NCBI GenBank assembly: GCA_019056805.1
Contig: DXJG01000005.1
Coordinates: forward strand, 1,419-33,418
Source of the DNA: Candidatus Baldrarchaeota archaeon
GTDB taxonomy: Archaea; Asgardarchaeota; Baldrarchaeia; Baldrarchaeales; DXJG01
DNA: 32,000 nucleotides
Direction of reading: 5' to 3'
In this document: positions 1-32,000 of the stretch, one piece after another
How positions within the stretch are numbered: the stretch's first letter is position 1
How the letters are laid out: every line of letters starts with the position of its first letter
Made by a program: the position numbers and the translations under genes
The notes under the pieces: generated by a model
The model's input: the letters and a program-made list of their open reading frames with translations, nothing else
Told to the model about the DNA's origin: nothing
Databases searched by the model: none

Positions 1-1085
1 CAAAGATATGAAAGCTCATTTATAATGTCTTTTCCATTCTTTGAACGGCCTCCAAGTTCGAAGTGGAAAGATCGATATCCAGTGTGGTATTTTGCTGCGG
101 TGTGAGATTTTAGTGAATAGTTTAGCCATCCAAATTTAATAAATAGACATTCAAGTAGTTCTAGGGCATCTTCTTTTGTTAATCTCCCCTCTTCTATATC
201 TTTTTTGTAAAATGGATACATGTATTCGTCGAAGCGCCCTGTTGAATATCCAATTCCACCTTCCTCTATATAACTTGCAACAAAAACGAACCAAAATGAT
301 TGTAATGCTTCATGGAAATTTCTTGCGGGATTTGCTGACACCCAGCTACATATCTCGCTAATTTTTAATAGTTCTTCTTTTCGTTGAGGATCAGTTTCTT
401 TTTCAGCAAGTTCACGTGCTAGATTTGCATATCTTTTAGCCCAGTTGATTACAGCATCAATACATATCAGTGCTGCCTCATAGAACTGTTTGACTGCCTC
501 ATGTGGAACTTTTGCCAGTTTTTCTTTTATTTCTTCCTTTATTCCATTTAGTCCTTTATGAAGTACTTTTGGGTTAAATATGACGTGTCCTGGACCTGAG
601 CTAGCAAATGCACCTAAATTTGCTAGCTCAGTGTCCTTGGGAGGATATTCAAAGGGGTTCATGAAAAATACTTCTCTAATTGCTGGAGATAATCGATTAA
701 ACATAACTTCGTGTAGTGTTTTTCCTCGCCAATAGGGGAAAACCTTTTCTCTTAACACTTTTTTAGTTGTTTCATCTACTTCGGTTGGCTCATATTTCCT
801 TGTGGGAAGTTCATCTAATACTTTTTCTATCCAATGAGCAACATATTCAGGGTAAAGAGGCGTTCCAAGTGGCTCAGTTGTAGGGGAACCAACGATCAAT
901 TCACCATCATCAATTATGATCGGCATTTCTTCTAACACTTTTTTGAAAGCTTTTGCTCTTCTTATTATTTGGGGTTCCCCTTCGGTTTCTCTGTAACTTT
1001 CTGTCACTAACACAGCTCTTGTAGCATCAAGCTTAGGTTTAGCTGTCCAAACTTTCTCTACTAACTTTCTTACTCTATGTCGCAT
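1..1085 (-). CDS. Glycyl radical enzyme (PFL2/HypD/CutC-like superfamily), N-terminal ~361 aa, truncated by the window edge
   Basis: Hand translation from ATG at 1085 (SD AGGTGGTGA) is open to position 1: MRHRVRKLVEKVWTAKPKLDATRAVLVTESYRETEGEPQIIRRAKAFKKVLEEMPIIIDDGELIVG...NPARNFHEALQSFWF...STGRFDEYMYPFYKKDIEEGRLTKEDALELLECLFIK. These are typical GRE segments. Absent from the ORF track because no stop lies in the window. Confidence 0.92.
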   Translation of the reverse strand, partial: MRHRVRKLVEKVWTAKPKLDATRAVLVTESYRETEGEPQIIRRAKAFKKVLEEMPIIIDDGELIVGSPTTEPLGTPLYPEYVAHWIEKVLDELPTRKYEPTEVDETTKKVLREKVFPYWRGKTLHEVMFNRLSPAIREVFFMNPFEYPPKDTELANLGAFASSGPGHVIFNPKVLHKGLNGIKEEIKEKLAKVPHEAVKQFYEAALICIDAVINWAKRYANLARELAEKETDPQRKEELLKISEICSWVSANPARNFHEALQSFWFVFVASYIEEGGIGYSTGRFDEYMYPFYKKDIEEGRLTKEDALELLECLFIKFGWLNYSLKSHTAAKYHTGYRSFHFELGGRSKNGKDIINELSYL

Positions 1086-1110
1086 AATCACCACCTGGAA
1101 GACAACTAAG

Positions 1111-1120
1111 AAATATAAAT
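1111..1120 (-). promoter_or_regulatory. Putative TATA box of the glycyl radical enzyme gene
   Basis: Minus-strand TTTATATT about 25-30 nt upstream of the SD/ATG at 1085. Confidence 0.45.
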
Positions 1121-1467
1121 TATCGTTGTAAAAGTTAAAATTTTTCGACATGTCTAGATATAAAAAATCCGTCAATAAAGGATGACTAAGGACGTATGAT
1201 CGGGAGATTTTATTTTTAAAGTTAGTTTTTAAATTTGGGCTGTGGGATGATGTGTGATTTGAGGTTTTGTGTTGATTGGGATACGTTTAACCTGAAACAT
1301 GTTAATTATTGACGTAGACCCTAGGTTCGATGCATACTTTGCTCTAAAAATCCTAACTAGTACAAGTACACCTGACTGTGATCGTCAATTAGGAGGATTT
1401 TTAAATACAGCTACAAACTATGAGTCTTATAGGATTTTATCATATTGAAAAATGGAAAATAAAACAG

Positions 1468-2763
1468 TCATATGTCTTTTAGAACTTCTCTATAGCCTTC
1501 CATGTCAAAGAACCCGTTTCCCGACACGTTAAAAACTATGACTTTTTCTTTGTTTTCTCTTTTCGCTTTAAGTGCTTCGTCGATTGCTGCTTTTACTGCA
1601 TATGCTGATTCTAAAGCTACTAGGACTCCTTCTGTTTGCAAAAATATTTTTGCAGCTTCGAGTGCTTCTTTTTCATCCAAGGCTATAGCATCAATTATTC
1701 CTTCATGTCTTAACAGACTTAATGTTGGTGATGAACTACTGCTTCTAAGTCCTTCTGCCCTGATTAGTGGAAGTTTAGTTTCAACACCTAGCGTGTACAT
1801 TTTCATTAGGGGTAATGTTCTTGAGGGCTCTACGAAATCATAGCGATATTCTCCCTTAATTAGTGTAGGAGCTGCAGATGTTTGAACAACTAGAAACTTG
1901 ATATTTCCCAGTTTTCCATCTAAATAATCTTTTATGAACGGATACGCCAATCCAGGGAAATTGCTTCCAGTTCCGCCACATGAGAGAACAACATCTGGAC
2001 TTTTGTCAATAATTTCAAGTTGTTTCTTCGTTTCTAAACCAATAATGGTATGATGCATTATTACATGATTCATTCTACTACCCCAAATAGCAACAGTGTC
2101 ATCATTATTTAATGCAACCTCAAAAGTTTCAGCATATGCAGTGCCTAAACTTCCTGGATGCTCCGGGTTTTCTTCCAAATATTTCTTCCCTATTTTAGTT
2201 GTTTCACTTGGTGATTCAATTACCTTGGCATTAAGCATCCGAGTGTATGAAGCTCTCTCGCGCTTCATGCGACAAGCATGTCTAACCCAAAAAATGGTAC
2301 AATCGAGGCTAAACATTGCTGCAGCAAAAGCAACTGCACTTCCAACCTGACCCGCGCCGGTAGGTGCTACTACTCTTTTAAACCCCTCTTTATACGCGTA
2401 ATAAACCTGTGGAATCATCGAATTCATTTTAAAACTGCCAGTAGGTGCTAAATCTTCACGCTTATAATATATACGGGCAGGGGTATTTAGAAACTCTTCA
2501 AGTCTCTTAGCTCTGTATAAAGGCCTTGGCCTTCCTATATGAATGTATAATTCTCTAACCTTATCTGGTATCGATATCCATCTTTCCTTCGAAAATTCTA
2601 GTTCAAGTGATGTTTTTGTGAAAAGTTTTTTCATTAGTTCAACCCTTGACACTCCTTTTTCAGGTTCTTTGTAGGGTGGTAGAGGTTTTGGCAAATCTGG
2701 TAGAATATTATACCAGTGTTTTGGTAGCTCATCAACCGGAAGGAAAATATGATTGTTTTTCAA
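1468..2763 (-). CDS. TrpB2-like fold-type II PLP-dependent enzyme with a divergent active site
   Basis: TrpB2 backbone: ELPKHWYNILPDLP, ARIYYKRE..PTGSFKMN (PLP Lys), TGAGQVGSA, HPGSLG, GG(T)GSNF, YTLG, ESAYA, SGNG. Start reassigned to TTG 2763 (SD GGAGGG at 2777-2772) rather than 2820. Confidence 0.88.
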   Translation of the reverse strand: MKNNHIFLPVDELPKHWYNILPDLPKPLPPYKEPEKGVSRVELMKKLFTKTSLELEFSKERWISIPDKVRELYIHIGRPRPLYRAKRLEEFLNTPARIYYKREDLAPTGSFKMNSMIPQVYYAYKEGFKRVVAPTGAGQVGSAVAFAAAMFSLDCTIFWVRHACRMKRERASYTRMLNAKVIESPSETTKIGKKYLEENPEHPGSLGTAYAETFEVALNNDDTVAIWGSRMNHVIMHHTIIGLETKKQLEIIDKSPDVVLSCGGTGSNFPGLAYPFIKDYLDGKLGNIKFLVVQTSAAPTLIKGEYRYDFVEPSRTLPLMKMYTLGVETKLPLIRAEGLRSSSSSPTLSLLRHEGIIDAIALDEKEALEAAKIFLQTEGVLVALESAYAVKAAIDEALKAKRENKEKVIVFNVSGNGFFDMEGYREVLKDI

Positions 2764-2788
2764 CGTTACAGCCCTCCTATAAATTAGT

Positions 2789-3223
2789 TTAGGACATGAG
2801 TATTTTAACGCTATTGCCAATTTTTAAATTTAATTTACCTCCGGTACTCACTTCATCCGCCTTTAGAAGTAGAGTAATATGATTTGGGGCATGTGTTGTA
2901 TCGAAACCAGCAATTACACCGATAAGTCTATCACTAATGTATACTTCATCCCCAACAACAGCAACTCCCCCGTTTTTCACTTCCATGAAACCTATATAGC
3001 CAACATGATTCACAACTTTTCCGGGTGAAGCATCTTCTTCGTCGGTTATAGCAATTTCGCAAATAGAGTTCTTTGCAAGAGCCCTTGACATCGGGTCAAT
3101 CAGTTTCATACCTCTTTCATCTATTATAATGTCAAGAATTGCAACTATTTCCCCTAAAATTTCTCTTTTCGCTATATATGGACTCTTTTTAATTAATCCG
3201 GATTTGTATGGTTCTTTGCTCAT
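2789..3223 (-). CDS. Small conserved beta-rich hypothetical protein (resembles the DUF6917-type family recalled from anaerobic Firmicutes)
   Basis: 144 aa with SD GGATGTGA. Motifs GYIGFMEVKNGGVAVVGDEV and GVIAGFDTTHAPNH. The family name is from memory and was not searched. Confidence 0.7.
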   Translation of the reverse strand: MSKEPYKSGLIKKSPYIAKREILGEIVAILDIIIDERGMKLIDPMSRALAKNSICEIAITDEEDASPGKVVNHVGYIGFMEVKNGGVAVVGDEVYISDRLIGVIAGFDTTHAPNHITLLLKADEVSTGGKLNLKIGNSVKILMS

Positions 3224-3364
3224 TTCTCATCACATCCTGAGGTTAACTCGTCAAACCAAATAATTGAAATTTTATATATTATTAGATTTCATATTAACAA
3301 TTATAACACTTTTATTTCTGGTGAAACAATAATATTGTAATACATAAATATCAAGGTGAGAAGA

Positions 3365-3835
3365 ATGGCTGGTCAAGAGAGAAGGATATGTGTAGACCCA
3401 GATTTTTTCGACCTAGAAATATATGCAATATATTATGCGATTTACGACCTTGTTGGAGAAGATACATGGAAGGTTGTATGGAAAGCTGGTGAAATAGTAT
3501 ATAATGAGATAAAAGATAAGATTGGAGCTGCAGACGCAAAGGACCCCTTTGAATCGCTTAAAAAATTGGCAGAATGGTTGAAAAAGGTGGGCTATATAGA
3601 AGATATCGAGGTACGTAAAGTGGCAGAGGACGAAATAGAGTACGTTATGCTCAATCCTATAATTACTTCAGGAGCAAAGAGATTAATTCAAGAAGGCCGC
3701 GTTCCGGCGCATATTTCAACAGCTTTAATGTTTGCTGCGCTTAAACAATTTAATATGAAAGCAGAAATGGTAGGTGAACCTAAGTTTCTACCCGACGGCC
3801 GTGCTGTAGAGAGGTGGAAGTTGATCAAAATTTAA
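3365..3835 (+). CDS. V4R/H-NOX/Bet3-like small ligand-binding domain protein
   Basis: Pattern WKAGEIVY...LKKLAEWLKKVGY.EDIEV...EIEYVMLNP...ALMFAAL...ERWKL fits the V4R-like fold. Start moved to ATG 3365 (SD GGTGA 3355-3359). Confidence 0.62.
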   Translation: MAGQERRICVDPDFFDLEIYAIYYAIYDLVGEDTWKVVWKAGEIVYNEIKDKIGAADAKDPFESLKKLAEWLKKVGYIEDIEVRKVAEDEIEYVMLNPIITSGAKRLIQEGRVPAHISTALMFAALKQFNMKAEMVGEPKFLPDGRAVERWKLIKI

Positions 3836-3867
3836 GTAAAAAATAACTAATTGGGGAGGTGGATTCC

Positions 3868-5148
3868 TTGGTGGAAGTTGTAGTTGTTGGTGGAGGTTTT
3901 GGTGGTATTGGAGCAACTCTTGGCGCAATCAAAGCTGGCGCTAACGTAACTCTAATAGAGAGAACTGATATGTTGCTTGGAACAGGATTAGTTGGTGGGA
4001 TATTTCGGAACAATGGAAGATTTGTAGCCGCTGAAGAAGCTATCGCTATGGGAGCTGGCGAAATATTTGGGATAATGGATAGAATTGCTCGACATAAAAA
4101 CATCGAATTTCCGAGGCATAAACATGCAAGTTTATATGATGTGTACAAAATCGAGCCAGAAGTTAGGAAATTTTTGGAAAAAATCGGAGTAGAATTAAAG
4201 TTAGCAGCTAGAGTTAAGGATGTTGAAAAGGTCAATAACAGGATAGTTTCATTAAAATTAGATAATGGAGAAGAAATTAAGGGGAATGTTTTTGTAGATG
4301 CTACAGGAACTTCGGCTTTCCCTGGAAACTGTACAAGGTATGGTAATGGTTGTGCTATGTGTATTTTACGCTGCCATACATTTAAACCAAGGGTAAGTAT
4401 TACGGAGAAAGCTGGGGTTAAGGAATATTATAGGGTAAGGGCAGATGGAACCCCGGGATCTATGAGTGGATCTTGTAAGATTTTTAAGGAAACGCTATCA
4501 AAGGAAATAAGGCACGAACTAGATAAAAGAGGGGTAGCAATAATTCCATTACCTAAGGAAATGGTTGATGAACATAAGTTAAAAATTAAGGCTTGTGTAC
4601 AATATGCATATCCAGAATATATCGAAAACATTATATTACTGGATACAGGACCCGCTAAGCTTATGAGTTCTTACTTTCCACTGCATCTTCTCAGGAAAAT
4701 ACCTGGTTTTGAAGACGCTAGATACGAAGATCCTTTGGCTGGAGGAATGGGTAATTCAATAAGATTTATGGCAATGGCTCCTAGAGAAAACACGATGCAA
4801 GTTAAAGGCATTGGGAACCTCTTTGTGGCTGGAGAAAAGTCAGGTCCTCAGGTAGGGCACACGGAAGCTTTAACAACTGGTGTTTTGGCAGGTTATAATG
4901 CTGCATTAAAAGGAGCAGGAAAGGAATGTATAGAATTGCCTAGAAGCATAACAATAGGGGACTTTATAGCTTTTATAAATGAGGAGGTGCAGCGGGAAAC
5001 TCCTATACCAAGAGGTTATACTTATTCTGGTGGGGTATACTTTGAAAGAATGAAAAAATTAGACTTATACACTATCGATGTAAAAGAGATCCAGAAGAGA
5101 GTAGAAGAAGCTGGAGTTAGTGGTATATTTGAAAAACGAGTTATATAA
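3868..5148 (+). CDS. FAD-dependent oxidoreductase, GidA/TrmFO-like fold, uncharacterised Cys-rich subfamily
   Basis: Rossmann motif VVVVGGGFGGIGA, LIERTD, VFVDATG and C-terminal NLFVAGEKSG.VGHTEA..TG; internal CX6CX2CX3C. SD GGAGGTGG 3855-3862 favours TTG 3868 (or GTG 3871). Confidence 0.85.
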   Translation: MVEVVVVGGGFGGIGATLGAIKAGANVTLIERTDMLLGTGLVGGIFRNNGRFVAAEEAIAMGAGEIFGIMDRIARHKNIEFPRHKHASLYDVYKIEPEVRKFLEKIGVELKLAARVKDVEKVNNRIVSLKLDNGEEIKGNVFVDATGTSAFPGNCTRYGNGCAMCILRCHTFKPRVSITEKAGVKEYYRVRADGTPGSMSGSCKIFKETLSKEIRHELDKRGVAIIPLPKEMVDEHKLKIKACVQYAYPEYIENIILLDTGPAKLMSSYFPLHLLRKIPGFEDARYEDPLAGGMGNSIRFMAMAPRENTMQVKGIGNLFVAGEKSGPQVGHTEALTTGVLAGYNAALKGAGKECIELPRSITIGDFIAFINEEVQRETPIPRGYTYSGGVYFERMKKLDLYTIDVKEIQKRVEEAGVSGIFEKRVI

Positions 5149-5171
5149 TTCTTTTTTTATTACTACTTTTT
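5149..5171 (+). terminator. Oligo-T archaeal terminator after the flavoprotein gene
   Basis: TTCTTTTTTTATTACTACTTTTT immediately follows the TAA stop. Confidence 0.5.
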
Positions 5172-5310
5172 AATGTCTACAAGGTTTTAGACAGAGTTAA
5201 ATGAAAAATGTTTACAATTCCATCTTTATAATGTAAATAAAGACAATAACATTTATTAGTAAGAAGAAAAAAAGTAAAAAAAATACTACTAAAAGCTTGG
5301 GGTATGTAAA

Positions 5311-6627
5311 ATGTCTGGGGAAAGGGAGGAAAAAATACCTCAGACATTTTGGGAATACCTTAAAGCTTGGGGACCCGGTATTGCAGCGGTATTAACTTGG
5401 GCTGGAGCTGGAGATCTCGTTGATTGCGCCGCAGCTGGTGCTAGCTATGGTTATGCCCTCATGTGGGCTCTAACAATTGCTCTACTTCTAAGAGGAGTTA
5501 TAGTCTCTATAATGGCTAAATACGAACTTTGTAATCCCCACCGAGAAACCTTAATAGCAGCATACAAACGACTTGGAACCTGGGTTGCATGGATACTTAT
5601 TGTTGCTTTCTTCTTCTATGCCCACATATACGGTGCATTTCTTCTAAAAGGTTCAGGAGTTGGACTATGGTTACTAAGCGGAAAAGCTGGAGGAGAATGG
5701 GGACTATTTGCCTGGTGTGTAGTACTAATGATAGTTGCAGTCCTCATATGGGGACAATGGGGACAAGGCAAATACAAGTACATTGAATATCTGTTTAAAG
5801 TAACATTGGCCCTCATGACTATAACTTTCTTGGGAACAGCTGCAATTGCAATAGCAAGAAACCCCGCAGCCCTTGGAAAAATGATTCTTGGAGCAATAGC
5901 CGTCGGCTGGATTCCACCAGGAGTTGGACCTTGGGAAGCAAGTTTCATGGCAGTTGCAACTATTGGAGCAATTGGAGGTTCAATAGCGAACTTTCTCTAT
6001 CCATATTTCATAAAAGGTAAAGGATGGACCGATGAAAGATACATAAAGGTACAAAGATTTGATCTGTGGCTTGCTATAATTGTTGTTATAATTTTGGATG
6101 CAGCAATTTGGACCGTAGGAGCAGAAATACTACATCCACAAGGTATTCATGTTACCTCGGTAGAAGACATAGCCTATGCATTGGTTCATATCGTCGGAAC
6201 TGCCGGAGCAGTACTCGTATATGCAGGGTTATTCGTAACAGCTTATGATACATATATCGGTCTTGCTTGTGGTCTCTGTATGGGAGGTATCGACTCCATT
6301 CATCAAGTTATGCCAGAAAGAAAAGAGAAATACAAGAGTTACGAAAATGATCCATGGTACAGATATGCTATATACTATGCTTTGATAACGCCCATTATCT
6401 GGGCTTTACCAGGAATGCCAGGATTTATCTTCATGGTACTCTTCATGAATGCCCTCTCCGTCGTAATAATTCCAATAATTGCCATAGGACTTCTAATCAT
6501 AGCCAACAAAGCAGAGTTCATAGGCGAGAAATATAAGAACAAGTGGTGGGAAAACCTATTATTGATTGTTATAGTGGCAATCGCGCTCTGGAGTACCTAC
6601 CATTTAATAATGTCCTTCATTAAGTAG
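5311..6627 (+). CDS. NRAMP-family-like (YcsG-type) secondary transporter, ~11 TM, lacking the metal-binding motifs
   Basis: GPGIAAVLTWAGAGDL...GASYGYALMW matches the NRAMP-like TM1-2 pattern. DPGN and MPHN motifs are absent. Many hydrophobic segments. Confidence 0.82.
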   Translation: MSGEREEKIPQTFWEYLKAWGPGIAAVLTWAGAGDLVDCAAAGASYGYALMWALTIALLLRGVIVSIMAKYELCNPHRETLIAAYKRLGTWVAWILIVAFFFYAHIYGAFLLKGSGVGLWLLSGKAGGEWGLFAWCVVLMIVAVLIWGQWGQGKYKYIEYLFKVTLALMTITFLGTAAIAIARNPAALGKMILGAIAVGWIPPGVGPWEASFMAVATIGAIGGSIANFLYPYFIKGKGWTDERYIKVQRFDLWLAIIVVIILDAAIWTVGAEILHPQGIHVTSVEDIAYALVHIVGTAGAVLVYAGLFVTAYDTYIGLACGLCMGGIDSIHQVMPERKEKYKSYENDPWYRYAIYYALITPIIWALPGMPGFIFMVLFMNALSVVIIPIIAIGLLIIANKAEFIGEKYKNKWWENLLLIVIVAIALWSTYHLIMSFIK

Positions 6628-6802
6628 CCACAGAGACGTAGAAGTCTGAAATCCTAAAACCTATTTTTTACTTTAAGTTTGATATGACTCAGTTGATTAA
6701 ACGTTTATCTGCCACGTTTTTATTTTGTAATTATTATTTAGCAAAAACTCTTTTGTATAATTAATTATGAATAGCAAATAACATAAAAAGGTGAGTAAGA
6801 AA

Positions 6803-7723
6803 ATGTATAAAGTATTTGAAAGACATGATGTGAACCTTTTAGAGGGAGCTATTGACCTTCATGTACATTCTGCTCCGGACTTATTTGCTAGATCACTGGA
6901 TGCAATTGAATTAGCTAAACAAGCTACAACTGTAGGTATGCGTGCCATTGTCCTAAAATGTCACTTCTTTCCTACAGTATTTACGGCTTATTTTGTTAGA
7001 AAGGCCGTAGAAAATAGTATAGATGTTTTTGGAGGAATCGTGCTTAATCATTATGTTGGAGGATTTAATCCTCATGCAGTTGAAGCATCAATAAAAGCTG
7101 GTGGGAAAATAGTTTGGATGCCAACTATCTCCGCCACAAATCACATTCACCATTATAAAAGTTTGAATAGGGAAGAATGGGGACTAAAAAGTTTAAAGCT
7201 AAAAAGTAGAGGAATAGGATTATCGCCCATAAATAAAAAGGATGAAATTGCCCCGCAAGTGGAGGAAATTCTTAGCATAATAGCTGATACAAATACGATT
7301 CTCGCTACTGGTCATCTTTCTGTTCATGAAATTGAAATACTTGTAGAGGAAGCTAGAAATTTGGGAGTTAGAAAAATTCTTGTAAATCATCCAGCATTTA
7401 GAGTTGTAAATATGCCCGTTGAAAAACAAAAGGAACTGGCGAAGAGGGGAGCTTATATGGAACATGTTTTCTTACTTTTGACTCCGATGTGGTATACCAT
7501 GAATCCAAAGAACATGGTAAAAATGATAAAAGAAGTAGGAATTGACCATTCAATAATAGCCACCGATTTGGGACAAATACATAATCCTTCACCAATTGAA
7601 GGTTTAAGAACCTTTATACAAATACTTTTAGAAAACGGCTTAAAACCACACGAGGTAAGAACTTTAGTGGCTGAAAACCCAGCCAACCTACTTGATATTG
7701 AAATAAAGAAGAATGAAAATTAA
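6803..7723 (+). CDS. Metal-dependent TIM-barrel hydrolase, amidohydrolase superfamily (DUF6282-type)
   Basis: GAIDLHVHSAPD (HxH), VLKCH, ATGHLS, VNHP, ATDLGQ. Start ATG 6803 (SD GGTGAG 6790-6795). Confidence 0.82.
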   Translation: MYKVFERHDVNLLEGAIDLHVHSAPDLFARSLDAIELAKQATTVGMRAIVLKCHFFPTVFTAYFVRKAVENSIDVFGGIVLNHYVGGFNPHAVEASIKAGGKIVWMPTISATNHIHHYKSLNREEWGLKSLKLKSRGIGLSPINKKDEIAPQVEEILSIIADTNTILATGHLSVHEIEILVEEARNLGVRKILVNHPAFRVVNMPVEKQKELAKRGAYMEHVFLLLTPMWYTMNPKNMVKMIKEVGIDHSIIATDLGQIHNPSPIEGLRTFIQILLENGLKPHEVRTLVAENPANLLDIEIKKNEN

Positions 7724-7984
7724 CATTTTATGTATATCACTCTGTTCATTATGCAATAAAATATGCATGGTTATCATGATGTATGTTAGTTAATGAATAA
7801 AAACTGTTACAAAATCCATATTGTTTAATGATGAAGCTTTGGTTTACTCTGATAAATTACTGATTTGTCATAGTAAAAAACATTGCAAAACAGTTAATTT
7901 TTTATAAAATGTCGCTTGATATATTTTCGCCCAATAAAGAGTAGCTAGGTGTTGAAGTGTAAAAGTAAAGTGTGGTGAGGATTC

Positions 7985-8779
7985 TTGCCTACAATTATAG
8001 TGCCATTTAAGCAGATAGTTGATATTAAAGAGATTAAGGTGGATCCCAGTACCCAAACACCAATAACGGTTGGAATTCCAAGAAAGATAAGTGATGTAGA
8101 TAAAAATGCGTTAGAAGAAGCTATAAAAATAAAGGAAAAACATGGCGGGAAAATAATAGCTATCACTGTCGGTCCACCTGAAGCGAAAACAGCTCTTAGA
8201 GAAACATTAGCTATGGGTGTGGATGAAGCATATCTTCTAAGCGACCCTATATTTGAGGGCTCTGACACCCTGGCTACAGCACGTATATTAGCAAAGACTA
8301 TCGAGAAGCTAGGAGAATTTGACTTAATAATTTGTGGGGAAATGTCTCTTGACGGACTTGCGGCTCAAGTTGGTCCGAGGCTTGCAGAGCTTCTAGACGT
8401 ACCTCAGATAACTTATGTCAGAAAGGTTACCGTAGAGGGGGATAAGGTAATTGCTGAGAAGGATTTAGAAGAGGAGTATGAAATAGTGGAAGCTAAGATG
8501 CCGGTCCTTTTAACAGTGACACGAGAGATAAACGAACCCAGGATACCCTCGCTAAGAGATATTATGAAAGCATCAAGAAAAGAGATCAAAACATGGACAG
8601 CAAACGATATCGGAATATCAAAGGAAGACGTTGGATCTGAAGGATCAGCTGTACAGATACTTAAAGTTACAGTTCCAAAAGTGGAGAGAAAAGGCATTCT
8701 TGTAGAGGCTGAAACAGTTGAAGAAGCTGCAGAAGAAGTTGTAAAGATGATACTTAAGGAAGGAGTGTTAAGGAGGTAG
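7985..8779 (+). CDS. etfB: Electron transfer flavoprotein beta subunit
   Basis: VPFKQIVD, DKNALEEA, GPPEA..ALR..LAMG.DEAYLLSD, DG..AQVGP, PVLLTV..EINEPR.PSL. TTG start with SD GGTGAGG. Confidence 0.96.
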   Translation: MPTIIVPFKQIVDIKEIKVDPSTQTPITVGIPRKISDVDKNALEEAIKIKEKHGGKIIAITVGPPEAKTALRETLAMGVDEAYLLSDPIFEGSDTLATARILAKTIEKLGEFDLIICGEMSLDGLAAQVGPRLAELLDVPQITYVRKVTVEGDKVIAEKDLEEEYEIVEAKMPVLLTVTREINEPRIPSLRDIMKASRKEIKTWTANDIGISKEDVGSEGSAVQILKVTVPKVERKGILVEAETVEEAAEEVVKMILKEGVLRR

Positions 8780-8783
8780 TGTC

Positions 8784-9758
8784 ATGAGTTCCAACGAATT
8801 TAAAGGAGTTATGGTCTTTTCTGAAAATTTTGAAATTCTCCTAGAATTGCTAGGAAAGGGAAGGGAACTTGCTGACAAACTTCAAGTAGAACTATCAGCA
8901 GTTCTTATGGGACATAACATTGATGAAGAGCGTGGAAAAGACCTTATAAAACATGGAGCTGACAAAGTATACATAGTTGACAATCCTATTCTAGAACAAT
9001 TTAATGCAGAACCTTACGCAGACGTTCTTTCAAAAATAGCTAGTGAATATAAGCCGGAAATAATTTTAATCGGTGCTACAAAAAGAGGTAAAGAACTTGC
9101 GCCAAGAGTTGCCACAAAGTTGAATACAGGATGCATGACTGAATGTACAAAACTAGACATTGATGAGGAACGCCGATTAGTGGTAACTCGATTAGTATAT
9201 GGTGGTTCTTCTATAGCAACCGAATATTCTCGTGTAAAACCTCAGATAGCAACAGTTTCTCCACATACATTTGAAAAACTTGCACCTGAGGAGAGAAAGG
9301 GAGAAATAGTCAAATTTGAAGTCGAAGTAAAGGAGCCTAGAACTAAAGTCGTGGAAAGGAAAAAGAAGGAAATTGTCGGAGAAAGACTTGAAGAAGCTTC
9401 AGTGATTGTTGCAGGTGGAAGAGGAATAAGGAGTAAAGAAGATTTCAAGCTACTGGAAGAATTAGCAAAGGTTTTAAATGGACAAGTCGGATGTACAAGG
9501 CCTATTGCGGCAGACTATGGCTGGTTTACAAATTGGATTGGTATTTCTGGTGTTAAAATAAAACCAAAACTCTACATAGCGGTAGGTATTTCAGGAGCTA
9601 TCCAGCATACAGCAGGCATAATGGATTCAAAAATAATTGTAGCAATAAATAAGGATGAAGAGGCTCCAATATTCAAGGCAGCCGACTACGGAATAGTTGG
9701 AGATCTATACAAGATTGTACCTGCCCTTACAGAAGCTTTCAAAAAACTACTAAAATAA
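8784..9758 (+). CDS. etfA: Electron transfer flavoprotein alpha subunit
   Basis: [68 protein letters not shown]. Confidence 0.96.
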
Positions 9759-9766
9759 CGTCACAA

Positions 9767-9822
9767 TATATTTTCTTTTTGTTTTTGCTGTTTTTAAAAG
9801 AATAGATAAAAATAGAAAAAGG
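9767..9822. terminator. Bidirectional T-rich/A-rich terminator between convergent etfA and acyl-CoA dehydrogenase
   Basis: Plus-strand TTTTCTTTTGTTTTTGCTGTTTTT is followed by A-rich AAAATAGAAAAA, which is a T-run on the minus strand. Confidence 0.5.
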
Positions 9823-9825
9823 GAT

Positions 9826-11031
9826 TTACTTGTAGGGCACGTAGTCTCTCCCGAGCAGTTCTCTTGCTATGATTATTCTTTGAATGTTTAATCCTCCTTC
9901 GGCCCCAACGCAGTATGACATTATTCCTCTGAGTCCCATTTCAAGTGGGCATTCTTTTGTATATCCATAGGCGCCAAGCCATATCATTGCTTTCTCGAAT
10001 GCTTCGAATGCGAGAGAAGGCCCTAGTAATTTAACTGCTGATATGAATTTTGAAACTTCAAGGGGACCAAAACGTCCAGTAGCATATTTTTCATTGACCA
10101 TCCAAGCTGCCCTGTATACGAGTGATTTAAGTGCCTCGTTTAAGGCCCATATATCTGCCATTTCAAATTGTATTCCTTCGAATTTCGCAAGAGGCCTTCC
10201 GAATAATATGCGTTGCTTTGTGTATTCCATTCCAATTTCAAGAGCACGTCGAGTTGCTCCTACAGCAGTTGCACCGATGAGGAGCCTAGCTAGGTCAAAT
10301 CCTTCCATTGTATAGTAAAATCCTTTGTTTACTTCTCCGAGCACATATTCATCTGGTAATCTTACATCATTCATTACAAAACCGCCGGTAGATATAGCCA
10401 TTCTGCCCATATCTTCAAATCGTTTTGTAACTTCAACTCCTGGAGCGTCAATAGGTAAGAAGAATGCTGTCATACCTCTGTGACCAAGTTTAGGATCTGT
10501 TCTTGCAATAATAAAGTATCCTCCTCCTAGTTTCTTTGCTTCCTCGGTACCACTTATGTATATTTTTTCACCATTGATTACCCATTCGTCGCCTTCTTTC
10601 TTGGCGGTTGTTTTAACTGATGCTATGTCGGAGCCTCCTCCGGGTTCTGTGGTTGCTATTCCAACAAATGCCTCTCCTCTTACTGCTTTTTTGATATATT
10701 TTTCTCTAACTTCCTCGGAACAATATCTGTCAACGACATATCCCCATGAAGCTTCAACTAGGAAGAATACTGGAACTGCTATACTAATATCTGCATATCC
10801 TAATTCCTCTGCAGCTATGCATGCGGTTACCCAGTCAGCTCCAGTTCCACCATGTTCTTCGGGAATTGTCAATAAAAGTAATCCTAGGTCTGCTAGACCC
10901 TTGATAACGTCCATGGGCATTTCTTCTTTTGTGTCCATTTCTCTAACTTTTTCTAAACTTAAATTTTTTTCACACCATTCCTTAACGGCTTGTCTAAATA
11001 ATTCTTGCTCCTCTGTGAAAGAGAAATCCAT
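9826..11031 (-). CDS. Acyl-CoA dehydrogenase
   Basis: MDFSFTEEQELFRQAV, TEPGGGSD, WVINGEKIYIS, GFYYTMEGFDLAR, FGRPLAKFEGIQF, GAYGY, catalytic GAEG...QR.IIAR. Start ATG 11031 (SD GGGGAGG). Confidence 0.95.
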   Translation of the reverse strand: MDFSFTEEQELFRQAVKEWCEKNLSLEKVREMDTKEEMPMDVIKGLADLGLLLLTIPEEHGGTGADWVTACIAAEELGYADISIAVPVFFLVEASWGYVVDRYCSEEVREKYIKKAVRGEAFVGIATTEPGGGSDIASVKTTAKKEGDEWVINGEKIYISGTEEAKKLGGGYFIIARTDPKLGHRGMTAFFLPIDAPGVEVTKRFEDMGRMAISTGGFVMNDVRLPDEYVLGEVNKGFYYTMEGFDLARLLIGATAVGATRRALEIGMEYTKQRILFGRPLAKFEGIQFEMADIWALNEALKSLVYRAAWMVNEKYATGRFGPLEVSKFISAVKLLGPSLAFEAFEKAMIWLGAYGYTKECPLEMGLRGIMSYCVGAEGGLNIQRIIIARELLGRDYVPYK

Positions 11032-11432
11032 AATAAAACCTCCCCAAATTTTAATACTAATTGCTATAGCTAACTTACTCATCTGGTCATAAAAAATTTA
11101 CTAATTTCCCTTTTCCAATGAAACCTATACATAAATCAATGCCAACACGGTTAAGAAAATGTATCGAAATACCTTGCGTAAATTATTTCAATGCCGCTAT
11201 ATTAACATTTGATTTGAAAGTAGAACCTAAATAGCGACAAAATATAGATTTATAATAACGAAATTAACAATACTGTCGGGAAAACGTCAGTAAAATTATT
11301 AAAAACATCTTAACTAGTAATTTATATGAAGTTTTACAACAGAAGTTTAAAGTCAAGTTTTACATACATAATTCAATCTGAAAAGTTTAAGTATGATAAA
11401 TAATTTATTGAAATCGAATTCTCCGATGCTCT

Positions 11433-11561
11433 GCGGGGGTGGCCGAGCCAGGTCAAAGGTTGCTAAAGGCCGATTAAAGGCGCAGGACTGAGGCACCCTC
11501 TTTTAGGGCTCGAATCCTGTGGCGCAGGCCTGCGTGGGTTCAAATCCCACCCCCCGCACCA
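11433..11561 (+). tRNA. tRNA-Leu(GAG) with two introns (D-arm 21/22 at ~11457-11477; anticodon loop 37/38 or 38/39, 20 nt, ~11494-11514)
   Basis: Acceptor GCGGGGG/CCCCCGC, A73, encoded CCA, T-arm GTGGG-TTCAAAT-CCCAC and a long variable arm. Removing 21 nt and 20 nt restores D-arm GCC...GGC and anticodon stem CAGGA/TCCTG around CT-GAG-G. BHB-like pairings are found at both junctions. Confidence 0.93.
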
Positions 11562-11926
11562 ACAATATAATTATTAGTATATGTCCTAGGATTTTATATA
11601 AGATTTTAATCTATGAATTCGACTTTTGATCTTAACTTTCCATTTTTTAACATATTATTGCTGGTGCTTTTATATGCGAGTGAAATGAGGAATGTTTTAT
11701 AATTTTGCAATGAATGTTTCGACAAAGTTATAAAATAATGTTGACATTGTTTTAGTAATCAGGGGTGTGAAATTGTACTTTAAAGCATTACTTGAAATCT
11801 GTATATGCCTAATAACTTCGGAGACACCGTATGATAGTAGTACTTAACACACATTCCAGGTTGAAAAGTACATAGAAGGGAAGTTCTTTAGCCCGTTTAG
11901 GTGTAAAAGGATGTCAGAGAATTTTT

Positions 11927-12487
11927 GTGAAAAAAGTAAAAATAACAAATTTAAGGGACATATTTAAACAATTACCAAAAAATTTTATTCTCCTAGTTAT
12001 AAGTTCCGTGGAGAACTATATTTCTGCCAATCTTGAAATTCTGCGAGTTTTGTTAAATGAAATGAAAATTTCTGGAGTTTATATTACAATCAATAGACCT
12101 TATGCCAGTTTATGCAAAATATTAAAACAGAATGGCATCAATATAGAAAAATTGTATTTTATAGATTGTGTTTCAAGTTTAGCTGGAATGCCGGTTGAAA
12201 AAACAGAAAAGTGCCGTTTTCTTAAAGGTCCATCCGCTCTCACAGACATCGGAATAGATCTTAGTGAACTCATGGAAGAAATCAAGAAGCCGTGTTTCCT
12301 ATTTCTAGATTCAATCTCAACTCTATTAACCTATAACAGTGCAGAAGCTGTTGTTTCATTTTCCCATCTGCTAATTACCAAGATGAGACTTAAAGGACTA
12401 ATGGGAGTTATCATCACTTTGGAAAAAGAATCTGAGCCTTATAAAATAATAACCCAATTTTGTGATAAAGTTATAGAGGTGAAATAA
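11927..12487 (+). CDS. KaiC/RecA-superfamily ATPase-like domain with a degenerate P-loop (DUF835/DUF7504-like)
   Basis: SGVYITINRPY, LYFIDCVS, PSALTDI, FLFLDSISTLL.YN and FCDKVIEV are KaiC-like strands. No GxxGxGKT/S. The start is uncertain: the best SD+ATG (11911) is one base out of frame. Confidence 0.75.
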   Translation: MKKVKITNLRDIFKQLPKNFILLVISSVENYISANLEILRVLLNEMKISGVYITINRPYASLCKILKQNGINIEKLYFIDCVSSLAGMPVEKTEKCRFLKGPSALTDIGIDLSELMEEIKKPCFLFLDSISTLLTYNSAEAVVSFSHLLITKMRLKGLMGVIITLEKESEPYKIITQFCDKVIEVK

Positions 12488-12828
12488 TGTCTGAATGGAA
12501 TGAACTAGGAAAGTTGGAAGAGATAAAAGCTCTTCTTGTACTGGATAAGGAAGGAAGAGAAGTCTATTCTAAAATACCCAAGAAATATGAGAAATTGAGA
12601 GAATGGGCTAAAGAATTTAATGAATTGATTAAGAATACGTTCAAGGAATTAAAAGCCGCTTCAAGACAAGTTACTATTGACTATTTTAATGGCAAAATAG
12701 CAATCGTTCGTTGCTTGGAAGAACATGTCATTTTTTTAACCTCAGAATTAATCGATATGGAGAAGTTATGTAAAAAAATTAGAGAGATCGAGATTGCAAA
12801 AAAGATAGAAGATGTATTGAGGCTTTAA
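12487..12828 (+). CDS. Roadblock/LC7 (profilin-like) domain protein
   Basis: 113 aa with helix-ALLVLDKEG-EVYS-helix-QVTIDYFNGKIAIV-HVIFLTS-helix topology. Overlaps the upstream stop (TAATG). Confidence 0.6.
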   Translation: MSEWNELGKLEEIKALLVLDKEGREVYSKIPKKYEKLREWAKEFNELIKNTFKELKAASRQVTIDYFNGKIAIVRCLEEHVIFLTSELIDMEKLCKKIREIEIAKKIEDVLRL

Positions 12829-12829
12829 T

Positions 12830-13174
12830 ATGAGAACGAGATTTAAAAAAAGGATAGAAGATATAGAACCAATGGTAACTGCCTTTTTGCACGTTACAAA
12901 AGATGGAAAAGTACTCGAACAAACAAAATCGGAAAAAGCACCTAAAATCACAGCAAAGTTTCTATCTAATTCCGTAAAACTCGTAGAATTGGCGTGTGAA
13001 CTTAGTTCTGAGTTTAATTTGGGTAGCCTCCAAACAATAAGTATGATGGGGAAAAAAGGAAAACTTGATTTGCATATCCTCCTACATCCCAGCTCACCAG
13101 ATCTTTTTGGTATCATCTTTACTGAAAAGCCAAGCCTTGAGGAAAAAATTAAGAAAGCTTTCAAGGGGTTATAA
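12830..13174 (+). CDS. Roadblock/LC7 (MglB/LAMTOR-like) domain protein
   Basis: 114 aa; VTAFLHVTKDGKVLE and FNLGSLQTISMMGKKGKLDLHIL are characteristic Roadblock strands. Confidence 0.68.
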   Translation: MRTRFKKRIEDIEPMVTAFLHVTKDGKVLEQTKSEKAPKITAKFLSNSVKLVELACELSSEFNLGSLQTISMMGKKGKLDLHILLHPSSPDLFGIIFTEKPSLEEKIKKAFKGL

Positions 13175-13176
13175 AA

Positions 13177-13811
13177 GTGACTCTACTTGAACAATGGCTA
13201 TACTGGACACAAATCGCCTGTATAGTAATGTCAACTGTATTGACAGGGTTCATGGGGTATATATACCTCCTTAAAAGGGACCCCCCATTCTTATATGGGC
13301 TCTTGCTTGGTGTGTTGTTGCTATTAGAATAACTATTGGTTTATTTTTTCCATTCAGCTTTATAAGGGGCTTCATAAATGATTTCCTAACCATAAGTCAT
13401 GACTTGCTCTGGATCTTAGGATTAGCAGTGTTATTAGAAATGGGGAAAAAAGGAAAAGTGTATTTTCCTGTGCTATACCCCTCGACACATTCTATAATAA
13501 GTGCATTATCCTACTTTTACCTCGGTTCCAAAGTGTACGGAGCCATTGAAACCACGATTTTCGCTCATCCCATACTCCTGTTTATACTTTCTTGGTATTT
13601 TCACATATGTGCAAAAGTTACAAAAAACCTTGGTGCAAGAATTATCAGCATATCCTTCCTACTTTGGGCCTTTGACTACATAATATTTGGAATACCATAC
13701 TTTGGAATGGGAATAACAATCGCAGGAGCCATAGGCTGGTCCATCGGCCTTATCTTTAGAGTAACAATTTTCATAGGATTTTTAATGATGACAGTGAGAA
13801 AACAACATTAA
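13177..13811 (+). pseudogene. 7-TM membrane protein (~211 aa if rejoined) split by a 1-nt frameshift at a C6 tract (13281-13286)
   Basis: GTG 13177 (2 nt after the upstream stop) reads MTLLEQWLYWTQIACIVMSTVLTGFMGYIYLLKRDP, then stops at 13330-32. The -1 frame is open from 13275 to 13811 and continues PILIWALAWCVVAIRITIGLFF...LWILGLAVLL into the listed 13404 ORF. Seven hydrophobic segments in total. Confidence 0.8.
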
Positions 13812-14436
13812 TGAAGTTCTGAAAAATAGTGCTTAGATAGGGATCTCTGCGAAACACCCAAAGCAACATTGGAATAGTTGGTCGCAGCTAAATTTAACAT
13901 CAAAATCTTTAACTGTCCATGTCTTTAGGCGATGCAGCTTGGTTTGCCGACGACCTCCTATTCAAAATCGAAGTAGGCGGAAAAATCATGTAGGTACAAT
14001 GCGGAAGATCCGATGTTTTTGAGAAGGATCCAGTAAATGGCTAAATTATACAAGGTTACTTATTTCTTCCATCTACGAAATAATGCTAAAATAATACAAC
14101 TTATTACTTAAATCAATGACAGATCATTCAGAAATTACAGTAGTAACTAGTAAAATTCTTGCGTCATAAGTATAATTAAAAGCACTTTCCAAAATTACTG
14201 GATACTCAAGACTTACCTTAGCTTATATTGCTGTATTTTTCTCCGTTCTCATGACACAATCACCCACACAGATTGAAAGTAGCTATTAAAAAATATAGTA
14301 AAAAAGGTATTTACAAAGTTTTTTGCTTAAAACATGCCAACAAAAATACGATACAATGAAAAATATACAATATAATGAAGATAAATTTAAAAATCGTTAT
14401 TTTATAATATTATAATGAGAAAATAAGATAGAAGAT

Positions 14437-14506
14437 CCCACGGGGGGTGATCGCCATGTGGGTGACACCCCTCGTGACCACATGGAGTGACAGACCACCT
14501 CCATAA
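14437..14506 (+). other. GC-rich structured element containing a 16-codon ORF (14456-14506, MWVTPLVTTWSDRPPP): small RNA or leader/arrest-peptide gene
   Basis: 43/67 GC by hand count within very AT-rich flanks. SD GGGGGGTGAT 14442-51, ATG 14456, TAA 14504-06. TATA-like TTATAATG at 14410-17 and T-tracts at 14511-32. Three overlapping inverted repeats. Confidence 0.6.
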
Positions 14507-14697
14507 AATGTTATTTTGATATCTATTTTTTAAGTAAAAAATACTCCTCATAAAACCGCTTTTCTAGGAATTTCTAATATTAAAATATCAACCGTTGCCT
14601 TGTCTTTTAATTTACATATTGTTATCTATTTCTTTCTGAAATTCTTAAAATGCGTTGATTTTTATATTTCTAGTTTAAAATTAAAAAGTTTGAAGAA

Positions 14698-14813
14698 TGG
14701 AGCCGCCGGCGGGATTTGAACCCGCGACCACCGGATTTCTCGCTTTCGTTACGCATTAAAGTTACGAGTCCGGCGCATTCGGCTATTTTTTCTACCAGCT
14801 GTGCTACGGCGGC
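14698..14813 (-). tRNA. tRNA-Thr(CGT) with two introns (D-arm 22/23, 14 nt, 14791-14778; canonical 37/38, 26 nt, 14762-14737)
   Basis: Acceptor GCCGCCG/CGGCGGC, U73, CCA. The anticodon intron has a perfect BHB (CTCG/CGAG helix, inner CTTT/AAAG). The D intron has helix TGGT/GCCG with 3-nt bulges. Confidence 0.95.
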
Positions 14814-14901
14814 TTTTCCTCGTTTTTTTAAAAAAATAGATAAAACTTAAAGTTTTCGATTGACATTTATAGTAAAAGGACTGGTCATGGTGGTGTTTTG
14901 T

Positions 14902-15894
14902 TTGAGAGTTAGGGACATTGGTGAACGGGGGTTAATTGAGAAAATCTTTGGGATCATTGATAAATGTGATAAGGCTGTCTTACCCTTGGGGGATGATGCT
15001 GTAGGTTATCTTATTGACAATGGGTGTGTTTTGGTTGTTAATGTTGATATGCTTGTTTGGAGTACGGATGTTCCTCCTGGGATGTCTTTTAGGCAGGTTG
15101 GACGGAAGATTGTTACGATGTGTGTTAGTGATGTTGCTGTTAAGGGTGCAAAACCACTTGGTATTCTTCTTTCTATCGGAATACCGAAAGATTTTCCGGT
15201 TAAAGATGTGGAGGAGATTGTTAGAGGTGTTAATGAAGGAAGTCGTGAATATGATACCTATTTGTTAGGTGGAGATACTAATGAGTGTAATGAGGTTATT
15301 TTAGATGGAATAGCTTTTGGGATAGTTGATAGGGATTATTTGGTTACACGTAGTGGAGCGAATCCTGGAGATATCTTGGCTATTACTGGATACTTTGGTT
15401 ACACGGCTGCAGGACTTAAAATATTACTTGAAAATATGTCCGTTCCAACTGATATTAGGAAAAAGTTTCTAGAGACTGTTTATAATCCTAGGGCAAAAGT
15501 AAAAGAAGCAATAGCATTGGCTAAAAGTAGAACATTAACGTCTAGCATTGATAGTAGTGATGGCCTTGCATGGTCATTATATGAATTGGGTAAATCTAGT
15601 GGTGTTGGTTTTATCGTGGAAAACTTGCCAATCCCTGAGGAAGTTAAAAAATTTGCTGAAATTCACGACTTAGACCCTTATGATCTAGCTTTATATGGCG
15701 GGGAAGAATTTGAGCTTGTAGTAACTGTTAAACCAGCTACGTGGGAAAAAGCTGTGGAAGCGGTTAAAAAGGTGGGAGGAACCTTAATTAAGATGGGAAA
15801 AGTTACAAAAGATAAGAAAATCGTTCTTGTAGATAAAGACGGAGTTGAGAGGAAAATAGAGCCACGTGGATACGAACATTTCATAGATAACTGA
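14902..15894 (+). CDS. thiL: Thiamine-monophosphate kinase
   Basis: IGERGLI, GDDA, DMLV...D, VSDVAVKGAKP, LLGGDTN, RSGANPGD.LAITG..G, IDSSDGLA..L, ALYGGEEFELV, RGYEHF. TTG 14902 follows SD GGTGGTG. Confidence 0.95.
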   Translation: MRVRDIGERGLIEKIFGIIDKCDKAVLPLGDDAVGYLIDNGCVLVVNVDMLVWSTDVPPGMSFRQVGRKIVTMCVSDVAVKGAKPLGILLSIGIPKDFPVKDVEEIVRGVNEGSREYDTYLLGGDTNECNEVILDGIAFGIVDRDYLVTRSGANPGDILAITGYFGYTAAGLKILLENMSVPTDIRKKFLETVYNPRAKVKEAIALAKSRTLTSSIDSSDGLAWSLYELGKSSGVGFIVENLPIPEEVKKFAEIHDLDPYDLALYGGEEFELVVTVKPATWEKAVEAVKKVGGTLIKMGKVTKDKKIVLVDKDGVERKIEPRGYEHFIDN

Positions 15895-15907
15895 GGTGTG
15901 TAGAAGG

Positions 15908-17620
15908 GTGAAAGTAACCTTATTGGATGGATATGTAGATGAGCCTACGTGTCTCGGTGTACCCCCTTATATTTCTCCATATGTAAGATATACTGCGGGA
16001 GCAATATGGGCGGCGAATTCATCAGCCCAGATAAAGTATTTTACTATTGATGAAGTTAGAGAAAGTAGCAAAGACTTTTATAAGACGGTGGAAACCTCTG
16101 ATTTATTTATTGTGATTTTTGGTGTTGCTGTTCCCGGAAAATATTTGGGAGGAAAACCAGCAACTCCGAGGGAGATTTTTAATTTAGCGTCGAGGATAGA
16201 AAATCCTGTTAAGGTTATTGGAGGTCCAGCTGCTAGATTTGGTAGTGGAGTTAGGGGTGGTATGGTTGTAAGGGATGTTTCTAAGTTTGAAGATGTTTTT
16301 GACTTAGTCGCTATAGGTGATTTGGAAGTAATTATTTATGATTTAATTTTGGAGAAATTAAGGGTAAATAAGGTAGATCCTACGAGTACAAGAAAGTCTG
16401 CACATAGTATAGCTGAATATGCGATAAGAGGAGCAAAAATAGTTACACAACATCCGAGATATCCAAAGGTTATTTGTGAAATTGAAACATACCGTGGATG
16501 TAGTCGAAAAATCACAGGTGGATGTTCTTTTTGTACTACTGCCGCATATTACGGGTTACCAGATTTTAGACCCGTAAAAGACATAGTGCTAGAAGTAGAG
16601 GCGATCTATAAGCATGGTGTAAAATATTTTAGGCTTGGTAATCAACCTGATCTTTTTGCATATCAAGCTAAGGGTGTTGGGGAATTAGAATTTCCAAGAC
16701 CAAATCCAAGAGCGATCAAAAAATTGTATCAAGGTATTAGAACTGTTGCTCCTGACTGTTATTTATGGATGGATAATGCAAATCCTGGTACAATTGCACA
16801 TCACCCTGAGGAGTCTAGAGAAATAGCAAAAATCATAGTAACATATAATACACCAGGAGATGTTGCAGCATTCGGTATAGAGTCAGCAGACCCAGATGTA
16901 ATAAAGTTAAACAATCTTAAGTGCACTCCGGAGGAGGCCATGAAAGCAATAGAGATAATATATGAAGTAGGAAAGGAAAGAGGATGGAATGGTCTGCCAA
17001 AGCTTCTTCCAGGACTAAATTTTGTTTTTGGGCTTATAGGGGAAACCGAAAAAACTTACGAATTAAATTACCTGTTTTTAAAAGAAGTTCTGGAAAGAGG
17101 TTTTCTTGTTCGTAGAATAAATCTGCGGCAGGTGCTTGTGTTTCCGGGTACAAGAATGTGGAAAGTGGGAACAAAAATTCTGAGAAGAAATTATCACCTT
17201 TTTAAGAAGTGGAGTCAAAAAATAAGGGATGAAATAGATATTCCAATGTTAAAAAGAGTAATTCCAGTGGGAACTGTTCTTAAAGAAGTTATAACGGAGA
17301 GACATTTTGGGAAAAGAACTTACGCAAGGCAATTAGGCACGTATCCAATAACCACAATAATCCCTGATGAAATGCCTCTAAACATAACACTTAATGTAAA
17401 AATCATAGATCATCAAGCGAGATCAACGATTGTAGTACCCTATCCTCTTGACATAAACAAAGCATCAATAAGACTTCTTTCCGCAATCCCACAAATAGGG
17501 AGGAAGAGAGCAGCAAGAATAATAAAAAATAGACCAATCAAAAACCTACAACATCTCGAAGCCATTTTAGATAATAAAACAATAGCAGAACACATATACA
17601 AAAACTACATAATACTATAG
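15908..17620 (+). CDS. Radical SAM enzyme with C-terminal TRAM-like and helix-hairpin-helix domains (COG1031-type, function unknown)
   Basis: LLDGYVDEP.CLGVPPYISPYVRY N-terminus, ETYRGCSRKITGGCSFC (CX7CX2C), FRLGNQPD, FGIESAD, LPGLNFVFGL.GET and C-terminal INKAS...L..IP.IG.KRA..I (HhH). Start GTG 15908 or 15896. Confidence 0.88.
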   Translation: MKVTLLDGYVDEPTCLGVPPYISPYVRYTAGAIWAANSSAQIKYFTIDEVRESSKDFYKTVETSDLFIVIFGVAVPGKYLGGKPATPREIFNLASRIENPVKVIGGPAARFGSGVRGGMVVRDVSKFEDVFDLVAIGDLEVIIYDLILEKLRVNKVDPTSTRKSAHSIAEYAIRGAKIVTQHPRYPKVICEIETYRGCSRKITGGCSFCTTAAYYGLPDFRPVKDIVLEVEAIYKHGVKYFRLGNQPDLFAYQAKGVGELEFPRPNPRAIKKLYQGIRTVAPDCYLWMDNANPGTIAHHPEESREIAKIIVTYNTPGDVAAFGIESADPDVIKLNNLKCTPEEAMKAIEIIYEVGKERGWNGLPKLLPGLNFVFGLIGETEKTYELNYLFLKEVLERGFLVRRINLRQVLVFPGTRMWKVGTKILRRNYHLFKKWSQKIRDEIDIPMLKRVIPVGTVLKEVITERHFGKRTYARQLGTYPITTIIPDEMPLNITLNVKIIDHQARSTIVVPYPLDINKASIRLLSAIPQIGRKRAARIIKNRPIKNLQHLEAILDNKTIAEHIYKNYIIL

Positions 17621-17629
17621 AGGGAAAAG

Positions 17630-17738
17630 TGGCGGGCCCGGTGGGATTCGAACCCACGACCACCGGCTATCTCCGGATAGCTTAGAAGGCCGGCGCCCTT
17701 TCAGGTTTTTGATTGTTATCCTGCTAGGCCACGGGCCC
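17630..17738 (-). tRNA. tRNA-Arg(TCT) with two introns (D-loop 20a/21, 18 nt, 17717-17700; canonical 37/38, 14 nt, 17682-17669)
   Basis: Acceptor GGGCCCG/CGGGCCC, G73, CCA, T-arm GTGGG-TTCGAAT-CCCAC. BHB central helices CAGG/CCTG (D) and CTTC/GGAG (anticodon). Confidence 0.95.
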
Positions 17739-17776
17739 GTTTTGGTTTAATGATTAGATATAATTTTGATTTATAT

Positions 17777-18442
17777 TTATGTTTCTAGTTTTATCAATTT
17801 TACTTTATCTTTTAGATATTTTTTAAAAATATATGCTGGTAGATCGAAAGTTTTTCCGACCTTGTCTATTATTATGGTGTCGCTTGTAGCTATTATTCCT
17901 GATGTTTGGGTTATTTCTTTGTCTGGATGTTTTGTTGTTTTTGCTGTTCCTTTGATGTTATTTTCTTCTAGAAGCTTTCTTATTTTTGCTGCGAGTTCTC
18001 CGCTTTTGCTGATGGGTTGGTCTATTATGAAAATTGTTTCTGTTGGTTTTAGGTTTTTGATTGCTTGTATAATTAGGTTTAGAGCTTTTTGTGTTAGGTC
18101 TGTTACTTTGTACTTTCTGAATATTGCTGATATATCTCTTATATATCCGTCCTCTGCTTCAAGTATAATGTCATTTTTTAGCATGGTTTCTATGGTTATT
18201 AAAACGTTGTAGCAATCTACTACTAATACATTGTTTTTGACTTCGTCTTCCTTTACTAGTTTTCTTTTTCTTTCGATGACTTCGTTTTCTGGAAATATTG
18301 TTCTGTAAAGTATATGTCTTTCTGTCTCACTTAGTAAATATTTTTCTCCTACAAATCTTAGTGCACTTTTTTTGTTATAGCCTCTTTCCAATAGGTATTT
18401 GTAATCTTTTGCTGCCTCAAGTATTTTTTCCTCTAATTTCAT
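17777..18442 (-). CDS. DUF434 domain protein with PIN/NYN-like nuclease domain
   Basis: EAAKDYKYLLERGY.KKSAL.FVGEKY.L, VVDCYNVLITIE, DG.IRDIS, IIDQPISKSGELA, IATSD..IID. Confidence 0.85.
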   Translation of the reverse strand: MKLEEKILEAAKDYKYLLERGYNKKSALRFVGEKYLLSETERHILYRTIFPENEVIERKRKLVKEDEVKNNVLVVDCYNVLITIETMLKNDIILEAEDGYIRDISAIFRKYKVTDLTQKALNLIIQAIKNLKPTETIFIIDQPISKSGELAAKIRKLLEENNIKGTAKTTKHPDKEITQTSGIIATSDTIIIDKVGKTFDLPAYIFKKYLKDKVKLIKLET

Positions 18443-18546
18443 TTTCTTCTCCTAATTATAAAATATAAGTGGAAAGTCTACTAGGTACTCTGAGATTCAC
18501 TGTTTTAATTGTAGTTTCTTGAGATTTCGCTGTGCCCGTGTTCTGT

Positions 18547-18852
18547 TTATCCGAAGAGTGCTCCTAGTCCACCTACTTCTTCCTCTTCTTCCTCTTCCTT
18601 CTTCTCCTCTTTCTTCTCTTCTTTTACTTCTGCTGGTGCTGCTTCTGCTGGTGCTGGTGCAGCGGCGGCTACTGGTACAGCTGCGGTTTTTATTGCTTCA
18701 TCTATGTTAACTTCTTCTAGGGCTGCAACAATAGCTTTTATTCTTGCTTCATCAATGTTTGCCCCAGCGGCTTCCAATATTTTCTTTAAATTTTCTTCTG
18801 TTATGGGTTTTCCAGCTTTATGGAGAAGCATAGAAGCATATATGTATTCCAA
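18547..18852 (-). CDS. rpl12: Ribosomal stalk protein P1/L12
   Basis: [30 protein letters not shown]...[18 protein letters not shown], Ala-rich hinge, acidic tail GLGALFG. TTG 18852 follows SD GGAGGTGA. Confidence 0.97.
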
Positions 18853-18943
18853 ATTTTTCACCTCCAATTTATCCAAAGAGTGAGCCTAAACCAAGTTCTT
18901 CCTCTTCTTCCTCTTCCTTCTTCTCCTCTTTCTTCTCTTCTTT
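18577..18943. repeat. Perfect 48-bp direct repeat (18577-18624 and 18896-18943) encoding [16 protein letters not shown] in both P1 and P0 tails
   Basis: Base-by-base comparison: TTCTTCCTCTTCTTCCTCTTCCTTCTTCTCCTCTTTCTTCTCTTCTTT is identical in both copies. Confidence 0.9.
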
Positions 18944-19885
18944 CTCTACCACATGTTCAACTGTTGGTTGAGGAGTAACACTAACTATATCACTCGGTAG
19001 TGCGTCAGGTTTTATTTCAAGTATTTTACTTGCAAGAGTAGTTGCCTCTGCGTGTACCTTTGCTAAGAGGTGAGGTATAGTTTCTTTAGTTGGTATAGAC
19101 GCGTTTATTGCTAGGTTTATTGCTTCAAGATGTGCTCTTTGTAGCAATAGGGGTATGGTGTCAGGTGTTGGTATTGCTGCATTTACTGCTAGATTGAACG
19201 CTTCAATGTGAGCTGTTTGTATTTGTTGTTTTATTTCTTCTGGATGTATTGTTAATTCTTCTTCAGTAAGTATGACTCCGTCATCGTAGGCTGCGTGGAG
19301 GGTTAATCCTACTTCCATGGGCTCTATGCCAAGTCGAGAGAGGACTAATGCTAATTTTCTGGAGATTTTTTCTCCTTTCTTGCAGACAACGGTGTCTTTT
19401 GCTACCCACACCGATCCTGATTGTACTCTCGTAGGGATTCCTACTTCGTTTAGTTCGCTGATTACTGGTCCAGGTGGAAGCCCTGTATTTCCTTCAGGCA
19501 CTATTATGTCGCTTTGTGCTATTTGACCTTCTTTTGCAGGTGCTTTTGCTTTGTTTTTCTCTAAGAATAAATTTATTTTTATTGGATTTTCATTTGTAAA
19601 TACGAATGCACATGAACCAGTAACATGATCTGCAAGTTTTTCAATACCTGGTTTGAATTTGCTGGCTTTATTTAGAGCTATTTTCATTAACGTGTTTTTA
19701 ACCATTTTAATTAAAGCTCTTTCCCTTAACATATTTCTTAATCTTTGAACTTGAAGAGATCCAATGTTATCCATTGTTGTTAAAGCAATTACCTTATATT
19801 TTTTAATTAATTCGACTAATTCATTCACTATTTTAACTTTATGTTCGGGTACACGTCTTCCTTGTCTAGTAAGAACTACAGTCAT
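18869..19885 (-). CDS. rpl10: Ribosomal protein uL10/P0
   Basis: [43 protein letters not shown], acidic tail GLGSLFG. Start ATG 19885. Confidence 0.97.
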
Positions 19886-19912
19886 CTTGTTCACATCCCT
19901 TGTTAGGTTAGC

Positions 19913-20569
19913 TTACTTTAATTTTATGGGAACTGGTGGTCCCATCGTTGTTTTAACGTATATGCTTTTTATATTTTGCATGCCTTTTTCAAGTTTTTCA
20001 AGTAGAAAATCTAAGACTGCCTTTATATTTTCCGCTATTTTTTCATCTTCCATATCCTTTGTTCCGACTCTTGCGTGAATTACTGGGTTATCTCTCATTC
20101 TAAGCCTAATTGTTCTTCTATATTGTTCTATGAGAGATTTTATATCGGCGGTGGGTGGAACAGGTTTTGGCATTTTTCCTCTCGGGCCTAAAACTGGACC
20201 CAAAGCCCTACCAACTAGAGGCATTAAATCTATTTGAGCAATAAAGAAATCGTATTGTTTAGCTAGTTTTTTCGCAGTTTTTCGATCAGATGTAAATTTT
20301 TCAAGATCTGATCTTGATAAAACCAAGTCTACTCCTTCATTTTTTGCTCTAACTTCGAGATCTCCACTAGCTATAACACATATTTTTACAGGTTTATTTA
20401 TAGGATGCGGAAGAACAAGTTCGGTATTTATTCTATTTTCGGGTTTTTTTAGATCTAAATTTTTGAAACTTATCGATATGTCTATTGATTCGTTAAAATT
20501 TCTTTCTTTTGATTTTTCCTTTGCTTCCTTTACAGCTTTAATTATTTTTTCAACATCTATGGACATCAT
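19913..20569 (-). CDS. rpl1: Ribosomal protein uL1
   Basis: RNFNESIDISI, LGPVLGPRGKMP, VYVKTTMG-like IYVKTTMGPPV. Confidence 0.97.
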   Translation of the reverse strand: MMSIDVEKIIKAVKEAKEKSKERNFNESIDISISFKNLDLKKPENRINTELVLPHPINKPVKICVIASGDLEVRAKNEGVDLVLSRSDLEKFTSDRKTAKKLAKQYDFFIAQIDLMPLVGRALGPVLGPRGKMPKPVPPTADIKSLIEQYRRTIRLRMRDNPVIHARVGTKDMEDEKIAENIKAVLDFLLEKLEKGMQNIKSIYVKTTMGPPVPIKLK

Positions 20570-20686
20570 AAATCCCTCACAGTATCAAGTTAACGGAGGT
20601 AACATCAAATTATCATTAAATTAGTATCATTTATGAATTCAAAATGCTGGAGGAAGTTACAAAAAATCCAATATAAAGTTAATGTT

Positions 20687-21175
20687 TTATTCTTCAGAAA
20701 GTAAGTGATCCCACTTACCTTCATCAATTTCTCTTTGTACTTCTCTAGGATCTTTCCCTTCTACTGTTACGCCCATGCTGACACAAGTACCAAGTACGGT
20801 TTTAACTGCGGCTTTAAGACTTTTTACAATTAAATCGCTCATTTTTGCTTTTGCAACTTTGATAACTTGCTCCATTTTTAGATCTCCTACCTTATTTGAT
20901 TTTGTATCGCCGCTTCCCTTTTCTTTACCGAGTTCTTTAAGTATTAGAGCACTTGTAGGGGGTACACCGACTTCGACCCAAAATTCTTTGGTTTCTTCAT
21001 CCACTGTTACCTTTACTGGGACTTTTAATCCTGCAAAATCTTTGGTGAGTTCGTTTATTTTTTGAACAACCATGTATAGATTTACACCGGTTGGCCCTAA
21101 CATTGGTCCTAAAGGGGGTCCAGCACTAGCTTTACCGCCATCAACCAATACATCAACTGTAACTTTCTTTCCCAT
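20687..21175 (-). CDS. rpl11: Ribosomal protein uL11
   Basis: [42 protein letters not shown]. Confidence 0.97.
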
Positions 21176-21186
21176 GATAAATCACC

Positions 21187-21651
21187 TTATTCTTCTTTTT
21201 CTACAATTTTTACGAAATCTGCTCGAACTTTTATTGGAATTGGTACGGGTGATTCAAATAGTTCAACTACAACTTCTTCTTTTGATTCATCCACTCTAAC
21301 TACTTTGGCCTTTTCTCCTTTGAACGGGCCTCCCGTTATTTCAACTATGTCTCCTTCGCTAACAGCTTCTAAAACTGGTTTTGGTGCAAGGAAATGTTCT
21401 ATTTCTGATATGTCTATTTTTCCAGCTGGTTTGCTTCTGACATGGGGGAGGCCAGTAATTGCTTGCAGAACATCATATGGAGTTGCTGCTTCTATAAAAA
21501 TGTATCCTTTAACTCCCTCTGGTACGAGAATGGATCTTACTCTTAAGTTACGTTTTTTTGCTCTTTCTTCAATTAGAGTTGCGACTACTTTTTCTTGACC
21601 AGTGGTTGTTCTTACTATGAAGATGCTTGATTTTATTTTTATCTCTGACAT
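21187..21651 (-). CDS. spt5: Transcription elongation factor Spt5/NusG
   Basis: VRTTTGQEK.V, KGYIFIEA, KOW GDIVEITGGPFKGEKAKV. Confidence 0.97.
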   Translation of the reverse strand: MSEIKIKSSIFIVRTTTGQEKVVATLIEERAKKRNLRVRSILVPEGVKGYIFIEAATPYDVLQAITGLPHVRSKPAGKIDISEIEHFLAPKPVLEAVSEGDIVEITGGPFKGEKAKVVRVDESKEEVVVELFESPVPIPIKVRADFVKIVEKEE

Positions 21652-21665
21652 TTCTTCCCCTCATT

Positions 21666-21833
21666 TTATCGGAATAATAAAGCAAAAATTAATCTAATTA
21701 TAAAAGCTATGAAACCTATAATTGCAATTCCAATTATAGATATTCTTATACTAAGTAAGAGTTCCTCCTTGCCAGGTTTTTTTGTAAGTTTTAATAATCT
21801 TTTCACATTTTTAAAAAAGGCTGATATATCCAT
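21666..21833 (-). CDS. secE: Preprotein translocase SecE/Sec61-gamma (55 aa, not in the ORF track)
   Basis: Hand translation MDISAFFKNVKRLLKLTKKPGKEELLLSIRISIIGIAIIGFIAFIIRLIFALLFR*. KP..EE motif plus one TM; canonical ftsZ-secE-spt5 position; SD AGGTG. Confidence 0.95.
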   Translation of the reverse strand: MDISAFFKNVKRLLKLTKKPGKEELLLSIRISIIGIAIIGFIAFIIRLIFALLFR

Positions 21834-21863
21834 TGTTTACACCTTTGATTGAATAGTTGTTAA

Positions 21864-22988
21864 CTAGTCTAATGATTCTATACCGAAGTCAACATTTGTC
21901 CCTTTATTTTTTTCGAGTAGTACTTCGGCAAGATCATCTTCGGACTCTACAGCGTAGGGAGACTTTACACCGGAAATTATTAAGGTTATTCGAACAGCTC
22001 CTTTGAGCTCATTGTCAATTATTGCTCCCCAGATAATTTCTGCGTCAGATTCGAGTTTTGAGGCTATATTTTCAACTATAATTTCAGCCTCACGTAGGGT
22101 TAAATCCTGACCACCGCCAATGTTTATTAATGCTCCTTTTGCTCCATTGATATCGACGTCTAGCAAAGGATTCTGTAAAGCCTTTTTTACTGCAATTTCT
22201 GCTCTGTTTTCTCCTTCCGCTTCACTCATGGAAATAAGAGCCAAACCGCCATCTTGCATAACTGCTTTAACATCCGCAAAGTCTAAGTTTACAAGTCCTG
22301 GCTTCGTAACGAGTTCAGCGATTCCTCTAACTCCTCTAATTAATATTTCGTCCGCTACCCTGAAAGCTTCAGCAATAGATAAGTTTGGAACCATTTCAGT
22401 TAGTTTCTCGTTCGGGATAACTATGACAGTGTCGCAAACATTTAAAAGATTTTTTAACCCCATCAGAGCGTTTTTCATACGCTTCCTACCTTCTATTCTG
22501 AAAGGTAAAGTACAAATACTAATTGTAAGTGCGCCTTGATCTTTTGCAGCTTCGGCTATAACGGGGGAAGCTCCTGTTCCTGTTCCTCCTCCTAAACCAC
22601 ATGTAATAAACACTAGATCAGCTGTCACTGCTTCTTTTATTTCTTCATAACTTTCTTTTGCTGCGGCTTCTCCTATGGCTGGATTATTTCCAGCTCCTAA
22701 TCCCCCAGTTAATTTTCTACCGATTAAGAGTTTATGGTGAGCATCTGTGTAGAGAAGGTCTTGGGCGTCGGTGTTTACAGCAAGTGTCTCTGCACCATCA
22801 ATTCCAACTTCCATTAGCCTTGTTATAGCGTTGTTTCCCGCTCCCCCTACACCGACAACCAAGATTTTTGTTTTTGCCTCTTCTAATATTCTTTGAAGTT
22901 CCTCATCTACATATTTGGTATTGAAACGGGTTTTATTCTCAGAAATAAGTCTCTCTCTTTCCCTTATTTTTTCTATTATCTGCTCCAT
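21864..22988 (-). CDS. ftsZ: Cell division protein FtsZ (FtsZ1-type context)
   Basis: [47 protein letters not shown] (T7 loop). Confidence 0.98.
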
Positions 22989-23146
22989 TCAATTCACCTA
23001 CGTTGCATAAGTGATTTAATAAGCTTTTTACGCTTTGTATTTCGGGAATAATACCTAAAAATAATAGAGAAAGTTTAACATCTCTTAAAAACTTAGAAGC
23101 GTATTAAAACTGAAAACATAATTCAACTAAAATAATGAAAAGAAAA

Positions 23147-24079
23147 TTATAGTAAAAGGGCAAGTATCGCTTTTTGTGCATGTAAACGGTTTTCAGCTTG
23201 ATCCCATACAACAGAATGTACTGGATCGTCAATAACTTCGTCCGTTACTTCTTGACCTCTGTGAGCTGGTAGGCAATGCATGAATATGTAGTTCTTTTTT
23301 GCATATTTTACTAGTTCTTTATTAACTTGGTATCTTTGGAAAGCTTTTATTTTTTCTTCTGCAATTTTTTCTTCGCCCATCGAAACAAATACATCAGTGT
23401 ATATTACGTCTGCGTCTTTAACAGCTTCTTCGGGTGATTCGATAATTTCAACTTTGCTTCCGGTTTCCTGAGCGTTTTCCATGGCCCGTTGGATGATTTC
23501 TTCTTTTGGTCTATAGTTTTTTGGTGTTGCAACCGATATATCCATACCCATTTTGGTGCATCCTATTAAAAGTGAATTACAAACATTGTTTCCATCGCCG
23601 ACAAAAGCTAATTTTAATCCTTTTAGTCTTGCTTTCTTTTCTAATATTGTGAGTAAGTCCGCAAGAATTTGACAAGGATGTGTTAGATCGCTTAAACCAT
23701 TTATCACAGGTATATCAGCGTACTTTGCTAATTCTTCAAGATCTTTATGTGAAAATACTCTAGCCATTATGCCATCTACGTACCTGCTAAGTACTCTTGC
23801 TGTATCTGCAATGGTTTCTCCACGTCCTAGTTGTAAATCGTCCCATCTAAGGTAAAGAGCACGGCCACCCAAGTCGCTCATAGCTATCTCGAAACTTACT
23901 CTTGTTCTAGTTGATGGTTTTTGAAATATCATTGCCAAAGTTTTCCCAAAAAGTAACGGTTCTATCTGTCCCCGCTTTCTAGCCCTTTTTAATTCCATAG
24001 CTGTATCAAGTAAAAATTTTAATTCCTCATAAGTGAAGTCTTGAAGTGTTAGAAAGTCCCTTCCCCTTAAATTAACCAT
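23147..24079 (-). CDS. argF: Ornithine carbamoyltransferase
   Basis: FQKPSTRTRVSFE, INGLSD..HPCQ, FVSMG, FMHCLPA.RG.EV, QAENRLHAQKA. Confidence 0.96.
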   Translation of the reverse strand: MVNLRGRDFLTLQDFTYEELKFLLDTAMELKRARKRGQIEPLLFGKTLAMIFQKPSTRTRVSFEIAMSDLGGRALYLRWDDLQLGRGETIADTARVLSRYVDGIMARVFSHKDLEELAKYADIPVINGLSDLTHPCQILADLLTILEKKARLKGLKLAFVGDGNNVCNSLLIGCTKMGMDISVATPKNYRPKEEIIQRAMENAQETGSKVEIIESPEEAVKDADVIYTDVFVSMGEEKIAEEKIKAFQRYQVNKELVKYAKKNYIFMHCLPAHRGQEVTDEVIDDPVHSVVWDQAENRLHAQKAILALLL

Positions 24080-24097
24080 TTTAAAATCCTCCCTATT

Positions 24098-25009
24098 TTA
24101 ATCAAATTTAGTTATTTTCTCTGTAAACCACTTAGGGTCAAAAGGTTTTAAATCTTCGTATCCTTGTCCTGTACCAATAAATAGTATAGGTTTTCCAGTT
24201 ATGTAAGAAATTGAGAGAGCTGCGCCTCCCTTTACATCTGCGTCAACTTTTGTTAATACGGACCCGCTAATTTCTACAGCTTCATTGAACTTTTCAGCCT
24301 GCACCAAAGCATCATTGCCAGCTAATGCGTCACCTACAAAAATCGTGAGATCAGGTTCAGCTACTCTTACTATTTTTTTCATTTCATCCATTAAATTCTT
24401 ATCTGTTTGCGCCCTACCAGCAGTATCGATTAAAACTACGTCAATGCCTCGAGCTTTAGCGTGATTAATAGCGTCAAATGCAACAGCAGCAGCATCTGAC
24501 CCGTATTTATGTTTTATAACACGAACGCCAATATTTTTAGCATGTTTTTCTAATTGCTCTATGGAACCAGCTCTAAAAGTATCACTTGCAGCTAATACAA
24601 CACTATAACCCTTTTTCTTCAGAAGATAAGCTAACTTAGCTATTGTCGTTGTTTTTCCAGTTCCATTAAAACCTACAAAAACTATTACAGTAGGTTCTCC
24701 TCGCTTCTTTTTTTCCTCTATAATCTTAAAAACATCAATTTCTTCTTTGGGAGTTAATATTCCCATGATAGAATCTTTTATCGCATTGGCAACAACTTTT
24801 TTAGTATTTTCAAGTAAACCTACTTTTTGCCCTAGTAGAGATTTTTTAACGTCCTCAGCAATTTTTTCCGCAACTGGTAATGCTACATCACTACTAAGTA
24901 AGGCAAGTTTAAGATCCCATAAAGCATCCTCTAATCTCTTTTCTGTCAATGTTTTCTTGCTAATTTTTTCTGTAAAATTTTTTAGACTTTCCTTTAACTT
25001 CTCTAACAT
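24098..25009 (-). CDS. ftsY: SRP receptor FtsY
   Basis: [53 protein letters not shown]. Start ATG 25009. Confidence 0.97.
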
Positions 25010-25031
25010 CAATGACACCTGAAAAATAGGT

Positions 25032-25457
25032 TTACTTGGTTCTCTGGCTTAATTGGTTTAATTGGTTTTGAATATTTTCAAGTTTAGTGACTATTTGGTC
25101 GAGTAGTTTTCTTCTTTCGGTTAAAACCTCTTGTACTTCTCCTAGTCTTTCTTCGAGTAGTTTTTGAGCGTCTTCTAAGGTTTTTTCAGCAGCAACGTCG
25201 GCGCCCAGATGAATTATGACTTTATCTGGATCTGTAAGTTTGGCTTTTATGAAGGTTCTTGACCCTACTGGAATAAGAATTTCTTCTCTTCCTTCGCCTT
25301 TGCGTATGTTTTCGATAGTAGTCATGGTGAGTGTTAACTGCTCTAAATATGAAGTTAAAACATTAATTTCTCTTTGTAGAGATTCAGCCTGTGACCTAAA
25401 CCAATTATATTCAAAAATCAGTCTTTGCATAACTTTTTCTGCGTTTTCTTTAGACAA
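25032..25457 (-). CDS. pfdA: Prefoldin alpha subunit
   Basis: Coiled coils flank [16 protein letters not shown]...[13 protein letters not shown]; conserved position between rpl18a and ftsY. Confidence 0.93.
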
Positions 25458-25471
25458 TGATAAAATCCCCC

Positions 25472-25714
25472 TTAATGTAGACCTAAAATACTTCTAATTA
25501 AAACGGATTTAACTTCCTCTGGCTTGATCTCTTTAATTTCTAGTATTTTAATATCCTTTCTCTTTACTTTATGATTACTTCCAACCTCTGAAAGAGCTAT
25601 TTCAAGAGCATCCTCTGGCTTTAATGCTCTTACCTCTTTAGAAAAACGTATTTTCATCAAATTTTTCTTATATTCCCCAATAATCCTATATATTTTAACT
25701 TCCGAAGTCGTCAT
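25472..25714 (-). CDS. rpl18a: Ribosomal protein eL20 (L18Ae/LX)
   Basis: KIYRIIG...FSKEVRALKPEDALE...S.VGSNHKVKR..I.I..I.EI. Confidence 0.95.
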   Translation of the reverse strand: MTTSEVKIYRIIGEYKKNLMKIRFSKEVRALKPEDALEIALSEVGSNHKVKRKDIKILEIKEIKPEEVKSVLIRSILGLH

Positions 25715-25732
25715 CGTTATTCCCCCTTTAAG

Positions 25733-26398
25733 TTATACGTCTAATGCTCTTTCTATTCTTAAAAGTTCGGGACCTGTTGTTGGAAGCCCGGTAGCAGCAC
25801 CATAGGAGTTTGCTATCATTCCAGCACCTACGAATGGTCCGCCATGATTTACAGTTCCAATGTCCACAGGAACTTTAAGTACGGAACTGAGCCATTCTAG
25901 TTCTTCATCTGAAGCCATAGGATGAACAATAGCGCCTTTATTTGTAGCAACGCTCATAGAACCTACAAGTGGCAACCTATAAATTTTACCGCATACCACT
26001 TCAACATCCAAAACATCTTCAATAACTTTAATAGCTTTTCGTTCAATCCCTGGATGCGCAACAACCCCTTTATCATTAGCTAAAATAATATTGCCCAGGG
26101 CTGTCATTTTACTTGGTACTCTTTCGACGACGACCCCAAGTTCTTTCTTTAAAAAATTAATTTCACTATCTAAGGTAAAATAAGGAACTAAAATTCCATT
26201 AGAATTTCCAACAGCGAAAACACCAATAATAGGGCTATCTGCAATTTTAGCTTTTAAAATAGGGACTTTAAATACATCTTCTAATTTTTCTAGGGTTTTT
26301 TGATGAAGATCGAAACGAACTAAAACATATTTATCGGTTGCAATAGCATAAACACCAAGATTTGGATTGCCGTTAAAATTTATTCGGACGATAACCAA
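25733..26398 (-). CDS. eif6: Translation initiation factor 6 (aIF6)
   Basis: GNPNLGVY, IGVFAVGNSNG, ALGNIILAND, VGS..VATNKG..VHP, GTVN.G, TTGPEL.RIE.AL. Confidence 0.96.
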   Translation of the reverse strand: MVIVRINFNGNPNLGVYAIATDKYVLVRFDLHQKTLEKLEDVFKVPILKAKIADSPIIGVFAVGNSNGILVPYFTLDSEINFLKKELGVVVERVPSKMTALGNIILANDKGVVAHPGIERKAIKVIEDVLDVEVVCGKIYRLPLVGSMSVATNKGAIVHPMASDEELEWLSSVLKVPVDIGTVNHGGPFVGAGMIANSYGAATGLPTTGPELLRIERALDV

Positions 26399-26402
26399 GA
26401 AA

Positions 26403-26708
26403 TCACCTCTCCGCCAAGAAAACCTTAACAGTCCCCTCCCTATCTTTAACTACTCTCACTCTTATTTTGCGGGGAGGTGATTGAATACCTCTCTCCCAAA
26501 TTTTCTCGTTAACTTCAGAATCAATAATAATTTTCTCGGGTTTCATGTGTCTTTCAATAAATTGTCTGAGAATTCGAATAGCTTTAGCTGCTCTTTTTTG
26601 CCTAGGTGTGTAGATGAATTTTTTAGCTAAGGGAATAACATATATTCGTTCTTCAACTATTTCTTCTGGAACTTCTTCTTTACTTACTTCTTCCTCTTCT
26701 AATGCCAT
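26403..26708 (-). CDS. rpl31e: Ribosomal protein eL31
   Basis: ERIYVIPL, KRAAKAI..LR.F..RHM, VNEKIWERGI..PPRKIRV. Confidence 0.96.
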   Translation of the reverse strand: MALEEEEVSKEEVPEEIVEERIYVIPLAKKFIYTPRQKRAAKAIRILRQFIERHMKPEKIIIDSEVNEKIWERGIQSPPRKIRVRVVKDREGTVKVFLAER

Positions 26709-26721
26709 GAAGTATCCTCCT

Positions 26722-26877
26722 CTATGGTTTTATTTTTCTATTTCTCCAAGATCTTCTCTTAGGATGAGTACGAACTTTACCTTTAGTGCGAACAATAATC
26801 CATGTGGGAACACTTCTATTTTCTTTAAGAGCAGATGCAAGTCTAAGTTTTTTGCCTAAAGGTTTATTTCTAGCCAA
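26722..26877 (-). CDS. rpl39e: Ribosomal protein eL39 (51 aa, not in the ORF track)
   Basis: Hand translation from TTG: [61 protein letters not shown]. Confidence 0.96.
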
Positions 26878-26888
26878 AGGTTTCACCC

Positions 26889-27236
26889 TCATCTAAATTT
26901 TATTTTCGTTTCTCTTCGTCCCCCTTGAACTCTTTTAAGGATTGTTTTAAATTGTTCATCTGTAAGAGGGATAGGAAGTCTTCCTGCTTGAGCTAATCTT
27001 ATTAATTCTAATTCTAATCTTTCTGCAAATTCAGGTCTAACCATCTTTATACGAGCAAGCCTTTCTCTAGCCTCTGGGGACAGTATTCTTCTAAGTATAG
27101 CTTGTTTTTGTACTTCAAGCTGCCTTTTCATCTCTTCCCTTCTCTGCGCCTCCGCTATCTGTCTCTGCAATTCCAATAGTTTCCTTCTTTGTATCTCCTC
27201 TAGTTCTTCGTCCTCAGACAACAATACCATCTCCAA
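26889..27236 (-). CDS. PDCD5-family dsDNA-binding protein
   Basis: [52 protein letters not shown]. The true start may be a few codons downstream. Confidence 0.93.
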
Positions 27237-27241
27237 GATAA

Positions 27242-27694
27242 TTAATACTTCTTAAGTTCTGGTATTTCTTTTTGAAGTTTAAGCTTTACTTCATATGCCA
27301 TCCTATCAAGGAAAGACCTACCAAGTGGAGTAAGTCTCCTGCCAGTTTTATCGACTTTTTCAACTAGTTTAGCTTCTTCCAATTGTTGAAGAATCTTTCT
27401 AATAATTGTTCCACTGCCTTTTCTAAAATGTTCTGGTCTTACGCCTCTCTTTTTCCTGCCACCATACGCAGTTCTCAGTCTTGAAACACCAACTGGACCA
27501 TGAACATAAAGCTTTCTTAAAACAGATGCACATCTAATATACCACCAATCGGGATCAGTAGGTGGATTTTCCTTGTGCACTCCGGTTTTAACGTATGATG
27601 CCCATTCTGGAGGCTTAATTTTGTCACTTTTCTTTAATTCTTCTGCTACTCTCTTAATTAACATATCTGCAGGAACATCGAATACCGTTGCCAT
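27242..27694 (-). CDS. rps19e: Ribosomal protein eS19
   Basis: [24 protein letters not shown]...DWWY.R.AS.LRK.Y, GS.IIRK.LQQLE. Start ATG 27694. Confidence 0.97.
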
Positions 27695-27755
27695 GCTTAA
27701 TACTCTCCTAAACATTCGTACCAGAAGACGATAGTAACGCAGACATCAAATATAA

Positions 27756-28043
27756 TTATTCCTTAAAAACCTTTCTTCCAACTAAAGGGGAAACAAGTAT
27801 GAAATTTCTGCCTCTAACCTCAACAAGCTTCGCATTAACGAGCTCAGCAACTTTTCTAGCCAATTCAAATCTATCTCCATAAGATAAAGCGGAACGTAAA
27901 ATCTTAACTTTAATTACACTCGTTATCTCAAGATTCTTCTTAATTTCCTTTATCAAACCCTCAGTAATACCAGCCTTTCCAATTCTAATAGTCGCTGGTC
28001 CATGTCGAACCTTACTAATCAATGAATCAATCCTTTTCTGCAT
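27756..28043 (-). CDS. YhbY/CRM-domain RNA-binding protein
   Basis: ATIRIGKAGIT..LIKEI...L...IKVKILR...AELV..RG..FIL. Start ATG 28043. Confidence 0.9.
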   Translation of the reverse strand: MQKRIDSLISKVRHGPATIRIGKAGITEGLIKEIKKNLEITSVIKVKILRSALSYGDRFELARKVAELVNAKLVEVRGRNFILVSPLVGRKVFKE

Positions 28044-28368
28044 TTCTACCACCCACCTTATACGGATAACGCATCTGCCTTCCACACTTCAAACATGTAA
28101 CCACGACGTGAGGAAACCTATTTGTACGAAGCCTAACCCTACAATTAACACCTGGAACAAGGAAAGATTTACAATATTTACAAATTCTACGCTTCAACCA
28201 CCAAGGAATTCTAACCCTACATTTCATACCAATTTTACGAGCTAGATCAACGTATCGTTGAGCTAAATCAGGATACTGCTTGTAGATTTTATCTGCCATT
28301 TCCAGTAGAAGCTCAATCCGTTGTCGAGCAATATCTTTAACAAGTAATTGATCCAACTTTCTCCTCAA
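28027..28368 (-). CDS. rnp4: Ribonuclease P protein component 4 (Rpp21)
   Basis: IARQRIELL, LAQRYV.LAR.I, KRRICKYCKSFLVPG, VVVTCLKCG..MRYPY zinc ribbon. Confidence 0.95.
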   Translation of the reverse strand: MRRKLDQLLVKDIARQRIELLLEMADKIYKQYPDLAQRYVDLARKIGMKCRVRIPWWLKRRICKYCKSFLVPGVNCRVRLRTNRFPHVVVTCLKCGRQMRYPYKVGGRNAEKD

Positions 28369-28489
28369 TAAACACACCTATAGGTAAAGTCTTGAAATAT
28401 TAATATAACCATGTTGATACAAATTAGTCGCTAATCTCCATAATTATATTGAATTAGATACTTAATAACAAGGTTGTGGTGAAGACTAT

Positions 28490-29356
28490 ATGAAAAATTA
28501 CGATGAGATTTTAAAATCATTCTATGAGGTGTTTGGATTTCCTGAAGACCCTCGATCAAAATTAGGGTCTCAAAGATATGAAAAAGCTATTAAAAAATTT
28601 CAAGTCATCGTGGAACATGAATGGTTTAAAAACCTTATTCAAAAGAAGGAAAAAATCAGAATTTTAGAGATATGTAGTGGAATGGGCATTGGAGGAGTTG
28701 CCTTAGCCAAAGTTATAAGTGGAAAGAATATCAATGTAAATTTAATTCTTACGGATCTCCGAGACAACGCTCTTAAAGTAGCTAAAGAATGGGGATACAA
28801 AGAACTTGGAAAAGAAATACAAATAATCAAAGTTGATGCTAAAGAAATTCATACACTTAAAACAAAAGTTGATGTCATTTTAATGTACGGTCTCTCTGCT
28901 CCACATTTCAGTCCATGGGACATGGTCCGTCTCTTAGCATCTGCAAGCGAAATCCTTGTAGATGATGGCCTCATGATTATGGAAGAAGGAGATAGAATCT
29001 ATAGAATATTCTACCAGCGAGGCTACAAAGAAGTACTTCCTGAAAGAGTAGACGAGGAAAAAATGGTAATTTCGGCACATGTAGGCTATGATATGATAAA
29101 AGGAGTCTTTAACCGAGCAGTAATGGATTTGGTAAGTAGATCAAAACCAGTAATTCTAGAAGCTTATTTCTGGGGACTAGCAGAGCTGATGACATTTACA
29201 TGGTTATTCTTCGAAGATATAGATTTTATAAAAGACCCAGAAGGAAATACTACACAAGGATTTATAATAGCGATAAAACCACGACGAAAAATACCACCTA
29301 GCGCCCTTGTAAAAAATCCAAAAATCCTAAGAGATGTCAGAGAAAAAGAACACTAA
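28490..29356 (+). CDS. Class I SAM-dependent methyltransferase
   Basis: Motif I ILEICSGMGIGG, LTDLR, KVDAKEI, DVILMYG, LVDDGLMIME. Substrate unknown. Confidence 0.85.
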   Translation: MKNYDEILKSFYEVFGFPEDPRSKLGSQRYEKAIKKFQVIVEHEWFKNLIQKKEKIRILEICSGMGIGGVALAKVISGKNINVNLILTDLRDNALKVAKEWGYKELGKEIQIIKVDAKEIHTLKTKVDVILMYGLSAPHFSPWDMVRLLASASEILVDDGLMIMEEGDRIYRIFYQRGYKEVLPERVDEEKMVISAHVGYDMIKGVFNRAVMDLVSRSKPVILEAYFWGLAELMTFTWLFFEDIDFIKDPEGNTTQGFIIAIKPRRKIPPSALVKNPKILRDVREKEH

Positions 29357-29512
29357 AAATATATAGAACTCTAGTATTTCCCTTTTGTACTCCCAATAAT
29401 ATTCTTCTTCAAAAACTTTAATAATTAAAGTAGTTAAAAGTTGCTACAAATGGAAAAAGTAACCATATAAAATTTCTAAGAGTATTTTTACCCCTAAGGT
29501 ATTCAGACCTTC

Positions 29513-30016
29513 TTATGATAATGATTCCGACTGATATCTTAAAATTACCTCACATACTTTATCACCCATACTTCTCCTTTTGGTGCAGTAATATTTGACG
29601 TTTTTATTTATTCCGTCTATCAATCCTATATCATATTTTTCAATTGAAGCACACATTTCCGGTGTCCAACCTTTCTTATCTTTCCACAAACATTTTGTCG
29701 CATGAATTATTATTTCATCGTTGTCTTCTTTTACTATGCGACTTTTTATCCCGAAAATACAATTCATAGCCATTAATGCAACCGCGCATCCATGCAAATT
29801 TCTCTCTATTTTCAATACCTTAACAATTTCGTCTGCATGATTTACACCCCAATCGTACATTAGTTTCCCCAATTTTTTCTTATCTTCCTTGTTTAGCATA
29901 TTAAAAACATCTTTGAAAAGCCTGCCAACTCCGCTTGCACTTTTCTTCCATCTGATTCTTGCAGGTATCATATCATGCTTTACCATGAATTCTATTAGTT
30001 TGCTTCTGAGTTTCAT
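29513..30016 (-). CDS. ATC-hydrolase/V4R-clan small protein with a three-Cys site
   Basis: IIHATKCLW...W.PEMC....KYDIGL..GIN......KRRSMGD.VCEV. Start ATG 30016. Confidence 0.7.
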   Translation of the reverse strand: MKLRSKLIEFMVKHDMIPARIRWKKSASGVGRLFKDVFNMLNKEDKKKLGKLMYDWGVNHADEIVKVLKIERNLHGCAVALMAMNCIFGIKSRIVKEDNDEIIIHATKCLWKDKKGWTPEMCASIEKYDIGLIDGINKNVKYYCTKRRSMGDKVCEVILRYQSESLS

Positions 30017-30463
30017 CCCTTCATCTCCCATTTCTAAATTAATTTCGTAACTAATCGATAAATATCCTTTTATCCCGAAAATATCCATTTCTTCTAACAA
30101 CTATTTTACGAAGTTTTGTTCGTTTTAATTTTTTATCTGGAGTTAAAAAGAAATGTTGTAAGTCAAATTAAAATACAAAATATTATGACTAGAGAGTTAA
30201 AGAACTTTCGCAAAGAAAATATCAAATTAATAGGCAGCCTCACCGAAAAATATTCTTAACTTCAATTAAAAATAGATAAATAGATGAGAAAATCTGATTA
30301 GAGAAGCGATATATTACCAAACAAGGTTAACGTATTTTGTTTCAACTCAGATAGAAACTCAAACTCAATATTTTTTATTTTTCTTCTGCCAACAATAAGT
30401 TAACAGAATTATTTCAGTAAACTATTTAACCTTGTATTTCTGAAAACTACAAGGTGTAAAAAC

Positions 30464-31174
30464 ATGCTTATTTTCATATTGGCAGAATCATCGCTGGAAA
30501 CGATACCACCAGAGTTAAGGCAATATAAGGCAATTAAACAACAAGCAATAAAGAGAAGAAAGCGGCCAGGAGAACTATTACTTGACGCATCGCGACACCA
30601 CTACTACATGAGAAAGTTAGAAGATGTTGAAAAGAGGGGGAGACCGGACATAGTCCACATAACATTACTCAACATACTTGGAACTCCCCTAAACAAAGAG
30701 GGACTCCTACAAACCTATGTACATACAATAAACGACAAGGTCCTATATATAGATCCAAAAACAAGACTGCCAAAAAATTACAACCGCTTCGTAGGATTAA
30801 TGGAACAACTATTCGCAAAGAGAAAAGTACCACCAAGGGGTCCTCCACTAATAAAATTAAGAACAAAGACATTAGAAGAACTCCTAAAAGAAATAAACCC
30901 AACTATCACAGCAATTTTTACAGAAAAGGGCGAACCTGTAGAACTTATACAATTAATGAAAGAACTATCCCAACATGAAAAATTAGCAGTAATAGTAGGA
31001 GGATTCCCGCATGGAACATTCAAAGAAAGACACCTACAATTAGCCGACTTTAAAGTATCAATAGATCCAGAACCCTTAGAAGCATGGACAGTAGCATCGA
31101 GAATAATATACGCCTACGAAACAGCAATAAACCTACCAAAAACAAGAATAAACAAACTAAAACAAACAAAATAG
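30464..31174 (+). CDS. nep1: 16S rRNA pseudouridine N1-methyltransferase Nep1/Emg1
   Basis: ILAESSLE, LLDAS.HH, RGRPDIVHITLL, RLPKNYNRFVGLMEQL, IVGGFPHG, PLEAWTV.SRI. Confidence 0.96.
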   Translation: MLIFILAESSLETIPPELRQYKAIKQQAIKRRKRPGELLLDASRHHYYMRKLEDVEKRGRPDIVHITLLNILGTPLNKEGLLQTYVHTINDKVLYIDPKTRLPKNYNRFVGLMEQLFAKRKVPPRGPPLIKLRTKTLEELLKEINPTITAIFTEKGEPVELIQLMKELSQHEKLAVIVGGFPHGTFKERHLQLADFKVSIDPEPLEAWTVASRIIYAYETAINLPKTRINKLKQTK

Positions 31175-31284
31175 GATACCTCTAATTTTAACAAGCTTTC
31201 AAATCATCTTAAAGAACTTCACCATAACATTATCTACATAATACACAACATATTTTATCTAGGGCAAACTGAGTTAAAGGAGCG

Positions 31285-32000
31285 ATGCAATGGATGGAGA
31301 ATTTTCTATACTGGGTTGGATGCATGGCATCCTACCGTGTAAAAGAAATCGCTAAAAATACAATAAAAATTTTAAAACATACGCAAGTTCGTTTTGAAAT
31401 GCTTGGAAACGATGAGGGATGTTGCGGATCAGTATTAATAAGAATTGGAATGCTAGATGAAGCAAGGAAACTTGCGAAACAAATCGCAACCACTTTGAAA
31501 AAGAAAAACATAAACACGATTATAACTTCATGTGCAGGCTGTTACAGAACCTTTGCAAAAGATTACCAAGAACTTCTCGACATTGAAACACCTTTTACAG
31601 TCTTTCATATTTCCCAGTTCCTTGCAAATCTAATAAACAATGGAAAATTGTCTATTTCGAATTTACCACCACTATCAGTTACTTATCACGATCCTTGTCA
31701 CCTCGGCAGACACATGGAAATCTTCAATGAACCTCGCCAAGTCATCAAAGCATTCAATACAGAAATCATCGAAATGAAAAATTCCCTTATGAACTCTAAT
31801 TGCTGTGGAGCAGGTGGAGGATTAATGAGCATATATCGAGAACTCGCAACAGCAATTGCAGAAGACAGACTAAACGAAGCACTAGAAACAGGAACAAAAC
31901 ATTTGATTACAACATGTCCATTTTGCGTATACAATCTAAGAAAAACAGCAGAGAACCTAAACATACCCATACAAGTGATGGACCTCACAGAATTTATCAT
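31285..32000 (+). CDS. (Fe-S)-binding protein with two CCG domains (HdrD C-terminal/LutA-like), truncated by the window edge
   Basis: Hand translation from ATG 31285 (SD AAGGAG): YWVGCMA, EGCCGS, TSCAGCYR, TYHDPCHLGR, NCCGAGGG, TTCPFC. Open to 32000. Confidence 0.9.
   Translation, partial: MQWMENFLYWVGCMASYRVKEIAKNTIKILKHTQVRFEMLGNDEGCCGSVLIRIGMLDEARKLAKQIATTLKKKNINTIITSCAGCYRTFAKDYQELLDIETPFTVFHISQFLANLINNGKLSISNLPPLSVTYHDPCHLGRHMEIFNEPRQVIKAFNTEIIEMKNSLMNSNCCGAGGGLMSIYRELATAIAEDRLNEALETGTKHLITTCPFCVYNLRKTAENLNIPIQVMDLTEFI

Follow-up and report, generated by a model that had tools for sequence, protein, structure and literature searches.

The ten genes at the start of the 32,000-nucleotide window analysed here (Candidatus Baldrarchaeota archaeon, GCA_019056805.1 DXJG01000005.1:1419-33418) do not form one unit. 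Positions 1-7723, together with a gene for a glycyl radical enzyme (GRE) activase just outside the window, constitute an accessory island of about 10 kb, which sits between backbone genes of this Asgard archaeon. The best reading, to which we give a probability of roughly 0.5 as a whole, is that of a catabolic island for amino-acid-like compounds in which two separately conserved modules are joined. Module A would be an uptake and conversion set composed of an Nramp-like permease, a PLP enzyme, a Cys-rich and probably Fe-S-containing GidA-fold flavoprotein, and DUF6917 with its V4R-fold partner; module B would be a GRE of a rare clade with its radical-SAM activase. The island brings together an oxygen-sensitive radical enzyme of unusual type and a set of enzymes that is widespread and unstudied.

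A first-pass annotation had read the ten genes as a single anaerobic catabolic pathway for an imported amino-acid-like solute. All ten ORFs were found in place and the odd residues it listed were confirmed, as was its view that several members come from uncharacterised or re-specialised families. The gene set remains plausible for such catabolism; the single ten-gene pathway did not hold. The features are as follows.

1..1085, minus strand: GRE, N-terminal 361 aa in the window (PF02901, 359 bits)
1468..2820, minus strand: TrpB2-like PLP enzyme, true start likely near 2763 (TIGR01415, 518.9 bits, borderline against the cut-off of 518.85; NF009057, 519.8 bits against 366)
2789..3223, minus strand: DUF6917 beta-barrel protein (PF21891, 141.6 bits against a threshold of 27)
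3356..3835, plus strand: p159, small protein of predicted V4R/Bet3/H-NOX fold, paired with DUF6917
3859..5148, plus strand: GidA/TrmFO-fold flavoprotein with six invariant Cys (PF01134, 98 bits; Cys comparison)
5311..6627, plus strand: Nramp-family permease of a small subfamily (PF01566, 94.5 bits against 29.8; NF037982, 64.4 bits against 50)
6791..7723, plus strand: DUF6282 protein, last island gene (PF19799, 245.9 bits against 26.8)
7724..7984, no strand: right island border, intergenic, before ETF-beta (the homologue of C17:732-2117 lies directly beside ETF-beta in congeners G006 and G007)
7985..9758, plus strand: ETF beta and alpha subunits, backbone (domain matches; kept in congeners)
9826..11082, minus strand: acyl-CoA dehydrogenase (ACAD), backbone (92% identical in two congeners without the island)

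The eight island genes are those for the activase, GRE, TrpB2-like enzyme, DUF6917, p159, GidA-like flavoprotein, Nramp-like permease and DUF6282. The whole island was found only in near-identical metagenome contigs, with the block intact in the contigs of three relatives; the full gene set was absent from every other genome, and no locus outside these relatives contained both modules together. In contig L123, which stops short of ETF/ACAD, seven of the island genes occur in unchanged order (84-96% identity), and L014 links the left end of C13 to C17. On the contig of a close relative, the GRE activase is followed by a gene that in two congeners adjoins ETF/ACAD with nothing between: in G006 and G007, ACAD, ETF-alpha and ETF-beta (86-92% identity) are directly followed by the homologue of C17:732-2117. 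Neither congener gave a match to the GRE, DUF6917, GidA-like or DUF6282 queries, and for the TrpB-like, p159 and Nramp-like proteins the search, confined to the loci fetched around ETF/ACAD, likewise gave none. Since the gap between the TrpB-like and GRE genes is about 380 bp and those on the plus strand are 160-260 bp, several transcription units are to be expected. Islands in general can be mosaics with unrelated cargo.

The complete GRE gene encodes 791 aa (L001:128-2503, minus strand). Its glycyl loop reads RVSGY (LLVRVSGYCAYF in the full ORF) and carries the RVxG of the superfamily; PF01228 is present in all close homologues. Comparison with 120 homologues identified the Cys loop as S-F-C-G-C-D-T-P, the catalytic Cys of which aligns with Cys433 of glycerol dehydratase in the G-C..P frame. 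C-[GA]-C-x-T-P is common to seven of seven clusters of the clade, query included, whereas the typical homologue has G-C-x-E-P (G-C-V-E in 112 of the 120 listed homologues); P0007 and P0008, with G-C-P-A, likewise lack the Glu. In place of the C-x-E of the 1,2-eliminase and isomerase classes, the query has C-D-T and the clade as a whole C-[VD]-T. The activase gene is present in the left flank where it had been predicted: its N-terminus begins 83 bp past the GRE stop, outside the window, and is interrupted by the contig end, and a complete copy exists in L014, the relative's contig that bridges to C17. This dedicated activase accompanies the GRE clade wherever the contig permits. The clade is rare (7 clusters) and occurs mostly with TctABC and once with FSA and PfkB, the flavoprotein being absent; DUF6917 lies beside it once, as a member of its gene cluster in L012 and L013.

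The TrpB2-like protein is the third TrpB2 paralogue of the genome, the other two being canonical and retaining ETGAGQWG. Aligned to 6hul_B and 4qys_B, it shows GSFK for GSHK and PTGAGQVG for ETGAGQWG, in addition to GTGSN, GLRSSS and SGNG. The PLP-binding Lys is kept and the His preceding it is replaced by Phe; the indole-activating Glu (Glu109 in Salmonella numbering) is replaced by Pro, and the reported loss of the catalytic Glu is therefore real. The protein belongs to a GSFK subclade in which loss of the Glu is confined to four clusters, with P, C or Y in its place, and its relatives adjoin unrelated genes (S-Me-THD; DHDPS; a PF03601 transporter with ComB-like and Ldh_2 genes).

The GidA-like protein (429 aa) is probably an Fe-S flavoenzyme. 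Six Cys are invariant across 79 homologues, four of them as Cx6Cx2Cx3C at 158-172, the others being C206 and C246. It scores 36.7 bits on TIGR00136 against a cut-off of 524.85, its match covers only residues 251-384 of the approximately 640-aa MnmG/GidA structures, and the C-terminal tRNA-binding domain of MnmG is absent, as had been noted. Among 80 flavoprotein loci from Bathyarchaeia, Clostridia, Chloroflexota and others (53-65% identity), DUF6917 lies 0.9-3.3 kb upstream on the same strand in 32, and GRE, TrpB2-like, Nramp-like and DUF6282 genes in none. Bacterial loci repeatedly show an FCD regulator followed by DUF6917, a Rid-family protein (RidA), a SelA/DgaE-like PLP enzyme of 488 aa, the flavoprotein and, last, a permease (11-14 TM segments). 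The PLP slot of module A is thus filled by a re-specialised TrpB2-like protein here and by a SelA/DgaE-like lyase with RidA in bacteria. In locus L137 the flavoprotein (65%) adjoins an Nramp-like gene (59%) and a ThiS gene, a fused DUF6917-p159 gene is close by, a remnant of 34 aa of the GRE N-terminus lies 3 kb from the flavoprotein, and ETF/ACAD are absent.

DUF6917 is the gene that links both modules. In 26 members compared, 14 residues are invariant; its model (pLDDT 95.7) is a beta-barrel, the TrpB2-like gene overlaps or closely follows it on the GRE strand, and fusions of it to RidA, to Gfo/Idh/MocA and to M20 enzymes occur in other proteins. In the window p159 is oriented divergently to it, a pair retained in G397, and in L137 DUF6917 (75%) and p159 (76%) form one fused ORF. 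The description of p159 as a V4R protein without Cys held at the level of the fold and not at that of the sequence, as no Pfam match, V4R (PF02830) included, was obtained at E 0.01. Its predicted model, of pLDDT only 73 and built from 3 sequences, matched Bet3/TRAPP and H-NOX structures (Foldseek E 6e-5 to 7e-4, probability 1.00, TM 0.5-0.65), and a language-model (atlas) search led to V4R/TRAPP-like families, suggesting that p159 belongs, by fold, to the V4R/Bet3(TRAPP)/H-NOX group.

The permease has lost the Nramp metal motifs, as had been claimed: D-P-G-N of TM1 is replaced by G-A-G-D..V-D and A-x-x-M-P-H of TM6 by G-A-I-G-G-S-I-A-N, in a register that depends on a weak HMMER alignment to 7qia. 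G-A-G-D-x-V-D and G-A-[IV]-[GA]-G-S-x-x-N are conserved throughout its 49-cluster subfamily. For the DUF6282 protein, which had no PDB sequence match at E 1, every one of the closest named clusters in the atlas is TatD, PTE or Amidohydro, at a score of only 0.82, a weak lead to what is probably a hydrolase of the amidohydrolase superfamily. Its neighbours differ in L125 and G008, and a homologue with 72% identity lies amid hydantoinase, racemase and D-Glu-cyclase-like genes. The co-occurrence expected by the first-pass annotation was accordingly seen in part: DUF6917, the V4R-fold protein, flavoprotein and permease are linked, and the GRE clade goes with its activase and once with DUF6917, while the neighbours of the TrpB2-like and DUF6282 genes elsewhere are unrelated.

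Under the two-module reading, an amino-acid-like carboxylate would be imported and, if it is an amide or lactam, opened by the DUF6282 hydrolase. The TrpB2-like enzyme, presumably incapable of indole activation, might then carry out a beta-elimination or beta-replacement, followed by a redox step on the flavoprotein and an oxygen-sensitive radical cleavage by the GRE, which would proceed without the Glu general base of all characterised eliminases and isomerases. The order of these steps, the class of substrate and the sharing of one substrate by all eight genes are what we infer beyond the gene content, residue changes, island boundaries and co-occurrence and fusion patterns observed.

A full ten-gene pathway, in which ETF and ACAD oxidise an acyl-CoA product, we regard as very improbable. 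The ten genes are adjacent in the window, the domain searches recovered ETF, ETF_alpha and the complete set of three ACAD domains, and ACAD comes closest to the models for acryloyl-CoA reductase and glutaryl-CoA dehydrogenase, though far below their cut-offs; no equivalog cut-off was reached by ETF or ACAD. The same ETF/ACAD arrangement is, however, conserved as backbone in congeners without the island, and the proposed acyl-CoA oxidation step therefore lacks comparative support. In addition, L123 ends before ETF/ACAD, L137 is without them, and the island contains no CoA-transferase, CoA-ligase or aldehyde dehydrogenase to yield an acyl-CoA. ETF and ACAD are neighbours that lie outside the island.

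A more serious alternative, which we nevertheless consider doubtful, is a mosaic island, the eight genes having been acquired jointly, or having accumulated at a variable site, while serving at least two unrelated substrates. For example, the substrate could be a carboxylate or sugar derivative for GRE and activase, an amino-acid derivative for DUF6917, p159, flavoprotein and permease, and a lactam or hydantoin for DUF6282, the TrpB2-like protein having a role of its own. Every part has other partners elsewhere, there are several transcription units, and the best matches are of mixed source (Bathyarchaeia, other Asgard genomes, unassigned metagenome contigs). Against this stand the overlap or close succession of the TrpB2-like and DUF6917 genes on the GRE strand, the recurrence of DUF6917 with both modules, the GRE remnant near the flavoprotein in L137 and the unbroken block in three relatives' contigs. 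It is unlikely that the island serves organosulfur or sulfonate metabolism, where the GSFK-type protein would add or remove C-beta sulfur or sulfonate like a cysteate synthase or lyase, the GRE would cleave C-S bonds and sulfur handling would fall to the six-Cys flavoprotein. In genomes labelled Heimdall or Bathyarchaeia, relatives from the GSFK clade do adjoin the PF03601 transporter with a ComB-like 2-phosphosulfolactate phosphatase and Ldh_2 (ComC-type), the GRE N-terminus scores 295 bits on the sulfopropanediol dehydratase model against 302 on the general PFL2 model, and ThiS lies beside the flavoprotein in L137. The window GRE has C-x-T, however, whereas all known C-S-cleaving GREs keep C-x-E (PMC13450708), and the island holds neither a sulfite reductase nor a sulfonate gene.

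Within the two-module reading, we tentatively suggest, without considering it probable, that the C-x-C-x-T-P clade is a new mechanistic class of GRE (no general-base Glu, a second loop Cys, an amino-acid-derived carboxylate as substrate). DUF6917 and its V4R-fold partner would together form a novel component, either catalytic or engaged in substrate handling, by which PLP/imine chemistry is coupled to the six-Cys Fe-S flavoprotein in a widespread uncharacterised anaerobic pathway, joined to the GRE in the Asgard island.

Among known systems, the best sequence matches of the GRE are CutC, glycerol/propanediol dehydratase, HypD, IslA, HplG and PflD/YbiW (629 bits to CutC 9f3w, 563 to glycerol dehydratase 1r8w). 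It resembles these 1,2-eliminases and isomerases in length, RVxG loop, G-C..P catalytic Cys and a dedicated activase downstream, and in the alignment to 1r8w a His matches His164 of glycerol dehydratase. It differs in the replacement of the C-x-E Glu, kept in every characterised GRE eliminase and isomerase (PMC13450708), by Thr, of Asp447 by Tyr and of Ser282 by Gly (glycerol dehydratase numbering), and in an extra Cys two residues before the catalytic one. Two Cys on the loop are shared with pyruvate formate-lyase and TdcE, the only other non-RNR GREs with this property (2026 review, PMC13450708), but those of PFL are adjacent (C418, C419), whereas the window GRE has C-G-C, and similarity is low (133 bits).

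Sulfolobus TrpB2a and TrpB2b (6hul, 4qys) are about 50% identical to the window protein over the full length (420 bits) and share the PLP Lys, the GAGQ loop and the fold-type II frame; besides the Glu to Pro and His to Phe changes, GGLRYHG of TrpB2 corresponds to EGLRSSS. MnmG/GidA and TrmFO have in common with the flavoprotein the FAD-binding N-terminus and the C-terminal block of the catalytic domain (2zxh, E 3e-9), but the window protein lacks the tRNA domain, scores far under the family cut-offs, has an inserted six-Cys cluster and stands in a metabolic context. The permease lies above the Pfam Nramp threshold, its best structural match being the Mg transporter NRMT (7qia) at only E 5.5e-6, and the canonical metal-binding motifs of Nramp/NRMT are replaced. 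Finally, the uncharacterised bacterial operon has the families of DUF6917 and the flavoprotein in common with the window (41-65% identity) and likewise combines a PLP enzyme with a permease; in the window the SelA-like enzyme gives way to a TrpB2-like enzyme of fold-type II and the 462-aa permease to an Nramp-like one, with V4R-fold protein and GRE added and RidA missing.

All ten open reading frames that the first-pass annotation had joined into an anaerobic pathway from a glycyl radical enzyme (GRE) to ETF/ACAD (window 1-11031) are present, and each belongs to the family named there:

PFL-like GRE, cut at the window edge
TrpB-like PLP enzyme
DUF6917 protein
3356-3835, plus strand, 159-aa protein without a Pfam match (p159)
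GidA-fold flavoprotein
Nramp-family permease
DUF6282 protein
ETF-beta
ETF-alpha
three-domain acyl-CoA dehydrogenase (ACAD)

The source genome of the contig, C13, is archaeal, 1.9 Mb in size and 91% complete, and from 17.7 kb on the window carries archaeal housekeeping genes (P0/P1/L1/L11, Spt5, FtsZ, prefoldin, eIF6 and Nep1). C13 begins 1418 bases to the left of the window, and this flank completes the GRE (791 aa from ATG, glycyl loop RVSGY). An activating enzyme, for which inspection of the left flank had been recommended, is indeed encoded there; its gene starts 83 bp past the GRE stop and is truncated by the contig end. A metagenome contig of about 88% DNA identity (L014), whose GRE is 96% identical, contains the activase in full and, after it, a gene matching positions 714-1190 of contig C17, and the C-terminus of its activase is a better match to the first 354 bases of C17 than of C18. 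C13 and C17 are therefore neighbours in the genome, with about 0.5 kb unassembled between them. A second, diverged activase copy, with about 80% DNA identity to that of L014, is split over two contig ends outside the window (C14:31965-32050 and C18:1-319). It has no visible client, since only one PFL-like gene was found in the 91%-complete genome; on this ground a second GRE was rejected as its explanation.

Searching the intergenic gaps at E 0.1 gave no riboswitch or other Rfam family; the output consisted of one tRNA, a weak below-threshold match to the tmRNA model and a chance match to an intron model. Three non-coding stretches were recorded:

1086-1467, unusually long gap (~380 bp) from the TrpB2-like stop to the GRE start, no Rfam family at E 0.1
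11433-11561, tmRNA-model match, probably an intron-bearing tRNA
14701-14813, minus strand, tRNA

The borders of the gene set were defined with genomes of the same genus. In G006 and G007, where ACAD is 92% identical, the order is ACAD, ETF-alpha and ETF-beta; the homologue of C17:732-2117 comes next, no more than about 240 bp away, and other C17 genes continue behind it in unchanged order. Searches with GRE, DUF6917, flavoprotein and DUF6282 found no copy of the island in G006, G007 or G008, the congener genomes being 82-91% complete and the junction between ETF-beta and the C17 gene being assembled in both G006 and G007. Because these two genomes keep the ACAD-ETF order beside the C17 genes without the island, ETF and ACAD are backbone genes and drop out of the proposed pathway; such neighbours call for synteny controls before they are read into pathways. 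Judged by gene order, the ~10 kb that start with the activase and end with DUF6282 form an accessory block, which sits exactly at the junction of ETF-beta with the C17 gene and was either inserted or retained there. At its borders no direct repeats were found that exceed 9 nt when exact or 12 nt when one mismatch is allowed. The block is intact in one related locus (L123; seven genes at 84-96% identity) and present in part in two others (L014 and L124). Its genes are single-copy in the genome, the TrpB2 paralogues excepted, and contig C9 carries another set of ACAD and ETF genes.

The flavoprotein was correctly described as GidA-like without the MnmG C-terminal domain. Six cysteines (Cx6Cx2Cx3C and two more) are invariant across 79 homologues. 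At least 483 relatives exist in the species-genome collection, with those at 53-65% identity coming from Bathyarchaeia, Clostridia, Chloroflexota, Synergistaceae, spirochaetes and deltaproteobacteria. In 32 of the 80 best loci DUF6917 lies on the same strand 0.9-3.3 kb upstream, and in none of the 80 were GRE, TrpB2-like, Nramp-like or DUF6282 genes found. Clustering of neighbours yielded a recurrent bacterial order of FCD regulator, DUF6917, Rid-family protein, 488-aa SelA/DgaE-like PLP enzyme, flavoprotein and a protein of 462 aa in which 11-14 segments are hydrophobic. Two further genes often come after this series. One encodes a 606-aa protein with a B12-binding domain at its N-terminus, the rest being unassigned, and the other a KamB-like reactivase (241 bits, cut-off 210); together (L044:11647-14611, L049:6175-9081) they suggest an undescribed B12-dependent mutase. 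In some bacteria a second flavoprotein copy stands directly behind a PyrK-like protein that binds FAD/NAD and is of the sulfide/dihydroorotate dehydrogenase type (NF004470, 358 bits; L049:9162-11454, L103:9034-11281), an arrangement suggestive of an NAD(P)H-linked supply of electrons to the flavoprotein family.

DUF6917 is predicted with confidence to form an all-beta barrel (pLDDT 95.7), and 14 polar or glycine residues are invariant, among them a GFDxTHxPNH block. Compared with solved folds, no convincing match was obtained (Foldseek E > 0.1; top VIA-align Z 4.4, to EF-Tu-domain-2-like or PTS-IIA-like barrels). When 1.84 billion representatives were searched with a DUF6917 profile, only 369 clusters came back, some of them fused to RidA, Gfo/Idh/MocA dehydrogenases, M20 amidohydrolase, methyltransferase or DUF1805. 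Ten other Asgard genomes carry DUF6917 with no island gene within about 10 kb; the one such neighbourhood that was annotated (L029 in G386) places it within a peptide ABC operon of the Opp/Dpp type, alongside PrpD and AstE-like genes and peptidases of the C45 and M19 families. In the Asgard genome G397 p159 and DUF6917 remain a divergent pair, next to which lie a PLP enzyme and an M19 dipeptidase; this genome also has an ORF that scores 132 bits with the Hcp family of type VI secretion (PF05638; L028:3076-3723, minus strand). On metagenome contig L137 a flavoprotein (65%) is followed by an Nramp-like gene (59%), and convergent to this pair a single 326-aa ORF (8530-9510, minus strand) fuses DUF6917 (75%) to p159 (76%). 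The assignment of p159 to V4R is borne out by structure in part: no V4R Pfam match exists, and a model of moderate quality (pLDDT 73) matches Bet3/TRAPP and H-NOX folds, the same group that a language-model search returned. Identity of p159 with the RidA-like protein at the same position of the bacterial operon was rejected (hmmsearch E 0.09). The literature search found no papers for DUF6917, PF21891, DUF6282 or PF19799.

The loss of diagnostic motifs reported for the TrpB2-like enzyme and the permease holds. Against structures 6hul_B and 4qys_B the former has PTGAGQVG for ETGAGQWG and GSFK for GSHK, with GTGSN, GLRSSS and SGNG as further motifs. Since these motifs are changed and two additional TrpB2 paralogues with intact canonical motifs exist in the genome, the gene is a re-specialised third copy. 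Among 120 homologues the GSFK subclade is distinct; most of its members retain the Glu, which is replaced only by P in the query cluster, by C in P0122 and by Y in P0126. Neighbours of this subclade vary (S-Me-THD; DHDPS; or a PF03601 transporter accompanied by genes of the ComB-like and Ldh_2 kinds). The last type, with a ComB-like 2-phosphosulfolactate phosphatase and a ComC-type Ldh_2 dehydrogenase, occurs in genomes labelled Heimdall or Bathyarchaeia (L120:6829-10516; L121 and L122:8001-11354) and is a hint that the subclade may be involved in sulfonate chemistry.

In the Nramp-like permease G-A-G-D-x-V-D and G-A-I-G-G-S-x-x-N replace the metal motifs DPGN and A-x-x-M-P-H, replacements shared throughout a small subfamily that comprises 49 clusters; the match to the Mg transporter NRMT (7qia) reaches only E 5.5e-6. 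The 462-aa bacterial permease was rejected as its relative (hhalign probability 0.1). G008 encodes a DUF6282 protein of 72% identity in a different context, together with an Amdase/racemase-family gene, a D-glutamate-cyclase-like gene, hydantoinase A/B, class IV aminotransferase and fumarase, which fits a putative amide or lactam hydrolase of a different pathway. Only four DUF6282 loci were found in a metagenome scan, two of them being the same island.

The best-supported picture is that of an accessory island joining a rare GRE and its activase to a widespread, unstudied module in which DUF6917 accompanies a permease, a PLP enzyme and a probable Fe-S flavoprotein. Here the TrpB2-like enzyme would substitute for the SelA-like lyase of the bacterial cassette and the Nramp-like carrier for its usual permease, with the putative DUF6282 hydrolase as an extra. 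We give a probability of about one half to these genes forming a single catabolic pathway for an amino-acid-like compound. The main argument is that DUF6917, as the sole gene, is seen with both modules elsewhere and that in the island the TrpB2-like gene overlaps it or lies close behind it on the GRE strand. Within the GRE clade, homologue clusters P0002, P0003 and P0004 share the order TctC-TctB-TctA-GRE-activase, and that of P0004 adds DUF6917, RidA, an enolase-superfamily enzyme, PrpD, class V aminotransferase and Asp/Glu racemase; the GRE of P0006 is preceded by a GntR/FCD regulator and that of P0005 by FSA aldolase and PfkB kinase. About 3 kb from the flavoprotein gene of L137, 34 codons (2400-2501, plus strand) are 56% identical to the N-terminus of the window GRE before degenerating into stops; they may be what is left of a GRE gene that was deleted, which is a weak hint towards one pathway.

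A mosaic island whose genes serve unrelated substrates is the less likely reading, to which the several transcription units of the island and the failure of any distant genome to combine both modules lend weight. The latter, together with the backbone nature of ETF/ACAD, also means that the ten genes can no longer be upheld as one unit. The expected co-occurrence was found for DUF6917 with flavoprotein, for the GRE clade with its activase and for the L137 set, and comparative support is lacking for the TrpB2-like and DUF6282 genes.

All superfamilies involved are known; undescribed are the variants, namely the loop of the GRE clade, the TrpB2-like enzyme without the Glu, the Nramp subfamily without the metal motifs and the cassette of DUF6917 and flavoprotein. 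This cassette of DUF6917, Cys-rich GidA-fold flavoprotein, PLP enzyme and permease extends over the genomes of at least 483 species, from Clostridia and Chloroflexota to Bathyarchaeia, and no mention of it was found in the literature. Among its culturable carriers are Thermosediminibacter, Heliorestis, Fervidicola and Geosporobacter; the Asgard island and the DUF6917-V4R fusion provide concrete handles on it.

The closest matches to the GRE are CutC and glycerol dehydratase. When compared to the latter, His164 is conserved, whereas Glu435 is replaced by Thr, Asp447 by Tyr and Ser282 by Gly. The Cys loop reads S-F-C-G-C-D-T-P, and in an alignment with 120 homologues C-[GA]-C-x-T-P is confined to the query and P0001-P0006 (54-96% identity), the other 114 having G-C-V-E (112 of 114) or G-C-P-A (P0007 and P0008). 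GREs are classified by the chemistry of this loop; C-x-E is kept in all characterised eliminases and isomerases, and two loop cysteines are limited to PFL and TdcE (PMC13450708, a 2026 review). By its sequence the clade answers neither to the C-x-E eliminases and isomerases nor to the description of PFL/TdcE and is not a standard eliminase. Situated in the sequence neighbourhood of eliminases, with a C-x-C loop in place of C-x-E, it falls outside every described class and is therefore a defined target for new radical chemistry.

What the first reader, a model, noticed from the sequence alone, without database searches (positions are those of the whole stretch)
1468..2763. TrpB2 paralogue with a systematically rebuilt active site (catalytic Glu to Pro)
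Seen, with TrpB2 consensus recalled from memory: GSFKMN (vs GSHKPN), VAPTGAGQVG (vs TETGAGQWG), GSRMNH (vs GSVLNH), VQTSAAP (vs EPAACP), YDFVEPSR (vs YDFGDTAG), RAEGLRSSS (vs HAGGLRYHG). The PLP Lys, GGxGSN phosphate loop and C-terminal SG are intact, so it should still bind PLP. Established: the Glu in ETGAGQ (E109 in Salmonella TrpB) is required for indole activation, and no trpA is nearby. Inference: a beta-replacement or elimination enzyme acting on a non-indole nucleophile or a different amino acid.
Basis: partly seen in the sequence, partly recalled or inferred. Interest (0 to 1): 0.72.

Follow-up and report, generated by a model that had tools for sequence, protein, structure and literature searches.

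The report
TrpB2-like enzyme without an indole pocket
This archaeal gene encodes an intact, strongly selected relative of tryptophan synthase beta that keeps its cofactor site but has lost every residue that handles indole, so it almost certainly does some other, still untested, amino-acid reaction.

Summary
The minus-strand ORF 1468-2763 encodes a 431-aa TrpB2-fold PLP enzyme.

It is not decay. Against a 94%-identical metagenomic copy, dN/dS is about 0.04. The genome also holds two fully canonical TrpB2 genes and no detectable trpA.

Most of the "rebuilt" site is not unique to this gene. It defines an undescribed, monophyletic TrpB2-derived subfamily of about 24 sequence clusters, mostly Bathyarchaeia, plus Heimdallarchaeota and one bacterium. 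The shared changes are GSFKMN, GQ[TV]G, EPS[KR] and RS[ST]. The PLP lysine, the phosphate loop and the Arg that binds the phosphate of O-phosphoserine in TrpB2 are all kept.

Most members still have the catalytic Glu. Their neighbours are ComB-family phosphatase, YeiH-family transporter, sulfolactate-dehydrogenase-like and CysH genes.

The window's gene belongs to a rare sister clade of 4 clusters. Here Glu was lost once and is now Pro, Cys or Tyr, and a new loop (W..GSRMNH) became fixed. It forms a two-gene operon with DUF6917, next to an unusual glycyl radical enzyme.

My reading: an active, non-indole beta-elimination or beta-replacement enzyme, leaning towards a catabolic lyase. The chemistry is untested.

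The parts
1468..2763 (-). TrpB2-like PLP enzyme (431 aa) of the Glu-less clade of the 'GSFKMN' subfamily
   Evidence: NCBIfam NF009057 scores 519.8 bits against a cut-off of 366. TIGR01415 scores 518.9 against 518.85. The best solved relative is 6hul_B, E 6.6e-125. The AF2 model matches 6hul_B at TM 0.91. Motifs. dN/dS about 0.04.
2772..2778 (-). Shine-Dalgarno-like AGGAGGG, 8 nt before the TTG start at 2763
   Evidence: Read directly from the sequence. The homologue P0002 is called with the same start.
2789..3223 (-). DUF6917 gene (144 aa), 25 nt upstream and probably co-transcribed with the TrpB2-like gene
   Evidence: Pfam PF21891, E 1.4e-41. The same arrangement occurs in L010, L148 and L150. 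The predicted fold is a small beta-barrel, pLDDT 90, with no significant match to solved structures.
1447..1464 (-). T-rich run directly after the TGA stop; possibly an archaeal oligo-T terminator
   Evidence: Read directly from the sequence. Its function is inferred.
1..1085 (-). N-terminal part of a 791-aa glycyl radical enzyme that continues beyond the window (contig C13:128-2503)
   Evidence: It has PFL-like and Gly_radical domains and an RVSGY motif. The Cys loop reads FCGCDTP where eliminases have GCVE. An activating enzyme follows in L010.
3356..3835 (+). 159-aa ORF of no known family, divergently transcribed from DUF6917
   Evidence: There are no Pfam or NCBIfam hits. A 75%-identical homologue is again divergent from DUF6917 in another genome of the phylum, G025.

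Best explanation
The gene encodes a functional PLP enzyme with the TrpB2 fold that no longer handles indole. Shown: it belongs to an undescribed TrpB2-derived subfamily. That subfamily keeps the cofactor half of the active site: the Schiff-base Lys, the phosphate loop, the Ser of SGxG, and the Arg that replaces Asp305 and contacts the phosphate of O-phospho-L-serine in TrpB2. The residues on the indole side are exchanged for small, polar or cationic ones (H to F, W to T/V, VL to SK/RM, D..AE to E.S[KR], YH to S[ST]). Inferred: the enzyme still forms the PLP-aminoacrylate from an L-amino acid with a good, anionic beta-leaving group, most simply O-phospho-L-serine. The rebuilt pocket would hold a small polar or anionic group instead of indole. 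In the window's sister clade the nucleophile-activating Glu was lost once and is now Pro, Cys or Tyr, while a new loop (W246, R249, M250, I254) became fixed. I judge the net reaction here most likely to be a beta-elimination: substrate to pyruvate, ammonia and an anion. It would serve anaerobic amino-acid or peptide catabolism together with the co-transcribed DUF6917 protein and the adjacent glycyl-radical enzyme cluster. Odds: active non-indole beta-enzyme about 0.8; within that, lyase about 0.45 and synthase about 0.35.
For: Family and fold. All canonical indole-side residues are replaced while the PLP residues are kept. The role of the Arg at the D300/R300 position in binding the phosphoserine phosphate is stated in bioRxiv 10.64898/2026.03.11.711232. 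The query aligns GLR to the GLR of 6hul and 4qys. Purifying selection: dN 0.029-0.030, dS 0.59-0.86, omega 0.034-0.051. Phylogeny: the subfamily has support 100, the Glu-less clade 97, and the basal and sister branches keep Glu. Clade-specific residues W246, R249, M250 and I254 are invariant in all 4 Glu-less clusters. The genome has two canonical TrpB2 genes and two true CysK/CysM genes. No TrpA, ComB or YeiH was found in it. Operon signals: SD motif, 25-nt gap and a T-run after the stop. Catabolic company of DUF6917 elsewhere: an IlvA/TdcB-like PLP dehydratase in G025. Also RidA plus this GRE clade in L115 and L116, and peptide ABC transporter ATPase plus Ntn hydrolase genes in 10 other genomes. 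The surrounding window carries GRE, ETF and acyl-CoA dehydrogenase genes.
Against: No activity, spectrum or expression data exist. TrpB-fold enzymes are typically synthases that shield the aminoacrylate from hydrolysis. The three Glu-less lineages have different neighbours: DUF6917/GRE, DapA, and a thiohydantoin-desulfurase-like gene. No single pathway is therefore implied. The GRE is separated by 292 nt (about 380 nt if it starts at the conserved ATG at 1085) and a T-run, so linkage to it rests on adjacency only. DUF6917 is not otherwise linked to TrpB-like genes. The model gives no coordinates, so 'pocket' positions rest on motif equivalence to Salmonella TrpB (K87, E109, H115, T190 loop, D305/F306), recalled from established literature.
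Confidence: 0.45

Rival explanations
1. It is a beta-replacement synthase for a small anionic or sulfur nucleophile. An example would be O-phosphoserine plus sulfite giving L-cysteate, or a reaction with sulfide or a thiol. It would work like cysteate synthase or O-phosphoserine sulfhydrylase, but on a TrpB2 scaffold.
For: The Glu-containing main clade of the same subfamily sits in conserved clusters. In one large Bathyarchaeia group (28 loci in all, many with too little flank) the arrangement is EamA | TrpB-like - (YeiH) - ComB-family phosphatase. In Heimdall-type loci it is an aspartate-aminotransferase-like gene, then an Ldh_2 gene whose best hit is L-sulfolactate dehydrogenase (253 bits, below the cut-off of 500), then TrpB-like and YeiH. 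In a bacterium it follows CysH directly (226 bits against a cut-off of 154). New Lys/Arg residues appear in the former indole pocket. The Glu-less relative P0003 follows a thiohydantoin-desulfurase-like gene. From memory: Salmonella E109 mutants lose the indole reaction but retain reactions with good leaving groups or other nucleophiles.
Against: No ComB or YeiH was found in the window's genome, and it already has two CysK/CysM genes. Its own context is DUF6917/GRE, not sulfur genes. No ComA was found in the one Bathyarchaeia genome tested, so even the main clade's ComB link to sulfolactate is uncertain. The Ldh_2 and ComB hits are below the equivalog cut-offs.
Confidence: 0.3
2. It is a non-catalytic or decaying paralogue: a pseudoenzyme, a regulator or a binding protein.
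For: It has lost the residue considered essential for the family's reaction. The replaced position varies (Pro, Cys, Tyr) among relatives. It is rare and patchy: only G000 among 400 genomes of the phylum has it.
Against: Omega is about 0.04. The PLP Lys, phosphate loop, carboxylate-binding TGAGQ and SGxG are all intact. New clade-specific residues are invariant. The frame is intact in four independent assemblies.
Confidence: 0.07
3. It is still a tryptophan synthase or indole-salvage TrpB2 with an unusual pocket.
For: It passes NCBIfam's TrpB-like model, has the TrpB2 fold and keeps the phosphoserine-binding Arg.
Against: Glu, Trp/His115, the VL of the GSVLNH loop and the Tyr after the Arg are all replaced. 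Two canonical TrpB2 copies already exist in the genome. No trp genes lie near any subfamily member.
Confidence: 0.03

Closest known systems
TrpB2 (stand-alone, O-phospho-L-serine-dependent tryptophan synthase beta; Sulfolobus solfataricus TrpB2a/TrpB2i, PDB 6HUL, 6HTE, 4QYS; NCBIfam TIGR01415 / NF009057)
   Same: The fold matches (TM 0.91). Foldseek gives 47% identity to 6hul_B; identities in this report otherwise come from BLASTP or other alignments. The N-terminal extension, PLP Lys, phosphate loop, TGAGQ carboxylate loop, SGxG and the Arg at the Asp305 position are all shared.
   Different: The catalytic Glu is Pro. The His before the Lys is Phe. The Trp of GQWG is Val. GSVLNH is GSRMNH, D..AE is E.SR, RYH is RSS and SGHG is SGNG. 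In all, 26 of 146 near-invariant TrpB2 positions are changed. There is no trp context.
Main 'GSFKMN / AVETGAGQTG / GSSKNH / EPSK' clade of the same undescribed subfamily (Bathyarchaeia, Heimdallarchaeota, one bacterium)
   Same: Identity is 56-62%. They share one clade with support 100 and the same H to F, D to E and YH to S[ST] changes, plus cationic pocket residues.
   Different: The main clade keeps Glu and has SK where the window has RM. It sits beside ComB, YeiH, EamA, Ldh_2 or CysH genes, and ComB and YeiH were not found in the window's genome.
Cysteate synthase (ThrC-like, TIGR03844) and O-phosphoserine sulfhydrylase or CysK/CysM
   Same: All are fold-type II PLP enzymes that pass an aminoacrylate made from O-phosphoserine or O-acetylserine to a small sulfur nucleophile. 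This is a possible functional analogy.
   Different: They are not homologous at family level: TIGR03844 scores 21 bits against a cut-off of 325, and cysK scores 36 bits against 351.
Catabolic threonine/serine ammonia-lyases (IlvA/TdcB family)
   Same: Both are fold-type II PLP enzymes with an S-F-K lysine motif. A member of this family occupies the equivalent place beside the 159-aa ORF and DUF6917 pair in G025.
   Different: Only distant similarity: 31-42 bits against cut-offs above 370. The domain architecture also differs.

Membership tests
TrpB2 / 'TrpB-like PLP-dependent enzyme' (NF009057, TIGR01415) | Profile score above the curated cut-off | tested here: met
   NF009057 scores 519.8 against 366. 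TIGR01415 scores 518.9 against 518.85, which is only just met.
TrpB2 / 'TrpB-like PLP-dependent enzyme' | TrpB2 fold including the N-terminal extension | tested here: met
   The AF2 model has pLDDT 82.9. Foldseek matches 6hul_B at TM 0.91 and 4qys_B at 0.90.
TrpB2 / 'TrpB-like PLP-dependent enzyme' | PLP Schiff-base Lys, Gly-rich phosphate loop and Ser of SGxG | tested here: met
   GSFK, GGTGSN (one Gly changed to Thr) and SGNG are present.
TrpB2 / 'TrpB-like PLP-dependent enzyme' | Arg in place of Asp305, the phosphoserine phosphate contact | tested here: met
   EGLR aligns with the GGLR of 6hul and 4qys. The role of this residue is taken from the paper read.
Tryptophan synthase beta activity (indole plus Ser or O-phosphoserine giving Trp) | Catalytic Glu of the ETGAGQ motif (E109 in Salmonella) | tested here: not met
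   It is Pro in the window, and Cys or Tyr in the nearest relatives.
Tryptophan synthase beta activity | Conserved indole-side residues (GQ[W/H]G, GSVLNH loop, aromatic residue after the Asp/Arg) | tested here: not met
   These positions read V, RM and S respectively. The assignment to the pocket rests on recalled Salmonella and Pyrococcus structures.
Tryptophan synthase beta activity | Genomic association with trp genes or TrpA | tested here: not met
   No PF00290 hit was found in the 91%-complete genome. No trp genes lie near any subfamily member.
Tryptophan synthase beta activity | Measured Trp formation | not testable with these tools
   This needs an enzyme assay.
New 'GSFKMN' TrpB2-derived subfamily (defined here) | Monophyly plus the shared motif set GSFK[ML]N, GQ[TV]G, E[PS]S[KR] and R[ST]xx | tested here: met
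   The clade of 24 rows has SH-aLRT 100. Motifs.
Cysteate synthase (TIGR03844) | Profile score above the cut-off | tested here: not met
   21.3 bits against 324.9.
Cysteine synthase CysK/CysM | Profile score above the cut-off | tested here: not met
   36 bits against 350.95. The genome has two true copies elsewhere.

The most novel reading that the evidence does not exclude
The 'GSFKMN' proteins would be a natural family of TrpB-fold enzymes that evolved away from indole. In this reading the Glu-containing main clade makes or cleaves C3 sulfonates, for example O-phosphoserine plus sulfite giving L-cysteate. It would work with ComB-, ComC- and YeiH-like partners. The window's Glu-less clade would be a new beta-lyase that, with DUF6917, feeds or follows a glycyl radical enzyme of a new chemical type (Cys loop CxCxT instead of GCVE) in an Asgard archaeon.
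Probability: 0.15. Interest if true: 0.8.

Novelty: new variant of a known kind. Interest (0 to 1): 0.58.

Why it matters
TrpB is one of the most heavily engineered enzymes for making non-canonical amino acids. Natural TrpB-fold enzymes that have abandoned indole would show how evolution retunes the acceptor pocket, and would give new starting scaffolds. Databases name all these proteins 'TrpB-like' or 'tryptophan synthase beta chain'. As a result, tryptophan salvage is probably over-predicted in Bathyarchaeia and Asgard genomes. The main clade's neighbours are sulfolactate- and sulfite-related genes. This hints at an unrecognised step of C3-sulfonate metabolism in abundant sediment archaea. 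The window's copy marks an uncharacterised anaerobic catabolic cluster with a glycyl radical enzyme.

Tried and rejected
- Complex prediction of the TrpB-like protein with DUF6917 gave no verdict (score 0.00). This is not evidence either way.
- Sequencing-run search: no RNA holder is listed, so there is no expression information. DNA holders are subsurface and marine metagenomes.
- Foldseek and VIA-align of the DUF6917 model against the PDB gave only generic beta-barrel matches (Z no higher than 4.6). These included translation-factor domain II and a weak PTS IIA-gutA-like hit. They give no functional lead.
- The search for related loci in genome contigs used patterns shared with canonical TrpB2. 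It returned 79 canonical loci and only one subfamily member.
- The 50%-representative library did not resolve the subfamily. It did show many other divergent TrpB2-like clades.
- Literature searches found no paper on this subfamily, on DUF6917, or on a TrpB-type cysteate synthase. The library lacks most subscription journals.
- The cysteine-synthase role for the window's copy was set aside because two true CysK/CysM genes exist in the genome.
- The long ORF start at 2820 was rejected. It overlaps DUF6917, while homologues and the SD motif point to 2763.
- dN/dS against the 69% and 60% relatives could not be computed because dS is saturated.

Full report
**What is there**

The finding sits on the minus strand. 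The ORF list and translation give a 450-aa frame from TTG 2820. The real start is most likely TTG 2763. An AGGAGGG motif lies 8 nt upstream. The upstream gene ends at 2789. The 94%-identical homologue P0002 is called with the same start.

Pfam sees only the general PALP domain. NCBIfam places the protein in 'TrpB-like pyridoxal phosphate-dependent enzyme'. NF009057 scores 519.8 bits against a cut-off of 366. TIGR01415 scores 518.9 against 518.85, only just over. The best solved relatives are the Sulfolobus TrpB2 structures 6HUL, 4QYS and 6HTE, with E-values of 1e-125 to 1e-102. An AlphaFold2 model (pLDDT 82.9) superposes on 6hul_B at TM 0.91.

**Checking the observation**

All six motif changes are in the sequence. 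I aligned the protein with 120 database homologues. The 97 canonical TrpB2 proteins show almost invariant GSHKxN, TETGAGQWG, GSVLNH, GGGSN, YDFxDxAx, GLRYHx and SGHG. The window has GSFKMN, VAPTGAGQVG, GSRMNH, GGTGSN, YDFVEPSR, EGLRSSS and SGNG.

Of the 146 positions at least 95% conserved in canonical TrpB2, 26 differ in the window. The following are kept:
- the Schiff-base Lys
- the Thr-Gly-Ala-Gly-Gln carboxylate loop
- the phosphate loop
- the Ser of SGxG
- the Arg that replaces Asp305

The Arg at this position (numbered 300 in the Thermotoga enzyme) contacts the phosphate of phosphoserine in TrpB2, according to the paper read. Assigning the changed residues to the indole side of the pocket rests on motif equivalence with Salmonella and Pyrococcus TrpB. 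The relevant sites are H86-K87, E109, H115, the T190 loop and D305-F306. I recall these from the established literature, and the tools returned no coordinates.

**Not decay, and not unique**

Neither is true.

A metagenomic copy, L010, is 94% identical in protein but differs in 157 of 430 codons. This gives dN 0.029-0.030, dS 0.59-0.86 and omega 0.034-0.051.

Most of the altered motifs recur in about 24 sequence clusters (P0002-P0023 and P0050). These come from Bathyarchaeia, Heimdallarchaeota and one bacterium. Their consensus is GSFKMN / AVETGAGQTG / GSSKNH / YDFxEPSK / R[AG]EGIRS[ST][GS] / SGMG.

A maximum-likelihood tree (64 rows, IQ-TREE quick search) gives this group SH-aLRT support of 100. 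Within it, the window groups with P0002, P0003 and P0007 (support 97). That group is sister to the main clade (99). A basal trio (P0019, P0023, P0050) also keeps Glu. So Glu was lost once, in the ancestor of a rare four-cluster clade, and the position now reads Pro, Cys or Tyr.

That clade also fixed its own residues. W246, R249, M250 and I254, in the loop equivalent to GSVLNH, are invariant in all four clusters. This looks like re-specialisation, not relaxation.

The wider TrpB2 superfamily contains further divergent clades with Asp, Gly, Ala, Ser or His at the Glu position. Loss of Glu is therefore not unprecedented in sequence space, although I found no paper that treats it.

**Genome setting**

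The window is C13:1419-33418 of a 1.92-Mb assembly that is 91% complete.
- It has two further TrpB2 genes with fully canonical motifs.
- No TrpA was found.
- It has two CysK/CysM genes above the cut-off.
- No SepCysS, ComB or YeiH was found.
- Among 400 genomes sampled from the same phylum, including three of the same genus, only this one carries a subfamily member. It is a rare accessory gene.

**Local anatomy**

DUF6917 (2789-3223) ends 25 nt before the TrpB-like start. A T-rich run follows the TrpB-like stop.

After 292 nt comes the ORF of a glycyl radical enzyme. Its conserved start, M31 (ATG at 1085), lies about 380 nt from the TrpB-like stop. It is completed from the contig as P0272 and is 791 aa from that start. 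It has an RVSGY glycyl-radical motif. Its Cys loop reads FCGCDTP where HypD, glycerol dehydratase and CutC have GCVE. Its nearest relatives (54-60% identity) share C[GA]C[VD]TP. Of the 121 aligned sequences, 100 have GCVE.

In L010 the activating enzyme follows the GRE. Divergent from DUF6917 lies a 159-aa ORF of no known family. Beyond it lie a GidA-like flavoprotein, an Nramp-like transporter, DUF6282, ETF and acyl-CoA dehydrogenase genes.

**What the company suggests**

For the Glu-containing main clade the contexts are consistent.
- In one large Bathyarchaeia group of 28 loci, those with enough flank show EamA | TrpB-like - (YeiH-family transporter) - ComB-family phosphatase | radical SAM.
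- In Heimdall-type loci the order is an aspartate-aminotransferase-like gene, then an Ldh_2 gene, then TrpB-like and YeiH. The Ldh_2 gene's best NCBIfam match is L-sulfolactate dehydrogenase, below the cut-off.
- Two further lineages have YeiH nearby.
- In a bacterium the gene follows CysH directly.

This points to C3 sulfonates or sulfite, for example O-phosphoserine plus sulfite giving cysteate, or the reverse. It remains an inference. The ComB and Ldh_2 hits are below the equivalog cut-offs. No ComA was found in the one Bathyarchaeia genome tested.

The Glu-less clade has other neighbours: DapA for P0007, a thiohydantoin-desulfurase-like DUF917 gene for P0003, and DUF6917/GRE for the window type.

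DUF6917 elsewhere keeps catabolic company.
- In L115 and L116 the order is PrpD-like, enolase-superfamily, RidA, DUF6917, TctCBA, the same GRE clade and its activase.
- In G025 an IlvA/TdcB-like PLP dehydratase lies beside the same pair of 159-aa ORF and DUF6917.
- In ten other genomes of the phylum, DUF6917 lies between a peptide-ABC ATPase gene and an Ntn-hydrolase gene.

So in the window the TrpB-like gene occupies a slot that elsewhere holds a transporter or a deaminating PLP lyase.

**Mechanism**

Shown: an intact, selected TrpB2-fold PLP protein whose indole-side residues are all replaced, in a family-conserved way.

Inferred:
- It still forms an aminoacrylate from a donor with an anionic leaving group. 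O-phosphoserine is the simplest candidate, because the Arg is kept.
- The rebuilt pocket, with two new Arg residues, binds a small polar or anionic group.
- I lean to net beta-elimination, about 0.45 of the 0.8 I give to 'active non-indole enzyme'. The reasons are the catabolic setting and the loss of the nucleophile-activating Glu.
- Beta-replacement with a small sulfur or other anionic nucleophile is close behind, at about 0.35. It is supported mainly by the sister clade's contexts.
- A pseudoenzyme (0.07) or a residual tryptophan synthase (0.03) is unlikely.

**Comparison and novelty**

By profile and fold it is a member of the TrpB2 / 'TrpB-like' family. It fails the sequence features that define tryptophan synthase activity. 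It is not a member of the cysteate synthase, CysK/CysM or IlvA families, although it may work like one of them.

I found no literature on this subfamily. I rate it a new variant of a known kind.

The scan noted this same stretch and the surrounding cluster before, on this genome (e1-5395307, e1-5395313). It did not note it on other DNA.

Noticed in passing
window 1-1085 (-), continuing to L012:128-2503: The glycyl radical enzyme has a Cys loop FCGCDTP where eliminases have GCVE. It belongs to a small clade (P0274-P0279) with C[GA]C[VD]TP. Relatives sit behind TctCBA transporters, next to POR/PTA genes or to PrpD, enolase-superfamily, RidA and DUF6917 genes. Its chemistry is probably new.
   Followed up: partly
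window 2789-3223 (-) and 3356-3835 (+); L176:919-1965: The divergent pair of DUF6917 and a 159-aa ORF of no known family is conserved (62% and 75% identity) in another genome of the phylum. There it lies beside an IlvA/TdcB-like PLP dehydratase. DUF6917 folds as a small beta-barrel with no significant match to solved structures.
   Followed up: partly
L004-L007, L018, L149-L173 (Bathyarchaeia); L013, L169 (Heimdall-type); L011 (bacterium): The Glu-containing main clade of the subfamily sits in conserved clusters with ComB-family phosphatase, YeiH-family transporter, EamA, radical SAM, Ldh_2 (sulfolactate-dehydrogenase-like) or CysH genes. This suggests an unrecognised C3-sulfonate or sulfite step.
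   Followed up: partly
proteins P0122-P0271: Many other TrpB2-like clades in the 50%-identity library have Asp, Gly, Ala, Ser or His at the catalytic Glu position, with different loop motifs such as GCMSYY and GSGENC. The TrpB2 superfamily seems functionally much more diverse than its annotation suggests.
   Followed up: no
G000 whole genome; L002 and L003: The genome carries two canonical TrpB2 genes, but no TrpA was detected at 91% completeness. This is consistent with indole salvage rather than de novo tryptophan synthesis.
   Followed up: partly
L176:3076-3723 (-): An ORF with a T6SS Hcp domain (Pfam E 2e-38) lies in an archaeal genome of the same phylum, near the DUF6917 locus.
   Followed up: no
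L123 (G039:C13:21379-22626): A same-genus relative has a canonical TrpB2 with one in-frame TAG.
   Followed up: no
window 5311-6627 (+) and 6791-7723 (+): The Nramp-like transporter reaches NCBIfam's general Nramp divalent-metal-transporter model (64.4 bits against a cut-off of 50) but not the MntH model (25 bits against 430). A DUF6282 protein lies between the TrpB-like operon and the ETF and acyl-CoA dehydrogenase genes. They may belong to the same catabolic cluster.
   Followed up: no

Follow-up and report, generated by a model that had tools for sequence, protein, structure and literature searches.

Three tRNA genes, each interrupted twice, lie between positions 11433 and 17738 of the window, by which we mean the whole 32,000-nt stretch of contig DXJG01000005.1 that was analysed. 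The question raised by this locus is whether these are working genes whose inserts are all spliced out, including those at unusual places in the D-arm, and whether such an intron load is new. The first-pass annotation, which was made from the letters alone, had proposed two introns per gene including a non-canonical D-arm intron, and this was borne out in all three genes, with all six inserts at the proposed places. The introns were placed by reading the sequence and aligning it to compact tRNAs, followed by manual correction. A blind search by removal of bulge-helix-bulge (BHB) motifs was over-fitted and invented nested introns, and it was replaced by the alignment to compact tRNAs.

The tRNA-Leu(GAG) gene (11433-11561, +) encodes CCA and would give a mature tRNA of 88 nt. 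Its D-arm intron at 21/22 (11457-11477, +; 21 nt) forms the central helix GGTC:GATT, in which two of the four pairs are G-U, and the intron helix is present, while the anticodon-loop intron at 38/39 (11495-11514, +; 20 nt) forms the helix TGAG:CTCG and has no exon-side helix. The second intron had been placed earlier at either 37/38 or 38/39, and only the latter register is supported, with 4/4 pairs, because in the register scan 37/38 pairs at just one of the four positions, even though it would give A38 as in an intron-free orthologue from the same order (G004), which aligns exon for exon. An intron at 38/39 would leave C38 in the mature tRNA. A pattern search of 151 Asgard genomes for compact Leu(GAG) genes gave that of G004 only, and thus no intron-free gene with C38. 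The tRNA-Thr(CGT) gene (14698-14813, -; CCA encoded, mature 76 nt) contains a 14-nt intron at 22/23 in the D-arm (14778-14791, -), with the helix TGGT:GCCG, and a 26-nt intron at the canonical position 37/38 (14737-14762, -). The tRNA-Arg(TCT) gene (17630-17738, -; CCA encoded, mature 77 nt) has an 18-nt D-loop intron at 20a/21 (17700-17717, -), with the perfect 4-bp helix CAGG:CCTG, and a 14-nt intron at the canonical 37/38 (17669-17682, -), with the helix CTTC:GGAG.

All six introns show a 4-bp central helix with 4/4 pairs, bordered at the exon-intron junctions by two bulges of 3 nt each, and the three D-arm helices are exactly those read in the first pass. By shuffling each intron in place, the probability of a 4/4 helix was found to be 0.0002-0.046. 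Within ±3 nt, 4/4 pairing was limited to the chosen register, except that the Thr D intron can also pair 4/4 in one further register, there without flanking pairs. The strict motif with both flanking helices (hBHBh') is present in full in the Thr 37/38 intron only; in four of the other introns one flank is complete. Directly flanking pairs are missing altogether from the Arg 20a/21 intron, which therefore carries a relaxed motif, the most relaxed among the six. Aligned globally, the three D-arm introns, which had been noted to share no sequence, are only 43-56% alike; for inserts that are short and A-rich, such values are unremarkable. Excision of both inserts restores the canonical cloverleaf, and ARAGORN then correctly names Leu(gag), Thr(cgt) and Arg(tct). 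In the unspliced window, ARAGORN at its default settings reported no tRNA genes, and with introns allowed it called two genes wrongly as Ser and Phe and missed Thr. The Rfam search recovered Thr(CGT) as an RF00005 match with two inserts (47.2 bits), and it matched only the gene ends of Leu(GAG) and Arg(TCT). The expectation that standard annotation would miss or mis-call these genes was thus correct.

The assembly is a draft metagenome-assembled genome (91% complete, 3.6% contamination), so the genes might be pseudogenes or assembly chimeras. This explanation is already largely refuted and is extremely improbable. The exons are intact and near-identical to those of orthologues, and separately assembled contigs from two runs of one study (one of them possibly the source) span the genes with zero differences. 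No intron-free duplicates of the three tRNAs were found in this assembly; each anticodon occurs once, and no junction-spanning 20-mers of the spliced forms occur in it. At 91% completeness, there is still a small chance that an intact duplicate lies in the unassembled part. Moreover, the same architecture is present in congeners. The two Leu introns and the two Thr introns recur in G001, and the two Arg introns in G003, at the same positions, with changed cores and with helices that still pair. The Leu D-arm insert of G001 lies in the same or an adjacent register (perhaps one base shifted) and has a different core, and its 38/39 intron keeps the identical helix. Its Thr D-arm intron is 15 nt long with the helix TGGT:GCCA, and its Thr 37/38 intron is 28 nt long with the helix unchanged. 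In G003, the Arg 20a/21 helix is identical and likewise lacks flanks, and the 37/38 position holds a different, 29-nt intron with the helix CTTC:GAGG. The relatives are consistent with lineage-specific gain or loss of introns and with selection that acts on the motif and not on the sequence of the intron. The D-arm introns discussed here may be gains of the DXJG01 branch or may have disappeared from its sister family; G004, which belongs to the other family of the order, is a single outgroup genome and cannot give the direction. Its Thr(CGT) gene has a single intron, at 32/33.

The genome encodes the enzymes that such introns would need. Two EndA paralogues of 184 and 178 aa represent separate genes for a catalytic and a structural subunit. 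The 184-aa α subunit aligns with the Aeropyrum subunit at E 1e-44, ungapped across the specificity loop, and it keeps the loop lysine and the Tyr-His-Lys triad, whereas the 178-aa paralogue has neither the specificity loop nor the catalytic histidine. The (αβ)2 EndA of Aeropyrum pernix (PDB 3p1z/3ajv) likewise consists of two paralogues, the catalytic one with the loop, lysine and triad. Of the broad-specificity endonuclease types named in the first pass, an (αβ)2 EndA with a specificity loop is thus encoded. RtcB is also encoded (E 4e-183). EndA was found in all 41 Asgard genomes searched, mostly with two matches each, and an (αβ)2 EndA with an L1 loop was already reported in Asgard archaea (Kaneta et al., 2018, PMC5829648). 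Among the papers found, none describes an assay of a Baldrarchaeia EndA. A recent preprint regards EndA as a permissive background and not as the cause of the Asgard intron load (Goswami et al., 2026, bioRxiv 10.64898/2026.10.13.758758).

We consider it highly likely that the Leu(GAG), Thr(CGT) and Arg(TCT) genes are functional and single-copy, and that their introns are of the ordinary, protein-spliced archaeal type, cut by (αβ)2 EndA, with the exons joined by RtcB. In the folded precursor, each intron boundary would form a BHB or a relaxed variant of it, the heterotetrameric (αβ)2 endonuclease, whose catalytic subunit has an L1/CSL loop that permits relaxed motifs, would cut both ends of the intron, and RtcB would ligate the exons. 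Cleavage and ligation in the cell are expected here by analogy with established archaeal biochemistry. Alternatively, only the anticodon-loop introns could be removed, and the D-arm inserts could be kept unspliced as enlarged D-loops of the mature tRNAs. ARAGORN still calls a Thr tRNA when the D insert is not removed, and the preprint describes some D-arm insertions without a canonical motif and states that splicing has yet to be demonstrated for any of its new Asgard intervening sequences (Goswami et al., 2026). On the other hand, in all three D-arm inserts the correct register yields a 4/4 helix whose ends resemble bulges, their helices keep pairing in congeners while the core drifts, and the G004 orthologues are compact at the D-arm insert sites. 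In addition, the inserts at 21/22 and 22/23 lie at the start of the 3' strand of the D-stem. Retention of the D-arm inserts is therefore very improbable, and removal of all six introns is the reading that we prefer.

The most relaxed of the motifs leads to a wider idea. The bare 4-bp helix of Arg 20a/21, conserved in a congener, may mark an EndA that is more permissive than any assayed enzyme, and the tRNA load would then belong to a broader expansion of BHB introns that also reaches the mRNAs of this lineage. We put this forward tentatively, as a rather unlikely reading.

The first pass had also suggested pervasive intron invasion of the tRNA genes. By a census of the assembly, with manual correction of the His and initiator-Met genes, introns were identified in 38 of 43 complete tRNA genes, and 23 of the 43 have two or three; the total of 69 introns corresponds to 1.60 per gene, so the suggestion holds genome-wide. 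A canonical BHB was found in 44 of 67 scored introns, compared with 2.5% in the shifted null and 1.7% in the shuffled null, a contrast that is to be read as an upper figure, as the boundaries had been tuned toward the motif. Several genes stand out individually. The initiator tRNA-Met gene (G000 C1:6742-6882, +) is interrupted at 7/8, where the acceptor stem ends, by a 31-nt intron whose central helix is perfect, and the first 7 nt recur just upstream. The tRNA-Tyr gene (G000 C9:265553-265746, -) has three introns, one of them of 55 nt at 37/38, and the tRNA-Trp gene (G000 C9:383) enters an assembly gap within its long intron. In tRNA-Leu(CAG) (G000 C6:68169-68316, +), the near-invariant U is replaced by C33, which also occurs in the congeners G001 and G002, and G004 has U33. 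The 37/38 helix of this gene has two of four pairs with C33 and would have three with U33; C-to-U editing and a tolerated variant are the candidate readings. Two genes parse as Lys(TTT) (G000 C9:551-662, +, and C17:116189-116343, -) and four as CAT, and Ile(GAT) was not found in the census of the assembly; this combination could reflect a mis-parse, an assembly gap or contamination.

It had further been claimed that each D-arm helix is built on the invariant G18G19. This holds for the three introns of the window and fails as a rule. The central helix always consists of the exon bases -6 to -3 from the cut, so its content is fixed by the position, and introns at 20a/21-22/23 include G18 and/or G19. 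The 26 D-arm introns of the census comprise ten at 15/16, two at 18/19 and fourteen at 20a/21-22/23; the helix contains G18 and/or G19 in 14 of them and neither in the other 12 (at 15/16 and 18/19). The G18G19 pattern is real and needs no separate explanation. A specific mechanism that targets introns to G18G19, or a spread between tRNA genes by Thermoproteales-like transposition, is improbable. The 14 introns with G18 and/or G19 in the helix could speak for targeting, but the commonest D-arm site, 15/16, uses the D-stem. For transposition, one intron pair across isotypes exceeds 80% identity (Leu-CAA variable arm and Thr-TGT 22/23, 84% alike), but the remaining pairs above 75% are isoacceptors at a single position, in line with the 1.5% of Asgard introns shared across tRNA types according to the preprint (Goswami et al., 2026). 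The sharing of many intron families across tRNA types, as in Thermoproteales, was not found in this genome. A recurrent relaxed motif was also seen at 15/16: in seven of the ten introns there, the helix has 3/4 pairs, and its first position is taken by a purine-purine mismatch opposite G10.

How far this load is new depends on the host. FtsZ (374 aa; 21864-22988, -; Pfam Tubulin and FtsZ_C) was used as a lineage marker only. It is 87% identical to FtsZ of three genomes, two of which (Yap30.bin4.67 and AUK032) are listed in a published GTDB table under Asgardarchaeota and Baldrarchaeia, with DXJG01 as both family and genus. As a search of the genome for 16S gave no match, the lineage was assigned from FtsZ identity, the same-genus grouping and the published table. 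The host is an Asgard archaeon of the Baldrarchaeia, and, judging by its three nearest relatives, it belongs to genus DXJG01. The first-pass annotation had stressed an FtsZ-bearing lineage with many tRNA introns; FtsZ is indeed present, but the surprise is gone, because Asgard archaea possess FtsZ (PMC12993045) and intron-rich tRNAs are published for them, so there is no paradox.

Introns were reported in 92-95% of the tRNA genes of three Asgard genomes, more than half of them with several, and Freyarchaeia genes for Leu-GAG, Thr-CGT and Arg-TCT are tabulated with 3-4 introns (Valentin-Alvarado et al., 2024, PMC11291895). [quoted passage not shown] The published intron-rich Asgard tRNAs share with the present ones the phylum, the multi-intron genes, the non-canonical D-arm introns missed by annotators and the (αβ)2 EndA, and the same phenotype is seen here in a genome with DXJG01 relatives, in which most tRNA genes are interrupted, many of them multiply and non-canonically. 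Published work already covers the heavy tRNA intron load of Asgard archaea and, very probably, that of the DXJG01 family, and with the lineage already known for such tRNAs, the novelty implied earlier falls away. Thermoproteales have multi-intron tRNAs with up to three introns per gene (Sugahara, 2008; Fujishima, 2010; reviewed in PMC4033280). They resemble our case in BHB introns at non-canonical positions and in an (αβ)2 EndA with the CSL, but they belong to another phylum and have intron families common to several tRNA types, of which a single such pair occurs here. The result is the correct annotation of three genes that standard tools miss or mis-call, with added detail and no new principle. 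It also provides exact substrates for a cleavage assay, from the strict motif (Thr 37/38) to the bare helix (Arg 20a/21).

Some other features of the window and the genome were recorded. Candidate mRNA introns, in the form of strict BHB hairpins that bring long ORFs together when removed, occur at G000 C9:155012-155043 (-), C10:39163-39195 (+) and C17:158950-158971 (-); a strict scan of the window's contig found no ORF-joining BHB introns. A glyA-family gene of this genome is split and contains a stop. Next to a KaiC-like ATPase and two small genes, which precede it, lies a membrane-protein gene (13178-13811, +) whose frame is broken within a run of six C (C6) near 13281-13286; a contig from another study has identical letters. 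In a GC-rich island at 14443-14507 (+), a strong ribosome-binding site accompanies an ORF of 16 codons that ends in W-x-D-R-P-P-P-stop; G001 and G004 keep this ending with synonymous changes. The island can also form two hairpins (z -3.6), for which G001 shows compensatory changes, and the ORF possibly encodes a stalling or leader peptide.

Follow-up and report, generated by a model that had tools for sequence, protein, structure and literature searches.

GC-rich small RNA (sRNA) genes in the AT-rich genomes of Methanocaldococcus and Pyrococcus were reportedly described by Klein, Misulovin and Eddy in 2002 as the Hgc RNAs, and the archaeal C/D and H/ACA guide sRNAs are also small (60–90 nt) and high in GC. 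Other systems combine RNA structure with a short reading frame: in leader-peptide attenuators of the trpL and hisL type a short ORF lies over hairpins which can pair in two ways and is followed by U-runs, and in the MS2/R17 replicase operator a hairpin holds both the Shine-Dalgarno sequence (SD) and the AUG. Ribosomes are stalled by polyproline and Pro-stop contexts, for which eIF5A/aIF5A is needed; known arrest peptides include TnaC, SecM and the RAPP/RAGP peptides, and a Pro-Pro-stop upstream ORF is found in the hCMV gp48 uORF2.

The eukaryotes have their closest known relatives in the Asgard archaea, whose small RNAs are almost unstudied. Within this group, the Baldrarchaeia are inferred to be thermophiles or hyperthermophiles, with growth temperatures estimated as 64 °C based on EF-1A and ~85 °C based on genomic features (PMC10789797, PMC10307638). 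We analysed a stretch of 32,000 nt from the genome of an uncultivated Candidatus Baldrarchaeota archaeon (contig DXJG01000005.1; the whole stretch is called the window hereafter), in which the original prediction, made from the letters alone, had proposed a GC-rich switch encoding a 16-aa peptide with attenuator-like alternative hairpins. Our search of the literature on Asgard sRNAs and archaeal arrest peptides found nothing describing this element. From the analyses below we conclude that the island is probably a real, self-contained small RNA gene on the + strand, with two hairpins maintained by compensatory changes, and that the switch is not upheld.

Structure of the GC-rich island and its flanks

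The island (14436–14506) has a GC content of 63% in flanks of ~20% GC, and in 60-nt windows the GC fraction peaked at 0.63 over 14440–14499 versus 0.12–0.25 in the flanks, in good agreement with the ~64% GC predicted originally; the coordinates of hairpins A, B and C and of the 16-codon ORF were likewise all found as given when checked in the window sequence. The + strand folded with −37.6 kcal/mol (z = −3.56, with 0/200 shuffles equally good) versus z = −1.18 for the − strand of the island, and both the MFE and the centroid fold contained hairpin A. The stretch at 18580–18700 of the window is also GC-richer but is not an RNA island, being low-complexity coding sequence rich in Ala, Pro, Glu and Lys on the − strand, the translation of which is similar to a ribosomal stalk protein at its C-terminal tail.

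Hairpin A spans 14439–14476 on the + strand and has 16 bp, with a 5' arm at 14439–14455, a loop at 14456–14460 and a 3' arm at 14461–14476. Its lower part (14439–14449/14466–14476) consists of 11 bp with one G.U pair (G14443.U14472), and the helix then continues past the bulged A14450 for another five pairs (14451–14455/14461–14465), an extension missed in the original prediction. The SD-like run GGGGGGUGAUC (14442–14452, + strand) lies entirely within the 5' arm, and the apical loop AUGUG holds the start codon AUG of the 16-codon ORF MWVTPLVTTWSDRPPP plus TAA (14456–14506, + strand), which is probably incidental to the RNA structure. The variable linker between the hairpins (14477–14481, + strand) reads ACCAC in the window and UUCUU in the same-genus variants, where it pairs with the 5' leader in predicted folds and so lengthens hairpin A. 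Hairpin C (14482–14504, + strand) pairs AUGGAGUG with CA-C-CUCCAU; its core of ATGGAG (14482–14487) and CTCCAT (14499–14504) is extended across the bulged C14498 by U14488-A14497 and G14489-C14496, leaving the invariant hexaloop ACAGAC (14490–14495). The motif GG(G/A)GUGA, which is similar to the SD consensus of the genome, occurs three times in the element (14442–14452, 14459–14466 and 14484–14491) and its complement CACC(C/U)CC twice, giving the arms of hairpins A and C a potential for cross-pairing, and this recurrence suggests that the two hairpins may have a common origin or a common binding motif.

With regard to the flanks, the TATA-like box and the downstream T-tracts of the original prediction are both present. 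A conserved AT-rich block upstream (14373–14430, + strand) is a putative archaeal promoter and contains the TATA-like box TTTATAATATTATAA (14401–14415, + strand), of which the AATATAA-TATA motif aligns in all variants and sits ~25–30 nt before the base of hairpin A at the homologous loci; the usual −26 spacing would place the transcription start at ~14434–14439 on the + strand. Downstream there are two U-tracts on the + strand (14511–14531, with the tracts proper at 14514–14517 and 14526–14531), which may function as archaeal terminators, and each homologue has a U4–5 tract 8–16 nt past hairpin C followed by a second U5–6 tract ~12 nt further on. Some MFE folds also join the purine-rich leader to the U-rich tail in a terminal helix, which was rejected because it is A/U-rich, inconsistent among the variants and may lie outside the transcript.

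Homologues and genomic context

Five further sequence variants were found in related metagenome-assembled genomes (MAGs) and metagenomes, giving six distinct variants together with that of the window. The copies in a MAG of the same genus (G001) and in Ca. Baldrarchaeum yapensis (G004), which belongs to the other family of the class Baldrarchaeia, were detected by BLAST and a first covariance model (R1), and scanning metagenome and genome collections for a strict pattern of two motifs contributed L039/L041, L043 and L045; five of the ten strict matches in metagenomes were chance matches (L035, L037, L040, L042 and L044). Model R1 gave no match at E ≤ 0.1 in 146 other Asgard genomes, and the DNA contigs of four sequencing runs contained variants of the same-genus type only. 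A search for RNA sequencing runs containing the element listed none. As far as the sequences searched can tell, the element is known so far only from the Baldrarchaeia. Model R1 also gave no match in G002 and G003, two MAGs of the same genus, but with a completeness of 82–84% this does not imply absence from these organisms; G003 has a relative of the tRNA-Thr gene described below in a different context. One of the homologous loci (G151, L045/L048, record JAVCBU010000001.1) belongs to a MAG titled 'Thermoproteota archaeon isolate Kor1', yet it has a Baldrarchaeia-type element, with the element, tRNA-Thr and thiL in the same order as in the window and ~75–76% nucleotide identity to it, and either the MAG is wrongly labelled or the contig has been mis-binned. 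The element is single-copy in the genome of the window according to the covariance-model search, where blastn-short searches for paralogues or targets gave only chance matches of 11–13 nt and no extended complementarity, and the sole other GC-rich GTGACAGAC site in that genome is on the antisense strand of a tRNA gene.

When the window was compared with five homologous loci using BLAST, conservation began at 14359–14373 and ended at 14510–14533, an interval comprising the island with ~65 nt on its upstream side and the first U-tracts on the other; the remaining spacer was not conserved, and similarity returned at tRNA-Thr and thiL. The conserved block in all variants thus consists of the AT-rich TATA-like region, the island and the two U-tracts. 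The tRNA-Thr gene (anticodon CGU, 14701–14813, − strand) is the antisense neighbour downstream, and thiL (identified by TIGR01379, 251 bits) begins at 14887, which confirms both neighbours named in the original prediction and its caveat that no sense gene follows directly (tRNA-Thr being antisense and thiL ~400 nt away). In Ca. Baldrarchaeum yapensis the neighbours are unrelated, with a convergent PaREP1/HEPN ORF as the next gene downstream, and no downstream same-strand gene is conserved across both families. Because conservation covers the TATA-like block, island and U-tracts only, and because the neighbours differ in Ca. Baldrarchaeum yapensis, we conclude that the element is an independent small gene with a predicted length of ~80–95 nt, so that the stand-alone unit, raised originally as a caveat only, has become the favoured reading.

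The tRNA-Thr gene of the window has two inserts, one of 16 nt in the D arm and one of 28 nt after the anticodon, and was matched by Rfam with 47 bits while being missed by ARAGORN; a tRNA-Thr gene with different insert sequences adjoins thiL in G001 and G151. On contig C9 of the same genome (G000), ARAGORN in intron mode reported a 103-nt 'tRNA-SeC (tca)' and two 'tRNA-Stop (tta)', which may be false positives. Upstream of the element, a tRNA gene is only ~250–520 nt away in G001 and L041, and in the window tRNA-Leu is separated from the element by a four-gene module (11927–13811) and a 620-nt unconserved spacer. This module looks like an insertion in the genome of the window, since no counterpart of its four proteins was detected by tblastn close to the element at the other loci; Pfam searches with the neighbouring upstream genes gave nothing useful.

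Evolutionary support for the two hairpins

The variants were compared in a structure-aware alignment of seven rows (A9), built with model R2. In this alignment, which was fitted to the structure and holds only six distinct variants, five of them closely related, the two-hairpin fold has 96.0% of 198 cells paired (95.8% for hairpin A and 96.4% for hairpin C), compared with 37–54% when the partners were slid by 1–3 columns. Four pairs were altered on both sides, all in hairpin A (A-U/U-A/C-G; U-A/G-C/G.U; C-G/U-A; G-C/U-A), and the covariation score of 0.246, against a shuffled mean of 0.163, was reached by 1/500 shuffles. The stems of A and C were therefore kept among the collected homologues, and these two hairpins of the original prediction are real in the sense of being evolutionarily maintained. 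The register of hairpin A shifts between lineages, with only a bulged A in the window, 16 uninterrupted pairs in Ca. Baldrarchaeum yapensis, and, in the folds predicted for the same-genus variants, an additional bulged G or small internal loop and 21–24 pairs, and we take this to mean that the helix itself is what is selected. Within hairpin C, position 14486/14500 is A-U in the window, G-C in G001 and G.U in four rows, and GUGACAGACC is invariant in all variants, although it was fixed in the search pattern that retrieved L039, L041, L043 and L045.

The 16-codon reading frame

The near-perfect SD of the original prediction is spaced as in the real genes of this genome: among 882 long ORFs, GGAGG peaked at −13/−12 and GGTGA at −11/−10, and in the element GGGGG is located at −13 and GGTGA at −10 relative to the AUG, the latter on the genome-wide peak. 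The run GGGGGGUGAUC can form ~11 contiguous pairs with the 16S 3' end GGAUCACCUCCU as read in Ca. Baldrarchaeum yapensis, which was used because searches for 16S rRNA (RF01959) gave no match in the MAG of the window or in G001. The reading frame is also conserved, a point on which the original prediction could have failed: all six variants share the AUG, the frame and WGDRPPP. Five of them also have the stop codon, with TGA in place of TAA in Ca. Baldrarchaeum yapensis, but in L045/G151 TAA has become CAA, and the frame of G151 runs for 61 codons and across the U-tracts. Three of the four variable columns within the last seven codons are third positions, and the Pro codons vary at third positions only (CCA/CCG, CCT/CCC/CCA and CCA/CCG).

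Weighing the alternative explanations

The ORF could thus belong to a micro-protein or dual-function mRNA, translated once hairpin A has been opened co-transcriptionally or by a helicase or other factor, and a ribosome stalling at RPPP-stop might then let the unit report translation capacity (aIF5A or polyamine state). The well-placed SD-like run is in favour of this, as are the AUG staying invariant while the other two loop bases of hairpin A change in Ca. Baldrarchaeum yapensis, the invariant WGDRPPP with its synonymous Pro-codon changes and TAA/TGA swap, and the general tendency of such Pro-rich ends to stall ribosomes, but we nevertheless consider it unlikely. The SD is base-paired in both predicted folds, either within hairpin A or with the 3' arm of hairpin C, and would stay sequestered because the GC-rich 16-bp stem of hairpin A is predicted to remain folded at 90 °C (−6.4 kcal/mol), above the temperatures inferred for growth. 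Variation shows no codon periodicity, with 7, 8 and 7 variable columns at the first, second and third codon position, and residues 2–9 are not conserved but vary radically: the L-to-H and V-to-E changes each represent the 3' half of a compensated pair in hairpin A, and the change from TT to FL falls in the linker, a segment paired with the leader in those lineages. The bases encoding WGDRPPP coincide with the invariant top of hairpin C, nearly all 'synonymous' Pro changes there are also wobble-compatible or compensated (U-A to U.G, or the partner of position 14486), the exception being CCT>CCA in Ca. Baldrarchaeum yapensis which leaves a G.A mismatch, and the unpaired synonymous loop sites (GAC, AGA) never vary, a pattern not accounted for by coding alone. 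In G151 the stop has been lost, and the element has no downstream gene to regulate. Coding constraint explains only the last seven codons, whereas RNA-level constraint accounts for nearly every substitution, with paired columns keeping their pairing and the others lying in the unpaired linker; the exceptions are the 3' half of the loop, the L045 stop-codon base and the said G.A mismatch. We therefore regard the 16-codon frame, including the caged SD and AUG, as most likely a by-product of constraints on the RNA sequence. A more elaborate version, a self-contained translational sensor in which the caged SD and AUG and a stall of WGDRPPP-stop on hairpin C are followed by a 5'A:3'C switch or recruitment of a partner, in response to aIF5A, polyamines or temperature, appears very improbable to us; if true, it would be the first archaeal arrest-peptide device, acting without a downstream cistron, just as the simpler minority reading of a translated ORF would, if right, give a first handle on peptide-mediated ribosome arrest in archaea.

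The switch itself depends on hairpin B, whose halves CCATGTGG (14454–14461) and CCACATGG (14478–14485) form a perfect 8 bp in the window. As a cis-acting leader or attenuator, the element would set read-through towards thiL by alternating between hairpins A and C on the one hand and hairpin B plus a helix joining the 5' arm of A to the 3' arm of C on the other, the latter pairing being what ViennaRNA gives when hairpin B is enforced. This alternative fold has 90.9% of cells paired, compared with 36–62% in slid controls, one pair of hairpin B is changed on both sides (G-C to C-G in Ca. Baldrarchaeum yapensis), and thiL lies on the same strand ~380–480 nt downstream in the window, G001, L041 and G151. 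However, 379/500 shuffles of the seven rows equal that pairing, which we therefore attribute to invariant columns, so that there is no covariation signal for the alternative fold; in six of the seven rows hairpin B is imperfect, with an internal mismatch and two G.U pairs, and with hairpin B enforced the best fold is 12.8–27.7 kcal/mol worse than A plus C in all seven rows, while hairpin A would be the first to form during transcription. The opposite-strand tRNA-Thr intervenes before thiL in the window, G001, G151 and L041, thiL is preceded by its own conserved TATA-like block, and in Ca. Baldrarchaeum yapensis a convergent gene and not thiL comes after the element, leaving no regulated gene to follow it; moreover, a terminator hairpin is, to our knowledge, not part of archaeal termination (cf. 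PMC8716108). This reading is thus highly improbable, and the switch or attenuator logic of the original prediction did not hold. Another possibility, that the locus acts as DNA or has no function, for example as a protein-binding inverted repeat or the relic of a mobile element, has a low probability in our estimate. Hairpin A is a long inverted repeat, with GGTGATCACC in G001 a perfect DNA palindrome, and an element that is single-copy, limited to a small clade and without a match in G002 and G003 would fit such an origin, but the non-Watson-Crick pairs in the core of hairpin A are all G.U on the + strand, without A.C cells, and would be A.C mismatches on the other strand, which argues for + strand RNA and not a DNA palindrome. 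The strand-asymmetric fold, the invariance of hairpin C and its loop, the conservation of promoter-like and terminator-like flanks alongside, and the lack of repeats or paralogues, unlike a MITE, also speak against a DNA-level role.

A candidate RNA family and its relation to known systems

The reading we prefer, and consider probable, is that of a stand-alone, structured non-coding sRNA of ~80–95 nt from the + strand, representing a so far undescribed family restricted to the Baldrarchaeia, of which we infer the transcript, strand and ends from sequence. Such an RNA would be transcribed from its own TATA-type promoter and end at the tandem U-tracts, as the conserved sequences suggest, and would fold into two adjacent GC-rich hairpins which, judging from covariation and in silico folding, should be stable at growth temperature. 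Constraint beyond pairing appears to act on the nearly invariant upper half of hairpin A (GGGGGUG.UC.CC AUG .. GGUG.C) and on the invariant top of hairpin C (GUG-ACAGAC-CAC), two surfaces which would thus be likely recognition sites for a protein or RNA partner, and the U-rich 3' end is a plausible site for an Sm-like protein. This makes the element a clean candidate for a new class-restricted RNA family, with a predicted promoter, ends and fold and two invariant surfaces which can be directly synthesised and probed. It also serves as a caution that a seemingly ideal array of SD, AUG, ORF, PPP and stop can be produced, or at least explained, by constraint on RNA structure.

The Rfam search proposed together with the original prediction matched no known RNA family to the island: in Rfam 15 only the neighbouring tRNA reached its gathering threshold, and even at E ≤ 10 the island overlapped only chance matches (snoU30, ceN101, SQ2397, EF0605_EF0606 and HOTTIP_4) of 13–16 bits, compared with thresholds of 45–219; ARAGORN found nothing on the island. 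Box C/D sRNA was rejected, as GUGAUC and GUGAC motifs are present but no UGAUGA or CUGA, and so was box H/ACA sRNA, as hairpin A is continuous with only 1-nt bulges or a small internal loop and there is neither a pocket nor a 3' ACA. No GA.AG arrangement fits a k-turn or k-loop on inspection, and readings as a BHB intron, split-tRNA half or tRNA-like structure were ruled out by inspecting sequence and folds. The likeness of the loop ACAGAC to the ACAGAGA box of U6 extends over only 5–6 nt, with the wrong order of elements and no supporting context, and was rejected.

Comparison with the systems described at the outset places the element as follows. Like the leader-peptide attenuators it has a short ORF over hairpins with two possible pairings, followed by U-runs, but its two folds are 13–28 kcal/mol apart, its unit includes no structural gene, its U-run is set apart from the hairpin and the host is an archaeon. 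With arrest peptides and Pro-Pro-stop uORFs it shares a short frame in which Trp and Asp are conserved and the stop is preceded by Arg-Pro-Pro-Pro; in contrast to these its frame is a predicted one, it has no regulated downstream cistron and it has lost the stop in one lineage, and its conserved codons coincide with a conserved RNA hairpin. The MS2/R17 operator resembles it in having the start codon at or near an apical loop and the SD in the stem, although the stem of the element is far longer and more stable and neither a binding protein nor a downstream gene is known for it. Size, high GC and an archaeal host are shared with the C/D and H/ACA guide sRNAs, but the element has no RUGAUGA/CUGA pair, pseudouridylation pocket, k-turn or 3' ACA after the lower stem, and its snoRNA matches in Rfam reach just 14–15 bits (E 7–10). 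As with the Hgc RNAs, of which HgcC, HgcE, HgcF and HgcG do not match it in sequence or structure (Rfam, E ≤ 10), the locus has the marks of an sRNA gene, with a GC island between promoter-like and U-tract flanks and with compensatory and wobble changes in the seven rows of the model-fitted alignment. While it differs from them in coming from another phylum (Asgard) and in its overlay of SD, AUG and ORF, it is like the Hgc RNAs in being a small GC island in an AT-rich thermophile, with a putative promoter of its own, a predicted oligo-U end and a stable, conserved fold.
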